A stretch of 64,000 nt of DNA. Origin: Bdellovibrionota bacterium (GTDB taxonomy: Bacteria > Bdellovibrionota_C > UBA2361 > JBIKWN01). The DNA is taken from NCBI GenBank assembly GCA_044356295.1, contig JBIKWN010000006.1, positions 15,902-79,901 on the forward strand, read 5' to 3'. Both the position numbers and the translations under genes were made by a program. Positions 1 to 64,000 of this stretch are shown here, piece by piece. Below the pieces are notes generated by a model that had not been told where the DNA came from, did not search any database, and saw only the letters and a list, made by a program, of their open reading frames with translations. How positions within the stretch are numbered: position 1 is the stretch's first letter; each line of letters opens with the position of its first letter.

Positions 1-378
1 ACTGCTGATGTCTACAATTATAAAGCTACATATCTTTATAATGATGCTGATGGATATCACTTCATGGGGATTGATAACTTTGAAGAAGTAGTTCTTACAG
101 CTGATGCACTCGGTGATCATGTGTACTACCTTCAAGATCAGATGCAAGTTGATGTGACAACTTTTAATGAGCAACCAATTGGTATCAATATCCCTTCAAC
201 CGTTGTTCTCACCGTTGTTGAAACTGAGCCTGAAGTTAAAGGTGGAACAGTTACAAGCTCTGGAAAACCTGCAAAACTTGATACAGGTCTTACTGTTACG
301 GTTCCAGCTTTTGTTAAAGAAGGTGATCGTATCACTGTTAATACTGAGGAAGGCACTTACTTAGGACGGAGTGACTAA
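1..378 (+). CDS. efp: Elongation factor P (5'-truncated by window edge)
   Basis: Frame open from base 1 (TADVYNYKATYLYND...); C-terminal EF-P signature TEPEVKGGT...KPAKLDTGLTVTVPAFVKEGDRITVNTEEGTYLGR. Confidence 0.95.
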   Translation, partial: TADVYNYKATYLYNDADGYHFMGIDNFEEVVLTADALGDHVYYLQDQMQVDVTTFNEQPIGINIPSTVVLTVVETEPEVKGGTVTSSGKPAKLDTGLTVTVPAFVKEGDRITVNTEEGTYLGRSD

Positions 379-397
379 TACATAACGCCGGCACTTC

Positions 398-971
398 ATG
401 AATAAAGGAAGATTAGAAGCACTTAGTGACGGCGTCATCGCAATCATGCTCACTATTATGGTGCTTGGTGCCCATTGGCTCAGAACTTTTCAGTCCTGAA
501 ACCCCTACTTCCAGTTTCCTCAGTTACATCTTAAGTTTTGTATTTATTGGAATTTACTGGAATAACCATCACCATATGCTTCAAGCTATTAAGCATGTCA
601 ATGGAAGTGTCCTGTGGGCGAACCTGCACCTTCTTTTTTGGTTATCGTTAGTACCATTTGTAACAGGATGGATGGGAGCAAATAATTTTGCTGCTGGACC
701 ACTTGCTCTGTACGGTATCGTTTTATGGTTTGCTGGTGTTGCCTATTTTATTCTTTCTCGAGCTCTTATAACTTTACACGGAAGAGAATCAACACTAGGC
801 ACAGCACTTGGCAACGACTTTAAAGGTAAACTTTAGATTGCAATCTATTCAGTTGCAATCATTACTGCATTTACAAATACTTGGATTGCTTGTGCTCTCT
901 ACATAGCAGTAGCCGTTATCTGGCTTATTCCAGATCGCCGAATCGAGAACAAACTTTCAGTTCATCCGTGA
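398..971 (+). pseudogene. TMEM175/DUF1211 family K+ channel, frameshifted and with an internal stop
   Basis: ATG at 398 gives MNKGRLEALSDGVIAIMLTIMVL (TMEM175 N-terminal motif), then the frame shifts; the core FLSYILSFVFIGIYWNNHHHML lies in ORF 426-836; in-frame TAG at 834-836 is followed by the family C-terminus ...WLIPDRRIENKL ending at TGA 969-971. Confidence 0.85.
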
Positions 972-1201
972 TGATTTTTGAGTAATGTATACAGCTGCTC
1001 TTTGAGGCTCAAACGTTCTTTTCGCAACGTTTCAGCAGCAACTTCTGAGATAAGATCTATTCTTTGATCAGAGCGAACGATTGCTTTATCGACTTCTTGA
1101 AATTTATCAAAAAGCACTTTGAAGTGGGCATTTTCGGTTTTAAGAATATGAATTGTATCTTTATATTCTGGAAATTCGACTGCAAGATTGTGACTGTCCA
1201 T
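962..1201 (-). CDS. YdcH/DUF465 family small coiled-coil protein
   Basis: HNLAVEFPEYKDTIHILK...HFKVLFDK...LRKERLSLKEQL pattern. Confidence 0.8.
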   Translation of the reverse strand: MDSHNLAVEFPEYKDTIHILKTENAHFKVLFDKFQEVDKAIVRSDQRIDLISEVAAETLRKERLSLKEQLYTLLKNHHG

Positions 1202-1595
1202 ATGGTGATGTAAAAAAAAATATAATAAGTCACCTTAGCATAAAACGAGATGACTGCGAGTTATTAATTCTTAATTTATTTGGATGATTATTGCTCAGCA
1301 AGCAACAGGTTTCTTTTGAAATATTGAATGCGCATTGCTGTATAGTTTTAATTTTCTGATAGTCTCGATTGTTGATTCGATCTTTCCACTATAAAACCCT
1401 GTTTTTAAAACTTATCTCGGATACGTTTCTAACTTAACAGGTCCTCATCAACCTAAAAAAATTACTTTAGAAAAAAATTTAAATTGTCGACCATAAACAA
1501 CGCTATTGTACAATAAATTTGGGTCGTCTTTGGTCAAAATTCAGTGCGTAAAAAAGCAGAATCAAAATAAACCATAAAAATGGGAGAACTCGTGT

Positions 1596-2726
1596 ATGCA
1601 AACATATCAACTTAAATGGGAAAATAATTCTTGGAAAAGCCTAGACTTAAATAATGATAATCAAGAACCAAATATGATTCTTGTTTTTTCAGATAGAGCA
1701 TCACTACAAAACGGCATTGGACTAAAAAAGATTTGTGAAAAGTTTCCAAATTCTATTATAACTGGTTGCTCTACTGCCGGCGAAATTCAAGAAGATCGTG
1801 TTTATGATGAATCATTAGTTGCTACGGCAATTTATTTTGAAAAAACAAAAGTTCGGTCATCACGACAAACTATTCAGGCTGATAGTTTAGAGACAGGAAA
1901 GCTTCTAGCAAAACAAATCGATCCTAACGGATTAAAGCATGTTATTGTTTTTTCAGATGGCCTTAAAGTAAACGGAAGTGAATTGGTTAAAGGACTCAAT
2001 GAATATATTCCTTCGGATATTGTTGTGACTGGAGGCTTAGCTGCTGATGGAGGTATTTTTCATCAAACGCTTACAATATTCGATGGAGAAGTGAGAGATG
2101 ATAGTGTTGTTGCAGTAGGATTCTATGGCGATGCAATTGATATCCGTTACGGTTCGTTTGGTGGGTGGGATAGTTTTGGGCCAGAGCGTTACGTATCTAA
2201 ATCAACTTCAAACATACTTTTTGAATTAGACGGTCAACCTGCATTAGACCTCTACAAAACCTACCTTGGTGAACATGCCGCTGGCTTGCCTGCCACAGGT
2301 TTACTTTTTCCTTTATGCATTAAAATTGAAGGACAAGAAAATCTAATCGTTCGTACGATTTTGGCAGTTGACGAGGCTGCCAAGTCCATAACTTTTGCAG
2401 GAGACGTTCCACAAGGGTGTACTGCTAGGCTTATGAAAGCAAATTTTGATAGGTTAATTGACGGTGCCATGGATGCTGCGCGTATCATTCAAAAAGCAGA
2501 ACAAATAAAAGGGAAAGGTTTAGCTTTGTTAGTGAGCTGCGTAGGTAGAAAAATGGTCCTAGGGCAAAGGGTCGAAGATGAAGTTGATGCTGTTAGAGAA
2601 ATTTTAGGTGCTAATTTTGCTACTACCGGCTTTTACTCATATGGAGAAATTGCTCCGTTTAGAATGGGCGAAAGGTGTGAATTACACAATCAGACCATGA
2701 CAGTAACAACATTTCACGAAAAATGA
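1596..2726 (+). CDS. FIST N/C domain (NosP-like) sensory protein
   Basis: GCSTAGEI, DGLKVNGSELV, GGLAAD, SCVGRK, GFYSYGEI, ELHNQTMTVT motifs. Confidence 0.9.
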   Translation: MQTYQLKWENNSWKSLDLNNDNQEPNMILVFSDRASLQNGIGLKKICEKFPNSIITGCSTAGEIQEDRVYDESLVATAIYFEKTKVRSSRQTIQADSLETGKLLAKQIDPNGLKHVIVFSDGLKVNGSELVKGLNEYIPSDIVVTGGLAADGGIFHQTLTIFDGEVRDDSVVAVGFYGDAIDIRYGSFGGWDSFGPERYVSKSTSNILFELDGQPALDLYKTYLGEHAAGLPATGLLFPLCIKIEGQENLIVRTILAVDEAAKSITFAGDVPQGCTARLMKANFDRLIDGAMDAARIIQKAEQIKGKGLALLVSCVGRKMVLGQRVEDEVDAVREILGANFATTGFYSYGEIAPFRMGERCELHNQTMTVTTFHEK

Positions 2727-2752
2727 GTATTAACTAAATATCCCAATCAAAC

Positions 2753-4234
2753 ATGCATCCTCTACTTCGGCGACAACTTAAAAGAAATGGCTTATCTTTA
2801 GAGACGCTCAGTCCTGAAGTGAATGCATTGTTGCGCGATATAGAATCTGCCTACGAACAATCAGAGACTGATAGAAAGTTATTAGAAAGAAGCCTTGAAC
2901 TGAGCTCTAAAGAGCTCATGACTCAAAATTCGGAAATGAGAGCGATTCTGTCCTCTTTCCCGGATATACTTGCAACTTCGGGCGGGTCGCTCAAAGACCA
3001 TACTTTTGAAGAAATTGTTTCAAAGTATGTTCAAGAACTAATTAACTCTAGAGCAGAATTGGCTGAAGCAAAACAAGTAGTAGAATCGGCTCTAGCTTCT
3101 AGAGGAATATTCTTGGCGAACATGAGTCATGAAATACGGACTCCTTTGAATGGAATTTTAGGAATGATTGCTCTATTACTAGAGTCACACAATCTTTCTG
3201 AAGATCATAGATCGAATCTTTTTTTAGTCAATCAGGCTGCGCAAGACTTATTACGAATCTTAAACGATATTCTTGATTTCTCTAAAATAGAGACCGGCAA
3301 AGTAGAACTTGAAATTCGCCCTATAAATCTTAAGGAGCTTTTTCATAGAATTAACAAATTACTTGAAGTTAAAGCAAGTGAGAAAAATATCAATTGCTGT
3401 TTAGAAATAATTGGGGAAAACCCTAATATACAAATTTGCGGAGACGATACACGGGTAGGACAAGTGCTGATGAACTTAATTAGCAACGCAATTAAATTTA
3501 CTTCACAAAACGGGACAGTTTCTATAAAATATTCATTCACCTACGACGACAATTATTGCAAAATAATTACGAGTATCCGTGACACAGGAATTGGAATTCC
3601 CGAGAATAAAATCCATGATATTTTTGATCCTTTCAGCCAAGCTGATCAAAGCATTACTCGAAAATTTGGAGGAACAGGGCTTGGTTTAAATATTTCTAGA
3701 ATGCTAGCTAGATTAATGAATGGAGATATCGAGGTTGAATCTTCGTCATCGACTGGAACAACATTTATATTCACTGCTATTTTTAGCATTGTCGATAATC
3801 AATCTGGAACAATTGAAATCCCCACTATCAAAACAAAATCACAATATATCAAAAATGCATTGATAGTTGAGGATAATCCTCTGAATCAACTACTAGCCAG
3901 AAGATTCCTTGAAAATCGAGGAATTGAAGTTAAAGTCGCAGAAAATGGACTCAAAGCACTAGACATTATTTTGCAAAATGAAGAATTAGAATCAAAATTT
4001 GATGTAATCCTTATGGACTGTCAAATGCCGGAATTAGATGGATACGAAACGACTAAAAGAATTCGATTGTGGGAAAAGGAAAAGTCCATTTCACCCGTTT
4101 ATATTGTTGCTTTAACAGCTAATGCTTTCCAAGAAGACAGAGAAAAATGTCTAAATGCAGGTATGGATGACTTTTTAACTAAACCTATAGTTGTGACTGA
4201 GCTAAATAGGGTTTTGTTACTTCGAAAATCTTAA
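2753..4234 (+). CDS. Hybrid sensor histidine kinase / response regulator, probably co-transcribed with the FIST gene
   Basis: H-box FLANMSHEIRTPLNG, N-box NLISNAIKFT, G-boxes DTGIGI/GGTGLGL, C-terminal receiver (VEDN, LMDCQMP, KP). Confidence 0.93.
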   Translation: MHPLLRRQLKRNGLSLETLSPEVNALLRDIESAYEQSETDRKLLERSLELSSKELMTQNSEMRAILSSFPDILATSGGSLKDHTFEEIVSKYVQELINSRAELAEAKQVVESALASRGIFLANMSHEIRTPLNGILGMIALLLESHNLSEDHRSNLFLVNQAAQDLLRILNDILDFSKIETGKVELEIRPINLKELFHRINKLLEVKASEKNINCCLEIIGENPNIQICGDDTRVGQVLMNLISNAIKFTSQNGTVSIKYSFTYDDNYCKIITSIRDTGIGIPENKIHDIFDPFSQADQSITRKFGGTGLGLNISRMLARLMNGDIEVESSSSTGTTFIFTAIFSIVDNQSGTIEIPTIKTKSQYIKNALIVEDNPLNQLLARRFLENRGIEVKVAENGLKALDIILQNEELESKFDVILMDCQMPELDGYETTKRIRLWEKEKSISPVYIVALTANAFQEDREKCLNAGMDDFLTKPIVVTELNRVLLLRKS

Positions 4235-4254
4235 AAATCTCCAGTACAGTGTCA

Positions 4255-6102
4255 TTACGTTAATAATCGCAACGCCAATCCAGGTGATTGATTAGCTTGA
4301 GCGAGCACTGATGTTGCAACTTGCTGTGAAATTTTCAATCGCGTTGCCTCTGCAACTTCGCTACTGACATCACTATCCATAATTCTAGAATGAGCCTCTT
4401 TGTAGTTGATACTCGTCGACTGTACAACATTTATGACTGCTGCCGCGCGCGACATTGTTGCTCCAACTCGTCCTAGTGTTTGTGAGATGCTTTCAATTAA
4501 CGTACGAGAATTATCCAAAGACTGTCTAGCTCCTTGTTGAGTGAGAATATAATTTTTTGCAAGGTAGTTAGTTTGGGCCCCGTTTCCATAATTAAGATCA
4601 AGACGTCCACCTGTCAGCGAAGCCACTATTACATCTTTGACCCCATCACCAGTAAAGTCTGCAATTAAATTTGCATCCGATAATACCCCAGAGCTGTAGG
4701 CCCAAGTTTGAGAAATCTTAAATGTTCCATCGCCGTTACCTAAAATAATTCCTGCACCTGAAAAGCCTGTAATTAAGTAATCAGCAAAACCGTCATTATT
4801 AATATCCTGGGACGTCATGTTAGCTAATTGACCTATGCCAGAAAAATTTATAGTTGTGTTTGCTCTAAAAGTTCCATCGCCGTTTCCTCGTAGGAAATTT
4901 ACAGTTCCACCTCCTGGGCCAATTACAACAATGTCTAAATTGCCATCCCTATCAAAATCTTGGGCGACTGATGCACCAGATACACTATTAACAAAATAAG
5001 TGCTCATGGCTCGAAGTGTCCCGTTGGAATTCGCAAGAATAACTCCGATTTGATTGCTGGAATTATCAGAAAGTTGGATGTCATCTTTTCCATCGCCGTT
5101 AAAGTCACCAACTGAAAGGGCGACACCATTGAAGGATGTGGCATAGCTCACTGCTGCCCTAAATGTACCATTTCCATTTCCACTGAGAACACTAATTGCG
5201 TTACCACCTGATGCAACGAGGTCAGCTATTCCATCGCCGTTTATATCTCCAGTAGAAACTGACGTAACCGTAAATCCTTGCGCGTAAGTAACTGCCGAGG
5301 CAAAAGTATCATTGCCATTATTCAAAGCAATTCGAATATTTGTCGTATGATTGTTAACCCAATCCAGTTTACCATCACCATTTACATCAATGAGGCTTGC
5401 ACCAGAGGGACCAGGCGCACCATTAGCGAATATCGTCACACCACTACTAAAAGATCCATCACCGTTTGATAAGAATATCTGACCGTAGATACTTAATAGA
5501 TCAGCTCTTCCGTCGCGGTTGTAATCGATGGCGTTAAAACCTCGCTGATTCGCCATTGCTTGTGTACTTGTTCCTGTAAATGTTCCATCCCCTGCAGCTC
5601 CGTTGATTCCAGAACCTTGTAAATATAAAAGTGAATTATCAAGACCACTTCCGAATTGGAATCTTACCCCTTGGGAATCTACGGAACTTAATAATTTTAT
5701 GCCATTAAATGATGTGATCGAAACTATTCTGTTAAATTCTTCTGTAAGCCTATCAGACTCTTGCTGCATTGATTTTCGCTGCGACAATGAAAAAGATCCG
5801 TTTGCTGCTTGCTCAGCTAATTCAGCTTGGCGTTGTGCAATTTCTGACAACCCTCCAAGAGTCCCCTGAACAATATTGAGCATACTAACGCCATCGTTAA
5901 TATTACGTAGCCCCTGCGAAAAAATTCTTGTTGAAGCATTAAGCTCTAACGCGATAGCGAGTCCTGCTGCATCATCGGCTGCTTTATTAATTCTCTGCCC
6001 AGACGCAAGTCGTTCAGAGATCGAAGCAAGCTTATTCGAGCTTTGCTCAAGTCCCCGCTGCGCGGTTAAAGAACTGATATTACTGCCTAATGTTATAGCC
6101 AA
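4255..6102 (-). CDS. Flagellin-family protein with a central FG-GAP/VCBS repeat domain (7 repeats)
   Basis: Flagellin N-terminus (ERLASGQRINKAADDAAGLAI, RNINDGVSML, FNGIKLL) and C-terminus (SRIMDSDVSSEVAE, VLAQANQSPGLALRLL) flank seven D-x-[NDT]-x-D-G-x-x-D repeats; TTG start with GAGGAG upstream. Confidence 0.92.
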   Translation of the reverse strand: MAITLGSNISSLTAQRGLEQSSNKLASISERLASGQRINKAADDAAGLAIALELNASTRIFSQGLRNINDGVSMLNIVQGTLGGLSEIAQRQAELAEQAANGSFSLSQRKSMQQESDRLTEEFNRIVSITSFNGIKLLSSVDSQGVRFQFGSGLDNSLLYLQGSGINGAAGDGTFTGTSTQAMANQRGFNAIDYNRDGRADLLSIYGQIFLSNGDGSFSSGVTIFANGAPGPSGASLIDVNGDGKLDWVNNHTTNIRIALNNGNDTFASAVTYAQGFTVTSVSTGDINGDGIADLVASGGNAISVLSGNGNGTFRAAVSYATSFNGVALSVGDFNGDGKDDIQLSDNSSNQIGVILANSNGTLRAMSTYFVNSVSGASVAQDFDRDGNLDIVVIGPGGGTVNFLRGNGDGTFRANTTINFSGIGQLANMTSQDINNDGFADYLITGFSGAGIILGNGDGTFKISQTWAYSSGVLSDANLIADFTGDGVKDVIVASLTGGRLDLNYGNGAQTNYLAKNYILTQQGARQSLDNSRTLIESISQTLGRVGATMSRAAAVINVVQSTSINYKEAHSRIMDSDVSSEVAEATRLKISQQVATSVLAQANQSPGLALRLLT

Positions 6103-6127
6103 ACTTAAATGATACTCCTCATCTTCT

Positions 6128-6154
6128 TGATCGGCTTTTTTTGAATATTTCTAA
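6128..6154 (-). promoter_or_regulatory. Possible sigma-28 (FliA) promoter of the flagellin
   Basis: Minus strand reads TTAG-N15-GCCGATCA versus consensus TAAA-N15-GCCGATAA, just upstream of the RBS. Confidence 0.5.
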
Positions 6155-6320
6155 AATTTCTCTTTGTTTTTTTAGGAATAATTGAAAGGAAAATGTGCTA
6201 GTGTTTCGGTAAGTTATGAGGGATGCTTTAAAATTGAAGATATTATTTATGTTTTTTGCAATTTGCGGCTAACAAAAATTCGTACGACCACGGCCATAAA
6301 GTTAAGGGACGTCGAAACTC

Positions 6321-6402
6321 TTTTTGGTACAAGATAACTTTCAATCTGATTTAAGCTAATGAAGTACTATATAATCCAAGTTACCTTGTACCCATTATTT
6401 CT
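6321..6402. repeat. Palindromic repeat, copy A
   Basis: ggtacaagataactt (6326-6340) ... aagttaccttgtacc (6378-6392), 14/15 inverted match; related to copies at 6881 and 8218. Confidence 0.75.
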
Positions 6403-6420
6403 TTTTTTAGAAAAATTGAT

Positions 6421-6837
6421 TTGACCATGCATAAATCTTTTCCTATCAAGTCTTTTTTGATACTTGGAGTTATTTCTCTATGCATATTTATTAATAATAT
6501 GGCTGACAGCTGCTTTGTTAAACTGAAATCCGCCGATAGTAAATTATCAGATGAGCTTAGTTATGAATTATTTGAATTATGGATGTCACCTCAATATGAA
6601 AATGTATCTGCAGAGAATCTTGTGAGAGAATTTCTTTCGAAATATAGCACCCCACAAGAAATTGCAGATCTGAATCCGGTATATAAATTATATCAAGAGA
6701 ATATTGCTCTTGGTATCAATGATGGTGATTGGGATATACTTGCGCGGCGCAGTAAACTTAATGAACTTAATGGACGGGAGTTAATAAACGCTGCAGTTAA
6801 GAAATTTCTGTTACAAAATGAGATAGCTTGTAAATAG
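6421..6837 (+). CDS. Hypothetical protein with N-terminal hydrophobic segment
   Basis: 138-aa ORF between two repeat copies; start may be the ATG at 6427. Confidence 0.55.
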   Translation: MTMHKSFPIKSFLILGVISLCIFINNMADSCFVKLKSADSKLSDELSYELFELWMSPQYENVSAENLVREFLSKYSTPQEIADLNPVYKLYQENIALGINDGDWDILARRSKLNELNGRELINAAVKKFLLQNEIACK

Positions 6838-6880
6838 AGTTCGTCCTTAATATGGCTATCTAAGATTTTTATTAGTGAAA

Positions 6881-6968
6881 TTTTTGGTACGAGGTAACTT
6901 TTGATTCGATCTTAAACCACTGTAACTGTTATACAATAAGAGTTACAGTGTACCAGTTACATTTCTCC
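6881..6968. repeat. Palindromic repeat, copy B
   Basis: tttttggtacgaggtaactt ... gagttacagtgtaccagttacatttctcc, colinear with copy A; an extra half-site gttatcttgtact follows at 6971-6983. Confidence 0.7.
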
Positions 6969-6985
6969 GCGTTATCTTGTACTAG

Positions 6986-7498
6986 TTATTTTTTGAGTGA
7001 ATTATGCAAATAAGAAGAAAAAGCTCTTTCAATAACTTCTGTTTCATCAATATTTTTTTCAATTGCACGACGTTTAATTTCGGCAAGTGTTGCAGGCTTT
7101 AATCTCCAATTAGTTCTGACTCGTCGTTCATTGACAGGAATAGATCGTTTGTCTGGTAACTCAATGTTCGCCCACCGCTTTAGATCTTTATAGGGCAATC
7201 CAGCGAGATCCGGACCAACATCTTTATTTTTTTTAATACATTCTAACACCAGGCTTAGTTTTTCTGGAATCTTATCCCAGTTTAGAAAAGATCGAGGGAA
7301 TCGAAGCATTGCCGCTGGTAGAACCTCTAACACTCTGGGTTCAATTTCTGTACCTATTTTGAGTGCTTCTAGAATATCGACTTTAATTGTAGGTAATGGT
7401 TTTACATCTTCAACTCCCAATAATCCTTTACCAACAAAAAATCCAAATATCCTTTCGGTTTTTTCGTCCCACTGATTGATATAATTATTTTTAGCCAT
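6986..7498 (-). CDS. Hypothetical protein with C-terminal ribbon-helix-helix-like segment; putative antitoxin/regulator
   Basis: C-terminus RVRTNWRLKPATLAEIKRRAIEKNIDETEVIERA resembles an RHH; lies 9 bp downstream of the nucleotidyltransferase-like gene. Confidence 0.55.
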   Translation of the reverse strand: MAKNNYINQWDEKTERIFGFFVGKGLLGVEDVKPLPTIKVDILEALKIGTEIEPRVLEVLPAAMLRFPRSFLNWDKIPEKLSLVLECIKKNKDVGPDLAGLPYKDLKRWANIELPDKRSIPVNERRVRTNWRLKPATLAEIKRRAIEKNIDETEVIERAFSSYLHNSLKK

Positions 7499-7507
7499 AC
7501 TTTTAAT

Positions 7508-8014
7508 CTATAGCTTTATAGTCTTTGTAATTGTGAAATAGGTAATGTCCCCACCATTGCTTATTATCTTGCTCGCTAAAACATCACCAAAAAGTTTTAA
7601 AGCATCACTAACGAGATGTTTATTTTTTTCTTTAGCCTTTATTGCTTTACTGGTAATCGCAGAAATAGGATCTAAGTGACTCACTTTTACCCAGGTTGAA
7701 TCGTAATACTGAATAAAATTAGAATCCTTTGGAATCCAGATCTCTGTACTGAGTTCATCAAAAGCTAAGCCATTTGATTTCAATACATCACGAAAAACTT
7801 GAGTCTCACCCCATTTTCCCTTTAGCAATGCATCAACATCTTTGGTATATGCCAACCGAATCTTCGAGCTGACTTCTTCATTCATCAGCAAGCTCATCTG
7901 TCCTAGGACATTAATCTCTATCTTATTATCCGACATTACAGAATCACCTAAATCTTCACGACGTAATCTGAGTGCTTCTTCAAGATCTTCTATGACTTTA
8001 TTTATTAATTTCAT
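7508..8014 (-). CDS. DUF6036-like (AbiEii-related) nucleotidyltransferase
   Basis: INVLGQMSLL ... YTKDVDALL (G/S motif plus T-x-D-x-D) and C-terminal TSKAIKAKEKN. Confidence 0.6.
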   Translation of the reverse strand: MKLINKVIEDLEEALRLRREDLGDSVMSDNKIEINVLGQMSLLMNEEVSSKIRLAYTKDVDALLKGKWGETQVFRDVLKSNGLAFDELSTEIWIPKDSNFIQYYDSTWVKVSHLDPISAITSKAIKAKEKNKHLVSDALKLFGDVLASKIISNGGDITYFTITKTIKL

Positions 8015-8217
8015 CTTTCCTAAGCACTATTTTACATTAAAAAATATATGACGTACAGACATTATTAAGTATTTGATATTACTCATTATTATGTTGTAAT
8101 TTATATATTTCTAGAGGATTAGTTGCTAGTTCGAAAATCAAAATAGATGACAACATTGTTACTGTAATCATAAAGCAAGCGAAGCTACCCTTTTCCAGAA
8201 ATTTTCTTCAATATTAT

Positions 8218-8272
8218 TTAGCCTACTGAAGGCACTATATATTCCGAGTTACCTAGTCCCAATTATTTCTCC
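8218..8272. repeat. Palindromic repeat, copy C (right part only)
   Basis: ttagcctactgaaggcactatatattccgagttacctagtcccaattatttct aligns with copy A ttaagctaatgaagtactatataatccaagttaccttgtacccattatttct. Confidence 0.65.
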
Positions 8273-8367
8273 TTGAAAGAGTACTAGAAGCTGCATGTAA
8301 ATTATAATTATAAAATTAAGGTGATTCCCATTGAGTGGAACACCTACTATGGGTAGGTAACTATTTA

Positions 8368-8853
8368 CTAATCCCTAAAATTCGTAAACTGCAATTCAAT
8401 ATCCTTAACTTCAGAGCGCAAAAACTGAATCACTGCTTGCAGATCGTCCCTCTTCTTACCCATTATCCGTAATTGATTGCCCTGAATCTGAGAATTCACC
8501 TTCACTTTTTGACCTTTAATAAGTTTATTAACTTTTTTCAGATCGTCATCACATAATCCCTGTTTGATCAATACTTCTTGTTTAATTGTATCGCCTCCGG
8601 CAGGGAATGGATCTTTAAATTCTACAGACTTCAAACTGACTTTCCGTTTTGCAAGTTTTTCCATCAACATCGTCTGCACTGCACTTAAACGCATCTGGTC
8701 ATCAGCGTGGACATTAATCTGTTCTTCAACAAGTTCAACAGTAACGTTGGTTCCCTTAAAATCATACCGAGTTGCAATTTCTCGCTGCACCTGATCAACC
8801 GCATTACGAACTTCTTGCATATCAACTTCTGAAACGACATCAAAGGAAGGCAT
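8368..8853 (-). CDS. yajQ: YajQ family nucleotide/c-di-GMP-binding protein
   Basis: MPSFDVVSEVDMQEVRNAVDQ...RYDFKG...GKKRDDLQ...LQFTNFRD; start placed at MPSFD behind a GGAG RBS. Confidence 0.95.
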   Translation of the reverse strand: MPSFDVVSEVDMQEVRNAVDQVQREIATRYDFKGTNVTVELVEEQINVHADDQMRLSAVQTMLMEKLAKRKVSLKSVEFKDPFPAGGDTIKQEVLIKQGLCDDDLKKVNKLIKGQKVKVNSQIQGNQLRIMGKKRDDLQAVIQFLRSEVKDIELQFTNFRD

Positions 8854-8993
8854 ACTCATATTCTCCAAAAAATTTTCATCTGGACTAGAAAAGCCAGAAG
8901 TCAATTAAATCTAAACATCTTTTATACCAAGAAAATGAGTTTCTGGTCGAATTTCTTTACCAACGAAATAAAAACAGGTAGCGTCATTTAAGA

Positions 8994-10166
8994 ATGGAAT
9001 TTGATACGGTTGTAATAGGTGGTGGCGCGGCTGGGCTCATGTGCGCTATCGAAGCTGCAAAACGTGGACGACGTGTGGCTCTGCTTGAAAAGGCGGGACA
9101 ACTTGGTAAAAAAATCCTAATTTCTGGTGGTGGAAGGTGCAATTTCACCAATATTCATGCAACCCCTGCAAACTATATCTCTCAGAATCCTCATTTCTGT
9201 AAATCAGCACTGTCTCGGTATACCCCATTTCATTTCATCGAATTAGTTGAAAAATACAGTATCGCCTATCACGAAAAAACACTTGGTCAACAGTTTTGTG
9301 ATGATTCTTCTCGTCAGATTGTTGCTCTACTAAAAAGTGAATGTGACGAACATGGTGTTCAGATTTTCCTCGACGAAACAGTGACTACGATCAATAAAGA
9401 TGAAAAGTTTCATATCGAGTCTTCTAAAGGAATTTTTCATTCAGAAACACTTGTTATAGCAACTGGTGGTCTTTCAATTCCAAAAATGGGTGCGACTGAT
9501 TTTGGTCATCAGATTGCAAAACAGTTTGGATTATCACTCGTAACGTGTCGTCCTGGACTTGTGCCACTGACTTTTAATGATACTGATTTAAAAATATATA
9601 GTTCTCTAAGCGGTGTTGCTCATCCGACCGTTGCAACTTGTAACGATGAATCTTTTAAAGAAAGCTTTCTTTTTACTCATAAAGGATTAAGCGGGCCAGC
9701 TATTTTACAGATTAGTTCTTATTGGAATTCTGGGGATACGATCTCATTGAATCTTTTACCTGAAATTAATCTATATAATGATTTAGTAAGACGTAAAAAG
9801 AATAGTGAGAGAAACGAATTAAAGACTGTTCTTGGAAATTTCTTCTCTAAAAAATTAGCAGAAACTTTGATTACTCAAATTGGAATTAATAAACCGATAA
9901 ATGAATATGCAGACAAAGATCTAGAGGCTTTGTCAAAAAGAATTCACAACTGGGCCTATAAGCCAAATGGTACTGAAGGATACGCAAAAGCCGAAGTCAC
10001 AATCGGCGGCGTTGATACAAATGAGCTTTCTTCAAAAACAATGGAATCCAAAAAAGCACCTGGGCTATTTTTTATTGGCGAAGCTGTTGATGTAACAGGT
10101 CATCTGGGCGGATTTAATTTTCAATGGGCTTGGGCTTCTGGATTTGCTGCTGGGCAATACTGCTAA
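8994..10166 (+). CDS. HI0933/YhiN (BaiN-like) NAD(P)/FAD-dependent oxidoreductase
   Basis: GGGAAG, GKKILISGGGRCNFTN, LFTHKGLSGP, GGFNFQWAWASG. Confidence 0.93.
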   Translation: MEFDTVVIGGGAAGLMCAIEAAKRGRRVALLEKAGQLGKKILISGGGRCNFTNIHATPANYISQNPHFCKSALSRYTPFHFIELVEKYSIAYHEKTLGQQFCDDSSRQIVALLKSECDEHGVQIFLDETVTTINKDEKFHIESSKGIFHSETLVIATGGLSIPKMGATDFGHQIAKQFGLSLVTCRPGLVPLTFNDTDLKIYSSLSGVAHPTVATCNDESFKESFLFTHKGLSGPAILQISSYWNSGDTISLNLLPEINLYNDLVRRKKNSERNELKTVLGNFFSKKLAETLITQIGINKPINEYADKDLEALSKRIHNWAYKPNGTEGYAKAEVTIGGVDTNELSSKTMESKKAPGLFFIGEAVDVTGHLGGFNFQWAWASGFAAGQYC

Positions 10167-10172
10167 ACTTAA

Positions 10173-10934
10173 TTAATGTGAAACCGAACCCTTGTGTACA
10201 CGATTTAAAAAACGTTGGGCTACATTGACTTCTGCTAAAGCAGCAAGAGCAAGAACAAATATGGATATAACAAGAATTATAGCACTTGCTCTTTCAACTC
10301 TATAAAATTCACCCGATTTAAATTTATACTTTTTAAAAGCCTTAAACAAAAACGTTCCAGCCATGCCAGCTAAAACATATGCAAGCACTTCTAAAAAAAG
10401 ATGCGGTAAGAAAATAAAAGGTGTGGTCGCCGACGAACTAGTATCTGTAACTATATAAAGTATAACTTGTGACCAGTTCAGAGCATTCCAAGCTAAAATG
10501 AGCGTCAGCCCACCACTACCAAAAACAAAAGAATAAAGTAGTCCAATAATCAGAATAGGATAATTAGTTTGAATAAGTGAAACAGTTGTATGCTCACCAA
10601 AAAAAGCACTATGCTTAAAAAGTAGTAATCCAGGGTAAAAAGAATAAAACAGAACTGCTGTCATAAAGATTCCAGCAAAAATCACTGCAATCTTTATCGA
10701 TAAATCAAAATTTGCTATCCAAGGTGAATGACCATTTGCCCATATATTTTCACGATTTTCTTCAAGTAACTCTGCTATCTGGTCGGACAGACCAAGTGCA
10801 ATCAGCCCAGTACAAAAAATAGCTACATTCTCGCTAAAACAGACCCATGAAAAAATGAATGATAAAGCACTAATTATTATCGTTCTTAAGAAGATATTAG
10901 GCAGTGCACATCTATTAGCCAGAATCATATTCAA
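10173..10934 (-). CDS. SpoIIM-like (DUF95) multi-pass membrane protein
   Basis: Multiple TM segments; LPHLFLEVLAYVLAG and LAALAE motifs. Confidence 0.6.
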   Translation of the reverse strand: MNMILANRCALPNIFLRTIIISALSFIFSWVCFSENVAIFCTGLIALGLSDQIAELLEENRENIWANGHSPWIANFDLSIKIAVIFAGIFMTAVLFYSFYPGLLLFKHSAFFGEHTTVSLIQTNYPILIIGLLYSFVFGSGGLTLILAWNALNWSQVILYIVTDTSSSATTPFIFLPHLFLEVLAYVLAGMAGTFLFKAFKKYKFKSGEFYRVERASAIILVISIFVLALAALAEVNVAQRFLNRVHKGSVSH

Positions 10935-10945
10935 TCTTTGCGATC

Positions 10946-11512
10946 TTATAATGGAGGTACGAATGAACCAACTTCACATGAAATTGATGAAGCCACATCA
11001 AGATATACAATAATATTTGCTGTATTCGCTGCACCTAATTGTGATCGAAAGAATTGTCCAGGTCTTATTTTAATATTAAAACTATTTTTAATATTATTAC
11101 CTCTGAAGATCAGCGCCTGTTCATAACAACGCCAAAACATATCATTCCTAGCTTTCTGTTTCTCAGGAGTCAACGCTGCGCCAGCAACTGAAGGCGTAAA
11201 ATATATGGTAAATTTACCTGCACTGGGCTGTTCGCGAGCACCTGGGGCTAGCATCGGTTCAAAACAATACATAGGTCCATCGATAGCCATTCTGTAACTA
11301 TTTTCTTCGACGTTATAGTCAAGTAAAACACTGGAAGCGAGGTGTCCGCTATTTGAACCAAACCCACAATGTATCATATCAGCTCTGTCTCGTGGCAATT
11401 GGCCTAGACTAAATTGCTCGTTTGCTTGATTTTGGCTGATACAAATACTGGTATAAAAAATTAATACACAGAATGATAAGATAAGTTGTAATTTGTTTTT
11501 AATTTTTAGCAC
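10946..11512 (-). CDS. Hypothetical exported protein
   Basis: Signal-peptide-like N-terminus, several cysteines, no recognised family. Confidence 0.55.
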   Translation of the reverse strand: MLKIKNKLQLILSFCVLIFYTSICISQNQANEQFSLGQLPRDRADMIHCGFGSNSGHLASSVLLDYNVEENSYRMAIDGPMYCFEPMLAPGAREQPSAGKFTIYFTPSVAGAALTPEKQKARNDMFWRCYEQALIFRGNNIKNSFNIKIRPGQFFRSQLGAANTANIIVYLDVASSISCEVGSFVPPL

Positions 11513-11554
11513 GATAATTTCTCTCTATAAATAAAATTTGATCACTAGTCATGA

Positions 11555-11986
11555 CTATAAAATTTGTTTTTTTATTGGTGGTATAGGAGTTGGCGTTTTT
11601 GCAATAGGAGGTTTGATAACTACAGTAGCTTTCTTCGTAGGCGTTGTAGTCGGTTTTTTAGTTGCAGTCATAGTGGCTTTTGGCGCTGGCGTTCTGGTTG
11701 GTGTCGGTACAGCTGTAGGTTGTAAAATATTTGCTTGTTGTGGATTGTTTTGCTCTTGAGGTGGTAAATTAAAAATTTCTCTTTGTCTTCTCTGCGAAAT
11801 TATTATTAATGTTTCATCTTCATCATCTGTATCAGTAAATCGATCCTGTATGGCTTTATTTTGAGGGTCCCCTGCTCCCCTTCCTATTGCGTTATGGGAT
11901 CTATCTACAAGGGGGATAGCTAGAATAATAAGTACTACAATAACAAAGATTGGAAGGATAGTTTTAACCAAATTGGGATTATTCAT
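11555..11986 (-). CDS. Hypothetical membrane-anchored protein with Pro/Thr/Lys-rich tail
   Basis: N-terminal TM helix and a PTPTRTPAPKAT... low-complexity C-terminus. Confidence 0.6.
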   Translation of the reverse strand: MNNPNLVKTILPIFVIVVLIILAIPLVDRSHNAIGRGAGDPQNKAIQDRFTDTDDEDETLIIISQRRQREIFNLPPQEQNNPQQANILQPTAVPTPTRTPAPKATMTATKKPTTTPTKKATVVIKPPIAKTPTPIPPIKKQIL

Positions 11987-12115
11987 AGGTTAATGGCTAA
12001 GAGTGAACACCTGTAGAATTTTACAGGTTTATAGCTTTAACGAAACAGATAATCTTCAAGAGCTAGCTAAAAAAGGGCATGTAAAACTAAGTGTTTACGA
12101 TTAGCAAGTTATAAT

Positions 12116-12832
12116 CTAATTTTTAAAGTCTAACACTTGAACCTCTCCTACTTGAAGGTCGTTCAATTGATATACTCCAAACGAAATCCTTTTAAGCTTT
12201 ATAACTTCATGTCCGATTGCTTCACATAATTTCCGGATTTCACGATTCTTACCTTGTTGTAAGGTAATAAGCAGGATTGTTTCTTTCCCACTGGATTTTC
12301 GAACTACAACTTCTTTCGCTATCAGTTTGATATTCTCGAATATGATTCCTTTTGTTAGTTTTTCAAGAGATGTTTTTGATGGTTCTCCTTTAACAGTCAC
12401 AATATAGGTTCGTGGGATATTATTTTTTGGATCTAACAGATCATTTGCAAACTGATTATCATTGGTAAAAAGTAGTAACCCAGATGTTGCCATATCGAGT
12501 CGTCCAATTGCTTTTAAATGTCGATACTGTTCTGGTAATAGATCATAAACAGTACCTCTCCCTTTCTCATCTGAAGATGTGGTAACGACTCCTTTAGGTT
12601 TATGAAAAGCAATCAGTATTTTTTCATTCGTTTGAAGTTTGCTTACTTCAATGCCATCAATTGAAACTTGAGAATCAATCGAGATATACGCCAGAGGATC
12701 TTTGACGGTTTTACCGTTGACTTTGACTTTGCCTTCTCTAATAAGAATGGATGCTTTACTGCGAGATGCAAGCCCACGCTTGGACAGTAACCTCTGGAGT
12801 TCAGTCCTTTTCTGGGTAACTTTTTTAAGCAT
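12116..12832 (-). CDS. RluB/RsuA family rRNA pseudouridine synthase
   Basis: S4 domain (LSKRGLASRSKA), HKPKGVVTT, GRLDMATSGLLLFTND, GKNREIRK. Confidence 0.92.
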   Translation of the reverse strand: MLKKVTQKRTELQRLLSKRGLASRSKASILIREGKVKVNGKTVKDPLAYISIDSQVSIDGIEVSKLQTNEKILIAFHKPKGVVTTSSDEKGRGTVYDLLPEQYRHLKAIGRLDMATSGLLLFTNDNQFANDLLDPKNNIPRTYIVTVKGEPSKTSLEKLTKGIIFENIKLIAKEVVVRKSSGKETILLITLQQGKNREIRKLCEAIGHEVIKLKRISFGVYQLNDLQVGEVQVLDFKN

Positions 12833-12957
12833 AGAAATGCATTATATAAGCTAATTGCGCTCAATTGTTAGTATCGGTTTTAATTTTCCAGCAATTGGAG
12901 GGTAGCTTGACTATCGTGCGGTCGAGTAGCTCAAAAAGAGGTTCTCATATCGACAGA

Positions 12958-13269
12958 TTAGTTCATTGAAATATTAATTGGCTTGAGCGTTAAGCCTAAA
13001 CGCTCATTGAGTTTCTCACGAAGGCGATTCTCGATTTCAGAAGAAATAGAAACATCACAACGTAGTGTGCGTGCTAGTCGTATCGTTAAAAGATATGTAC
13101 GTTTTGATTCCGCACACTCTTCACAACTACATTCATGTGCTTCCATCATCGCTTTCATAGTCTTAGGAAGTTCACCGTCAGCATAATCGCAAAGCTGAGC
13201 TTCAAACTCATCACATGAAATCTGCCCTTTCTCAAGAATCATCACCTGCTCTTCTGTGTAAATCGTCAC
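12958..13269 (-). CDS. Zinc-binding anti-sigma factor (zf-HC2/ZAS)
   Basis: SCDEFEAQLCDYADGEL...AHECSCEEC (H-x3-C-x2-C); GTG start at 13269 after AGGGGA is more plausible than the TTG at 13377. Confidence 0.75.
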   Translation of the reverse strand: MTIYTEEQVMILEKGQISCDEFEAQLCDYADGELPKTMKAMMEAHECSCEECAESKRTYLLTIRLARTLRCDVSISSEIENRLREKLNERLGLTLKPINISMN

Positions 13270-13474
13270 GTCGTCCCCTGTTTTGTTTACCTTGTCTTTC
13301 ACCCCAGAAACGTCGGAAGAATCGTCCGTTTCATTTAGCTTACAGGTTTGATTCTTTTTGATACAAAAACGGTGCAACTTTTTTACAATTTTGTTACGTA
13401 TTCTATAACATATTGATATTACTAGCTTAAATACAAGAAACTTCCGCCCTTTTCTCTTCGACTAGTAGGTATAC

Positions 13475-13607
13475 CAATGTCATTAAGTTAAGAACTTAAG
13501 TACCGTGACCTTGAGCGTGAGCCTGAGCGTGACCCAAATGATTTAAGGTCACGCTCACGCCTACGGTCATGGTCACGGGGTAGAAATGCCTTAACTTAAA
13601 GACATTG
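13475..13607. mobile_element. MITE/REP-like long hairpin element
   Basis: 18-bp terminal inverted repeats caatgtcattaagttaag / cttaacttaaagacattg (17/18) enclose a second stem of about 32 bp made of (c/g)gtga(g/c)c hexamers. Confidence 0.7.
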
Positions 13608-13668
13608 AGTAGAACTACCTGCGATTTTTCGCACAAACAACTATCAATTTATTTAGGAGAAACCCCCT

Positions 13669-14025
13669 ATGTCCAATAGCTTCACGAATCCAGCCACAAC
13701 AAACCTTGGTAATACTGTCTATTCACAACTAGCAGCTAGCGACACCCAAAACCAATTAACAGATGCTCAACGGGTCAGCGGTAACCATATTAATAAGATC
13801 GAAACAGACCTTGCAGGAGCATCGAGCCTTGAGAATGACCCAGCAAAAGTGAGCGCTTGGGCAAAAGAGCATGGATACGGAGATGTCAAAAATCAAAACG
13901 CACTCATTTCAATGATTCAGTCAAAGTTAGATAGATCTTCACAAGTATTTTTAACACTTCAAAAAGTAAGAGACCGCTCACACGATATGATGATGGAGAT
14001 AATCCGTGCTTTAGGAAAAGTCTAA
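13669..14025 (+). CDS. Hypothetical protein; C-terminus resembles type III needle/filament subunits
   Basis: Strong AGGAG RBS; no signal peptide; C-terminal helix MIQSKLDRSSQVFLTLQKVRDRSHDMMMEIIRAL. Confidence 0.65.
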   Translation: MSNSFTNPATTNLGNTVYSQLAASDTQNQLTDAQRVSGNHINKIETDLAGASSLENDPAKVSAWAKEHGYGDVKNQNALISMIQSKLDRSSQVFLTLQKVRDRSHDMMMEIIRALGKV

Positions 14026-14074
14026 CCATTCACAACAAAAAACTATTATCTTTTAATTATTAATAAGGATTTTT

Positions 14075-15091
14075 ATGTCACTACAAACTTCATCAACATC
14101 ACCATCAACTAATGTAACAACGACGACAAACAATCAAACACAAAGCACACCTCCTGCCGTTCAAACAGGTTCTCTTGTTGCAGTACTTTCTAAGTTATCA
14201 GGTAAAAAAGTTACCGCTGATCAACTAACAAACATGAAATTTTCAGAAGAAATTCTGTATGCATCATCTGTGCATAGCGAGCTGTCTAAAACATCAAAAC
14301 CACTTCTGCAAACATTCATGAGTGAGCTCAAAGAACGATATGACCGCAGAATCAAACGAAACGATACACAACCTATCGCTAAAGCAATCAACGATATTCT
14401 AGATAATGGAGTAAAGGGTAAAAAAATAACCCAAAAACAGTACGAAACAATTCTTGCGAAAGCGCTCGGCAATTCTCAAGTTGATAAAAATAAAGCTGCG
14501 GTAGGAAATCAAATAAGAACTGGTGGTATGGATAAAGCTACAAGTCTAACCAAAAATAATACAGCAGCCACAAAAAAAGCTGTGGATGCATTTGAAAAAT
14601 CTGTTTCCACACTTAAGTTTCAGGCCCCTGCAACAACACGAACTCAAGTTGCTAATATGCAAAAGATATTTGACTCTCTTAAGAAAGCGACTCCTAAAAC
14701 TCCAAAACCTGAAACATCGACAAAACCTTCAAACAGTGACGAAACTGGCACTGTCAAAACAAACACTCCGGATCCAACAAAAGATTCAAGTCCAAATCAT
14801 TTTGATTTTAGGATTAAATCTGATGTTGATGGAAAACTCTTGGTTCGTTTACCGATTACTTTTAGACAAGACATAGAGTCAGTATCCTTAGTAGACAGCA
14901 ATGGCAAAGTCCTCGAAGAACAACCGCTCAAACAAAAAGGTGAAGACAATCGTTACTATTTTAGATTTACTAAAGCAGGCGATAAATACGCAGATAGCCT
15001 AGAGGTAAGAATTAATTATCAAAATGGCACACAGATGCCAATCTCAATTAAAGATGCACGAAGCAATTACAGCCAAGAATATCAGGGATGA
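14075..15091 (+). CDS. Hypothetical protein: S/T/Q-rich N-terminus, helical middle, C-terminal beta-rich domain
   Basis: 338-aa ORF with AAGGA RBS; P/T/K linker before the last ~100 aa. Confidence 0.7.
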   Translation: MSLQTSSTSPSTNVTTTTNNQTQSTPPAVQTGSLVAVLSKLSGKKVTADQLTNMKFSEEILYASSVHSELSKTSKPLLQTFMSELKERYDRRIKRNDTQPIAKAINDILDNGVKGKKITQKQYETILAKALGNSQVDKNKAAVGNQIRTGGMDKATSLTKNNTAATKKAVDAFEKSVSTLKFQAPATTRTQVANMQKIFDSLKKATPKTPKPETSTKPSNSDETGTVKTNTPDPTKDSSPNHFDFRIKSDVDGKLLVRLPITFRQDIESVSLVDSNGKVLEEQPLKQKGEDNRYYFRFTKAGDKYADSLEVRINYQNGTQMPISIKDARSNYSQEYQG

Positions 15092-15492
15092 TGTGAAGCT
15101 ACTTTTTCGTTTTCACTAACAACAGCGCTCACTACTTTTTCAATCTGCTGCGCGAGTGATAACGTTTTTGTCGTGGTTTCAACGAGTGGAGCCACGACTC
15201 TTTCTGCGATAAGTTTATCTGGAAGCATCATTGCTCTTCTAGGCTTTACCAATGGTTCTCTCCATATATTAAGAAGATACTGGTCAATCTTCTGCTTATT
15301 GATCCACTATTGTTTTTAGTGCTGGTTGATAATCAAAAAACCCTGTTTCAAACTTACTTAATTGCACAATCTGACTAGCAAAAAACCTCTGTTATTCTGA
15401 CAAGATCTGGCTTAGTCTGAGCTTCGTAGTATCTTAAAGTTATAGCGAGTCACGCTTTAATGTTAAGAGATTTAATTTATCGGAGATTATTC

Positions 15493-15780
15493 ATGCTCAA
15501 CATCAAAACTGTTGTTCTTTTCGCTTCCCTTGCAACTTTAACTGCTTGTTCAGGAATTAGAACAAGTGGCAATTCATTTACTACTCATGCAGAATCATTT
15601 CGTATTCTAGGAATTCAAATTCCTGAAAACGATCAAGCAAAAGCATTGTCAATGGTTCCTGCAGGAGCAAAAATTGACACTCAAACTACAACACCAACTG
15701 ATTGGACATCACTTGTAGGAGCGCTGAGCAATATTCTTTGGTTCGGTGGGACTCAAATTAGTGGTACTACAAGCAAGTAA
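15493..15780 (+). CDS. Small lipoprotein (TRL-like)
   Basis: GGAG RBS, lipobox LTAC-SG. Confidence 0.7.
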   Translation: MLNIKTVVLFASLATLTACSGIRTSGNSFTTHAESFRILGIQIPENDQAKALSMVPAGAKIDTQTTTPTDWTSLVGALSNILWFGGTQISGTTSK

Positions 15781-15817
15781 TACCCCTAAAAAATATAGCT
15801 CATAAAATGAGTTATGC

Positions 15818-15851
15818 ATGGCGGATTGAGAAATCAATCCGCCATTTTTTT
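15818..15851 (+). terminator. Intrinsic terminator between convergent genes
   Basis: atggcggattga-gaaa-tcaatccgccat followed by a T run. Confidence 0.8.
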
Positions 15852-15887
15852 ATTACTTTGAAAAAATGTATAAATTGATACAGATTA

Positions 15888-16577
15888 CTATGCGACGAAC
15901 TTATACCCAACACCGTGAACGGTGAGAATATGTTTCGGATCCTCGCTATTGCTCTCAACTTTTTGACGAAGTCGTGCAATATGATTATCAACAGTTCGAG
16001 TAGATGGGTATGAATTATAGCCCCATACTTCATCAAGCAACTCATCCCGAGTTACAACTGAACCATTTTTAGCAACAAGATATTTTAGTAATCGATACTC
16101 ACGAGCAGATAGTTCAAGAGGTGTCTGATCCCTTTCAGCTTTATACGCTTTGAAATCTACAATCACATTTGAAAAAGTAACTTTTTCAACTTCTTTAGTT
16201 GAGAGTCCTCTTCGAAGCAGCGCCTTTGCACGAGCAACAAGCTCCATCATCCCAAACGGTTTTGCTAAATAATCATCTGCTCCAAGGTCGAGTCCAAGAA
16301 CTTTATCTACTTCAGCAGAGCGAGCAGTTAAAAGAATTAACGGAGTTGAGATTCCAGAATTACGGATCTCTTTACATGCTTGAAGCCCATCCTTCACGGG
16401 CATCATGACGTCCATAATAATGAGGTCTGGTTTTTCGTCTTCGATAAGTTTTATACCCGCCTCACCGTCACCGGCTTCCACAACGGCAAATCCAGTATGT
16501 TCAAGATTGAGAGCAAGAGCCCGTCGAACGCTCTCATCGTCATCGATAATTGCTACTTTAAATCCGGCTATATTCAT
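15888..16577 (-). CDS. OmpR/PhoB family response regulator
   Basis: IDDD, MDVMMP, GADDYLAKPF, winged helix RTVDNHIARLRQK...TVHGVGYKF. Confidence 0.95.
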   Translation of the reverse strand: MNIAGFKVAIIDDDESVRRALALNLEHTGFAVVEAGDGEAGIKLIEDEKPDLIIMDVMMPVKDGLQACKEIRNSGISTPLILLTARSAEVDKVLGLDLGADDYLAKPFGMMELVARAKALLRRGLSTKEVEKVTFSNVIVDFKAYKAERDQTPLELSAREYRLLKYLVAKNGSVVTRDELLDEVWGYNSYPSTRTVDNHIARLRQKVESNSEDPKHILTVHGVGYKFVA

Positions 16578-16750
16578 ATTGATGACTGATGCTCCAAAGA
16601 AAAACCTACAATATCTTTAAGAGTAACAGATACATAGCTCTTTTGCATCTAAAAAATGCCTGCCAAGCTATTGATTTCGCTAGTAGTTATCCGTATTCTT
16701 ACCCCTCTAATTTTTATAATCCGACAATTTTAGTAGTTCGGGACATTCTT

Positions 16751-17071
16751 ATGAACAAGAAATACGCTGTTATTCGCGCTCAAGGTAAACAAATGACTGT
16801 GAGCGAAGGTGAGACTTTTGATATCGATATGATCGAAGGAGAAGCTGGAACATCTGTAACTTTTGATGAAGTTTTGATGGTTTCAGATGAGGGAGCTTCT
16901 AAAGTTGGAACCCCTACTCTTTCTTCTGCTAAGGTTACTGCTAAAATCGTTAAGCAGTTCCGTGGTAAGAAACTTATCGCTTATCGAAAAAACATTACTC
17001 ATGGTTTCACCAAAAAAATTGGTCACCGTCAGTATCGCACTCAACTTGTTGTTGAAAGCATCGCAGCATAA
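16751..17071 (+). CDS. rplU: 50S ribosomal protein L21
   Basis: YAVIRAQGKQMTVSEG...GHRQYRT; true start is MNKKY, not the extended ORF start. Confidence 0.95.
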   Translation: MNKKYAVIRAQGKQMTVSEGETFDIDMIEGEAGTSVTFDEVLMVSDEGASKVGTPTLSSAKVTAKIVKQFRGKKLIAYRKNITHGFTKKIGHRQYRTQLVVESIAA

Positions 17072-17097
17072 TTTATTTTTTAAAGAGAGATTAAGTC

Positions 17098-17361
17098 ATG
17101 GCAACCAAAAAAGCCGGTGGTAGTACCAAAAACGGACGAGACAGTGCAGGTCGTAGACTTGGTGTTAAACGTTTCGGTGGTGAAGTAGTTCGTGCGGGGA
17201 ACATTCTTGTTCGTCAACGTGGAACCACATATCACGCTGGAAAAAATGTTGGCATGGGTAGAGACCATACTCTTTTCGCTCTTATTGATGGTGTTGTTTC
17301 TTTCCGAAAAGGACTTAGACAATCTATCAGTGTACAACCTGCCGATGCAGTAGCTGCGTAA
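17098..17361 (+). CDS. rpmA: 50S ribosomal protein L27
   Basis: [16 protein letters not shown]...RLGVKRFGG...GRDHTLFAL. Confidence 0.98.
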
Positions 17362-17405
17362 GCTTTTAAGCAGTTTTTTACTGTTTAAAACGGTTAGCTT
17401 AATTG

Positions 17406-17435
17406 TAGGGAGCTTTTAATGCTCCCTATTTTTTT
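17406..17435 (+). terminator. Intrinsic terminator/attenuator between rpmA and obgE
   Basis: tagggagc-ttttaat-gctcccta followed by T7. Confidence 0.75.
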
Positions 17436-17447
17436 AGGAATTTTTTT

Positions 17448-18461
17448 GTGAAATTTGTTGATACCGCACAGATAGAGTGTCGCGCTGGTAAAGGCGGTGC
17501 AGGATCACGCCATTTTCGCAGAGAAGCCATGGTTCAATACGGCGGTCCTGATGGTGGAAACGGCGGCAAAGGCGGATCTGTTATTCTGATTGCAGATAAA
17601 AACAAACACACACTTTTAGATTTTTCTTTTCAACCAAAATGGAAAGCCCAAGATGGTGGCGGCGGTGAAGGCGGCAGACGCTCTGGGAAAAACGGCGAAG
17701 ATTTAAAGATACTCATCCCTGTTGGTACAGAGATTTTCAATTCTGAAACACAAGAGCTTGTATGCGACCTTGTCGAGGATGGACAAGAATTTATCCTTTG
17801 CAAGGGTGGTCGCGGCGGAAAAGGGAATGACTTTTTTAAGTCTGCTACGAATCGTGCCCCTGAACATGCACAACCTGGCGAAGAGGGCGAATTCGGAACT
17901 TACACGCTGTCTCTAAAATTAATGGCCGATGTTGGGCTTGTTGGATTTCCTAATGCTGGTAAATCTACCCTTATAAGTCGGATATCTGCTGCTCGTCCTA
18001 AGATTGCTGACTACCCGTTTACTACCCTCACCCCAAATCTTGGAGTTGTTCAAGGGAAGGGTGGCTTCTCTTTCGTTGTAGCTGATATTCCAGGACTTAT
18101 TCCTGGCGCCTCAGAAGGCAAAGGTTTGGGGATTCACTTCCTAAAACACATAGAACGAACTCGAGTCATTACGCATCTAATAGATATAGAGGGTCTCAAT
18201 GAATTGGGTGAGCCAATTAATGTTGTGGACTCCTATGATAGTATTCGGACTGAGCTTCAAAATTTTTCTGAGGAACTTGCGAATCGACCAACTATAGTTG
18301 TTTTTTCGAAGGCCGACATTTCGCAAGACAAAGAAAAAATCCAAGAAGCCCAGAGAGCTTTTGAGGAAAGAGGGATAAAAACCCTTGTTATTTCAAGTGC
18401 TTCCGGTGAAGGTATTCAAGAACTAATAGATACCCTTACCAAGCTGCTTCAAGTAACTTAA
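17448..18461 (+). CDS. obgE: GTPase ObgE/CgtA
   Basis: GGPDGGNGGKGG Obg fold, GFPNAGKST, YPFTTL, DIPG. Confidence 0.97.
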   Translation: MKFVDTAQIECRAGKGGAGSRHFRREAMVQYGGPDGGNGGKGGSVILIADKNKHTLLDFSFQPKWKAQDGGGGEGGRRSGKNGEDLKILIPVGTEIFNSETQELVCDLVEDGQEFILCKGGRGGKGNDFFKSATNRAPEHAQPGEEGEFGTYTLSLKLMADVGLVGFPNAGKSTLISRISAARPKIADYPFTTLTPNLGVVQGKGGFSFVVADIPGLIPGASEGKGLGIHFLKHIERTRVITHLIDIEGLNELGEPINVVDSYDSIRTELQNFSEELANRPTIVVFSKADISQDKEKIQEAQRAFEERGIKTLVISSASGEGIQELIDTLTKLLQVT

Positions 18462-18704
18462 ATATTGTGTCTGGCGAGCTTTATTCCGATATACTATTTA
18501 TATAAGGGAGTGATGTTGTAACAGACACTACTCTTGGTTTTTGGAGATACATACTACGTTTACTAATTTGGTTCGCAGTAAAAAATTTCAAAGCACACAC
18601 TGTAAAACAGTCAAATCTTCTTTGTGCTTCATTTCTCAATCTAAAAATTTTCCTTTCTTAAGCAGTACAAACCTTACTTTTATTAACGGAGGACTTACCA
18701 CTTC

Positions 18705-19118
18705 ATGACCTTACACATACAAAAAGAAATTCGCCCCGAGGTTGAACCATTTGACCTCGCATTGAAGATCTTAGAAGCATGCAGCGATGCAAAAGCTAGA
18801 GATTTAACACTTCTCGATGTCTCTGGAGTCTTCGACCTCGCTTCTTTCTTTGTTATTGTGTCAGGACGCTCTGATAGGCAAGTTCAAGGTATTTCAAACA
18901 GAATCGCTGCTACGATTCAAGAGGAATGTAAAGTTTCAACGATATCATGTGATGGATATGATCAAGGTCATTGGGTTCTGATGGATTATGGTGATGTAGT
19001 GGTCCATATATTCTATGAACCGATGCGAGACCATTATAACCTTGAACGGTTATGGAAAGATGCCGCCCGAGTGCCCCTTCCTGAGGGTATTCAGGAAGCA
19101 CGACGTGATGCTGCCTAA
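18705..19118 (+). CDS. rsfS: Ribosome silencing factor RsfS (Iojap)
   Basis: FVIVSGRSDRQV, WVLMDYGDVVVHIF, YNLERLW. Confidence 0.95.
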   Translation: MTLHIQKEIRPEVEPFDLALKILEACSDAKARDLTLLDVSGVFDLASFFVIVSGRSDRQVQGISNRIAATIQEECKVSTISCDGYDQGHWVLMDYGDVVVHIFYEPMRDHYNLERLWKDAARVPLPEGIQEARRDAA

Positions 19119-19197
19119 TATTAAATTTTTTCTTTAAGTTTGAAGCTTTCAGGTGCATTTTAATTGCGCGGTTTTTTACTGCATATATACTTGATGC

Positions 19198-20415
19198 ATG
19201 CCTCTTCGCATCCTAAAAATAACAATTCTTTTCATTGTATCTGCTTTAATTCTAGCTTTTGCAAATACTAATAGTACACCTGCGTCTATTTCGATTGGGG
19301 CTGGTAATACACTTTCTGCCTCTGTAGGAATTTTGGTGTTAAGTGCTTTTGCTTTTGGAGTTTTATTGGCACTGATTGGTGCCTCACTTTATGCAGCAAG
19401 AAGTTATTTTAGAGAGCGTTCAATGAAGAGTACGCTCGCTAAAAAAGAGCTACTTCAAAAAGAGCTGATACAAGCCCAGCAATTACAACGTTCTACAAGC
19501 TCACTTCATGTTCAAAAAAAATATCGCCAGCTTATTCAAAAAAACTCTGACTCATTACTCCTTCGAATCGAATTTATCCGTGCATTGATTGCTGCTAATG
19601 ACTTCTCATTAGCACTCAATGAAATTACTGCTGCTAAAAAAATTGAAGAAGCTGAAGAGCTGTTTTTTCTTGCTGCATGTTGTTATGAAAAACTAGGCAA
19701 TAAGGTAGCAGAACTTGAGTCCTTGGTGATGTCTCTTTCACACTTTCCTCAATCGATTGCTACTCTCGAAAAAGCATCGCTATTAAGTTTTGAACTTGGA
19801 AGGTTTGATGATTGTCTTGTTTACCTTGATTCTTTAGCTGATCTTCAAAAGCCTTCAATACAACACCAAAGATTATCGATAGATGCCCAAGCATCAATAA
19901 TTATTCGTGATACTACTGATGAAACATCTCGCGCTGAGAAACTATTAACACTCGTCATGCGACATGATAATTCAGCAGTTGCTTTAAAAGAGCTTGCTCG
20001 AATCAAACAGAAAGAGGGGCAATTTGATGAAAGCGCACAATGTTTGGTTCGTCTATTTCGGATAACTCACGAAATAGCACATATGAAAAATGCCATTTCA
20101 CTTTGGTTGAAAAATGGAAAAAGCCAAGAAGCACTATCGGCTCTTCATACGTGGCAACGAATGAGTGAAGTTTCACAGAAATCCTTAGTGAGTATTGAAA
20201 TTGCAAAAGCACATATGCTGCTTGGTCAAGACCATGAAGCTTTTGATGTCCTAGATGATCTTGATAAAAGTGGTTCTCTTCCTGAATTACAGAAAAAAGA
20301 AGTTGCCATTTTGCGTGCTCTTTTAGCACTCAGGAGGCGTGATTCTACTGGGACGGCCCTGGCTATTACAGAGATTGAAAAGATTAGTTTACGTGCTGGG
20401 AATGAGAAATTCTAA
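19198..20415 (+). CDS. Membrane-anchored TPR protein (LapA/LapB- or HemY-like architecture)
   Basis: Two N-terminal TM helices followed by a long helical repeat region. Confidence 0.6.
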   Translation: MPLRILKITILFIVSALILAFANTNSTPASISIGAGNTLSASVGILVLSAFAFGVLLALIGASLYAARSYFRERSMKSTLAKKELLQKELIQAQQLQRSTSSLHVQKKYRQLIQKNSDSLLLRIEFIRALIAANDFSLALNEITAAKKIEEAEELFFLAACCYEKLGNKVAELESLVMSLSHFPQSIATLEKASLLSFELGRFDDCLVYLDSLADLQKPSIQHQRLSIDAQASIIIRDTTDETSRAEKLLTLVMRHDNSAVALKELARIKQKEGQFDESAQCLVRLFRITHEIAHMKNAISLWLKNGKSQEALSALHTWQRMSEVSQKSLVSIEIAKAHMLLGQDHEAFDVLDDLDKSGSLPELQKKEVAILRALLALRRRDSTGTALAITEIEKISLRAGNEKF

Positions 20416-20431
20416 AGCTTTAAAAATGCTA

Positions 20432-20773
20432 CTAAATCTTTTTTATAAACTCAGATTTTAATTTCATTGGTCCAATCCCATCGATTTTGCAGTCGATATC
20501 GTGATCTTCATCGATAAGTCTGATGTTTCGAACTTTCGTTCCTACTTTTACGACCGACGAAGAACCTTTGATTTTTAAATCTTTTATAACGGTGACAGTG
20601 TCTCCATCTTGTAGCAGATTGCCATTAGCATCTTTATAGGTTTTTACTTGATCCTCGTGGGGTTTAGTTTCGACTTCTACCCATTCATGTGCACACTCTG
20701 GGCATACAAACATTAACCCATCAAGGTAGGTATATTCTGAATTACATTTTGGGCAGTGTGGGAGCGTGGTCAT
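20432..20773 (-). CDS. PhnA/YjdM zinc-ribbon protein
   Basis: [38 protein letters not shown]. Confidence 0.93.
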
Positions 20774-21637
20774 TTACTTACTCTTATCATCAAAGAATTT
20801 TTTTTCACTGTCATCGACCCACTTCAAAATAATCGGCTTATACTGTTCACTAATATCGGGAAAATCGTTGTGATCAATGTTTTGTAATTCTTTAAAGTGT
20901 TTTGGTTCAGATGCGGTTTGAAATACTTTTTCCCCTTCAGTAAATGGGATGATTGTATCCTTCCTAGAATGCATCAAGAGAAGCGGAGTCCTATTCAAAC
21001 GATGCTGAACAAAATAGCCTGTTGGAAACTGATCAAACATGAGTGATGGGAATACTGGAGCCCATGGATACTTATATCCTGCCATAGAAGGGATAGAGTA
21101 GAATGGCGCTTCCAAAATTAAACCATTCAATGGTCGTTGCAATGAAAGCCCAGCGCAAACTGAAGCCCCTAAAGAATGACCCCAAGCATAAATTTTTTGA
21201 TTAGGGCGTTTCTGTTTTAATAGATCATAGGCTGCAACTGCATCGCCTATTACATTGAGTTCAGCAAGCTCACCTTGATCGCTACTGCCGTAGCTTCTAT
21301 AAGTAAAAAAAAGTGTTTCAAACCCATAATTGTTAAAGATTTTTGTAACATTTGCTAAGCTAGATAAACTGCCGGCATTTCCATGGCAGTAAACCAATGA
21401 ACGCTTTTCTTGTGTGGTTTGGTAGTCTGTTTTAGGAATAAACCATCCATGAAGGCTAACCTTATCAAATGAAGGAAAAGATAAGTCTTCATAAGTTAAA
21501 GAAAAATCTTTGGGTGTTAGAGTACCCTCTCCTACGGGACGAAAAATCAATGATTTTTGTCCTGCATAGATATATACGACTAAGGCAAAATAGATCGATA
21601 ATACAGAAACTAATATTCGTTTTAACCAACGTAGCAC
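20774..21637 (-). CDS. Alpha/beta hydrolase (ABHD13/BEM46-like)
   Basis: HGNAG, GHSLG nucleophile elbow, HSRKDTIIP, DHND; GTG start at 21637 avoids overlap with gpmI. Confidence 0.88.
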   Translation of the reverse strand: MLRWLKRILVSVLSIYFALVVYIYAGQKSLIFRPVGEGTLTPKDFSLTYEDLSFPSFDKVSLHGWFIPKTDYQTTQEKRSLVYCHGNAGSLSSLANVTKIFNNYGFETLFFTYRSYGSSDQGELAELNVIGDAVAAYDLLKQKRPNQKIYAWGHSLGASVCAGLSLQRPLNGLILEAPFYSIPSMAGYKYPWAPVFPSLMFDQFPTGYFVQHRLNRTPLLLMHSRKDTIIPFTEGEKVFQTASEPKHFKELQNIDHNDFPDISEQYKPIILKWVDDSEKKFFDDKSK

Positions 21638-21647
21638 AGATATCCCT

Positions 21648-23171
21648 ATGAAAAAAATTCCAGCTATTCTTTGTATCCTTGATGGACTAGGAATAAATCC
21701 AGATCGAGAAGCAAATGCTGTACTGCAAGCCTCTATACCAAACTTTAACATGCTTTGGAAAAATTATCCTCACCAGCAGCTTATTACTCATGGTGAGCGG
21801 GTTGGATTACCAGCAGGTCAAATGGGAAATTCCGAAGTTGGTCACTTAAATATTGGGGCTGGCAGAGTAGTAGAACAGTGGCTCACTCGGATCTCAAGAA
21901 TGCTTTCTGATGACGAAGTATCAAAACTTACACCGTATAAAGATTTTATTTCTCATAATAAGAACAAAACTGTTCATATCATAGGACTCATCAGTAATGG
22001 TGGAGTCCATTCTCATATTGAACATATCATTTTAATGATTCAGCAATTAAGAAAAGATTTTTCTGGGAAAATTGTTATTCATGCCATTACTGATGGAAGG
22101 GATACGCCTCCTCAAAGTGGGCTTCAATTTGTTAAAACTCTGGAAAAGGAGATTAGCAAACATGCAAATGTATTTCTTGGGTCTGTGATTGGACGCCTGT
22201 TTGCAATGGACCGGGATACAAGATGGGAACGCACTCAGAAAAGCTATGATCTAATGACAAAAGGTGTTGGCTCTTCATACACATCAGCCACTGAAGGTAT
22301 TGAGGCAAACTATAAGTTAGGTATTAATGATGAATTTATAGAGCCTATAACTCTTTCGAATAATTATCTTACCGCTGATGATGCAGTAATTTTTTGCAAC
22401 TTTCGCGAAGATCGAATGAGACAGATAGTTCGGGCTCTTACTCAAAGCTCATTTAAAGAGTTTGAAAGAACTGTCAGCATACCGAAAGAACAAGTTCTTT
22501 GTTTTACTGAATATGACGCTCAGTATCAGCTACCAGTTCTTTTTATTCCTCAGTCTTTATCTCATCATCTGGGCGAAACGGTCAGTCGTGCCGGACGAAC
22601 ACAGATAAGGATTGCTGAAACTGAAAAATATCCTCACGTAACATTCTTTATGAATGGTAAAATCGAAGAGCCTTATCCTGGCGAGGAGAGAGTTCTTATC
22701 CCCTCACCTCGAGACGTCAAAACCTATAATTTAAAACCCGAAATGAGTGCTGCAGGTGTTGCAAAAGCAACAGTTGATGCAATAGAAAGCCTAAAGTTCG
22801 ATCTCATTGTCGTTAATTTTGCTAACTGCGATATGGTTGGACACTGTGGTGATTTACATGCTGCAATTACTGCTGTTGAGGTCGTCGATACTGCTCTTGG
22901 GCAAATCGTTGCTGCGTCTAAAAAAGTTGGTGCAGATCTGCTTGTTATTGCTGACCATGGAAACGCAGAATTAATGATGGACTATCAAACCAAGCAGCCA
23001 CATACAGCACACACTACTTTTGCTGTCCCAGTGATACTTGCCCAGTTTGGAAGTAATGTTATTCACAAACCGCTTCGCGATAATGGGAGTCTGTGTGATG
23101 TTGCTCCGACGTTACTTGGGCTTTTAGGAATTGATCTTCCGTCTGAGATGACTGGTAAAAGTTTAATATAA
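21648..23171 (+). CDS. gpmI: 2,3-bisphosphoglycerate-independent phosphoglycerate mutase
   Basis: GQMGNSEVGHLNIGAGR, DGRD, AETEKYPHVTFF, DMVGH, ADHGNAE. Confidence 0.97.
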   Translation: MKKIPAILCILDGLGINPDREANAVLQASIPNFNMLWKNYPHQQLITHGERVGLPAGQMGNSEVGHLNIGAGRVVEQWLTRISRMLSDDEVSKLTPYKDFISHNKNKTVHIIGLISNGGVHSHIEHIILMIQQLRKDFSGKIVIHAITDGRDTPPQSGLQFVKTLEKEISKHANVFLGSVIGRLFAMDRDTRWERTQKSYDLMTKGVGSSYTSATEGIEANYKLGINDEFIEPITLSNNYLTADDAVIFCNFREDRMRQIVRALTQSSFKEFERTVSIPKEQVLCFTEYDAQYQLPVLFIPQSLSHHLGETVSRAGRTQIRIAETEKYPHVTFFMNGKIEEPYPGEERVLIPSPRDVKTYNLKPEMSAAGVAKATVDAIESLKFDLIVVNFANCDMVGHCGDLHAAITAVEVVDTALGQIVAASKKVGADLLVIADHGNAELMMDYQTKQPHTAHTTFAVPVILAQFGSNVIHKPLRDNGSLCDVAPTLLGLLGIDLPSEMTGKSLI

Positions 23172-23172
23172 A

Positions 23173-23334
23173 GGGGACGCTCACCTTTATAAGAAGCCAC
23201 TACGGTTTGTTAGAAATTAATTGAAGATATTTTAAGTAACGCGAAGGTCGCGAAGTACGCGAAGGGTTAATTTTTTCCTTCGGGTACTTCGCGACCTTCG
23301 CGTTATTTAATTAAGTCATAAAAGTGAGCACCCC
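23173..23334. mobile_element. Nested MITE/REP-like element containing a cgcgaag hairpin
   Basis: Outer IR ggggacgctcacctttat / ataaaagtgagcacccc; inner 34-bp stem ttaagtaacgcgaaggtcgcgaagtacgcgaagg (23232-23265) / 23277-23310. Confidence 0.75.
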
Positions 23335-23982
23335 CTACCTTTGGACAAACCGGTAATAGAGGGTGTCAAACGAAAGTGGGATATCTTTGCTATGCATATA
23401 GATAATCAACTCGGTTGCAGTTGATGCCAACTCTATAATGTTAATACTTTGAATCGCGAGTTCTTGGAGAATTTCGAAAAGAAATCCAGGTGTTTCTATG
23501 TATGATTTGTCAAAGTGGATACTTATTGCACTTACTTCTTCTCGAAGTCTTGGGCGTTGAGGGTGCATCATCTGTTTAATGAGCTCTTTATACTGCGAAG
23601 GGAATACTACTGTAATTTCTCCGGTCCCTGAGGTAACTGTAATATGAGATTTCTTATGGTGAAGTTTATTGTACAGTTGGTTAACGATGCGGTGATTTTG
23701 ATCTGTTTGTTCAAGGGTCAAGACAGCAAGTCCTGATACAATTGATAATCCAAGAGCTTCGTATGATCTTCTTTTTGGGGCTTTTTTATATCTAACTTCA
23801 TGAGACACACGAGAAAGTCCCATTTTTAAAGCTGCAGTCGATACCTTTTTTTCTATCCTGGCAGAAACTGCTGGCGCTATAAAATCAGCCAGCGCGGTCA
23901 AATTGAACAAACCATGATAAAACCCATATTCGAGGGCTGGTGTACTCGAAAGAACCGTTTTTATAGTTTCAGTAATTTTCAT
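23335..23982 (-). CDS. ACT-domain protein (aspartokinase-regulatory-like), probable regulator
   Basis: C-terminal ETPGFLFEILQELAIQSINIIELASTATEL ACT motif; N-terminal helical NLTALA...AALKMGLSR segment. Confidence 0.7.
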   Translation of the reverse strand: MKITETIKTVLSSTPALEYGFYHGLFNLTALADFIAPAVSARIEKKVSTAALKMGLSRVSHEVRYKKAPKRRSYEALGLSIVSGLAVLTLEQTDQNHRIVNQLYNKLHHKKSHITVTSGTGEITVVFPSQYKELIKQMMHPQRPRLREEVSAISIHFDKSYIETPGFLFEILQELAIQSINIIELASTATELIIYMHSKDIPLSFDTLYYRFVQR

Positions 23983-24002
23983 ATGTTACATTTGTAACAT
24001 AT
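23981..24002. promoter_or_regulatory. Perfect palindrome, putative operator
   Basis: atatgttaca-tt-tgtaacatat overlaps the start codon of the ACT gene and lies between divergent genes. Confidence 0.6.
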
Positions 24003-24069
24003 TTTGAGATTTTTTGATATTATTTTATGATTCCTTAATTCAGATTTCTTTATATGCTACATATACAGG

Positions 24070-25053
24070 ATGTCGTCCATTGCAGTTGATGTTCTAAGAA
24101 CTCGTCACCCTCTGTCTCTCTCTAGCGCTACTCTTACAACGCCGCTGGAAATCGCTGGGGCAAAAGTCAGAAAACCAAATCTTTTTGAATTGAGTTCAAT
24201 ACTTGATGCATGTGAGCAGAATCCTGAAACTGAGATTGGAAACTCAATTAAAACAATTCAAGAACTTGTTCGTGCAACTAAAAATCAGGAACAGTCCCCA
24301 TTAATTCTTAGGACTGCAGAATATCAGGGATCAAGAGCGCACATCATTGCTAGCCAACAAGGAATGAGAGGTATGATTCATCACCTCTTCTTTGAGTCTG
24401 CTGGAAATGAACATCAAGCTATTCTAGGGAATCGTCTTGTGAATCAAGTAATAGCTGAGTTTCAGGAACGATCTATTTTTAGGGCTCATGTCTTAGTTTC
24501 CAAAGAACATGCTCACAATCATCCTTTATCAATTCATGGATTTAAAGAAGTGCAAGGTGAACGGCTTCAAGAATTCCAAATGAAAGAGCGACCAATACAG
24601 CCCGAGCAACTTCATCAAAAAGGTTTTCAAATTGAAGAAGTGCTTTGGCAAGATCAACAAGAGCTTTTTGAAAGATTTTCAGAGGTTCCTGAACTCGCGA
24701 TAGCTCCTTGGGAACAAGATGCTGCACATCGAATACTACACTCAAACTCCAACGGATACATTTGTTTTGCTGTTCGCGAACAATCTTCTGGTCGACTCGT
24801 TGGTGCTTATTTCGGGGGCTATGCAGGAAGCCGTGGTACTTGTAATCATATTGTTATCGAACCAGAATATCGACATCATAAACTTGCAAGTGATTTAGTC
24901 GCTCACGCCCTGCCAAAACTTTATGATCATGGAGTCCGAACTGTACATATCATGACAACAGCAGGTAACGACCCTGCATTTAAATTTTGGGAAAAACAAG
25001 GATTTATTCAAAGTAGTAAGGGGACGTTCCTGGAAGCAGATATTTCTTATTAG
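24070..25053 (+). CDS. Tandem GNAT acetyltransferase
   Basis: C-terminal HIVIEPEYRHHKLASDLV...NDPAFKFWEKQGF; degenerate first GNAT repeat. Confidence 0.75.
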   Translation: MSSIAVDVLRTRHPLSLSSATLTTPLEIAGAKVRKPNLFELSSILDACEQNPETEIGNSIKTIQELVRATKNQEQSPLILRTAEYQGSRAHIIASQQGMRGMIHHLFFESAGNEHQAILGNRLVNQVIAEFQERSIFRAHVLVSKEHAHNHPLSIHGFKEVQGERLQEFQMKERPIQPEQLHQKGFQIEEVLWQDQQELFERFSEVPELAIAPWEQDAAHRILHSNSNGYICFAVREQSSGRLVGAYFGGYAGSRGTCNHIVIEPEYRHHKLASDLVAHALPKLYDHGVRTVHIMTTAGNDPAFKFWEKQGFIQSSKGTFLEADISY

Positions 25054-25070
25054 GGCATGGTACATAGTAT

Positions 25071-25745
25071 ATGAATAGTGTGATGTCATTTTTTCCATCC
25101 CAGCAAATTTATCCAATACTTGGAAAATCTCTTCCTTTTCAAACATGGGCAAAACTAGATCTCAGCATTGAAAATCCAATTATGTTAGAGCGTTCATTCC
25201 ACGATACTGCTGGGTTTGAAAAAATAATCTTCGAAATGATGGAAGAGAAAAATGCAGTCGTTGGATGGGGTGGCTATTTAGAAAACCGTGGGTGGTACCA
25301 AAGAGCAGAGCACTTTGGAGCCTCAGATGATGCACGTACAATACATTTAGGAATCGATCTTTGGGCGACAGGATTAACACCTCTTTTTGCACCTATCGAT
25401 GGAGTGGTTCATAGCGTCAAAGATAACGCCCTCTATGGAGATTACGGCCCAACCATTATTTTAGAGCATGAAGATCCCAATAATAACTCCAAGTTCTATA
25501 CTTTATATGGACACCTCTCAAAAGATTCTATAGAAGATAAAAAAGTTGGCGATACTGTTAAACAAGGCACTCAGTTTGCAAAAATTGGCACGCCTCCTAC
25601 TAATGGAGACTGGCCCCCTCATCTACACTTTCAAGTCATTAAAGATATGGAAGGTATGATGGGTGACTATCCAGGAGTATCAAGTAAGAGCAAACTTCAA
25701 TGGTATTCAGAGAACTGCCCTGATCCGATATCACTCCTTATATAA
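25071..25745 (+). CDS. M23 family peptidase domain protein
   Basis: HLGIDL, YTLYGHLS, PPHLHFQ. Confidence 0.9.
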   Translation: MNSVMSFFPSQQIYPILGKSLPFQTWAKLDLSIENPIMLERSFHDTAGFEKIIFEMMEEKNAVVGWGGYLENRGWYQRAEHFGASDDARTIHLGIDLWATGLTPLFAPIDGVVHSVKDNALYGDYGPTIILEHEDPNNNSKFYTLYGHLSKDSIEDKKVGDTVKQGTQFAKIGTPPTNGDWPPHLHFQVIKDMEGMMGDYPGVSSKSKLQWYSENCPDPISLLI

Positions 25746-25806
25746 TTCCTGAGTTTTACTGATCATAGTCAGGAAACTTTTCAATATAAAACATCGAAAA
25801 GTTTCA

Positions 25807-26466
25807 GTGTTAGCGCGTTCACTCATATTCCCATGCTCTTGTGTCCTTTGTGATGCCCCTCTTTCTTTTTATCACAACAAAGATGATCTATGCAGAAAAT
25901 GTTACCAATTGTTAACAGAACAAGTCGGATTATTTCAAAGTAATTCTGGTCATCACTATTTATTTCATCATCAAACATACGTAAAATCTTTGATTAAAAA
26001 AGCAAAATCAAAACCATCATTTCGCACATTTCAAACGCTGATTCGAATAGCTACACCACATATATTCGAAATTAAGAATAATAATTTCGATATAATTATT
26101 CCCATACCTTCAAAATTTACTTCTCTTTTGCAAAGACAGTTTGCTCCTGCTTTCGAATTTGCTACGGCTTGTTCTGATGCGCTTGGGATTCCAATCTCAT
26201 ACCGATCGCTGATTCTTAGAAAAAACATTAAAAAGCAATCACGCTTATCAAGAGCTAAAAGAATAAAAAATACAGAAGATGCATTTTTGGCAGCAGCTCA
26301 TGTTAGTAGTAAGCATATTCTCCTTGTTGATGATGTAGTAACTACAGGAGCGACTATGTACGCCGCTCAAACAGAGCTTATTAAAAAAGGGGCCCTCTCT
26401 GTTTCGACTATAAGTCTCTCTGCTTCGGTGCTACACTCTCGAGACCATGAAAAATATCCTCGATGA
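25807..26466 (+). CDS. comF: ComF family phosphoribosyltransferase-like protein
   Basis: N-terminal CVLC...CRKC zinc ribbon, LLVDDVVTTGAT. Confidence 0.85.
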   Translation: MLARSLIFPCSCVLCDAPLSFYHNKDDLCRKCYQLLTEQVGLFQSNSGHHYLFHHQTYVKSLIKKAKSKPSFRTFQTLIRIATPHIFEIKNNNFDIIIPIPSKFTSLLQRQFAPAFEFATACSDALGIPISYRSLILRKNIKKQSRLSRAKRIKNTEDAFLAAAHVSSKHILLVDDVVTTGATMYAAQTELIKKGALSVSTISLSASVLHSRDHEKYPR

Positions 26467-27262
26467 AAAAATATTTAATCCAAAGACTCCTGCTTTTGAG
26501 CGAATCTGCCTGATTGTAAAACGTCTTAGAGATCCTCATGATGGTTGCCCCTGGGATAAGGAGCAAACTCATGAATCGCTGACCCCTTATGTCATAGAAG
26601 AAGCTTTCGAAGTCGTTGAAGCCATCACGCAAAATAAAAATGATTTAAAAAAAGAGCTTGGCGACCTACTCCTTCAAGTTCTCCTCCACAGCGAAATTGC
26701 AAGTGAAACATCTGCTTTCAATATTAACGATGTGTGTGAAGCAATCTCTACAAAACTTATTACAAGGCATCCTCACGTTTTTGGTGATATTGACGCAAAA
26801 ACATCTGATGTTGTTTTAAAAAATTGGGAACAGATCAAACAAAAAGAGCTCAAATCCGGCGAATCAATCCTTGATGGAGTACCAACAAGAATGCCTGCTT
26901 TATTAAGAGCTCAACGTGTCTCTGAAAAAGCAGCACGTGTTGGATTTGAGTGGTCGACACTTGATGATATTAAAGCGAAAGTGTTCGAAGAGATTCAAGA
27001 ATTCCTTGCCGAAGTAAATGAATCTGCCCCCAAAGAAAAAATTGAAGATGAATTTGGTGATATTTATTTTGCTCTGACACAAGTAGCACGTCGAATGCAC
27101 CTTGATGCAGAGAGCCTGCTCCATGCTTCAACTGATAAATTTACAAGACGTTTTAAAGAAGTTGAAAAACGTCTTACAAAACCGATAAAAGATATGACGC
27201 TAAATGAACTTGATATTATTTGGGAGCAAGTGAAAACAGAGGAACGTCAGGGTGCAGCCTGA
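26447..27262 (+). CDS. mazG: Nucleoside triphosphate pyrophosphohydrolase MazG
   Basis: GCPWDKEQT, EEAFEV, ELGDLLLQV, RHPHVFG, EFGD. Confidence 0.95.
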   Translation: MKNILDEKIFNPKTPAFERICLIVKRLRDPHDGCPWDKEQTHESLTPYVIEEAFEVVEAITQNKNDLKKELGDLLLQVLLHSEIASETSAFNINDVCEAISTKLITRHPHVFGDIDAKTSDVVLKNWEQIKQKELKSGESILDGVPTRMPALLRAQRVSEKAARVGFEWSTLDDIKAKVFEEIQEFLAEVNESAPKEKIEDEFGDIYFALTQVARRMHLDAESLLHASTDKFTRRFKEVEKRLTKPIKDMTLNELDIIWEQVKTEERQGAA

Positions 27263-28233
27263 TCTGAATTGACAGTTAACTCTAAAAAAATACCTCGGTG
27301 GTCACTTCCTTCAACGGGCAGTACTTCAGCTTGATTAACAAAAATATTTTTATTAACAAATGCTCTATCGATCATAGTTTGCAGGAACCAAATATCTTGA
27401 TTCCATGTTGATTGAAAACCAAACCCCCAAAAGACATCTCGAACTCGTGCTGCTTTCATAAAAGACCGAGTAATTCTTCCCGCCGGTGCTGAATTAAAAT
27501 CACCAGCAATGAGCCAAGGTTCATGAGAGTGTCTTGCTTCGGTCGCAACTCGACGTGACATATTTCTTGCCTGTTCCCATCGGTAAGCCGAGATTGGAGG
27601 AGGAAGATGGAAAATAACAATGTTAAGAGGAGTAGTTTTTTGTAAAGCATCCTGACCACCTAGTAAAATTCTTGCATGAATATAGCCAGGAACATCTGGT
27701 CCAAGGTCGGTTTTAGGCTCTCTTTCAAATGGAAATTTCGAAAAGAGCTCTAACCCCCAAACTGATTGATCAAAAACTGTGGCACGGTAGGGATACAGGT
27801 TGATGAGTGTTGTTTTTTCAACCCACCGCAGGTCTGATTCCGCAATTGCAATTACTTGAGGTTGTTTGGTCTTAATAATTTCTGTAAGCCACTCTGTACC
27901 ATCATTTCTTAAATATTTATTGGCAAAAACAAATGAAATTTTTGATAGCTCAGTACTAGCATTATTTTTAATCGAAGATTGATTATAGAGATAATAAGGA
28001 AGATAGATTTGTACCGATCGTGCCAACGGGAGCAACAGTATAATCGTGAGGGCTACTTTTCTAAAAGGATGACTATGAAAGGGAATACTTCGAAAATGAG
28101 TGATTGCAGCAAAAATACAATAAACAAAAATATAATGATGAAAGCCAGCCAATGCTTCTTGAAAAAAGAACCACTGACGAAAACTTGTTAGATAGAAAAT
28201 AGAATAAGGTAACCAGAAGAAAAGTAGTGTCAC
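27247..28233 (-). CDS. Membrane-anchored endonuclease/exonuclease/phosphatase (YafD-like)
   Basis: N-terminal TMs, IAGDFN, IDRAF, GSDHRG. Confidence 0.85.
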   Translation of the reverse strand: MTLLFFWLPYSIFYLTSFRQWFFFQEALAGFHHYIFVYCIFAAITHFRSIPFHSHPFRKVALTIILLLPLARSVQIYLPYYLYNQSSIKNNASTELSKISFVFANKYLRNDGTEWLTEIIKTKQPQVIAIAESDLRWVEKTTLINLYPYRATVFDQSVWGLELFSKFPFEREPKTDLGPDVPGYIHARILLGGQDALQKTTPLNIVIFHLPPPISAYRWEQARNMSRRVATEARHSHEPWLIAGDFNSAPAGRITRSFMKAARVRDVFWGFGFQSTWNQDIWFLQTMIDRAFVNKNIFVNQAEVLPVEGSDHRGIFLELTVNSDQAAP

Positions 28234-28239
28234 TTAACT

Positions 28240-28602
28240 TTATGCTTCGTTCCAATCAAGAACACCTTTTTTCCATACATAGAGGAGCCCTCCTCCAAGA
28301 ACAACAATGAAAGAAAGCATTGCATAGAAACCAGACCATCCAAGTTCTTTTAAATTTACTGCCCATGGGTACATAAATATGACTTCGATATCGAAAAGGA
28401 TAAAAAGCATGGCGACAAGATAAAATCGAACATTGAACCTTTGATCTTTGACTGATCCAACAGATACCGAGCCACACTCGAAGGGTAGTTGTTTTGTTTT
28501 AGTTTTGTTCTTCGGTCCAAGAATCGAAGAAAGCGCAAGCATAGTGATTAAAAAGCCAGCGCAAACAACGGTAAGGGCTAATATTCCTGCATATCCATTC
28601 AT
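28240..28602 (-). CDS. nuoA: NADH-quinone oxidoreductase subunit A
   Basis: PFECG, RFYLVAMLFILFDIEVIFMYPWA, YVWKKGVLDW. Confidence 0.96.
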   Translation of the reverse strand: MNGYAGILALTVVCAGFLITMLALSSILGPKNKTKTKQLPFECGSVSVGSVKDQRFNVRFYLVAMLFILFDIEVIFMYPWAVNLKELGWSGFYAMLSFIVVLGGGLLYVWKKGVLDWNEA

Positions 28603-28732
28603 AGACTCAACATATTACTCCCGTGCCCCCATCACGAACAAGAGCTACAAATTAGAGGCACATGCCGATGAAAAGTTTTATATGCTAAGAAAATGACAAT
28701 CGCTTAAACTTTCGCTAAAATCCCCCCTCAAT

Positions 28733-28806
28733 GCACTCGTAGCTCAGTTGGATAGAGCAACCGCCTTCTAAGCGGTGGGTCGGAGGTTCGAATCCTCCCG
28801 AGTGCG
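28733..28806 (+). tRNA. tRNA-Arg (anticodon TCT), CCA not encoded
   Basis: Acceptor gcactcg/cgagtgc, D-arm gctcagttggatagagc, anticodon arm accgc-cttctaa-gcggt, T-loop ttcgaat. Confidence 0.96.
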
Positions 28807-29020
28807 ATTTTTAGATTTTTTAGTGCTTTAGTTAGAGGGAGGATTCGAACCTCAAAACAACAAGGTCGAATCGTTCTAAGGTTGCGGTGCGTAGCAGCGC
28901 AGCCTCCCGAGTGCGATTTTTAGATTTTTTAGTGCTTTAGTTAGAGGGAGGATTCGAACCTCAACAACAAGGTCGAATCATTCTAGGGGTACGATGCGTG
29001 GCAACGCAGCCTACCAATGC
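28794..29020 (+). repeat. Tandem ~109-bp repeats beginning with the tRNA-Arg 3' end
   Basis: Units start at 28794 and 28903 (cctcccgagtgcgatttttagattttttagtgctttagttagagggaggattcgaacctc...); degenerate third start at 29010. Confidence 0.9.
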
Positions 29021-29090
29021 CACTACTGTCCGGCAGCGAATCATTGAAGACATTTTTAGTAACGCGAAGGTCGCGAAGTACGCGAAGGGG
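29019..29090. repeat. cgcgaag REP-like element, left arm only
   Basis: ctactgtccgg...attgaagacatttttagtaacgcgaaggtcgcgaagtacgcgaagg matches the copies at 23200-23265 and 63926-63992. Confidence 0.85.
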
Positions 29091-29182
29091 GAAATTAAAA
29101 ATTTATTCGTACCGGGTAATTGTGTGACGCTTCGCTGATGTAAAGATATATCTGAGTCATTCGATTTGCTAGAATTTTATCT

Positions 29183-29518
29183 ATGCAAGAAATCACCTGG
29201 TCAGATTTTGAAAAAGTTGAATTGCGAGTTGGAACAATTATTGAAGTGAATGATTTTCCACAAGCTCGAAAGCCTGCCTTGAAATTAAAAATTGATTTCG
29301 GAGAAATCGGCATCCTTCAGTCAAGCGCTCAGATCACTGAACAGTATCCAAAAGAAGATCTTATTGGAAAGCAAATCCTTGCTGTGGTTAACTTTCCAAA
29401 AAAACAAATTGCAAACTTCTTCTCTGAGTGTCTTACGACTGGTGTAGCGAATCACGTGGGGGAAGTTATACTTGTTTCTCCTGATAAAAAAGTTCCTAAT
29501 GGGGCTCGTCTATTTTAA
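29183..29518 (+). CDS. csaA: CsaA/Trbp111 tRNA-binding / export chaperone
   Basis: DFEKVELRVGTI, ARKPA, SSAQIT, VVNFPKKQIA, VPNGARLF. Confidence 0.9.
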   Translation: MQEITWSDFEKVELRVGTIIEVNDFPQARKPALKLKIDFGEIGILQSSAQITEQYPKEDLIGKQILAVVNFPKKQIANFFSECLTTGVANHVGEVILVSPDKKVPNGARLF

Positions 29519-29549
29519 TACTAATCAGTTGCTTTTGCGTCGTTAGCTC

Positions 29550-30521
29550 ATGTTTCAAGATCTACTGTTCGATCAAATCTCTAACTATAAAAATGAGTTC
29601 AAAAGCATCCTCTTGGTAAATGCTGAAGTTTCTAAAGAACTCACAGAACCTCAGTTCAAAGAATATCTTTCTGTAATACAATCTGAAAAAGCAGCTTTTG
29701 ATGCATTATCTAAGATCTCTACTCATGCTTTCTCTTCCCTTTCACAGTTACGAGATATTCAATTTGATATAGTACTTTTTCAGGGGACACGATTTAAAGA
29801 AAGGAACCTTTCAGTACTTTCTGCGCTCCCAAACATTCTTAAATCTGGAGGACTTTTTATTGAAGTACTTTCGAATATGCACGGAGCTTCTCGGTATGAA
29901 AAAATCCTGAAACAATCTTATCAAGCAGAAATATTTTCTGATTCAAAAAGAAAAGCAAGGGTTTTCGGTATAGCTGATTTCAATCCGACATTTTTTAATC
30001 TTTCAGAACCAGTACTAGATAAAAATCAATCCCGAGCAAGCTTTAATAAAGGCGAATTAGATAAAGGGTCTTTGTTGTTAGCAGAATGTTTAGCGGGAAA
30101 ACTTTCTGGTGAAATTTTTGAATTCTGCTCTGGTAGTGGATTGTTAGCATCAAGGCTTACGAACGACTCTCCACTTATTACAAAATGCATTGGGTTTGAA
30201 TCTGACTTCGACTCGTACGAACGATCAAAGGAGATTGAAAATGATAAGATCTCTTTCCAATGGCAAGATATTCTTTCACTTCCTGAGTCAGTAAAATTTA
30301 AAACAATAGTAGTAAATCCACCGTTTCACGATGCTGACGGAGAAAATATAAAACTAGGATTGAAAATTATTCAGAAAGCATTGTCGCTTCTTAAAACAAA
30401 TGGCAATCTTTACGTCGTTCAAAATTCGCATCTGCCTTATTTAAGGGATCTCAAACTTCCAAAGAGAGCAGAGATACTAAGTCAACAAAACGGTTTTATG
30501 GTATGGCATTATGAGGCTTGA
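29550..30521 (+). CDS. RsmC/MTS-like class I SAM methyltransferase
   Basis: LDKGSLLL, EFCSGSG, VVNPPFH. Confidence 0.8.
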   Translation: MFQDLLFDQISNYKNEFKSILLVNAEVSKELTEPQFKEYLSVIQSEKAAFDALSKISTHAFSSLSQLRDIQFDIVLFQGTRFKERNLSVLSALPNILKSGGLFIEVLSNMHGASRYEKILKQSYQAEIFSDSKRKARVFGIADFNPTFFNLSEPVLDKNQSRASFNKGELDKGSLLLAECLAGKLSGEIFEFCSGSGLLASRLTNDSPLITKCIGFESDFDSYERSKEIENDKISFQWQDILSLPESVKFKTIVVNPPFHDADGENIKLGLKIIQKALSLLKTNGNLYVVQNSHLPYLRDLKLPKRAEILSQQNGFMVWHYEA

Positions 30522-31227
30522 TAGATTACTCAGTAATCGAGGTTACTGCTCAAGGAGTGAAGTAAAGCGCTTTATTAGAGAAAATCGAATCCGAATCGAT
30601 AATGAACCTGCTTACTCGCCTTCTCAAGCAATTCATAATGAATCAGTCTTTATCGATGATGAACCCATCGATCCTGAAATCATTACGATAATGCTCCATA
30701 AGCCAATAGGATTTGTTTGTAGCCACCGCGAACAAGGGCGATTGATTTACGAACTCCTTCCAGAACGTTGGTCTAATCTTAAACCACAACTCTCTTCTGT
30801 CGGTCGCCTCGATAAAGAGTCGAGTGGACTTTTAATCTTAACGAATGATGGTCAACTCAATCATCAACTCACTCAACCGAAAAAAGTCGGTAAGGTTTAT
30901 GCTGTAAAAACAAGAGATCCGCTCTCTGGTAATGAATCCTCCCTTTTTAGTAGTGGGACTTTTACGCTTCCTGATGAGGAGCAACCACTCCTTCCTGCAA
31001 CTTTTTTAGAACAGAGCCCTCATTCCGGTCTTTTAACCATTCATGAAGGCAAATACCACCAGATTCGACGTATGTTTGCTGCAGTTGGTAATGAAGTTAT
31101 CGAACTACACCGTACACAAATTGGGGATCTACCTCTTCTACCTGAAGAGCCTGGTGCTTGGTGCTTTTTAACTGATGATCAGCTCAAGCTCGCGCTTGCA
31201 CCTTCCTTCAGTCAAAAGCATAATTAG
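30511..31227 (+). CDS. RsuA family pseudouridine synthase
   Basis: [39 protein letters not shown]. Confidence 0.92.
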
Positions 31228-31234
31228 CCCCCTT

Positions 31235-31870
31235 ATGGAATATTTCATCGACCTCTTCTTACACCTCGACAAACACCTTGATACACTTGTTCTCTCTGCT
31301 GGGAATTGGACCTATGCAATACTCTTTCTCATTATTTTTTGCGAAACAGGATTAGTTGTTACTCCGATTCTTCCTGGTGATTCACTACTTTTTGCCGCAG
31401 GAGCTCTTGCAGCATTAAGTTCATTAAATATTTACTTATTAATTGTTCTTCTCACTATTGCAGCGATACTTGGAGATGCCGTCAATTATGCCATTGGAAG
31501 AAAATTAGGCATGAAAGCATTTGATAATCCAAATTCAAAGATTTTTAAAAAAGAGTACCTTGAAAAGACTCAAAGTTTTTACGAACGCTACGGTGGAAAA
31601 ACAATCATCATTGCTCGTTTTGTCCCAATTGTCAGAACCTTTGCTCCTTTCTTAGCAGGAGTAGGCAAAATGCCTTATTCGCAGTTTGGGTTCTATAATA
31701 TAACAGGGGCGATCTTCTGGATTACATCGATGACATACGCTGGGTATATTTTTGGCGGTATTGAAATCGTCAAAAAGAATTTTAGCGTTGTTGTTATATT
31801 AATTGTAATCCTATCTATCCTTCCTGCTGTATTCGAAGTAGTTCGATCGAGGAAGACAAAAAATAATTAA
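31235..31870 (+). CDS. dedA: DedA family membrane protein
   Basis: [38 protein letters not shown]; start MEYFID. Confidence 0.94.
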
Positions 31871-31876
31871 AACTTT

Positions 31877-33847
31877 TCAGATCTCTTCAGCTTCAGGATA
31901 CACCCGCTTTAATGAATATGTTCTTGGAGCTGAAATAACGAGCGGTACCTTTTCTGTCATGACAGAACTGGTGTCTAGTCCAAAGCCGCGCTCTTCTGAT
32001 AGGGCAAAGCGTTTGAGTATTGAATAACCCAACATTATAGTTTGTTCATAGAAAGGAAGATCATTTTCAGCAGCAAGTGATTTTTCAAGAACAATAAACC
32101 TAAAATCACCTGGGATGTTGTTTTTTCGAAGTGATTCGTATCGACTTAAAATATCAACTTCATTGTTATTTGAAAGCTCTTCAAGAACTTGTCTAAATAA
32201 AACATTAATTCTCGGTTCAAGTCGAAAACCAAGACTAAAATCGATTCTAAAAACTTTTCCAGGAACAAGTGGCACAACTTCATATTCGGTTGTGTAAGGT
32301 TCATCAACAACATCGACATGAATAAACCAATATACATCTGCTTTCTTAGGGCGCTTACGAAAGATTGAATAAATAATTTTACTTTCAATCATTTCAGATA
32401 CAGGGGCACCTGTAAGATAGACAAGATGGGTTGAGAATTTAGGAATTGAAGCGTCTTTGCTGAGGTCTTCTAACGAATCCAAATGATCGCTCAGTGCAAC
32501 ATATTCTGTATATCGACGTTTCAAGCGAGTTGCTTGATTCCAGATCCACATTGAGGCAAAAAGTGCTCCTCCAATAATGACCGTGACGTATCCTCCATGC
32601 ATAAACTTAATGAGATTTGAAACGAGGAACGCACCTTCAATCGGAAGATAGAAACCAAGAAACAACCAGATTAATAAAGGGGAAATTCTTTTTAGTCGTA
32701 AATAAAAACTAAACAGTACTGTTGTCATTAACATAGTAATTGTAATTGACAACCCGTATGCAGCTTCCATGTTGCTTGATTCACGGAAATACAGAACAAC
32801 ACCAACGCATCCTAAAAATAACATCAAGTTTAAAGCAGGAACGTAAATCTGACCTTTAACTTCCGTAGGATAAACAATTCGACTCTTCGGAAAGAAATAA
32901 AGTCGAATTGCCTCAGCTACCAAAGTAAAAGAGCCTGAAATTAATGCCTGGCTGGCAATAATTGCAGCACCTGTTGCAATGGCAATTCCAAACATTAAGA
33001 ACCAGTCAGGCATCATTGCAAAAAAAGGATTTCTATCTTCAAGAGGTTGACCAATATTTTTAAGTAACCACGCACCTTGTCCGAAATAATTAATGAGTAA
33101 TGCAAGTTTTACAAAACCCCAACTAAACCTAATATTTGGTTTTCCGCAGTGCCCTAGATCAGAATAAAGAGCCTCCGCTCCAGTAGTACAAAGAAAAATT
33201 GCACCGAGCGCCCAAAAACCATGACTGTGATGAAACAGGAGTTGAAATCCATAGAGTGGATTTATAGCTCTAAGCACAGAAAAATTATCAACTAACTGAT
33301 TCATACCGAGAACTGCGAGCATCGTGAACCAGATAAACATTACTGGACCAAATAATTTCCCGACTGCTTTGGTTCCAAAATGCTGAACAGAAAAGAGCAA
33401 CGTAATAATGACTAAGACAATTGGTACTGTTGGAATGTCTGGATAGATAATCCTCAATCCTTCAATTGCAGAGGATACCGATATAGGGGGAGTAATAATT
33501 CCATCCGCGAGAAGAGCACTACCACCAATGATGGCAGGAAAAATCAACCATTTTGCTTGTCTTCTTGTTAGAGCAAATAGTGAAAAGATACCACCCTCAC
33601 CTTTATTGTCCGCTTGAAGAATCAACCAAACGTATTTAATCGTCGTTAGGGATGTCAGAGTCCAAAAAATTAAAGACAGTCCACCCAGAACTACTTCTTC
33701 AGATATATGCTCTAACCCTATGACTGCTTTTAATACATAGAGGGGTGAAGTACCTATATCTCCATATATGATACCTAATGCAACGAGAAACGTAGCGGCT
33801 GTAACCTTATTGTCATGCCCGTTATGATGAGTACTTGATGATGCCAT
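31877..33847 (-). CDS. kup: KUP/HAK/KT potassium uptake transporter
   Basis: GIIYGDIGTSPLY, ADNKGEGG, DGIITPPISV, TGAEALYSDLGH, GQIYVP. Confidence 0.96.
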   Translation of the reverse strand: MASSSTHHNGHDNKVTAATFLVALGIIYGDIGTSPLYVLKAVIGLEHISEEVVLGGLSLIFWTLTSLTTIKYVWLILQADNKGEGGIFSLFALTRRQAKWLIFPAIIGGSALLADGIITPPISVSSAIEGLRIIYPDIPTVPIVLVIITLLFSVQHFGTKAVGKLFGPVMFIWFTMLAVLGMNQLVDNFSVLRAINPLYGFQLLFHHSHGFWALGAIFLCTTGAEALYSDLGHCGKPNIRFSWGFVKLALLINYFGQGAWLLKNIGQPLEDRNPFFAMMPDWFLMFGIAIATGAAIIASQALISGSFTLVAEAIRLYFFPKSRIVYPTEVKGQIYVPALNLMLFLGCVGVVLYFRESSNMEAAYGLSITITMLMTTVLFSFYLRLKRISPLLIWLFLGFYLPIEGAFLVSNLIKFMHGGYVTVIIGGALFASMWIWNQATRLKRRYTEYVALSDHLDSLEDLSKDASIPKFSTHLVYLTGAPVSEMIESKIIYSIFRKRPKKADVYWFIHVDVVDEPYTTEYEVVPLVPGKVFRIDFSLGFRLEPRINVLFRQVLEELSNNNEVDILSRYESLRKNNIPGDFRFIVLEKSLAAENDLPFYEQTIMLGYSILKRFALSEERGFGLDTSSVMTEKVPLVISAPRTYSLKRVYPEAEEI

Positions 33848-33997
33848 AAACTTCCAAAACAACCCTCTAGAGGAGCAGATCATATACCGTTCACTTCAAC
33901 CTTCAACCCCTAGAATCACTTCCAGCTCAAAAAGCGAAAAGAATCCTAAGTTTCCCAAAGACTTGACATAGACGAATTGGTAAGGAAAAGTTAGCCC

Positions 33998-36076
33998 ATG
34001 CAAGATATTACCCCTTTCCTTCTTTTCGTCCTTAAATGTTCAACTATAGGTCTAGGCGCAATTGCTCTGGTCCTTGCCCTTAAACTTTACAATGACATCA
34101 AAAAACTTCCTGCCGGAGAGGGCAAGTTATTTGATGTTGCTCTTGCAATACGAACCGGAGCCTTCGCGTACCTGAATGAGCAATTCAAGTATATTGCTCC
34201 TTTTGCAGGTGCCGCATTCTTACTCATATTTTTTACCATTGGGTTTGATTCAGCTATTTCGTATCTTGTTGGTGCTGGATTTTCACTTCTCGCAGGCTAC
34301 CTTGGAATGAACGCAGCTACGATGGCAAACGTAAGAACTGCAGTCGTTGCTTCTCAAAATAAACCAAAAGAAGCTTTGATGGTTGCTTTCAATGGTGGAA
34401 GCGTCATGGGACTTATTGTTGCAGGACTAGGAATCATTGGTCTTGGAGTTCTTTTCTTCCTTTACGGCAACCCTGAGCATCATGAAGCAATTATTGGATT
34501 CGGATTAGGCGCATCATCAGTTGCTCTTTTCGCAAGAATTGGCGGAGGTATTTATACAAAAGCTGCTGACGTTGGTTCAGATCTTGTTGGAAAAATGGAA
34601 GCAGGAATTCCTGAAGATGACCCTCGTAACCCTGGTGTTATAGCTGATAACGTCGGTGATAACGTTGGTGACGTTGCAGGAATGGGTGCTGATATATTTG
34701 AATCATTCGTAAGCATTACTATTGGTTGCGTTGCCGTTGCAGCAACTCTAAGCCTTACAGATTTAGGAACTATTACTACTTGGACACTTGATAATCCGAC
34801 AACGATTCTTTTGGCTCAAAAAGTTGCAATGTTTACTCCAATATTTCAAGGAGTAATCGGACTTATCGCTTGTTTGATCGGAATGAAGATGATGTATGCG
34901 TTCAAAGAAGGTGAGCCTGCTGCTGCGCTTCGTAACGTTACAATTGCAACAACAGTAATTTATCTTGCTCTTGCATTTGCCTACTTCTTCTTTATGCCTG
35001 GTGTGAAATTCTCTTTATTCTTTACATTACTTGTTGGTGCTCTTGCAGGTTTAGGAATTGGGTTTGTGAGTGAATACTACACTGCATCAAAACCTATCTA
35101 TGCAATTTGTAATGCTTCCAAAACTGGTGCTGCTACAAATATTATTGCAGGTATAGCTACAGGATTTAGTTCATGTGCGGTGCCAATCTTACTAATCGTT
35201 ATCGCAACTGCTATTTCTCATGCAGTCGGTGGCGTATATGGTTCAGCATTAGCCGGTGTTTCAATGCTTGCAACTGTTGCAATCACTATGACAATCGATG
35301 CGTATGGTCCGATTGCAGATAATGCTGGTGGTATCAGCGAGATGGCAGGACTTGGTGCCGAGACTCGTGCAATCACTGATAAACTTGACGCAATTGGTAA
35401 TACCACTGCGGCAATAGGAAAAGGATTTGCAATTGGTGCTTCTGGATTAACAGCTTTATCACTTTTTGCTGCCTATGCTCAGGTTGTTCAAAGTGGAACT
35501 CGTCACTTTGATTTAAGCATTACAAACTCTAACCTTGTTATTGGAGTTTTTCTTGGTTCGATTGTCCCTGTTCTTGTAGCTGCATTCACGATGAGCTCAG
35601 TTGGTAAAGCTGCTGGACTTATGGTTGAAGAGATACGTCGACAGTTCAGAGAAATCCCAGGTCTTCTTGAAGGTCATCCTGATGCAAAACCTGACGTTCA
35701 AAAGTGTGTTGCTATTTCTACAAGAGCTGCACTATCTGAGATGCGCCTTCCTGGACTACTTGCTGTTGGCTCGCCAATAGCCGTTGGATTCATTCTTGGA
35801 GCTGAAGCTCTTGGTGGATTCCTTTTAGGTGTAACCGTTGTAGGAGTTGTCCTTGGAATCTTTATGGCAAACGCTGGTGGCGCTTGGGATAACGCTAAAA
35901 AATTCATCGAACAAGGACTTATTGCTGGTGAGAAAAAAGGAAGTGATGCTCACAAAGCTGCGGTTATTGGAGATACCGTAGGAGATCCTTTCAAAGATAC
36001 TTCAGGACCTGCTCTTAATATCCTTATAAAACTTGTTTCAATCCTTGCACTTGTTATTGCACCGTTACTGAAATAA
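33998..36076 (+). CDS. hppA: Membrane-bound cation-translocating pyrophosphatase, K+-dependent type (probably Na+-pumping)
   Basis: [34 protein letters not shown] (Ala marks the K+-dependent class), [14 protein letters not shown]. Confidence 0.96.
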
Positions 36077-36097
36077 TTTTTAAAAGATTAAAATTAT

Positions 36098-36137
36098 AAA
36101 AGCCGTTGTATTGATTAAACAATACAACGGCTTTTTT
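36098..36137. terminator. Bidirectional intrinsic terminator
   Basis: 16-bp perfect stem aaaagccgttgtattg / caatacaacggctttt between convergent genes. Confidence 0.85.
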
Positions 36138-36156
36138 ATATTACTTTACGGTCAGG

Positions 36157-36423
36157 CTATCCTCGTCTCATGACCTCACGATTGTCATTCACAAGCTCCT
36201 TAATATCTTCGACAGCATCCTTGGCTTGTTCAAAATAACTCGAAGCATTTTCAACATAGCGTTCAACCGCTGCTTTTGACCATGTATTATGTGTAGGAAT
36301 CTGAACTTTCCTCACAGCTTCGTTTACATACGGAATAGCACTAGGGAAAACTAATGCAACTTCATTATATCCCCACTGCGCGACACTCGAATAAAAAATA
36401 CATGCCAGAACAAAACGAATCAT
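36157..36423 (-). CDS. Hypothetical small exported/membrane protein
   Basis: GGGAG RBS, hydrophobic N-terminus. Confidence 0.6.
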   Translation of the reverse strand: MIRFVLACIFYSSVAQWGYNEVALVFPSAIPYVNEAVRKVQIPTHNTWSKAAVERYVENASSYFEQAKDAVEDIKELVNDNREVMRRG

Positions 36424-36610
36424 AGACTTCTCCCGCTTTTACTACTCTTTTTGGGGCTTTTGGATTCTTGAAGAACCACTATCCCTCGCAATGAATAAGC
36501 TATCGTTTTAGAGTCGAATTTATTTTAGCTTTGAGAGCTTTTTTTATTTTTTTCTAATAATTTTTTTGGGGAAATTGAAAAAGAGTACGTATTTTTATGA
36601 GACGAAAACC

Positions 36611-37363
36611 CTAAGACTTTTTAATAATTCGAACGCCACCGGCCCTATTTTGGCGTGTTGGGTCAGAGTGAAGCCTTGCTAATCGCTCTTTTTCAGCATC
36701 TTTCTCTATGCGCTCCTTTTCTTTTTTCTTCCAAGAAATTAACTCGTGAGGTGGCTTCATCGCCTCTGATTCTTTGATAACAAGATTGAAATAATATGTT
36801 CGAAGTGACTCGTCTAATCCCTGAATCGCTTTTGCATAAACTTTTAAATCTCGAACTTTTTCACCTGGACTAGAGCCAGTAACTTTTGAAGTTGCAATTG
36901 CATCAAGCGTGTTGAGAGCAGATGGAACTAAATGAGCAATTGCTGCTTCTTCTCTAGCACGACGTCTTTGTCGATGTGTAGAAGCAGCAAGAGTTGTGAC
37001 TTCTACTAATGAATCAACAGAAAACGGCTCAAGAAGAACCCCATCACATCCATCTAAAATACTTGATGTAAGACCTGCTTTGCCAGTTTCCCCGCTTAGT
37101 AATATTAAGTACGCGCTATCTTGACCTTGAGAGGTTTGCTTGGCTTCATCGATAAAAGTTCGGATTGATTTCTCACCTGATTCAGGACCAACAAAAACTA
37201 TAATTCTTTGGTCACCATCTTTTAAGACTTCAAGCCCTTTTTTAAATTCAGAACAAAGAGCTACAGAGCCAAAAGACAAGACTGAAGCAGTCGCGGCTTT
37301 AAGACGCATTCTGCGTTCACGGTTTGGATCCACAACAAGAATGTCATATTTTTCTAATGCCAT
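36611..37363 (-). CDS. Atypical (pseudo-)receiver domain protein
   Basis: ILVVDPN...GCDGVLLEPFS receiver fold lacking the canonical Asp and Lys; helical C-terminus. Confidence 0.6.
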   Translation of the reverse strand: MALEKYDILVVDPNRERRMRLKAATASVLSFGSVALCSEFKKGLEVLKDGDQRIIVFVGPESGEKSIRTFIDEAKQTSQGQDSAYLILLSGETGKAGLTSSILDGCDGVLLEPFSVDSLVEVTTLAASTHRQRRRAREEAAIAHLVPSALNTLDAIATSKVTGSSPGEKVRDLKVYAKAIQGLDESLRTYYFNLVIKESEAMKPPHELISWKKKEKERIEKDAEKERLARLHSDPTRQNRAGGVRIIKKS

Positions 37364-37397
37364 AAGTCTTCAAATACTAAACTAATCTTTCAGGATT

Positions 37398-38489
37398 CTA
37401 CCACGATAATTTTGACCAAACGAGTGCATGATCTGAGGCTTCTTGATAACCATTAATGATACCCGAGTTATAATTACCCTCTTTATCAATATTTTCGCGA
37501 AATAGAACAACAGCTTGTGGATTCACCAAAATATCATCGAGGAAAGAGAAAACTTTATTATATACAAAAGTCCCAGGTAGTTTAGCTGTTTCTGGATCAT
37601 TGGTTATCACACTGAAAAATTTTACTGGTTGGCGAATATTTCCTTGGCAAATAGGTGTTCCCCGTTTTGTTAATCGACAACGACCTTTTTCTTTAAAATC
37701 TTCAATTACTAACGAACCCTCTAAGATACGAGCAGATGCAGTATCGAAGTGAGCGTTTCTATCACCAAGCAGTATCACAGGCTCTCCAGCTTCCATCTGA
37801 TTTTTAAATCGATTTTCAAGCACGCGTCGAATTCCCTCTGCCATTTCCATTCGATAGGTCTCCCACTGCAATGCCGCAGGGTCATCTTTTGATCCACTCT
37901 TTGATTTAAAATGTAAATTAAGGATTGATATATTTTTATCTAATCTACCATCTTTGCCATCGACCGATATCTGAATCTCTAATGGTGAACGAGTAAACTG
38001 TCTTGGTTTTTGATTATTATCGAGTTTAGGAAGCAGCAGCCTTCGATATGTAACAGTATTTATAATTTGCGCCTTATCTGCAGCTACAAGAAATGCGTTC
38101 CTCTGAGAATTTTCATTTACATCACCGATCTTTGAAATAAAACGTCTACTTGTACTAATTTTTAAAATCTCTGCTAATCGATCGAGATTGAAAGCTGCAA
38201 TTTCATTAGTTGAACCAACTAGTTCTTGAAGTCCAATGACATCACATTCAGCTTTCATGAAACGCTTAATAAGGTCTTTTTCTTTAGCGTTTGGTTCAGC
38301 TTGTACAAGTTTTCCTGCGATTTTTTTTAGTGGTTCTCCGCTATAATTTTTAAGATTTTGACTGCATACGACTAAACTGGTCTTACGAGAATCCAATGAG
38401 ATATTTTCAAGATTGGTTCTGGATTGCGCTGATAGAAGCGATGCAAAACAAAAAAATAACAGGTTAAATTTAAATAAAACAGCTCTCAA
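37398..38489 (-). CDS. Exported endonuclease/exonuclease/phosphatase family protein
   Basis: Signal peptide, SQNLKN, IGLQEL, LHFKSK, LGDRN, LDDIL, SDH. Confidence 0.85.
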   Translation of the reverse strand: MRAVLFKFNLLFFCFASLLSAQSRTNLENISLDSRKTSLVVCSQNLKNYSGEPLKKIAGKLVQAEPNAKEKDLIKRFMKAECDVIGLQELVGSTNEIAAFNLDRLAEILKISTSRRFISKIGDVNENSQRNAFLVAADKAQIINTVTYRRLLLPKLDNNQKPRQFTRSPLEIQISVDGKDGRLDKNISILNLHFKSKSGSKDDPAALQWETYRMEMAEGIRRVLENRFKNQMEAGEPVILLGDRNAHFDTASARILEGSLVIEDFKEKGRCRLTKRGTPICQGNIRQPVKFFSVITNDPETAKLPGTFVYNKVFSFLDDILVNPQAVVLFRENIDKEGNYNSGIINGYQEASDHALVWSKLSW

Positions 38490-39036
38490 TCGAAACTCCA
38501 GTTTTTAATGCGTTCTTTAAACGAGACGTTGCAAGGTGACCAATTAATATCGCATCAATAATATCTTGATGTGACTTTACTACTGACAAACCAAAAGCTT
38601 TCAGTGAGTCCGCATAAAGCGTTTGCACAGTTTGTAATGCACTTTGCTTAACAACCGATCTCTGTAGCTGCTTACCTCTGAGCCCCATCACTTCAAACTG
38701 TACTGTCCGAGGAGAAATTCTTCCTGGAACTGAACAACCATGCTGCCTTCCTAATGTTTCGAATATACCCCTCACCCGTTCTACTTTGAAAGCAGCTTTT
38801 GGATCAATCATAGTCGTTTCTGATTCGCATATAACGACATCAGAGTTTCCGAAATTAAAGTGATTAAAAAGTTCCACAATCTGCTTCTGTAAATCATCAT
38901 ATCGCTGAGACAACGAATGCTGAGACGCCGGTAAGCTCTTTATTTTACCAACTGCCTGCAAAGAATTCGTTGAAACCTCAAAAACTGCCCATCCCGAACA
39001 GGTAAGACTAGGATCGACCGCTAACACATACCGCAT
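38470..39036 (-). CDS. RuvC-like RNase H-fold nuclease / Holliday junction resolvase
   Basis: VLAVDPSLTCSGWA, VICES, HQDIIDAILIG catalytic acidic pattern. Confidence 0.75.
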   Translation of the reverse strand: MRYVLAVDPSLTCSGWAVFEVSTNSLQAVGKIKSLPASQHSLSQRYDDLQKQIVELFNHFNFGNSDVVICESETTMIDPKAAFKVERVRGIFETLGRQHGCSVPGRISPRTVQFEVMGLRGKQLQRSVVKQSALQTVQTLYADSLKAFGLSVVKSHQDIIDAILIGHLATSRLKNALKTGVSIESCFI

Positions 39037-39105
39037 GCTCCTATTTTTAACTGTTTAGGAAAGGTAGACAAAGCCCCTAAAAAGCTGAGAAACTCACCCC
39101 TCGTT

Positions 39106-40074
39106 ATGGATCAAGAATTAATTGCAGACCTCTATCGCCAAATGCTCCGAATTCGTCGTTTTGAAGAAGAAGCCGCCAGGCTTTACACAGAACGTAAAAT
39201 TGGGGGATTCCTTCACCTTTATATTGGACAAGAAGCAGTAGCTGTTGGCTCTGTGTCAGTACTAGACCTTAAAAAGGACTACGTAATGACTGCCTACCGT
39301 TGTCATGGACACTACTTATCTTGTGGGGGCTCATCCCGCGCTGGGATGGCTGAGCTCCTTGGGAAAGAGACTGGGTGCGCCAAAGGGCGTGGTGGCTCAA
39401 TGCACTTTTATGACGTTGCAAACCATTTTATGGGCGGCTGGGGTATTGTTGGTGCCCAGTGTCCTGTTGCGGCTGGAATCGCTTTTGCTCAGAAATATCA
39501 AAACACTGATGGTGTTACTATTTGTTTTCTTGGTGATGGTGCTATCAATATTGGTCCTTTCCATGAAGCTATGTCTTTGGCTGCTCTCTGGAACCTCCCA
39601 GTGATTTTTATCATTGAAAACAATCAATTTGCGATGGGAACCCCTTTGCATAAAACCGCACCTGTTGAAGATGTTTCAATCCGAGCTATGGGATACCCAA
39701 TGGCAAGAGATACTATGGATGGACATGATGTATTTGCAGTACGTTCAGTCATGCATGCAGCAGTAAAACGTGCACGTGAACAAAAACTTCCTACTTTGAT
39801 TGAAGCAAAAACATATCGTTACCGTGGTCACTCAATGGCAGACCCTGGAACCTACCGTACAAAAGAAGAAGTCGAGGAACGTAAGAAATTAGACCCTATC
39901 TTTTCACTAGGCAGTAAACTTGAGTCCTTAGGCATGAGTGCTGCAAAAACAAAAATTGATGATGCTATAGAAGCTGAGATTCAAGATGCAGTAAAATTTG
40001 CTGAAGAATCCAATTTCCCAGACCCATCAACCGCTGCACAGTATGTGTACTGTGATGACACTCCACTCATGTAA
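39106..40074 (+). CDS. pdhA: Pyruvate dehydrogenase E1 alpha
   Basis: GFLHLYIGQEA, GRGGSMH, GDGA...ENN, YRYRGHSMADP. Confidence 0.96.
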   Translation: MDQELIADLYRQMLRIRRFEEEAARLYTERKIGGFLHLYIGQEAVAVGSVSVLDLKKDYVMTAYRCHGHYLSCGGSSRAGMAELLGKETGCAKGRGGSMHFYDVANHFMGGWGIVGAQCPVAAGIAFAQKYQNTDGVTICFLGDGAINIGPFHEAMSLAALWNLPVIFIIENNQFAMGTPLHKTAPVEDVSIRAMGYPMARDTMDGHDVFAVRSVMHAAVKRAREQKLPTLIEAKTYRYRGHSMADPGTYRTKEEVEERKKLDPIFSLGSKLESLGMSAAKTKIDDAIEAEIQDAVKFAEESNFPDPSTAAQYVYCDDTPLM

Positions 40075-40088
40075 TAAAAAATATAGTT

Positions 40089-41093
40089 ATGGCAACAGCA
40101 ATGAATAACATTCCACAAGTTCGAGAAATAGCAATCCGTGATGCTCTAAAAGAGGCAATGGATGAGGAGATGTCCCGTGATGAGCGAGTCTTTCTTATGG
40201 GTGAAGAGGTTGGTTCCTATAATGGAGCTTACAAAGCATCAAAAGGTTTATTAGAAAAATATGGCGCGAAAAGAGTTATTGATACTCCAATCGCAGAGAA
40301 TGGTTTTGCTGGTATTGGTGTTGGAGCTGCAATGCTTGGGCTTCGTCCTGTTATTGAGTTTATGACTTTTAACTTTTCTTTGATTGCAATTGACCAAATT
40401 CTAAACTCTGCTGCAAAAGGTCATCTTATGTCAGCAGGTCAACTGAGTTGCCCTATTACATTTAGAGGTGCTGGTGGTGCTGCGTATCAACTTGGTGCAC
40501 AACATGCGAGCTCGTTTGAACATTTCTATGCTTACACTCCTGGATTAAAAGTTGTTGCGCCTGCAACTCCGTATGACATGAAGGGACTTCTGAAAGCATG
40601 TATCCGCGATGATAATCCGTGCTGCTTTTTTGAAAGCGAATTAACGTATGGTTTGAAAGGTCCGGTACCTGAAGAAGAATATATAATTCCAATTGGTAAA
40701 GCTGATATTAAACGTGAAGGTACTGATATTACTATTATTAGTTGGTCAAAGAATGTATTTATTGCGCTCGATACTGCAAAAGAATTAGAGAAACAAGGAA
40801 TCTCGGCAGAAGTAGTAGATCTTCGAACACTTCGACCTCTTGATAAGGAAGCAATCTTTAAATCAGTTGCAAAAACTCATCGTTGTTTAATTATTCAAGA
40901 ACAAAATCTTGTTGCTAGTTACGGTGCTTATATTTCGCATTTAATTAATTCAGAGATCTTTGATGAGCTTGATGCTCCGGTTCGATTACTTTCTTCTTTA
41001 GAAATACCGATGCCATATTCAAAAACTCTTGAAGCAGTAATTCTGCCTAACAAAGATAAAGCTGTTGCAGAAGCATTAAGAGTGCTTGCTTAA
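40089..41093 (+). CDS. pdhB: Pyruvate dehydrogenase E1 beta
   Basis: GEEVG, DTPIAENGF, EFMTFNF, AQH, DLRTLRPLD. Confidence 0.96.
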   Translation: MATAMNNIPQVREIAIRDALKEAMDEEMSRDERVFLMGEEVGSYNGAYKASKGLLEKYGAKRVIDTPIAENGFAGIGVGAAMLGLRPVIEFMTFNFSLIAIDQILNSAAKGHLMSAGQLSCPITFRGAGGAAYQLGAQHASSFEHFYAYTPGLKVVAPATPYDMKGLLKACIRDDNPCCFFESELTYGLKGPVPEEEYIIPIGKADIKREGTDITIISWSKNVFIALDTAKELEKQGISAEVVDLRTLRPLDKEAIFKSVAKTHRCLIIQEQNLVASYGAYISHLINSEIFDELDAPVRLLSSLEIPMPYSKTLEAVILPNKDKAVAEALRVLA

Positions 41094-41098
41094 ATTGT

Positions 41099-41626
41099 AT
41101 GGCAATAATCCCCTATCAAGGCAAAAAGCCCTCTATAAAAGAGAGTAACTTTATTGCTCCTGATAGCTGGATTATTGGAGATGTAACACTCGGAGAAAAC
41201 GTCTCAATATTTTTTGGTAGCGTTCTTCGAGGCGATATTCAGACGATTTCAGTTGGTGATAATACCAATATTCAGGAGCACTCTCTGCTACACACCTCGC
41301 ACGGCAGAACACCTTGTATCGTTGGTAAAAATGTCACTGTTGGACACCGCGCAATACTTCATGGATGTTCTATTGGTGATAACTGTATTATTGGGATGGG
41401 ATCCACAATATTAGATGAAGCAGTTATTCCTAATAATTGTATTGTCGGAGCTAACAGTCTTGTGACTGAAGGTAAAACTTTTCCTGAGAAATCTTTAATC
41501 TTAGGAAGTCCTGCAAAGGCTGTTCGATCACTTACAGAAGAGGATCTCGAACAGATCCAACAATCACGAAATTTTTATGTTGAAACTGGGAAAACATTAC
41601 ACGAATTTTTCTTAGGACATCCATAA
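41099..41626 (+). CDS. Gamma carbonic anhydrase family (YrdA-like)
   Basis: IGDV, LRGD, NIQEHSLLH, VGHRAILHGC hexapeptide repeats. Confidence 0.92.
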   Translation: MAIIPYQGKKPSIKESNFIAPDSWIIGDVTLGENVSIFFGSVLRGDIQTISVGDNTNIQEHSLLHTSHGRTPCIVGKNVTVGHRAILHGCSIGDNCIIGMGSTILDEAVIPNNCIVGANSLVTEGKTFPEKSLILGSPAKAVRSLTEEDLEQIQQSRNFYVETGKTLHEFFLGHP

Positions 41627-42735
41627 TGAGCATTTTTCGATCGAGCTTATCTCTCTTCATTTGTATCACTTCTATACATATTCTGATTTTTTCTAAAACT
41701 GAATGTTATTCACAGCCTCAACAGCAAGTCACAAAGATAGGTATTTCTGTATCCTTAACAGGTGATGGCGCAGTAATTGGAGCAGATATGAAATCTGCAT
41801 TTGAATTTGCCAATAAAATGTATGGTAAAGATAAATACGAGCTTATTTTTGAAGATGACCGCTGTGATGCCAAGACTGCATCCTCAATTGCACATAAATT
41901 CAGCGAAATTGATAAAGTACAGTATGTACTTGGCTTTACGTGCAGTAGTGCTGCCGCTGCAACAGTCCCAATATATGAAAAAGCAAAAGTACTGATGCTC
42001 GCAACTTCAGCTTCTTCACCACGTCTTATTAATGTAAGTCCATATTTTTTTCGCCTATGTCCTAATGATCTTGATGCTGCAAAAATTTTAGGTTCCTATG
42101 CATCAAAAAAATTTAATCACATTGGTTTAATTGCAGAAGTAACTGAATACGCACAAGCTCTTGGGGACGAATTTGAAAAAGGTCTCATAGGCGCGGGTAA
42201 AAAAGTAGAGCGAGAAAATGTTTTGCCCAATTCAACAGATTTTCGTCCTATGATTTTTCGAATGATCAATAAGGGAATAGACGCATTATTTATCAATACT
42301 CAAGCTGAAAAAATATTCAGTGTCGTATTACTCCAAGCAAAACAATCTAAACCAACTATTCCTATCCTTGGGGCTTATTGGCCAGGTTCAAACGCAGTAC
42401 TCGAACTTGCTCATAAAGAGTTAGAAGGTACTGTCTTTGTTGATACACCTTCCCTTGATTCGATTCTAAATGCTGAAGGTCAATCTATGTTGAGAGAGTT
42501 CTATAACCAAGGCGGAAGGATACTTGGAACAGAAGCTATGTTTGCGACGGCTTTTGAAGGGTTTCGATCACTCACACAGGCAATTGAATCTGGCATCGAT
42601 CCCCGTGAATTTCTACAAAAAACAACTTTTCATGGTGTGTTTGGTACATATACGTTCGATGAAAAAAGAGAGCTTCAAGGCCTACCATTAGCTCTAAAAA
42701 TAATAAAAGATAGTAAAGCTGTTATTCTAAATTGA
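41626..42735 (+). CDS. Branched-chain amino acid ABC-type (LivJ-like) substrate-binding protein
   Basis: KIGISVSLTG, EDDRCD, GFTCSS, FFRLCPND. Confidence 0.85.
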   Translation: MSIFRSSLSLFICITSIHILIFSKTECYSQPQQQVTKIGISVSLTGDGAVIGADMKSAFEFANKMYGKDKYELIFEDDRCDAKTASSIAHKFSEIDKVQYVLGFTCSSAAAATVPIYEKAKVLMLATSASSPRLINVSPYFFRLCPNDLDAAKILGSYASKKFNHIGLIAEVTEYAQALGDEFEKGLIGAGKKVERENVLPNSTDFRPMIFRMINKGIDALFINTQAEKIFSVVLLQAKQSKPTIPILGAYWPGSNAVLELAHKELEGTVFVDTPSLDSILNAEGQSMLREFYNQGGRILGTEAMFATAFEGFRSLTQAIESGIDPREFLQKTTFHGVFGTYTFDEKRELQGLPLALKIIKDSKAVILN

Positions 42736-42754
42736 TTTTTCTTGAAGAATTTAA

Positions 42755-42946
42755 GTGAATAATATTTTCAACCCATCAATCGCTGTACAAATAGAAAGCA
42801 CTCCTGAAGATCGGGTATTAGAAGAATTATCATTAGCTGTTGATTCTGGCTCGAAAAAAGTGATTACTCAGGCAAGAAATCTATTGAAGGAAGTGGAAAC
42901 ACTACTGGAAGAAATAACTCAAATTGACATAAAAAAAGCAGAGTAA
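42755..42946 (+). CDS. Small hypothetical protein
   Basis: 63-aa ORF filling the gap in operon orientation. Confidence 0.35.
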   Translation: MNNIFNPSIAVQIESTPEDRVLEELSLAVDSGSKKVITQARNLLKEVETLLEEITQIDIKKAE

Positions 42947-42970
42947 AAATTTACTCTGCTTTCGTTTTTT
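42931..42970. terminator. Bidirectional intrinsic terminator
   Basis: aaagcagagtaaa / tttactctgcttt stem between convergent genes. Confidence 0.75.
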
Positions 42971-42991
42971 ATACTATCTTGTTATCGACAA

Positions 42992-44278
42992 CTATTTTCT
43001 CTTATCGATAGGAACATAATCAGTAATGGTATTCCCAATATAGACCTGACGTGGGCGGTTAATCTTATTACCAGGCTCACCTAAGTATTCCTTCGCATGA
43101 GCAATCCAACCCGGTAATCTGCCAAGTGCAAACATAACAGTAAATGCTTTTGTAGGAATTCCAAGAGCTCTGTAAATTATTCCGGAATAGAAATCTACGT
43201 TTGGATATAATTTTCTATCAACAAAATAAGAATCAGTAAGTGCTGCTTCTTCAAGACGTTTTGCAATATCGAGAAGTTGGTCGCCTCCTTTTACTTTCGT
43301 AAGAACCTTATGACACGCTTCTTTAATAATTTTTGCGCGTGGATCATAGTTCTTATATACACGGTGACCAAAGCCCATGAGTTTAACTTTCGAATCTTTT
43401 TGCTTTGCAAGCTCAACAAATTTCTTAACATCTCCACCGCCGTCTCGTATGGTTTGAAGCATCTCAATAACTTCTTCATTTGCTCCACCATGACGAGGTC
43501 CCCATAGCGCACAGATCCCAGCAGAAATTGATGCATAAAGGTTTGCCATCGAGCTTTGAACCATTCGAACCGTTGAAGTCGAACAGTTTTGTTCATGATC
43601 TGCATGAAGGATTAGCAAAAGATTCATAATCTTTACTAACTCAGGATCAACTTCATAACCTTCAGAAGGTGTTGAGAACATCATGTAGATAAGGTTTTCG
43701 CAGTAACTTTTTCTGTTATCAGGATAGATGAATGGCTGCCCGATAGCTTTCTTGTATGCATACGCTGTAATAGTTGGAAGTTTTGCTAAGAGACGAATAG
43801 CAGTTCTATCGAAAATCTCTGCTTCACTAGCATCTTCATGTTGATAGAAAGTTGATAAAGAACAAACAACCGAGGAAAGTATCGCCATTGGGTGCGCATC
43901 TCGTGGGAATCCATCATAAAAACGTTTTACATCTTCATGTAGTAAAGTTCTTCGACTAATTTTTTGTTCAAAATCTAACAGTTCGGCAGCAGTTGGAAGA
44001 TTGCCGTACATCAAAAGATAGGCAGTTTCAAGAAATGTTGCCTTCTCTGCCAATGTATCAATTGGAATACCTCGGTAACGCAGAATTCCTTTCTCTCCAT
44101 CAATGAAAGTAATTGCGCTTGAGCATGCACCAGTGTTCATATACCCATTGTCGAGGGTTATATAACCGGTCTTGGCTCGAAGATTACCAATATCAATTGC
44201 TTTTTCGTTTTCAGACCCGATAACAACAGGAAGTTCGATTTCGCCATCAGGGAGTTGTAATTTTGCTGTAGTCGTCAT
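42992..44278 (-). CDS. gltA: Citrate synthase (type II)
   Basis: ILHADHEQNCSTS, GPRHGGANE, MGFGHRVYKNYDPRA, YPNVDFYSG. Confidence 0.97.
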   Translation of the reverse strand: MTTTAKLQLPDGEIELPVVIGSENEKAIDIGNLRAKTGYITLDNGYMNTGACSSAITFIDGEKGILRYRGIPIDTLAEKATFLETAYLLMYGNLPTAAELLDFEQKISRRTLLHEDVKRFYDGFPRDAHPMAILSSVVCSLSTFYQHEDASEAEIFDRTAIRLLAKLPTITAYAYKKAIGQPFIYPDNRKSYCENLIYMMFSTPSEGYEVDPELVKIMNLLLILHADHEQNCSTSTVRMVQSSMANLYASISAGICALWGPRHGGANEEVIEMLQTIRDGGGDVKKFVELAKQKDSKVKLMGFGHRVYKNYDPRAKIIKEACHKVLTKVKGGDQLLDIAKRLEEAALTDSYFVDRKLYPNVDFYSGIIYRALGIPTKAFTVMFALGRLPGWIAHAKEYLGEPGNKINRPRQVYIGNTITDYVPIDKRK

Positions 44279-44406
44279 TATACTTTCTCGATTCAATAAG
44301 ATTATTGTGATCTTTCATCAGTAGACCGACAAACCGTCAGCTATTAGAATGATCATTCTAGTAGCTATTTTTATCATATTTGGTTCATTGTTAACAGAAA
44401 AAAGAA

Positions 44407-44742
44407 ATGTCAGATAAAGTCAAAAAAATTAGGCGGGTACACCCATTCGGCTTTAGAGTCTTAGTTCAGGTTCAAGACCAGCCGGGAGTAACGGATGGAG
44501 GGCTTTTTATTCCTGAAACAGCCAAAAATACCATGGCAGAGAGCATCCTTGCCCAGGTTATTGAGGTCGCGAGCGCAATGGACGACCACGGTCAAGAAGA
44601 GACAAATATCAGTGGGATTCCTCTTGGGGCGACCGTTCTTATAGAAAAAATGGTAGGGGTCAAGGTTCCATGGGACGACAGAATCAGAATTGTCGATAGT
44701 AAGGATATTTTGGGCATTGTTCACGAAATGAGCCTTTCATAG
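44407..44742 (+). CDS. GroES/Cpn10 family co-chaperonin (no adjacent groEL)
   Basis: VHPFGFRVLV, mobile loop TDGGLFIPETAK, KDILGIV. Confidence 0.8.
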   Translation: MSDKVKKIRRVHPFGFRVLVQVQDQPGVTDGGLFIPETAKNTMAESILAQVIEVASAMDDHGQEETNISGIPLGATVLIEKMVGVKVPWDDRIRIVDSKDILGIVHEMSLS

Positions 44743-45141
44743 ACACGCCCCCCACTTCCATGCCATTATAACCTCAAGAGTCACCTTAATCTTCATGGTG
44801 TATTCCTTTGACTTCGCTATATTGATTCTACTAGCCGATAATTTATCTAGAAAAACAATATAGTCCTCTTGCGCTGGATGTCTTTACAAAGACATATGAA
44901 AAGAGTCCTGTTTGCAAAGAGAACTTTTAGTGAAGTTCACTGAGTATAGCTCCTTAGTTCGGATACATTCTCTTGAGCGGCATATCGACTCTTGTAGGAA
45001 TTCAATCCCTCACTCGGAGAATATATTTTATTTGTATTCACTTAACTTTCCCCATAAAGACCTAAGTGATGCAAAAGATAGATTTTATTTAATCATAACA
45101 AATTTAACCTGAGTCTTTATTGACTCTACCAAAGGAAAAAA

Positions 45142-46422
45142 ATGGCAAACAGCAAACAAACCGTTTCACACGTCTATTATGAAGTTGGAAGTGAGCTCCT
45201 CGCTAAACCAACTGCATTAACTCAACTTATTGAAGGAAGTGATGCTAGAACTACAATCGTATTTTGCAATTCAGCATCTGATACTGACCTCGTCGAAGTG
45301 CTACTTAAAAAACGTGGTGTTTCTGCTCAGAAACTTATCGGCTCTGTAAGCCCAGAGAAAATCGCTCGTACTATTGAACAATTAAACAGCGGCGAAATTA
45401 CAACAATTGTTGCAACTGATGCTTCTGCAAAAAATATCCCAATCGACTCTTTTAATCTTCTTATTAGCTATACCTCACCTACAGATGGTGATACTTATAA
45501 AAATCGATATGCTTCTGAAGATGGTTTAAAAAACTTGTTAACAATTGCAACACTTGTAAGTCCTAATGATGCAGGTAACTTTGAAATCGTACAGCAAGCA
45601 TTAGATGGTAAAATCACTAAAGCAGATCTTCCAACTGCTGATACATTACAAAAAGCAAAACTCAATCGAATCAAAGCTCAAGCACAAACTAAAACTGGTG
45701 CTGAAGAGAAGTATAAAGCTCTTATCGAAGCAATCTTAGCAGATAAAGAAAAAGGATTGGTTATTGGATACTTGCTCGCTAACACTTTAGAAGTACTTCC
45801 TTCTCTTCAAGCTGCCCAGTCACGTGAAGAAGAGCATTACGACGATGAAGATGCTCAACCAAACTTTAATAGCTCACATCATGATAGAAATGGTGGAAAC
45901 CGATACGGAAATGGTCGAAATGATCGTAACGACCGACGTGGCAACAACGACCGTGGCAGAAATAACGGAAGAAATACCCGAGACAATCGTGGTGGACGAC
46001 AACAATTTAATGACGCAGGTGATGATAGCGAAGCAAGTCTTCAAGCAAGAGAGGCAATGGCTCGAAATAAAAAACGTGCATTTACTCCTCCTCTGAAAGA
46101 AGCTCGAATTTACCTTGGTAAAGGGTCTGCTTCAGGAATCAGCGAAGCAACTATTAAAAAAATGGTTCAAGAACAAGGCGCGCTTACTGAAGGTGATGTT
46201 CGTCGTGTCATCGTTCGTAAGAACTATGCTTTCTTTGATGTACTTGAATCACAATCAGAAGACCTCATCAATAAAATTGATGGAACTTCATTGATGGCAA
46301 AAAAAGCAACTGTTATCTCTACACAGATTCGTGACCGAGGTGAAGATGACAATGAATTTGCTCCAACACTTGAAGAAGCAACTGCTCAGGCATCTGGTGG
46401 CATCGCTGCTAACGCCGAGTAG
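45142..46422 (+). CDS. Degenerate DEAD-box helicase C-terminal domain + RG/RN-rich linker + DbpA-type RNA-binding domain
   Basis: Motif IV TIVFCNS, motif V VATDASAKNI, motif VI lost; C-terminal RIYLGKG...VRKNYAFFDV; no Walker A or DEAD. Confidence 0.75.
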   Translation: MANSKQTVSHVYYEVGSELLAKPTALTQLIEGSDARTTIVFCNSASDTDLVEVLLKKRGVSAQKLIGSVSPEKIARTIEQLNSGEITTIVATDASAKNIPIDSFNLLISYTSPTDGDTYKNRYASEDGLKNLLTIATLVSPNDAGNFEIVQQALDGKITKADLPTADTLQKAKLNRIKAQAQTKTGAEEKYKALIEAILADKEKGLVIGYLLANTLEVLPSLQAAQSREEEHYDDEDAQPNFNSSHHDRNGGNRYGNGRNDRNDRRGNNDRGRNNGRNTRDNRGGRQQFNDAGDDSEASLQAREAMARNKKRAFTPPLKEARIYLGKGSASGISEATIKKMVQEQGALTEGDVRRVIVRKNYAFFDVLESQSEDLINKIDGTSLMAKKATVISTQIRDRGEDDNEFAPTLEEATAQASGGIAANAE

Positions 46423-48091
46423 ATCTTTTCTTTAATGAACTAAATGCACTCTTGATAGCATTCAAGAGTGCTTTTGATGATTGGCTTGTTTTTTTCGAAA
46501 TTGAATCGAGAGCTACATTCTTTGTTAAAGACCCTGAAGAGTCTAATTCACACTCGTACTCACCATAAAACGATAGAAAACTTCCTCTAGACCGTGGATC
46601 TCTTAAACCAGCTAATCGAATTATTGATGTTGGATTACTTGGTGAGAATCTATAAATTTCTGAGCCTTGTCCGTTTCTTCTCGCGGCACCGTATAAGACA
46701 ACCTCACAACCAGATTGCACTTCACTAACATTGATTTTTAAAGTCAGCGATCCAGATCGAGACACTGAAGCTCCAAGAGAGATTGAACCAGCAGACTCAT
46801 TTGGATTATCTGGACCAGGTGTTACTGTTGGTACTGGACTCGGTGTTACTCCGTCTGATGGATTATTATCTACATCAAAGCACGACGGAGAAGAATTTAA
46901 ATGATTTACTACGTCGGCAATACTCGCTGCAGAAAAATAGGTGCTGCCTGGAATATTTATGTAAGGCGCCATTAAACTCGATCCATCAGTTGTATCATGT
47001 CCAGCACCAAAGTTGTGCCCAATTTCGTGTGCAACTATTGAAGCATCAGCTGCAGGATGGAATTTTTGAGTTATACCAAAAGAGTAATCTTGGTTACTAC
47101 AAACGACACCAACCCAAGCAAGACCAATAACACCACCATCAAAGTCTTTCCCTGAAAATAAATGATATAAATCTGCTTGACCGAGTTGGTTATTATTTAA
47201 TGTATAATTTTTAAATGATCCTAACAGCGTACCAGAATTTGTACTGTTGAAAGGATTACCCACTGAAGATGAAAATCCATGTTGAGCTGAAATGACCAGT
47301 CGAATTCCTAATTGATTTTGATAAATTGCACTTGCTGCTGCTACAAGTGTTGCAATTTGCGCATTCGAATTAGCGCCGTATGTTTCATACCATTGTGGGT
47401 CAAATTCCGTTGCTATAGTAGCGTACTGCGGATTTGATGGGCTAATCTCTCTTGAAGCGACAGCTTGAGGCTCCATCTGTGAACTTGAACGAGCTTGCTC
47501 TTGTTGTTCCATAGCAGCAGTTTGATGATCATTATCGTGATTATCATTTCCACATGCTAATTCTTTCAGGGCAACAGTTGGAACAGATGATACCTTTGCA
47601 TCTTTAAGTTGATGACCACTAATATAAGACTTAAGATAAAGTGCTCTACCCTTACCACGTGAAGCGTTCATGATTAAGTGCAAAACTGGTTTCCCATTCT
47701 TGGTTTTGCTATAGATACTGCCACCGAGAGATAACTTCTTTCCATTTGAGCGAGCATACCCTTCAACAAGGGCGATATCTTTATCATCTTTCTTTGAAAA
47801 TCCAGAATAATCTTGAATCGATGAATCCCAAGATTTAAAAGTAATTTTATTTAAATAGATTGAATATCTTCCTGAACCTACAATGTGCGCTGAAAGCCTA
47901 ATAGATTTTTTTAAATTTGAAAGTAACGGATTACTTCTTCTGTGACTACCATCCTTAACTTCTGAAGCAATAAGCCTTAATCCATCAGTATCACCACTTA
48001 TATTTGTTCTATACGGTGAAGCGTGGGCTGAAGATAAAGAAATCACTATTCCTAAAGCAATTCCAATTATATGGGAAACTTCTTTCTGCAT
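46409..48091 (-). CDS. Secreted M12B (reprolysin-like) zinc metalloprotease
   Basis: Signal peptide, ACG cysteine-switch-like segment, GLAWVG, HEIGHNFGAGH, Met-turn SLMAP. Confidence 0.9.
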   Translation of the reverse strand: MQKEVSHIIGIALGIVISLSSAHASPYRTNISGDTDGLRLIASEVKDGSHRRSNPLLSNLKKSIRLSAHIVGSGRYSIYLNKITFKSWDSSIQDYSGFSKKDDKDIALVEGYARSNGKKLSLGGSIYSKTKNGKPVLHLIMNASRGKGRALYLKSYISGHQLKDAKVSSVPTVALKELACGNDNHDNDHQTAAMEQQEQARSSSQMEPQAVASREISPSNPQYATIATEFDPQWYETYGANSNAQIATLVAAASAIYQNQLGIRLVISAQHGFSSSVGNPFNSTNSGTLLGSFKNYTLNNNQLGQADLYHLFSGKDFDGGVIGLAWVGVVCSNQDYSFGITQKFHPAADASIVAHEIGHNFGAGHDTTDGSSLMAPYINIPGSTYFSAASIADVVNHLNSSPSCFDVDNNPSDGVTPSPVPTVTPGPDNPNESAGSISLGASVSRSGSLTLKINVSEVQSGCEVVLYGAARRNGQGSEIYRFSPSNPTSIIRLAGLRDPRSRGSFLSFYGEYECELDSSGSLTKNVALDSISKKTSQSSKALLNAIKSAFSSLKKRSTRR

Positions 48092-48233
48092 TAAAAAAAG
48101 CTAACGTCATTTCTTGTTCTGCAGTATAGGTTCTGTGTCTAAATCATAGTTTGAAAAATGCAAAAAATTTGTACCAACGGTATGTAAACATCGTACGAGA
48201 ATTTCGTAGATGTAGCCTGTTCTGTCGATAAAG

Positions 48234-49625
48234 CTATTTTGAATTGTTTGAGACTTTTTTATTCACCGGCGGACTAGATTTTTTCTTATTAACTTTTTTC
48301 TTATTAACAGATTTCTTTACAGACTTAGGCTTAGCCCCTTTCGGTTTTTTCTTAACAACAACGGGCTCTGTAACAGGTTGTATTCTTTCTTTTAATAAAC
48401 TCTTTTTGTATGCAGGATCATCTTTAACAAGTTCAGTAACTTTCCCTGTTGGAATACGTAATGTATACCCAGCTGGGATTGCTTTTCTTCCTGTAACGAC
48501 TGGTTTTAATAATGCATAGTTAGCATCTATAAGAGCTTCAGTTGAAACTCCAAACGTTTTTGAAGCTTGCACCAGTGTGACTGGTTTTGTGACATGGTGA
48601 TCTCTTACCGTAAGCTCAGGCAGTAGTGATACGTTAGGGTAATACTTTCGATAATTATCATATATCTCGACTGCAGCAAGGAACTCTGGCCAAAAATTCT
48701 GAGAGGCAAATCCAAAAACTGGTTCACCTGAAGCTCGTTCAATCATTTCTGAAATATCATTTGTACCCGCTGCAACAGTTTTTTTATAGACACCGGAAAC
48801 GCCGTGATTATAAGAAGTAACGGCTAGCCCCCAGTTCCCTAAAGATTTATATGCTTGTTTAAAATACTTAGCAGCTGCGCGAGTTGCAGTAAATGGATCT
48901 AACCTTTCATCTACGGTGCTTCCAACCATCATAAATTTACGTGCAGTAGCAGGCATAAACTGCCAAATACCTGCCGCTCCAACAGAACTATAGGCAGTAT
49001 AGTTAAAGGAGCTCTCTATAAATGGAAGCCGAGTCAGCTCAACTGGTAAATTCTCTTCTTCGATAAAGATTCTTTCTATTTGTGGTAAGTAACGACCTGT
49101 ACGCCGAACTGCTTCTTCACATTTCTCTTTGATACCTGTTTGTGTTCGTACCCAGTCATTATCAAGGACATCTTGGTATTTTTGTTTACCACTCGGCAAG
49201 GATTTCATTTGAGAAACAATATACTGCTCCATCGAATTTCTTGGCGTCCCCGTCTTGGCAAGATTCTCAAGATAACCTTCAATTTCACCAACCTTTTCTG
49301 CCTCGATACGCTTCACAAGTGACTCATATCCAGCTGGACTAAGTTCTTCAGCCGCTTTGCTAAAATCTAAAACTTTAAATGAAATCTGAGGAAACCTTCT
49401 GTGATGTATGACCTTTTGATATTTTCCATACTTACCAAATATAGCTTTCCAGAAATCTACTCTACCTCGAAGGCGCTCTGGAGTTTCTAAGCCAGCAGGT
49501 CGAGAGTTATCTTTTTTGCGGGTCTGCGCACTACAATCATCATTAATCAAAACAATAAAAGTAAATAAAAACGGTAAAAAAATCAGTGATATGATCCTAA
49601 AACTAAGAATTTTTTTCATAAACAT
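48234..49625 (-). CDS. Lytic transglycosylase (SLT/MltD-like) with LysM-like domain and Lys-rich tail
   Basis: LPFIESSF, AAGIWQFMPAT, DERLDP, SYNHG. Confidence 0.92.
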   Translation of the reverse strand: MFMKKILSFRIISLIFLPFLFTFIVLINDDCSAQTRKKDNSRPAGLETPERLRGRVDFWKAIFGKYGKYQKVIHHRRFPQISFKVLDFSKAAEELSPAGYESLVKRIEAEKVGEIEGYLENLAKTGTPRNSMEQYIVSQMKSLPSGKQKYQDVLDNDWVRTQTGIKEKCEEAVRRTGRYLPQIERIFIEEENLPVELTRLPFIESSFNYTAYSSVGAAGIWQFMPATARKFMMVGSTVDERLDPFTATRAAAKYFKQAYKSLGNWGLAVTSYNHGVSGVYKKTVAAGTNDISEMIERASGEPVFGFASQNFWPEFLAAVEIYDNYRKYYPNVSLLPELTVRDHHVTKPVTLVQASKTFGVSTEALIDANYALLKPVVTGRKAIPAGYTLRIPTGKVTELVKDDPAYKKSLLKERIQPVTEPVVVKKKPKGAKPKSVKKSVNKKKVNKKKSSPPVNKKVSNNSK

Positions 49626-50811
49626 AATTAATTAAATTTTCTTCCCAGCGCTTTGCGCTTTCTGGATCATTTACGCCGTTCAAGATAATAACAACAATTT
49701 TATCCTTTTTACCCACTGTTCGCACAATACCAGCAATTGAAATAACTCCTGATAAAGACCCAGATTTACCACGAAAAAATATTTTGGGATTAAAATCCCT
49801 CGTTTTAAGAGTTCCGCTCATATTTCCAATAGACAGAGAAGAAAGAAATTCAGAGGAAATATGTATACTACCCATAGCAAATTGTAATGTTTGGAATAAT
49901 GCTTTTGGAGTTATCCGATTTTTTTCTGATAACCCGGAACCATCGTACATTCGAACACCTTTGATGTTATGAGCTTGTAACCAAAGTTCAATACGTTTTA
50001 ACCCCCGCGTAAATGAAAATAGAATTCTATCATCCTTAGAATCTTTATTATCTGCTCCAAGTGCATATACCAAGCTATCTGCAAGCACATTTGTAGAATA
50101 GTGATTCAGATCAAAGAGGATCTTAGGAAGAGGCTCTGATAGGTGCCTATATACCAAGCGAGCATTCGTGCTAATAGATTGAAATGATATTTTAGGAGCC
50201 CCCATTCCAAGATCAAAGAGCACTTGCTTCCAAATAGATGCAAACTCCGCTTCTGGATTTTTAAGACTTTGATACTGAATGCTGCACTCATAAGGTGGAT
50301 TTTTACATACTACTTTTTCTTGTGAATTGTAATTAATTGAAGTGGCATGTGTTGTTGAATTATATGCCCTATCACCAGTTGTTTTTCGTTCTTCTTCATA
50401 GGAAGTACTATCAATTAGAAGAGTATCAACTGAGGATATACCTTGCGCTTTAAGCTTACGAACTATTTCATATACCTTTTCGGTTGTTAGAGTTGGGTCT
50501 CCTCCACCGCGAACCATGAGAACATTTTTATGATTAATTTTTTCATAGTACATGTGAGTAAAAAATCTAAAATCATTCCCAAGTTGATCAAGAGCAACTA
50601 CGGACGTGATAATTTTTTGAGTGCTGGCAGGTATGAGCTCTTCCTCGGCAAGTGAAGCATCATCAAAATGAGCTTCATTGGAATCTGCAACAACTAAACC
50701 AACTTGAGATGCTGGAGCCTTTTTTATTAATTGCTCAACTGTTTGAGCTTCACAAACAGCTACAACACTGAAACCGATGAAAAGTACCAGTGAAATAATA
50801 GAGCGGTTCAT
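49603..50811 (-). CDS. dacB: D-alanyl-D-alanine carboxypeptidase/endopeptidase (PBP4, S13)
   Basis: PASTQK (SxxK), GGGDPTL, STN (SxN), DGSGLS, KSG; start overlaps the ferredoxin stop (TAATG). Confidence 0.88.
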   Translation of the reverse strand: MNRSIISLVLFIGFSVVAVCEAQTVEQLIKKAPASQVGLVVADSNEAHFDDASLAEEELIPASTQKIITSVVALDQLGNDFRFFTHMYYEKINHKNVLMVRGGGDPTLTTEKVYEIVRKLKAQGISSVDTLLIDSTSYEEERKTTGDRAYNSTTHATSINYNSQEKVVCKNPPYECSIQYQSLKNPEAEFASIWKQVLFDLGMGAPKISFQSISTNARLVYRHLSEPLPKILFDLNHYSTNVLADSLVYALGADNKDSKDDRILFSFTRGLKRIELWLQAHNIKGVRMYDGSGLSEKNRITPKALFQTLQFAMGSIHISSEFLSSLSIGNMSGTLKTRDFNPKIFFRGKSGSLSGVISIAGIVRTVGKKDKIVVIILNGVNDPESAKRWEENLINYVYEKNS

Positions 50812-51161
50812 TAACCTTTTGATGTGCAACGGCACTCATCCAATTCTGCGTCAGAGAGCTGTGCTGTTTCTTCAAGATTATATTCAATAAAGACAGTTAG
50901 ATCCGATGGCACTCCTGAATCTTCATAGATAGCTTCAACTGGACATTCTGTTTCACACGCACCGCACGTAATACACTCATCGGGATTAATCATGAGCATG
51001 TCTGTATCGTTGTCAGATTTTGGATTGATACCGAAATCCTTATTATAATTTCTCTTCTTTTTTTTGCTCTTTCCAATATCGTAGAAACAATCAACAGGAC
51101 ACACTTCAACACAGGAACGATCTTTAGTACCAATACAAGGTTTTGTAACTACGTAAGCCAT
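50811..51161 (-). CDS. 7Fe-type ferredoxin (FdxA-like) with a basic insertion
   Basis: [17 protein letters not shown] and [16 protein letters not shown]. Confidence 0.9.
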
Positions 51162-51220
51162 TTCAAATTTATTTATAAATTAAAGAAAAATTTCGGAGTA
51201 AGAATATCAGGGTCGAGCAA

Positions 51221-51335
51221 AAGAAAAAAGGGACGCCTCTTTAAACTAAAAGAGAACGCCCCCACTCGCAGAAAGGATGGTGTGTCATGCCTTATGAAGT
51301 TCACTTCGACCTATTAGGCTGATGTCTGTATGCTT
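51221..51335 (-). ncRNA. Candidate small RNA / structured leader ending in an intrinsic terminator
   Basis: Minus strand shows two small hairpins, a single-stranded C/U-rich stretch, then stem gggcgttctcttt/aaagaggcgtccc plus a U tract. Confidence 0.3.
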
Positions 51336-51522
51336 TGAGCCTAAAATTTATAATTTTTTTTGTCATAAAACTTGAGGAAAATCTTTGGTTTTTTATTCAA
51401 TAATTTCAATATGTTACAAATCTATTATTTAAAGCCAGTTCCTTTTTCTTCTGGTGAATCCTCTTAAAACATCAGAGAATCACACTTCGTACTATCAAAC
51501 TTCCCATTGGAGATTTTAATCT

Positions 51523-52296
51523 ATGAAAAAAACCATCCTAAGCCTTGTTGCACTTGCTTCTTTGGCATTTATGTCAACTGGTTGTGCAAAACCACAACTT
51601 GATGCTCGTGCAGAAGCTGGTCGACCTGCCTCAGCGGAAGTATCACTTATCTCAATTCCATATAATCCTTCGATGCCTAAATTTGTTTTAGTTGTTGAAC
51701 CTTTTACGACAAGCTCAACAGTTTACAGCTTTACTTCAGGAGAAGCAGGACAAGTTCCAGTTGGAGATAAAATGGCTGCTCAGTTAATAACTGCACTTTC
51801 AAGAGTTGGAAACTTTGTTCTGTACGATAGTCGCTCTGCTAATAAAATCACTTTAAGAAAAGGCGAAAAGGGCCCTTTCTTAGTCAAAGCAACTCTTACT
51901 GAGTTCAATGAAAACGCAGAAGCATCTGAAGAAGATAATGGAGTTTCCCTTGGTGGAGTTGGAGCTGTACTAGGTATTGCAGGTGCAGTTTCAAGCAGAC
52001 CTGGTCTTATGTGGACAGGAGCTGGGCTTGCAGCAGCTAATCCTACTTACGAAAACTCACAAGCTGAGCGTAAAGGTATGGTAGCTTTTGATGTGCAACT
52101 TACCGAGAAAGGAAGTGGAAGAATTGTGGGTTCTTTTGAAGCATCAGGGACATTCAAAGCTCAAAGTGCTGTTAGTGGTATGAGCCTATTTGGTATTGGA
52201 AACCGCAAAGCTCAATTTGCTTCAAGTGCGATTGGGCAAGCTCTGCGTGTTGCAATGAACGACGCAGTGCAACATACCGTTGATACATTGCGCTAA
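51523..52296 (+). CDS. CsgG/HfaB-like lipoprotein
   Basis: Lipobox STGC; AQLITALSRVGNF, ATLTEFN, VAFDVQL, ALRVAMNDAV topology. Confidence 0.7.
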   Translation: MKKTILSLVALASLAFMSTGCAKPQLDARAEAGRPASAEVSLISIPYNPSMPKFVLVVEPFTTSSTVYSFTSGEAGQVPVGDKMAAQLITALSRVGNFVLYDSRSANKITLRKGEKGPFLVKATLTEFNENAEASEEDNGVSLGGVGAVLGIAGAVSSRPGLMWTGAGLAAANPTYENSQAERKGMVAFDVQLTEKGSGRIVGSFEASGTFKAQSAVSGMSLFGIGNRKAQFASSAIGQALRVAMNDAVQHTVDTLR

Positions 52297-52339
52297 ATCA
52301 ACCGTTAAATGCTGATTTATTCAGCATTTATTTGCTTTT

Positions 52340-52371
52340 GGGAGGAGATGACTTTGTCGTCTCCTCCCTTT
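52340..52371 (+). terminator. GC-rich hairpin / terminator
   Basis: gggaggagatgac-ttt-gtcgtctcctccc followed by ttt. Confidence 0.65.
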
Positions 52372-52382
52372 ATAATTTCTGA

Positions 52383-53255
52383 ATGCCAGATAAATTAATC
52401 AAAGTTGATGCCTGCGACGATGGTGTTGAACATCATTACGAACTCATTCAAGAAATAGCGCACGTACAAACTGCCCGTCAAAAAATTGAGATTGATAATT
52501 TTAAACGTTTCGGAGTTGGTGTTTGGATTGATGGCTGGCCTCAGTGTGCTGAATTTGATTCAGACCGTTATCACGAAGCACTTGTACATCCTTCCTTAAT
52601 TCACCGAGCTAGCAGTTCAACTCCATTTACTGCTTGTATTTTAGGTGGTGGTGATTTTGGAGTAGTCAATCAATTAGTTAAATATAAAAATTTGCAATCT
52701 GCTCATATGATTGATTGGGATTTAGAATTTATTGAACTAACAAAAAAACATCTTACGCCAATCCATCATGATTCATGGAAAGATCCTCGTGTTACTGTTG
52801 AAACAAAAAATCCAGATGTCTTTCAATTTTTCGAAGTCAACAAAGAGCAGTTTGATATTGTATTTGGAGATTTAACTGATCTGACTTCAATGGGCTCTGG
52901 GGTAAAAAGTTTTATTGAGCAGATTAAAACTCTTGTAAAAAGTGATGGTGTATTTGTGTCTCAAAGCTCGGAATATCCAACAATGCCCAGCCAATACGAG
53001 GAATTTATCTCAATGGTGAAAATGGTAGGTTCTATTTTTAAGAAAGTCTGGATTTATAAAACATATGTCCCCTCTTTTGCCTATGAGCAGGCTTTTATTC
53101 TTGGGACTGATTCATTAACCTTTAATCCTCTCGCATCCTCTGCTTCTGTGATTGATGAGAATATTTCAGCCTTGAATAAGCCCCTGACTGAGTATTCTGG
53201 TGCAATTCATCACGGAATGTTTGCACTGCCTCCATCCCTTACATCTCGACTTTAA
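52383..53255 (+). CDS. speE: Spermidine synthase-like aminopropyltransferase
   Basis: QKIEI, IDGWPQ, YHEALVHP, LGGGDFG, DPRV, DLTD, YVPSF. Confidence 0.85.
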   Translation: MPDKLIKVDACDDGVEHHYELIQEIAHVQTARQKIEIDNFKRFGVGVWIDGWPQCAEFDSDRYHEALVHPSLIHRASSSTPFTACILGGGDFGVVNQLVKYKNLQSAHMIDWDLEFIELTKKHLTPIHHDSWKDPRVTVETKNPDVFQFFEVNKEQFDIVFGDLTDLTSMGSGVKSFIEQIKTLVKSDGVFVSQSSEYPTMPSQYEEFISMVKMVGSIFKKVWIYKTYVPSFAYEQAFILGTDSLTFNPLASSASVIDENISALNKPLTEYSGAIHHGMFALPPSLTSRL

Positions 53256-53297
53256 AGCTAGTTTCGAATAGCATAAGAGTCTTCAGTTCAGTTCTAA

Positions 53298-53370
53298 GGC
53301 CCGGTAGCCAAGTGGCTAAGGCAGCGGTTTGCAAAACCGTCACGCGCCGGTTCGACTCCGGCCCGGGCCT
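53298..53370 (+). tRNA. tRNA-Cys (anticodon GCA), CCA not encoded
   Basis: Acceptor ggcccgg/ccgggcc with U discriminator, anticodon arm gcggt-ttgcaaa-accgt, T-arm gccggttcgactccggc. Confidence 0.96.
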
Positions 53371-53501
53371 ATTTCTTTTGTTTTTCTTACTATATTTTGT
53401 CCCGGGACGGAGGCGAACCTGCATTGCCGTATGGCAATGCAAAATAACACTGTGACTCCGGATTACTGCGGAGCAGTAATTTTACCCGGGCCTATTTCTT
53501 T
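53362..53501 (+). repeat. Duplicated tRNA-Cys 3' end enclosing an antisense T-arm copy and hairpins
   Basis: 17-bp direct repeat cccgggcctatttcttt at 53362 and 53485. Confidence 0.85.
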
Positions 53502-53549
53502 CAAAATGATTGTTGCCCCTGAGTTTCTAATTTGATGTACTTTGAAGTC

Positions 53550-54674
53550 ATGAAAAAAATTCCACTCTATTGTACTTTGTTCCTTCTATTAATTACCTCC
53601 TCAATCGCGCATTCGCAAACAGTACTCTGCGCCAGGAAAACAAATGGAATAATTACATTAAGAAATAAAAAATGTACTTCTAAAGAAACGAAAATCAGTA
53701 AGTTATCCCAGCTTAAAGGTGAAACTGGATCTGCTGGTACTAATGGCACAAATGGAACCGATGGCGATATTAAAGTTTGGGGCGACGGCTCTGCTGGATC
53801 TGTTACTTTTTCTTCATCGTATTCTGATAGCAATCCACAATTTACTAATATTACTTTTGAATCAGGATCTGCTTTTGCCAGTGGAGCTGTAATTCGAGCA
53901 ACTGGTACATGTACAATCAATGGTGCTATTAGTATCGAAAATAGTGGTTTTGGCGGACGTTATGAAACAATTACAGCTACGACTCTGAGCCCAGCGACCA
54001 GATTATCAACAACAGGAGTTTCCTTTACCAACGCAGGTTTTGGTGAATTTGGAACAAACGCAAATACTTTATCCGCAGGCAGATTTGGCATCGGATTATC
54101 TCCTGCTGAACTAACTTCGCTAAAAATAACTTCTGGTCATAGTTCTGGAGGAGCTGGCGGCCCTGGATATCTAGCTTCTGCTGGTGCAGCAGGTGGTGCA
54201 TTTGCGCTTTATTGCAAGCTTGGAATTGTGATTAACGCTTCAGGCTCTATAACCGCAAACGGGGGTAGTTCTGCTGGCGCTGTTGGTGGTGGTGGTGGTG
54301 GCGCTGGTGGCTTTATTTTTCTGGCATCATCGGGTTCTATAGTTAATTCAGGAACCATTAGCGCAAATGGTGGCGATGGCGGAGCTTCATCAACAAGAAT
54401 AGGTGCTGGAGGAGGTGGCTCTGGAGGTGTTGTTAGAGCAATTGCCCCTGTCATTACGATTGGAACAACATCAGTCACTGGAGGAACCGCAGGCTCTAAT
54501 TTAAGCCCTGTCACATCCAGCCCTAGAGTTGGTGGTAGCGGAGGCGGTGGGTTTGGTGGCGACGGAGGTTTAGGTGGCGCAGTATCCTCAGATAATATGG
54601 CATTTCCAGCAGGAAGTGGTGCAAGCGGGGCTGTAATTACTACGATTGCTGATCCTACATCACTAATATTCTAA
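53550..54674 (+). CDS. Exported glycine-rich protein with a short collagen-like segment
   Basis: Signal peptide; GETGSAGTNGTNGTDG; repeated GSITANGG/GGGGSGG motifs. Confidence 0.75.
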   Translation: MKKIPLYCTLFLLLITSSIAHSQTVLCARKTNGIITLRNKKCTSKETKISKLSQLKGETGSAGTNGTNGTDGDIKVWGDGSAGSVTFSSSYSDSNPQFTNITFESGSAFASGAVIRATGTCTINGAISIENSGFGGRYETITATTLSPATRLSTTGVSFTNAGFGEFGTNANTLSAGRFGIGLSPAELTSLKITSGHSSGGAGGPGYLASAGAAGGAFALYCKLGIVINASGSITANGGSSAGAVGGGGGGAGGFIFLASSGSIVNSGTISANGGDGGASSTRIGAGGGGSGGVVRAIAPVITIGTTSVTGGTAGSNLSPVTSSPRVGGSGGGGFGGDGGLGGAVSSDNMAFPAGSGASGAVITTIADPTSLIF

Positions 54675-54784
54675 ATTAGTACTTTATAAAAATTAAAAAA
54701 GCCTCTTTGCTATTTAAGCTTAAACAATTACTGTTTTAAAGTAGTTACTCTCATTAAAAGAACATTACCTTTTTGGAGCTCTTT

Positions 54785-55243
54785 ATGAATACATCTCAAA
54801 CTACAACAGGAATTTGTTGTCCATTAACTGGTTTTAATTTTTTTCTTAATCGAGAATTTATAACCGGATCTTTGGTAATGGTAATTTGGTCAAATCTTTT
54901 TTCTTTTTTTTGGCATTCAAAAATAATGGGTGAAGCATATCAAGCTACTGCTTCGCTTTGGAGGGGTCCTCAAGATATGGATACGCTGGCTCTGAACTCA
55001 GGGATTAGCCTTATGGCAATCATCGCAACATATATCTTTATGAAAGGTTATGAGGGTACAGGATGGAGAGAAGGTTTGCGTTTTGGAATTTTAATCTCTT
55101 TGCTTTTTCTTGGTATGGGATTGATTACTTTTGCTACTCAACCAATGCCAGCGGATATAATTAAAATGTGGGGACTAGGTGATTTAATTATGTTCTCTGT
55201 TGGAGGAATTATCTTGAGCACTATGGTAAAAAAGAAATGCTAA
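54785..55243 (+). CDS. Hypothetical 4-TM membrane protein (DUF1761-like)
   Basis: GGAG RBS, four hydrophobic segments, GWREGLRFG. Confidence 0.65.
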   Translation: MNTSQTTTGICCPLTGFNFFLNREFITGSLVMVIWSNLFSFFWHSKIMGEAYQATASLWRGPQDMDTLALNSGISLMAIIATYIFMKGYEGTGWREGLRFGILISLLFLGMGLITFATQPMPADIIKMWGLGDLIMFSVGGIILSTMVKKKC

Positions 55244-55262
55244 GATACGATATCTAGGTAGT

Positions 55263-55847
55263 CTAAGGCTTAATAAACCACCAAATATCGCTTTCCTTAG
55301 GAGTGAAAAACCCTTTTAGGTTATTAGCTTTTGCAAATTCAACTACGGCATTTTTTACACCTTCCCACCTGAAGTCATGACCAGAAAAAAGGCCACCTGA
55401 GCGAACTTTAGGATACCATGCCGCTAGATCTTGTTTTACCGCTTCGTAAGAATGATCCGCATCAATAAAAGCGAAATCAAAAGAATTATCGGGAAGAGTG
55501 GATGCCGCTTCAACGGAAGTCTTTTTTAATCGAATTGATCGATCTCCAAGAGGAGCTAAGCGACTGAGCGCTTTCTCTTCAGCTTTAGCCATTCGTTCTG
55601 CATCATACTCATGATAAGACAGGTATGGATCGACACTTACAAGACGAAGATTCGGTAAGTAATGCAATAAGTACAAACTAGTGCCTCCATCTAAGACTCC
55701 AACTTCAACTCCAAGTCCATTTTTAATTATATCGAGAGCTTCTATTAAGCTTCTTAAAACATTGAAATTATAAGCCCCTAAACATTCCGGAAGTAAAACC
55801 CCTTCTACCGCTGTTTCAAATGGATCTAATGTCATAATCATTCTCAA
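55263..55847 (-). CDS. Class I SAM-dependent methyltransferase (Methyltransf_24)
   Basis: VEVGVLDG, VDPY, FIDADHSYEAV, GGLFSGHDF. Confidence 0.88.
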   Translation of the reverse strand: MRMIMTLDPFETAVEGVLLPECLGAYNFNVLRSLIEALDIIKNGLGVEVGVLDGGTSLYLLHYLPNLRLVSVDPYLSYHEYDAERMAKAEEKALSRLAPLGDRSIRLKKTSVEAASTLPDNSFDFAFIDADHSYEAVKQDLAAWYPKVRSGGLFSGHDFRWEGVKNAVVEFAKANNLKGFFTPKESDIWWFIKP

Positions 55848-55855
55848 ATAAAAAA

Positions 55856-56458
55856 CTAAAAATCTGGTGCTACTGCCTGATTGTAAATAGTTTGAGATGC
55901 TGTGAGTGCAATTTGCTCAAGAGCAGTTTGCTCTTGGCTTCGAATAAATTGTCGTGGATCAAGACGAGCTAGACTTGAATCAGTTGTTAAGCCGCCTGCA
56001 AAAGATGCTGAGCCTGCTTGTAATCCTGCCTGTGAAGCTGCGACTGCCGAAGAGACTTGCAGATTAGGATTGCCCCACAACATTGTACCGTTCTTTTTAA
56101 CGAGTCGAACATCAATCACCACTGCAGTATCGAATTGCTGTGCAATGTCGGTAGTGTTGGTAACTGCTCTCGTCGTTCTTTTTACAGATTTGATTCGTGT
56201 GATAAGTTCCGCATCCGCACCTAAACGCTTATCTGTAACTTCAACAGCACCAAAGCGCTCGAATTGATCGCGTAAGCTCTCGGTTAAGATATTTCCAAAT
56301 GATCCTTCAGTCGAATCATTCTCTGCAAAAGGAATATAGATTTTTTTAACATCTGGGGGCAAAACACTGCCTGTTCCCTGCAAAGTATAACCACATCCAA
56401 GTAATGACGTTAGTGCTACCGAAAATAGTAAAGATAAAATAGAGAATAGGTGTTTCAT
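55856..56458 (-). CDS. lptE: LptE-like LPS assembly lipoprotein
   Basis: Lipobox LLGC-GY, KIYIPFAEN, LTESLRDQF. Confidence 0.7.
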   Translation of the reverse strand: MKHLFSILSLLFSVALTSLLGCGYTLQGTGSVLPPDVKKIYIPFAENDSTEGSFGNILTESLRDQFERFGAVEVTDKRLGADAELITRIKSVKRTTRAVTNTTDIAQQFDTAVVIDVRLVKKNGTMLWGNPNLQVSSAVAASQAGLQAGSASFAGGLTTDSSLARLDPRQFIRSQEQTALEQIALTASQTIYNQAVAPDF

Positions 56459-56463
56459 AAAAG

Positions 56464-56820
56464 TTATCCTTTTAGCGGACGATACCGGTTAAGCCTTTTT
56501 GGCAGGTTATCAGCATACGCCATGATAACCTTAGACTTTTGTCGAAAAGATGCCAACTCCTTACTACCTTCCAAAAGCCAATTTTTTGCTAGTTCAATTA
56601 TTTTTTCATGAGAAAAAAGTGCATTCTCGATGGTAATTCTATCTTGTTTTGTTAAATCTGCGCTTTCAATCCAAGTATCAAAGGAGCTTATATACTCCTC
56701 AAGGAGAGCTAACTGCTCGTTTCGTTCGGTAGAATCTAGGATTTTAGAAATAATTTCAGGAAATGGAGACTGATCAATAACCTTCTTTCTTGGGAAATCT
56801 GGAGAGACTTCTGAAGACAA
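56464..56820 (-). CDS. Hypothetical helical protein
   Basis: ORF tightly packed between fabI and lptE. Confidence 0.55.
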   Translation of the reverse strand: MSSEVSPDFPRKKVIDQSPFPEIISKILDSTERNEQLALLEEYISSFDTWIESADLTKQDRITIENALFSHEKIIELAKNWLLEGSKELASFRQKSKVIMAYADNLPKRLNRYRPLKG

Positions 56821-56825
56821 GCTGA

Positions 56826-57605
56826 TTACATCCCCATAATATTATAGCCACTATCAACATGAAGCGTTTCACCGGTAACACCTGCTCCAAGGTCGCTCAT
56901 AAGAAAAAGAGCGGAGCTTCCAACATCTTCACTAGTAACATTTCTTTTAAGGGGTGAACGTTCTTCAACAGCATGAAGCATCTGCTTCAAGCCAGCAATT
57001 CCAGACGCAGCAAGTGTCTTTATAGGCCCTGCAGAGATTGAATTTACTCGAATATTGAACTGTCCTAGATCATAGGCAAGATATCGTACGGATGCTTCAA
57101 GAGCAGCCTTTGCAACGCCCATGATGTTATAATTAGGAACAACTTTTTCAGCACCCATATAAGAGAGGGTTATAATTGAACCCCCTTTTTCTTGCATAAG
57201 TGGAACAAGGGCTCCTGCAACCCCTATTAAAGAATAAGCAGAGATATCAAGTGCTAATCTAAAACCTTCACGACTCGTTGTATGAAAACTTTTAGCTAAA
57301 TCGTTTTTATCTGCATAAGCTACGGAGTGAACAATACCATCTACGGTACCCCAACGATTTTTTAATTCTGATGCCAAGTTTTGTATTTGAATGTCATCTG
57401 CAACATCACAAGGAAGAACGACATTAATACCAAATTCTTCAGCAATAGGCCGTACTCTTTTTTCAATAGCTTCATTAACATAGGTAAGAGCGATTTCAGC
57501 ACCTTGGTCTTTTAAAGACTTCAAGATTCCGTAACCGATACTTCTTTCGTTAGCGACGCCGAGTATGACGACTTTTTTACCCTGCATTAGCATAGTATGA
57601 GTCAC
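56826..57605 (-). CDS. fabI: Enoyl-ACP reductase
   Basis: GVANERSIGYGI, YNIMGVAKAALEASVRY, ISAGPIKTLAA; start may be 57593. Confidence 0.96.
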   Translation of the reverse strand: MTHTMLMQGKKVVILGVANERSIGYGILKSLKDQGAEIALTYVNEAIEKRVRPIAEEFGINVVLPCDVADDIQIQNLASELKNRWGTVDGIVHSVAYADKNDLAKSFHTTSREGFRLALDISAYSLIGVAGALVPLMQEKGGSIITLSYMGAEKVVPNYNIMGVAKAALEASVRYLAYDLGQFNIRVNSISAGPIKTLAASGIAGLKQMLHAVEERSPLKRNVTSEDVGSSALFLMSDLGAGVTGETLHVDSGYNIMGM

Positions 57606-57614
57606 TCAAAGTGA

Positions 57615-57968
57615 TTAGTTAACAAGTTCGATGAGTGCCATATCAGCAGCATCACCAACACGAATCCCTGTTTTTAGAATTCTGGTGTAACCACCATTTC
57701 TTCCAACATATTTTGGGGCAATTTCACTATAGAGCTTATGAACAACATCTTTATCAGTGATGTATCCAAGAGCATCGCGTCGTGCTGCAAGTGTGCCAGT
57801 TCGTGCTTTTGTAATTAACTTCTCAACAACAGGTCTGAGTGCTTTTGCTTTTACAACAGTGGTTTCTGTCCTTCCGTGACGGAAGAATTCAGTTGCCATA
57901 TTTCGAAGCATCGCACGACGATGTGGAGTTGAACGGCCTAATTTTTTTTGTCGTACATTATGTTGCAT
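57615..57968 (-). CDS. rplQ: 50S ribosomal protein L17
   Basis: KLGRSTPHRRAMLRN, RNGGYTRI. Confidence 0.98.
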   Translation of the reverse strand: MQHNVRQKKLGRSTPHRRAMLRNMATEFFRHGRTETTVVKAKALRPVVEKLITKARTGTLAARRDALGYITDKDVVHKLYSEIAPKYVGRNGGYTRILKTGIRVGDAADMALIELVN

Positions 57969-57980
57969 GTTGCACCTCTA

Positions 57981-58997
57981 TTAATCTTTTTCAGGCTCTC
58001 TCATTGCTTCAAGCTCTTTACGGCTTGGGTAATTATCAAGCTTCATTCCAAGAGTAAGTCCCATTTCTGTGAGAATCTCTTTGATTTCGTTTAAGCTCTT
58101 ACGTCCAAAATTCTTTGTACGAAGCATCTCACCTTCAGAACGTGAAACAAGTTCACCGATATATTTAATATCAGCGTTTTCTAAACAGTTTGCACTTCTT
58201 ACTGAGAGTTCAATCTCATCAATTCTTCTGAAGAGATTTTCATTCATTCTTGATTTTGGCTCAGCAGACTTAACTTCAACCTGCTCAACGATGAGGTTTT
58301 CACCAACGAATAATCCAAGTTGATCAACAAGGATATGAGCTGCTTGCGCTACTGCAGAACGAGCATCAACTGAACCATTAGTCCAGATTTCCATTGTTAG
58401 TTTGTCATAGTCAGTTCTTTGACCAACACGAGCGTTAGTAACATTTAAGTTAACACGACGAATCGGCGAGAATACTGCATCGATAAAGATAGTTCCTGTA
58501 GGAGCTCCTTCAACTTTATTTTTATCAGCAGGAGAATAACCACGACCTACTTTAACAGTAATATCGATTGAAAGTTTTGCACCTTCACCAAGCGTTGCAA
58601 TGTGTTGTGCTGGGTTTAAGATTTGAACAGCAGGGTCCCCTGTGATCATTCCAGCAGTTACGATGCAAGGACCTACTGCTTCAAGACGAAGTTGAGCTTC
58701 ATCTTTATCTTCAAGATGTGGAACAACTTCTTTGAAATTTAATACAAGCTCAGTTGAATCTTCGATAACACCTGGAAGTGTTGAGAATTCATGCATTGCG
58801 CCATCGATTTTGATTGCAGTAATAGCAGAACCTTGAAGAGAAGAAAGAAGAATCCTTCTTACACTGTTACCAATAGTTAGACCGAACCCTCTTTCAAGTG
58901 GCTCAGCAACGAATTTTCCGTAAAGCGGATTTACATTATCCCCTTCAACTTCGATTCTTCTTGGTCGTATAAGATCTTTTAAGCTAATTTTTTTCAT
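57981..58997 (-). CDS. rpoA: RNA polymerase alpha subunit
   Basis: EPLERGFGLTIGNSVRRILLSS, ELSVRSANCL, NFGRKSLNEI. Confidence 0.98.
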   Translation of the reverse strand: MKKISLKDLIRPRRIEVEGDNVNPLYGKFVAEPLERGFGLTIGNSVRRILLSSLQGSAITAIKIDGAMHEFSTLPGVIEDSTELVLNFKEVVPHLEDKDEAQLRLEAVGPCIVTAGMITGDPAVQILNPAQHIATLGEGAKLSIDITVKVGRGYSPADKNKVEGAPTGTIFIDAVFSPIRRVNLNVTNARVGQRTDYDKLTMEIWTNGSVDARSAVAQAAHILVDQLGLFVGENLIVEQVEVKSAEPKSRMNENLFRRIDEIELSVRSANCLENADIKYIGELVSRSEGEMLRTKNFGRKSLNEIKEILTEMGLTLGMKLDNYPSRKELEAMREPEKD

Positions 58998-59026
58998 TTA
59001 AAAGGTACCTTTGAATTTAAAAATTA

Positions 59027-59650
59027 TTATCGTGAGTAAAGTTCAACAATGAGCTGCTCATTGACGTTTTGCGGCATCTGTTCACGTGTCGGAAGTGCCT
59101 TAATAGAGCCAGTCATTGCAGCTTCATCGAGTGAAAGCCACTCTGGAACTAATCTGCTTTTTGCAGCAGAAACTGAACTTACAATTGCGATATCTTTTTT
59201 ATGGTTATCTTTAACTTCAAGAGTATCACCAACTTTCAAGATATAACTTGGAATGTTGATTTTTTTACCATTAACAAGGAGCAGTCCGTGACGAACCACT
59301 TGTCGTGACTGACGTCTTGATGCACCAAAACCAAGTCTGTATGCAATGTTATCTAAACGTAACTCTAATTGTGTTAGAAGTTCAGTACCAGTAACACCTT
59401 TCGACTTAGAAGCAACTTCGTAATATGAACGGAATTGTTTCTCAGCAACTCCATACATAGTCTTTGATTTTTGTTTTTGACGAAGTTGTACTTTAAAGTT
59501 CGAGAATTGTTGACGTCCCTTACCATGCTGTCCTGGACGACCTTCTCTCTTATCAAGTGTACACTTTGAAAAACAACGCTCGCCTTTCAAGAAGAGTTTT
59601 TCTCCTTCTCTTCTGCAAAGTCTGCAAACCGGTCCAACGTAACGTGCCAT
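59027..59650 (-). CDS. rpsD: 30S ribosomal protein S4 (zinc-binding form)
   Basis: MARYVGPVCRLCRREG, LELRLDN, LIVELYSR. Confidence 0.98.
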   Translation of the reverse strand: MARYVGPVCRLCRREGEKLFLKGERCFSKCTLDKREGRPGQHGKGRQQFSNFKVQLRQKQKSKTMYGVAEKQFRSYYEVASKSKGVTGTELLTQLELRLDNIAYRLGFGASRRQSRQVVRHGLLLVNGKKINIPSYILKVGDTLEVKDNHKKDIAIVSSVSAAKSRLVPEWLSLDEAAMTGSIKALPTREQMPQNVNEQLIVELYSR

Positions 59651-59686
59651 ATGCTCTCTCTCTTTCCTAAACTATTACTTCTTAAT

Positions 59687-60079
59687 TTACACTCGACGGG
59701 TTTTACGTGCTCGGCATCCATTGTGTGGAACCGGAGTGATGTCTTTGATTGATGTGACTTGTATTCCAGAAAGATGAAGTGCACGAAGTGCAGATTCACG
59801 CCCAGAACCAGGTCCTTTTACAAGAACTGATACAGATTTAAGCCCCGCTTCACGTGCTTTACGTGCAGCGTTTTCACCAGCTACCTGAGCAGCAAATGGT
59901 GTCGACTTTCTTGATCCTTTAAATCCATTACAACCAGATGATGACCAGCTTACAAGATTACCAGCAGGATCAGTGATTGAAACGATTGTGTTGTTGAATG
60001 AAGAGAAGATATGAGCAACGCCAACGGGGACGTTTTTCTTAACTTTCTTCTTACGGGTAGAGGTTTTTGCTTCTGCCAC
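59687..60079 (-). CDS. rpsK: 30S ribosomal protein S11
   Basis: [27 protein letters not shown]. Confidence 0.98.
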
Positions 60080-60109
60080 AGGTGTTCCCTTTTCTACTTA
60101 AAAAATCAA

Positions 60110-60493
60110 TTACTTCTTAGGTGCTGCTTTTTTACCAGCGATTGCTGCGCGACGTGGACCCTTACGAGTACGTGCGTTTGTTTTAGTGCGCTGACCACGT
60201 GCTGGAAGACCACGACGGTGACGAAGACCGCGGTAACAACCAAGGTCAACTAAGCGCTTAATTGAAAGTCCGTTTTCACGACGAAGATCACCTTCTACTT
60301 TCTCTTGTTTTTCAATGATATTTCTAATTCTAGAAACTTCATCTTCAGTCAGATTATCAGTACGAGTATTTTCATCAACTTTTGCTTCAGCAAGAATTGC
60401 TTTTGATTTGAAATCTCCGATACCGAAAATATAGGTAAGACCTCGAATCACTCTTTTATTTCTTGGAAGGTCAACTCCCGCAATACGTGGCAT
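60110..60493 (-). CDS. rpsM: 30S ribosomal protein S13
   Basis: [36 protein letters not shown]. Confidence 0.98.
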
Positions 60494-60537
60494 GTATGTT
60501 TGTCCTTAATTACTTAACGTTCGCTAAAATTTATTGA

Positions 60538-60654
60538 TTAACCCTGACGTTGTTTATGCTTTGGGGTTCGGCTACAGATAACGTAAACCTTTCCTTTACG
60601 GCGAATAACTTTGCAGTAGCCACAAATTGGCTTAACTGATGCTCTAACTTTCAT
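60538..60654 (-). CDS. rpmJ: 50S ribosomal protein L36 (below the ORF-track cutoff)
   Basis: Manual translation: [46 protein letters not shown]. Confidence 0.97.
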
Positions 60655-60906
60655 GTGTAAACTCCTGATCTCTTTTACCGAACTCTTTACACCTAATTTC
60701 ACGCGCTTAGTTCTTTTTTAGAGAACCCCAATTAAATGGCACTTTCGTGGAACTGGCTTCTTCAAAATAACGGTAGAAGCAACAATCTATAATGACTAAA
60801 AGGCGCTAAGCCCTTTCGACTGGTGGAGTATAACAAATTGTGGGAACTTCTCAAGTTTGTGGGGGATGATGACGCAATGCAATTTTTAGTGTGTCGTATC
60901 AAATAG

Positions 60907-61959
60907 TTAAGCGTTAACTGGGATTTTCTCATTTTGACTAAAACCACGGGACATCGTGATTAACTTCTCGGAATCCTCGACATCTAGTGTAATCCTAACA
61001 GCGATCTTACGTAGCTGTTTTGCAAATTTTAGTTGATCTGGAACGTCTTTCTCACTTTCAAGCCAAGAAATACCCAGATTACAGAGGTGTTTAAGATAAT
61101 CATTAGACTCTTGAGTATTTTCTAAATGCTCAATATTTTTTTTCGAAATTGCATGAGATGTTTCAATCAAAAGTTTTAAGTGTGTAGATTTAGAAAAAGA
61201 TGAATAAGGATGGTCTGGATCTACAAGATGAAAAAACTTCTTTACTAGTTCGAAATTCTCTTTCTTGTGTCCAAATGATAAAAGGAATGGTTTGATTTCA
61301 CTTGCGCTATAGGTAGCTTCGCTTAATTGAATAGCATGTCTTAGCTCTACTTCTCGATTTTCTCTATCCGTTGCTACGTGGGTCTTGGGCACGTTAGATC
61401 TTTTTCTCTTCAATACATCATAGAGAGTTATGAGTAAATTTAATTGTCCAATAGGATCTTTTTTAATTATAGATTGCTTACCTTCTCCCTCGTCAACTTT
61501 GGAGCTTTTAAGTTTAGCAAGTTCTTCTTTACTTGTTCGTATAACTTCAAGAGCACCAATAGCCATGGTCGCCCTTTCCCTTAAAAATACTTCCCTTTGA
61601 TGATGAACATCAGGCATTGAAATCTCTGTAAGTTCATTTAAAGGTGTAAGATACCCACGCAAATAACGTGCGATATCTAAACAAGTGCCATAATGTGGAG
61701 CAATCTTTCTTTTCCTATCTTGTCCGACCGTTTCAAACTCACTCGCTAGTGTTTCAATTTGATCGACCGATTCAAACTGAGTCTTATCAAGCAAGACAAC
61801 AGCATTTGCTAAGGTAAATCGAGTGAGGGGTGCGGAATTTTCATTATCCGGATTCTTAAGTATTTTTAATACTTCTTGAAGAGATTCGTGCAGGACTTCG
61901 AAAGGTATAGTCGGATCTTTAAGACCCTTTCCAAACTGAACTACTACTTGATGCGGCAT
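60907..61959 (-). CDS. Hypothetical all-helical protein
   Basis: 350-aa ORF with AAGG RBS, no recognised motif. Confidence 0.65.
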   Translation of the reverse strand: MPHQVVVQFGKGLKDPTIPFEVLHESLQEVLKILKNPDNENSAPLTRFTLANAVVLLDKTQFESVDQIETLASEFETVGQDRKRKIAPHYGTCLDIARYLRGYLTPLNELTEISMPDVHHQREVFLRERATMAIGALEVIRTSKEELAKLKSSKVDEGEGKQSIIKKDPIGQLNLLITLYDVLKRKRSNVPKTHVATDRENREVELRHAIQLSEATYSASEIKPFLLSFGHKKENFELVKKFFHLVDPDHPYSSFSKSTHLKLLIETSHAISKKNIEHLENTQESNDYLKHLCNLGISWLESEKDVPDQLKFAKQLRKIAVRITLDVEDSEKLITMSRGFSQNEKIPVNA

Positions 61960-62084
61960 AAATACCTTAATTTCACAGAGACTGAATCAATCTGCTGAAA
62001 TTAAACAGTATTTTAATGCTCTTTCTTAGTCAATGTATAAACGATAGATAAGGGTAATGATTACAATGAGTTATAAAAGAGTTC

Positions 62085-63110
62085 TTATTCACGAATATAA
62101 TGACAAGTATACCCCCCAGGATTCTTTTGAAGATAATCCTGATGGTACTCCTCTGCTTTATACCAAGGAGTTGATTTTACTACTTCAGTAACAATTGGAT
62201 TTGCCCATTTTTTGGAAGCTTCAATTTCAGTGATTACTTTTTCAGCAAGCTCTTTTTGTCTTTCATCAAGGTAAAAAATTGCGGATCGGTACTGAGTACC
62301 TCGATCATTTCCTTGTTGATTTTTTGTAGTGGGATCATGAATTTTAAAGAAAAATTTTAGAATCGACTCATACGAAGTTTTGTTTGGATCAAATTCGATT
62401 CGTACACTTTCAGCGTGCCCAGTACTCCCAGTAGAAACTCTTGGATATATTGGATCAGGAATTTTTCCACCTGTATATCCAACTTCAATATTTACTACTC
62501 CTGGTACTGTACGAAGTAATTCTTCCATTCCCCAAAAACAGCCTCCTGCTAAAATTACAAGTTCATTACCATTTAGTAGGTACGCATCACTTTTTTCAGT
62601 TTGCAGATTAAAAAGCTTCTTATACTTTCCATACCCACGCTGGTCTAATTCAGCAACAGGTACGAAATCAAGAGAAGCAGAGTTAATACAATACCTCAGT
62701 CCGTTTGCTCCTGGGCCATCTGGAAAAACATGCCCTAAATGTGAATCTCCAATTTTTGATTTTACCTCTGTTCGGATCATTCCATGCGATGTGTCTCGAA
62801 TTTCTTTCACTTCTGCATCGTCAATTGGTTTTGTAAAACTTGGCCAACCTGATCCTGAATCAAACTTATCGATTGAGGAAAATAGAGGTTCACCCGTTAC
62901 AATATCTACATAGATTCCTGCTTCATGATTATCCCAATATTTATTTTTAAAAGGGGGCTCGGTGCCACATGCTTGCGTTACCTGAATCTGTTCAGGAGAT
63001 AATTTTTTCTTAATTTCTTCAAGGGTTGGTTTTCGATATTCACTCATAGCTAAGTTTGATAACAATAAACTTATTAAAAGGGCAGAAAAATACTCTTTTC
63101 TTAAAAACAT
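62085..63110 (-). CDS. msrAB: Bifunctional methionine sulfoxide reductase MsrB-MsrA, with signal peptide
   Basis: Msr[25 protein letters not shown]; Msr[25 protein letters not shown]. Confidence 0.95.
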
Positions 63111-63180
63111 ATAAATAACTGTCCATTAAACGACGTCCAACGTATGATTATCATTCAATATCATAATAAGGACTACCTCT

Positions 63181-63897
63181 ATGAGATTCGCTTCATTTGC
63201 CCAAATAGTTACAGCTTCTATTCTTTTCAATACCTCTTTTCTGCCTTTATCTTATGCCGACACCCCAGGAGTACCAAAAGTTTCTGCATCAGGGGAGTAT
63301 ACTGTGAGCATTGAAGCAACAAAAGCCATTGTAAGTTTTCAAGTCAGCCGAACTGGCGCAACTGCCAAAGAAGCTTCCGAAAAGAATGCACGTGCAGCTG
63401 ATTCAGTAGTCTCATTTCTTAAGAATCAAAGTAATGTTAAGAAACTTCAAACGACTGGTATTAACCTTGCACCGATTACCAGATACGACAATCAGACAAA
63501 CCAGCCACAGATTACTGGATACGAATCGCGAAATGATCTCCAATTTGAAACTTCTATTGATACTGCCGGTGCACTACTTGATCAGATCATTCAGAAAGGT
63601 GCTAACAATATTTCATCAGTAAATTTTAGCGCAGAAGAATCCGCACTTGAAGAAGCTCGAAAAAAAGCAGTTAGTGAAGCTACCAAAAATGCAAAAATGA
63701 ATGCAGAGCTTGCTGCATCTGCAATCGGTGTGACTCCAAAATCTGTTTATAGTATTAACATTAACCAATCGAACCGCATGCCAATTTTTATGAGATCGCA
63801 AGAGATGGCATTTTCGGCAAAAATGGCAGCTGATACTCCAGTTGTTGGTGGGTCGTTATCTGTAAGCGCATCAGTCAGTGTAGAGTTGTCGTTGTAA
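63181..63897 (+). CDS. SIMPL/DUF541 domain exported protein
   Basis: Signal peptide, ITGYESRN, GANNISSVNF, ARKKAVSEA. Confidence 0.88.
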   Translation: MRFASFAQIVTASILFNTSFLPLSYADTPGVPKVSASGEYTVSIEATKAIVSFQVSRTGATAKEASEKNARAADSVVSFLKNQSNVKKLQTTGINLAPITRYDNQTNQPQITGYESRNDLQFETSIDTAGALLDQIIQKGANNISSVNFSAEESALEEARKKAVSEATKNAKMNAELAASAIGVTPKSVYSININQSNRMPIFMRSQEMAFSAKMAADTPVVGGSLSVSASVSVELSL

Positions 63898-63924
63898 TTT
63901 TGCTTTCTTACTTGGTTCATACCG

Positions 63925-64000
63925 ACTACTGTCCGGTAGAAAGCAATTGAAGACATTTTTAGTAACGCGAAGGTCGCGAAGTAAGCGAAGGATTAAAATA
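63925..64000. repeat. cgcgaag REP-like element (cut by window edge)
   Basis: actactgtccggtagaaagcaattgaagacatttttagtaacgcgaaggtcgcgaagtaagcgaagg. Confidence 0.85.

Follow-up and report, generated by a model that had tools for sequence, protein, structure and literature searches.

The locus and its product

At 4255..6102 on the minus strand of the window, by which we mean the whole 64-kb stretch of DNA analysed here, the sole long open reading frame encodes a protein of flagellin type. Profile matches and a confident structure prediction confirm that it is a true flagellin built around a complete and closed propeller of the FG-GAP/integrin type with seven blades, hereafter the propeller flagellin. 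The features of the locus are as follows.

4255..6102, minus strand: coding sequence for the propeller flagellin (615 aa), from a TTG start codon (6100-6102) to the stop codon (4255-4257)
5608..6102, minus strand: N-terminal D0/D1 region, residues 1-165 (Pfam Flagellin_N 2.7e-31; structure model; Foldseek filament matches)
4570..5601, minus strand: predicted seven-bladed FG-GAP/integrin-alpha-type beta-propeller, residues 168-511
5572..5586, minus strand: extra GDGTF turn before loop 1, residues 173-177 (model strand 168-182)
5500..5526, minus strand: calcium loop 1 by motif, DYNRDGRAD, residues 193-201
5362..5388, minus strand: calcium loop 2 by motif, DVNGDGKLD, residues 239-247
5221..5247, minus strand: calcium loop 3 by motif, DINGDGIAD, residues 286-294
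5080..5106, minus strand: calcium loop 4 by motif, DFNGDGKDD, residues 333-341
4933..4959, minus strand: calcium loop 5 by motif, DFDRDGNLD, residues 382-390
4780..4806, minus strand: calcium loop 6 by motif, DINNDGFAD, residues 433-441
4633..4659, minus strand: calcium loop 7 by motif, DFTGDGVKD, residues 482-490
4258..4539, minus strand: C-terminal D1/D0 helices, residues 522-615 (Pfam Flagellin_C 6.2e-14; model helices 522-575 and 579-614)
6115..6120, minus strand: Shine-Dalgarno sequence GAGGAG, predicted in the loop of a small hairpin that is not significant (z -1.06)
6128..6154, minus strand: sigma-28-like promoter element TTAG-N15-GCCGATCA, 26-52 nt upstream of the start codon

A first-pass annotation made from the DNA letters had described flagellin termini around an FG-GAP propeller and had named a profile scan and a structure prediction of the monomer as checks, and both bear it out. 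Pfam Flagellin_N covers residues 7-140 (108.9 bits against a gathering cut-off of 26.6) and Flagellin_C residues 533-614 (52.5 bits against 23), while the stretch between them matches FG-GAP_3 in seven places (137.9 bits) and FG-GAP in five (69.8 bits), both above their gathering scores. The N-terminus, MAITLGSNISSL, lines up with MPITIGSNIASL of the paralogs in the alignment. In the model, the N-terminal D0/D1 region has three helices (residues 7-34, 45-100, 106-129) followed by a beta-hairpin (146-160), and the predicted D0/D1 hairpin is canonical, as in assembled filaments. The core resembles that of flagellins with large outer domains whose filaments have been solved (Azotobacter 9n59, Geovibrio 9au6, E. 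coli O157:H7 7sn4 and Salmonella 9gnz/1ucu), with phmmer E-values of 1e-24 to 1e-35 and Foldseek E-values of 1e-13 to 1e-16, the top structural matches being 9n59 (8.7e-16), 9gnz, 9au6 and 7sn4. The best NCBIfam matches are likewise flagellins rather than FlgL, led by lat_flg_LafA_2 with 147.5 bits against a cut-off of 365; because every one of the 25 models listed scores under its own cut-off, the protein falls into no named NCBIfam flagellin subfamily.

The predicted propeller closes with all seven blades, and its calcium loops recur with a period of 46-51 residues. A DxDxDG-type loop motif, located in the A-B hairpin and predicted to bind metal, occurs in 7/7 blades, and the first aspartate of all seven loops is invariant across 87 family members. 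The seven repeats quoted in the first-pass annotation are all present (starting at residues 193, 239, 286, 333, 382, 433 and 482), as is the additional GDGTF ahead of the first, which in the model supplies the outer strand missing from blade 7 in a velcro-type closure. Its further claim, that a characteristic turn follows every repeat, holds for loops 1-6, each trailed by a GNGDGTF-type turn, but not for loop 7, which is followed by YGNGAQT. The Pfam scan also returned a TcdB_toxin_midN match of 31.6 bits, which we rejected as a toxin signal and read as repeat-level likeness; TcB propellers are members of the VCBS superfamily (PMC8023676).

The possibility that the gene is an artefact, whether a dead gene or a chimera that assembly made out of separate flagellin and FG-GAP genes, draws on the nature of the source, a 128-contig metagenome-type assembly, and on stop codons in some paralogs: an in-frame TAA interrupts one paralog of the same genome (contig C120) and one copy in genome G010, so some copies do decay. 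It is refuted for practical purposes, and we give it next to no weight, by an independent 2345-nt contig from a run of another study that bridges nt 4418-6400 without a single difference, which also disposes of the chimeric assembly named in the first-pass annotation as a possible refutation. The parts of the gene left uncovered in runs X3-X5 are holes in low-depth contigs. Moreover, the reading frame is open, the structure model is confident, and 86 full-length homologs are on record, with identical architecture in 46/124 genomes.

The gene stands alone among housekeeping genes and, as the first-pass annotation had stated, without flagellar neighbours: none of the 68 ORFs of at least 90 aa in the window has a match to another flagellar gene (Pfam E <= 1e-5). 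This absence of flagellar neighbours means little, because the flagellar genes and the other flagellins are encoded elsewhere in the genome, where flhA (864.7 bits), fliF (214.3), fliD (118.6), fliS (120.9), fliW (111.6) and csrA (88) were detected. The sigma-28-like promoter noted earlier is also present, with TTAG at 6151-6154, a 15-nt spacer and GCCGATCA at 6128-6135, the latter matching 7/8 positions of GCCGATAA, which we take to be the -10 consensus for sigma-28. A pattern composed after inspection of data from the same genome occurs upstream of 7/20 flagellin-like genes and 37/1880 background genes (2%). Out of sample, in two relatives, it precedes 3/17 long genes, mostly the first of tandem arrays, and 1/8 short ones; we dropped the promoter as a family trait on the count for the long genes and retain it as present here, without proof of regulation. 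The Shine-Dalgarno hairpin of the propeller flagellin gene holds a GGA in its loop, and a UGCAA-AAGGAA-UUGCA hairpin with GGA is common to four paralogs. CsrA-type hairpins at the propeller flagellin genes fold no better than shuffled sequences (z about -1), and CsrA control, suggested by sequence motifs, is a lead only.

Paralogs, family and the two faces of the propeller

The first-pass annotation had proposed counting paralogous flagellins and looking for motor and hook genes in the full genome. Besides the flagellar genes listed above, nine further propeller flagellins were found, giving 10 long ones with the gene at 4255..6102 included, together with 8 short flagellins. A pair of long paralogs on contig C74, whose neighbours were scanned, likewise lies away from flagellar genes, and a more degenerate relative of 689 aa (contig C38) retains a weak Flagellin_N match and no Flagellin_C. 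Across the phylum, the fusion of flagellin and FG-GAP propeller is found in 46 of the 124 genomes and in 86 of the 120 best database matches, and the genomes inspected carry 10-18 propeller flagellins each. Named homologs come from Bdellovibrionales/Bdellovibrionota MAGs; a contig pattern scan, whose patterns were specific to the 4255..6102 protein and have little bearing on other phyla, found full-length relatives only in three MAGs, labelled Bdellovibrionales/Bdellovibrionota or unlabelled. Short flagellins of about 275-325 aa persist in all five relatives inspected, 4-7 in each.

Column entropies over the 87 homologs reveal that D0 is the best conserved part of the protein (1.47 in the N-terminal and 1.34 in the C-terminal region, against 2.27 in the propeller), and they divide the propeller itself into two faces. 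The calcium loops (entropy 1.20, with 0 inserted residues per sequence) and the 3-4 turns (1.02 and 0.13) form an invariant side, whereas the 2-3 segments (2.75, with 10.4 inserted residues per sequence) and the 4-1 segments (2.93 and 2.8) vary deeply and hold nearly all propeller insertions. Outside the scaffold motifs, no position reaches a consensus of at least 50% across the 87 members. An invariant calcium-loop face opposed to a hypervariable face that holds the indels is a pattern new to this study.

The paralogs of the source genome share 28-38% identity in their propellers and 49-85% in the N-terminal region, with all 7 loops kept in 10/10. In a tandem pair, identity is 98-100% over the first 40 codons and 97% in a 60-nt stretch close to the 3' end that codes for C-terminal D0, and deeply diverged propeller cassettes lie between these homogenised gene ends. 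Both the homogenised ends and the low identity of the paralogous propellers are likewise reported here for the first time. The cores of the long flagellins form one clade (support 96/93), being 44-85% identical to each other and 40-57% identical to the short flagellins of the same genome. Turnover within the genus is considerable: in two same-genus genomes, the closest counterparts range from 89% down to 40% identity, the lowest value being that of the 4255..6102 gene. On a shorter scale, a 95% identical variant of the propeller flagellin is intact and differs by 32 mostly conservative changes, which affect 20/360 propeller residues and 7/90 in the C-terminal region; they are not concentrated in the propeller, and we dropped strain-level diversifying selection as a reading.

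Known flagellins and propellers

The first-pass annotation had put the protein forward as an undescribed system, which it is not: the architecture belongs to a large family and is already in a published catalogue. In the catalogue of Fields et al. (Nat Commun 15:9500, 2024; PMC11532411), outer-domain cluster #55, labelled 'WD40-repeats', comprises 40 UniProt flagellins, and 16 of its rows, of 545-670 aa and all from uncultured MAGs, bear the annotation Flagellin_N + Flagellin_C + FG-GAP_3. Judged by this shared domain set and by its length of 615 aa, the propeller flagellin is to all appearances a member of that cluster. The paper lists the cluster without function, paralog counts or conservation pattern and takes cellular homologs as a hint of co-option (PMC11532411). 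As far as titles and the beginnings of abstracts tell, the literature on flagellins with FG-GAP, VCBS or beta-propeller domains and on flagellins of Bdellovibrionota holds the architecture only in that study. The cluster's label differs from our result, in that none of the 7 Pfam families matching the protein with E <= 1 carries a WD40 signature; we rejected a WD40 propeller on this count, and FG-GAP/VCBS propellers form a supercluster apart from WD40 (PMC8023676).

The solved filament flagellins carry their outer domains at the same insertion place, between the N-terminal and C-terminal D1. Those domains are Ig-like, beta-folium or similar small folds, in contrast to the beta-propeller found here, and no beta-propeller on a filament is present among the solved structures listed by phmmer and Foldseek. 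Enzymatic flagellins display a functional domain along the filament. Flagellinolysin ('flagella_HEXXH', cluster #15 in PMC11532411) is a precedent for a functional globular domain that replaces the hypervariable region; unlike enzymatic flagellins with their HEXXH peptidase, the propeller flagellin has no peptidase or HEXXH domain by Pfam, and its insert is a non-catalytic repeat propeller. In a related lineage, Bdellovibrio bacteriovorus is reported (Lambert 2006; Iida 2009) to assemble a multi-flagellin filament from six fliC genes. Both organisms have many flagellin paralogs; the six of B. bacteriovorus are short and not known to bear an outer domain, while here 8 short ones are joined by 10 that bear propellers.

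Among propellers, the integrin alpha head (9e8b, 3nid, 4irz) is also a seven-bladed FG-GAP fold, at 12-17% identity. Integrins have calcium loops in only some blades (4-7), unlike the propeller flagellin with its motif in all seven, which moreover lacks an integrin beta-subunit partner and occurs in a bacterial, polymer-embedded context. The nearest solved propellers are the fungal GlcNAc lectins PVL, PAL and AAL-2 (2bwr, 4up4, 5mb4, 4tqj), seven-bladed, VCBS-type and equipped with calcium loops as well, with 4up4 closest by sequence (1.8e-9) and 5mb4 by Foldseek (1.4e-10; the lectin matches show 22-23% identity over about 370 columns). PVL offers six GlcNAc sites per propeller (PMC4456360), and a GW motif in loop D-A' contributes to the sugar pocket of PVL and tachylectin (PMC8023676). 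PVL binds calcium in 2-3 loops, against 7 motif-complete loops here, and the GW motif is absent from the propeller flagellin, from all 10 propeller flagellins of its genome and from 78/87 family members, the other 9 having one each. This absence speaks against both a single ligand common to the family and a PVL-like lectin, and membership in that lectin group was rejected.

Proposed role and alternatives

We propose that the protein probably polymerises as a filament subunit and gives the filament an outward coat of variable propellers. Its D0/D1 helices would be exported via the flagellar type III apparatus and would assemble into the filament core as in other flagellins, with the usual D2/D3 outer domains replaced by the closed seven-bladed FG-GAP/VCBS propeller, which its seven DxNxDGxxD calcium loops would stiffen. 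The topology of integrin propellers served as a guide for orienting the faces. Combined with the strand register of the model and published loop nomenclature (PMC8023676), it suggests that both D1 links leave the propeller on the face with the calcium loops and GNGDGTF turns, which would turn the invariant face toward the filament core and the other one outward. That outward face would consist of the 2-3 and 4-1 loops, which in integrins make up the side that binds ligands; as it is hypervariable and deeply different among the roughly 10 paralogs of the genome, the cell would thus own a repertoire of alternative filament surfaces. Arithmetic with filament constants suggests that the lattice has room for the propeller. 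Bdellovibrio flagella are membrane-sheathed. If those of the present organism were sheathed in the same way, the face called outward would meet the sheath and not the environment.

Could the protein work outside the bulk of the filament? Since the five relatives inspected all keep short flagellins, the long ones are never seen building a filament alone; every genome inspected retains a full short set that could do so, and the separate clade of the long cores could also mean a different fate. Such observations suit a scheme, raised as the second option in the first-pass annotation, in which the flagellin termini would be no more than an export signal and chaperone handle, through which the flagellar type III system would release a propeller adhesin, lectin or effector that is soluble or sits at the tip. 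The 4255..6102 gene and the C74 pair lie away from flagellar genes, and the degenerate 689-aa relative illustrates that the scaffold can drift from flagellin function. We nevertheless regard this scheme as improbable: an N-terminal segment suffices as flagellar export signal, yet whole D0 and D1 are retained at both ends, conservation across the family is highest in D0, the near-identical ends of the tandem pair fit a constraint from polymerisation, and D0/D1 is predicted to fold as in assembled flagellins. More improbable by far is a minor component at the junction or close to the cap, such as a variant of the hook-filament junction protein FlgL. Some sources label homologs 'flagellin-like hook-associated protein FlgL', and the FlgL model TIGR02550 gives a weak match of 65.5 bits, but this lies far under its cut-off of 127.2 and under the flagellin models (about 147 bits); a separate FlgL-like gene adjoins csrA-fliW on contig C98, and 10-18 copies per genome ill suit a junction protein.

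For a subunit of the filament, the question becomes what the coat does. It is possible, though rather doubtful, that it is passive, a rigid calcium-stabilised sheath that thickens and stiffens the filament and whose surface varies only to evade flagellotropic phages, grazers and antibodies, with no ligand. The structural evidence is the same for this explanation, and the hypervariable outward face lacking a consensus pocket, the missing GW sugar motif, the turnover of the repertoire within the genus and the diverged cassettes between homogenised ends all agree with it. Ordinary flagellins, too, have hypervariable middles between alike gene ends. By our arithmetic, the lattice at a filament radius of about 85 Å would offer each subunit about 52 x 48 Å, which a propeller disc of about 48 Å matches, so that a closed shell would be geometrically possible. 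Against passivity, maintaining a 340-aa fold with all seven calcium loops intact in each of 10-18 genes seems costly for mere variation, which short variable domains provide in other bacteria; relatives of the fold with known function are mostly binders (integrins, the PVL/PAL/AAL-2 lectins and UmbA4), and the strain-level changes are conservative and not propeller-concentrated (20/360 against 7/90 C-terminal). We therefore lean slightly toward multivalent binding of particles, prey or other surfaces over passive armour against phages and grazers, and tentatively favour an accessory filament subunit whose variable propeller coat serves contact or recognition.

If the propeller flagellins polymerise, theirs would be the first flagellar filaments with a beta-propeller coat, as measured against the solved structures returned by phmmer and Foldseek, and an integrin-type, seven-calcium binding scaffold would be carried in thousands of copies on a rotating organelle. 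Propeller flagellins abound in the uncultured and presumably predatory Bdellovibrionota of lakes, and the expansion of the family to 10-18 genes per genome implies that it probably matters for meeting surfaces, prey, phages or grazers. It is also a well-defined target for cryo-EM, display engineering and binding screens, as the model is confident, the scaffold clearly invariant and one face variable. A bolder and, in our estimate, unlikely version of the contact model would treat the 10-18 propeller flagellins of a genome as a combinatorial recognition repertoire and the flagellum as an exchangeable array of lectins or adhesins that would capture prey cells or particles by multivalent contact, in which the integrin-like binding face of each paralog would be shown thousands of times per filament and new specificities would arise through cassette-like divergence of propellers between gene ends kept compatible by gene conversion.

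Architecture and predicted fold

The sole long open reading frame at its site encodes the protein under study:

4255..6102, minus strand, propeller flagellin coding sequence (615 aa, TTG start)

At the N-terminus, its MAITLGSNISSL lines up with MPITIGSNIASL in the paralogs, the long flagellins of the source genome. Four Pfam families score over their cut-offs, namely Flagellin_N (residues 7-140, 108.9 bits), FG-GAP_3 (seven stretches, 137.9 bits), FG-GAP (69.8 bits) and Flagellin_C (residues 533-614, 52.5 bits). The top NCBIfam models are likewise flagellins (~147 bits across residues 1-170, well under every whole-protein cut-off), and an FlgL identity is very unlikely, as that model scores much more weakly (65.5 bits versus a cut-off of 127.2). 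All seven of the calcium loops previously read from the sequence (DxNxDGxxD motifs, one per blade) are found, starting at residues 193, 239, 286, 333, 382, 433 and 482. Loops 1-6 each lead into a GNGDGTF-type turn, in place of which blade 7 has a terminal YGNGAQT, and an additional GDGTF sits N-terminal to loop 1 at residues 173-177, a layout expected for ring closure by the N-terminal strand.

AlphaFold2 modeling with an input alignment of 87 family members yielded a structure of mean pLDDT 87.3 and pTM 0.79, featuring helices at residues 7-34, 45-100, 106-129, 522-575 and 579-614, a hairpin at 146-160 and 27 strands within 168-511. Flagellar filaments top the Foldseek ranking against the PDB (9n59, 8.7e-16; 9gnz, 9au6, 7sn4), and the middle part matches the fungal GlcNAc lectins PAL, PVL and AAL-2 (5mb4, 1.4e-10, 22-23% identity over ~370 columns), followed by CRTAC1, ITFG2, BBS proteins and UmbA4; by sequence alone, PVL is the closest solved propeller (4up4, 1.8e-9). 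Together, the Pfam matches, motif layout, AlphaFold2 model and Foldseek neighbors therefore confirm in every particular the first-pass annotation's observation of an FG-GAP propeller inside a flagellin, including that it is closed and seven-bladed.

A chimeric assembly is ruled out: the stretch is present in lake-water metagenome runs, and a run belonging to a different study and year yields a 2345-nt contig that spans 4418-6400 with 0 differences, connecting the promoter, the N-terminal helices and the entire propeller with the first part of the C-terminal helices. A variant protein is 95% identical (583/615 residues), with 32 mostly conservative changes distributed over the N-terminal region (5/165), propeller (20/360) and C-terminal region (7/90). 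At residue 244 (P0002, window 5371-5373) the variant carries Ala in place of the Gly of DxNGDG, so that loop 2 reads DVNGDAKLD, and one of the calcium loops may therefore be dispensable.

A constrained scaffold and a variable repertoire

Within the family, the flagellin core is complete and under the strongest constraint, and the calcium-loop propeller is complete with a fixed scaffold and a hypervariable opposite face, in a multigene repertoire.

Column entropy in the 87-sequence family alignment, with inserted residues per sequence where computed
N-terminal D0: 1.47 bits
C-terminal D0: 1.34 bits
Propeller: 2.27 bits
Calcium loops: 1.20 bits; 0 inserted
3-4 turns (GNGDGTF-type): 1.02 bits; 0.13 inserted
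Strand 2 - loop - strand 3: 2.75 bits; 10.4 inserted
Strand 4 - loop - strand 1: 2.93 bits; 2.8 inserted

Beyond the scaffold motifs, no residue exceeds 50% in the consensus of the 87 sequences. The integrin propeller has its A-B and C-D loops on one face, and its ligand face is built from the B-C and D-A' loops. Here the chain enters the propeller through a C-D-type turn (GDGTF 173-177) and, once strand C of blade 7 is complete, exits at residue 511, and both D1 links therefore lie on the face of the calcium motif, which Pereira and Lupas assign to loop A-B in their treatment of these propellers (PMC8023676). The invariant face would thus sit on the filament core, with the variable face outward and exposed. 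Flagellar filaments comprise 11 protofilaments, with a ~52 A subunit repeat along the protofilament and a 4.7 A rise per subunit, and a seven-bladed propeller disc is ~45-50 A wide and 25-30 A thick. By arithmetic from these lattice constants, neighboring protofilaments are ~48 A apart at 85 A radius; a shell of ~70-100 A radius could then be tiled with a disc from each subunit, and the resulting filament would be roughly 20-24 nm thick, not exceeding that of Salmonella.

The window is part of contig C12 of a 2.96 Mb genome (128 contigs, 93.6% complete), in which Flagellin_N has 22 matches, 21 of them over the cut-off. The three thirds of the study protein (N-terminal, propeller, C-terminal) were used to query all stop-to-stop frames of at least 100 aa. 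This count of paralogs, which the earlier annotation had called for, gives 10 long propeller flagellins (573-628 aa, study gene included), 8 short flagellins (269-305 aa) and two fragments at contig ends. Exactly seven calcium-loop motifs are present in each of the ten long paralogs. Directly downstream of two short flagellins lies a gene for a divergent 689-aa protein (L103:7623-9689, minus strand = G000:C38:25622-27688), preceded by a TAAA-N15-GCCGATCT element. The protein has five FG-GAP_3 stretches but lacks Flagellin_C, and its Flagellin_N match stays under the threshold (24.2 bits); it may be a propeller protein of flagellin descent that no longer has the flagellin fold. The propeller query found no other proteins with such a propeller in the source genome.

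The paralogs diverge unevenly along their length, with pairwise identities of 48-67% in the N-terminal region, 28-55% in the C-terminal region and only 28-38% in the propeller; the corresponding values for one tandem pair are 85%, 82% and 37%:

L104:4082-8081 = G000:C74:38084-42080, minus strand, tandem pair of propeller flagellins

At the nucleotide level, this pair is 98-100% identical from -190 to +120 (promoter, leader and D0, the first 40 codons), 67-82% over the N-terminal D1, 37-68% over the propeller, and 97% in a 60-nt window for the last helix, the C-terminal D0. Such a profile identifies the pair as a gene-conversion mosaic, with homogenized ends around an old, diverged cassette. 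In a tree of the D0/D1 core, from which the truncated C120 copy was omitted, nine long paralogs form one clade (support 96/93) and seven short flagellins another (96/89), the eighth (on C93) sitting on a long branch; core identities are 44-85% long-long, 49-98% short-short and 40-57% long-short. Separately, the blades of one paralog (G000:C123:15831-17696, plus strand) are on average 58% and at most 71% identical to one another, versus 27-36% in the other nine, and DLNGDGILD recurs in it nearly unaltered, which suggests recent intragenic repeat homogenization or amplification.

Among the best 120 database matches, 86 are full-length (593-656 aa, Flagellin_N + FG-GAP + Flagellin_C) and 35-43% identical to the study protein, save for the 95% variant; the remainder are propeller-only proteins. 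A single homolog name includes an organism ('VCBS repeat-containing protein [Bdellovibrionales bacterium]'), the others reading just 'flagellin' or 'FlgL', and the full-length loci in the genome collection belong to MAGs labeled Bdellovibrionales or Bdellovibrionota. At E <= 1e-55, which needs both parts, and with the best 10 candidates per genome, the fusion occurs in at least 46/124 genomes of the phylum, 25/73 high-quality genomes and 34/64 genera, and in few genomes (at least 4/36) of the largest family, f8. One 2.5 Mb relative (G010) has 19 flagellins (10 long, 1 stop-interrupted, 5 short, 2 mid-size, 1 FlgL-like); another (G011) has 36, of which 18 are long, including tandem arrays of three or four. 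Short flagellins are kept in 5/5 genomes inspected. Matched against two genomes of the same genus (62% and 86% complete), the ten paralogs find counterparts of at best 89, 61, 60, 49 and 40-44% identity, with 40% for the study gene. The repertoire therefore turns over, as far as such incomplete genomes allow this to be judged. The mid-size proteins (G011 L151:310-2831 and G010 L152:294-1577, both plus strand) constitute a third size class of 415-428 aa, whose Flagellin_N and Flagellin_C regions enclose a ~180-aa insert that matches no Pfam family. A single in-frame TAA breaks the propeller flagellins at G000:C120:5614-7467 and G010:C14:25066-26964 (both plus strand), reflecting either decay or sequencing errors.

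Published catalogue and functional readings

The proposal of an undescribed system is not borne out. Fields et al. 2024 (PMC11532411) defined 682 outer-domain clusters from AlphaFold models of 16,948 flagellins, and their text names 'the WD40-repeats in cluster #55' and takes cellular homologs of three clusters, WD40 included, to point to co-option. Their Supplementary Data 1 gives cluster 55 40 members, of which 16 rows carry FG-GAP_3 (545-670 aa; all MAGs, labeled Deltaproteobacteria, Pseudomonadota, Alphaproteobacteria, SAR324 or Bradymonadales), as well as a further singleton from Fuerstiella; the flagellin-propeller architecture is therefore already in print. The cluster appears mislabeled, since the study protein has no WD40 Pfam match and VCBS/FG-GAP forms a supercluster apart from WD40 in the classification of PMC8023676; a WD40 identity was rejected accordingly. 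As it stands in the catalogue, the cluster #55 entry makes no functional claim, and full-text literature searches found no other papers on this architecture. The study gene is thus a real, intact and well-modeled member of a catalogued, unstudied flagellin family, of interest as a structural and ecological target rather than as a new kind of system.

We consider it quite probable that the study protein polymerizes. Its secretion without polymerization is less likely, because the whole D0/D1 core is retained and the gene ends are homogenized in the tandem pair. As for the variable face, a repertoire of different contact surfaces and a passive, exchangeable coat fit the data about equally well; we lean slightly toward contact surfaces. 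In favor of binding, the characterized relatives of the fold are binders, namely integrins, UmbA4 and the PVL-type lectins, which have six GlcNAc sites (PMC4456360). Despite the structural likeness, a PVL-like lectin is argued against: GW, described as the sugar-pocket motif of these lectins in PMC8023676, is absent from the study protein, all ten paralogs and 78 of the 87 family members, among which no conserved pocket was found.

Promoter, leader and genomic surroundings

The sigma-28-like promoter noted earlier was recovered:

6128-6154, minus strand, sigma-28-like element TTAG-N15-GCCGATCA, upstream of the study gene

GAGGAG lies 12 nt ahead of the TTG start. A pattern composed after such elements had been seen matches 7/20 flagellin-like genes of the source genome versus 37/1880 other genes (6/10 long, the 689-aa gene, 0/8 short) and, out of sample in two other genomes, 3/17 long, one mid-length and 1/8 short genes, mostly leading genes of tandem arrays, with one perfect GCCGATAA. 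The element is real at the study gene, whereas support for it as a family-wide rule is weak. Four paralogs (both on C74, and those on C128 and C8) share a leader, the last ~45 nt before the start, ending in a hairpin UGCAA-AAGGAA-UUGCA ~7 nt before AUG, and the study gene holds its SD GGAG within a small hairpin loop (6103-6125, minus strand); leader folds at the SD are no better than shuffles. On contig C98, csrA adjoins fliW, and CsrA-FliW may control the propeller flagellins.

In agreement with the first-pass annotation, no flagellar family is matched at Pfam E <= 1e-5 by any of the 68 other ORFs in the window that reach 90 aa. The neighbors are a FIST protein, a convergent hybrid histidine kinase, three small ORFs and housekeeping genes. 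The three small ORFs lie next to the flagellin promoter, encode 138-170 aa and have no Pfam match even at E <= 0.1:

6421-6837, plus strand
6986-7498, minus strand
7508-8014, minus strand

Elsewhere the source genome carries the flagellar apparatus, with flhA, fliF, fliD, fliS, csrA and fliW. Besides flhA there are two FHIPEP (FlhA/SctV-like) genes, one adjoining Tad-like T2SSF/T2SSE genes and a HEAT-repeat protein, the other accompanied by an SctJ-like gene, two sigma factors and a TPR protein; a third locus holds SctJ-like, FliN-like and two FHA/YscD-like genes. These loci (L129:9717-11879, L130:9097-10956 and L131:3033-8158, all minus strand, on C100, C18 and C94) may be dispersed parts of a non-flagellar type III-like system.
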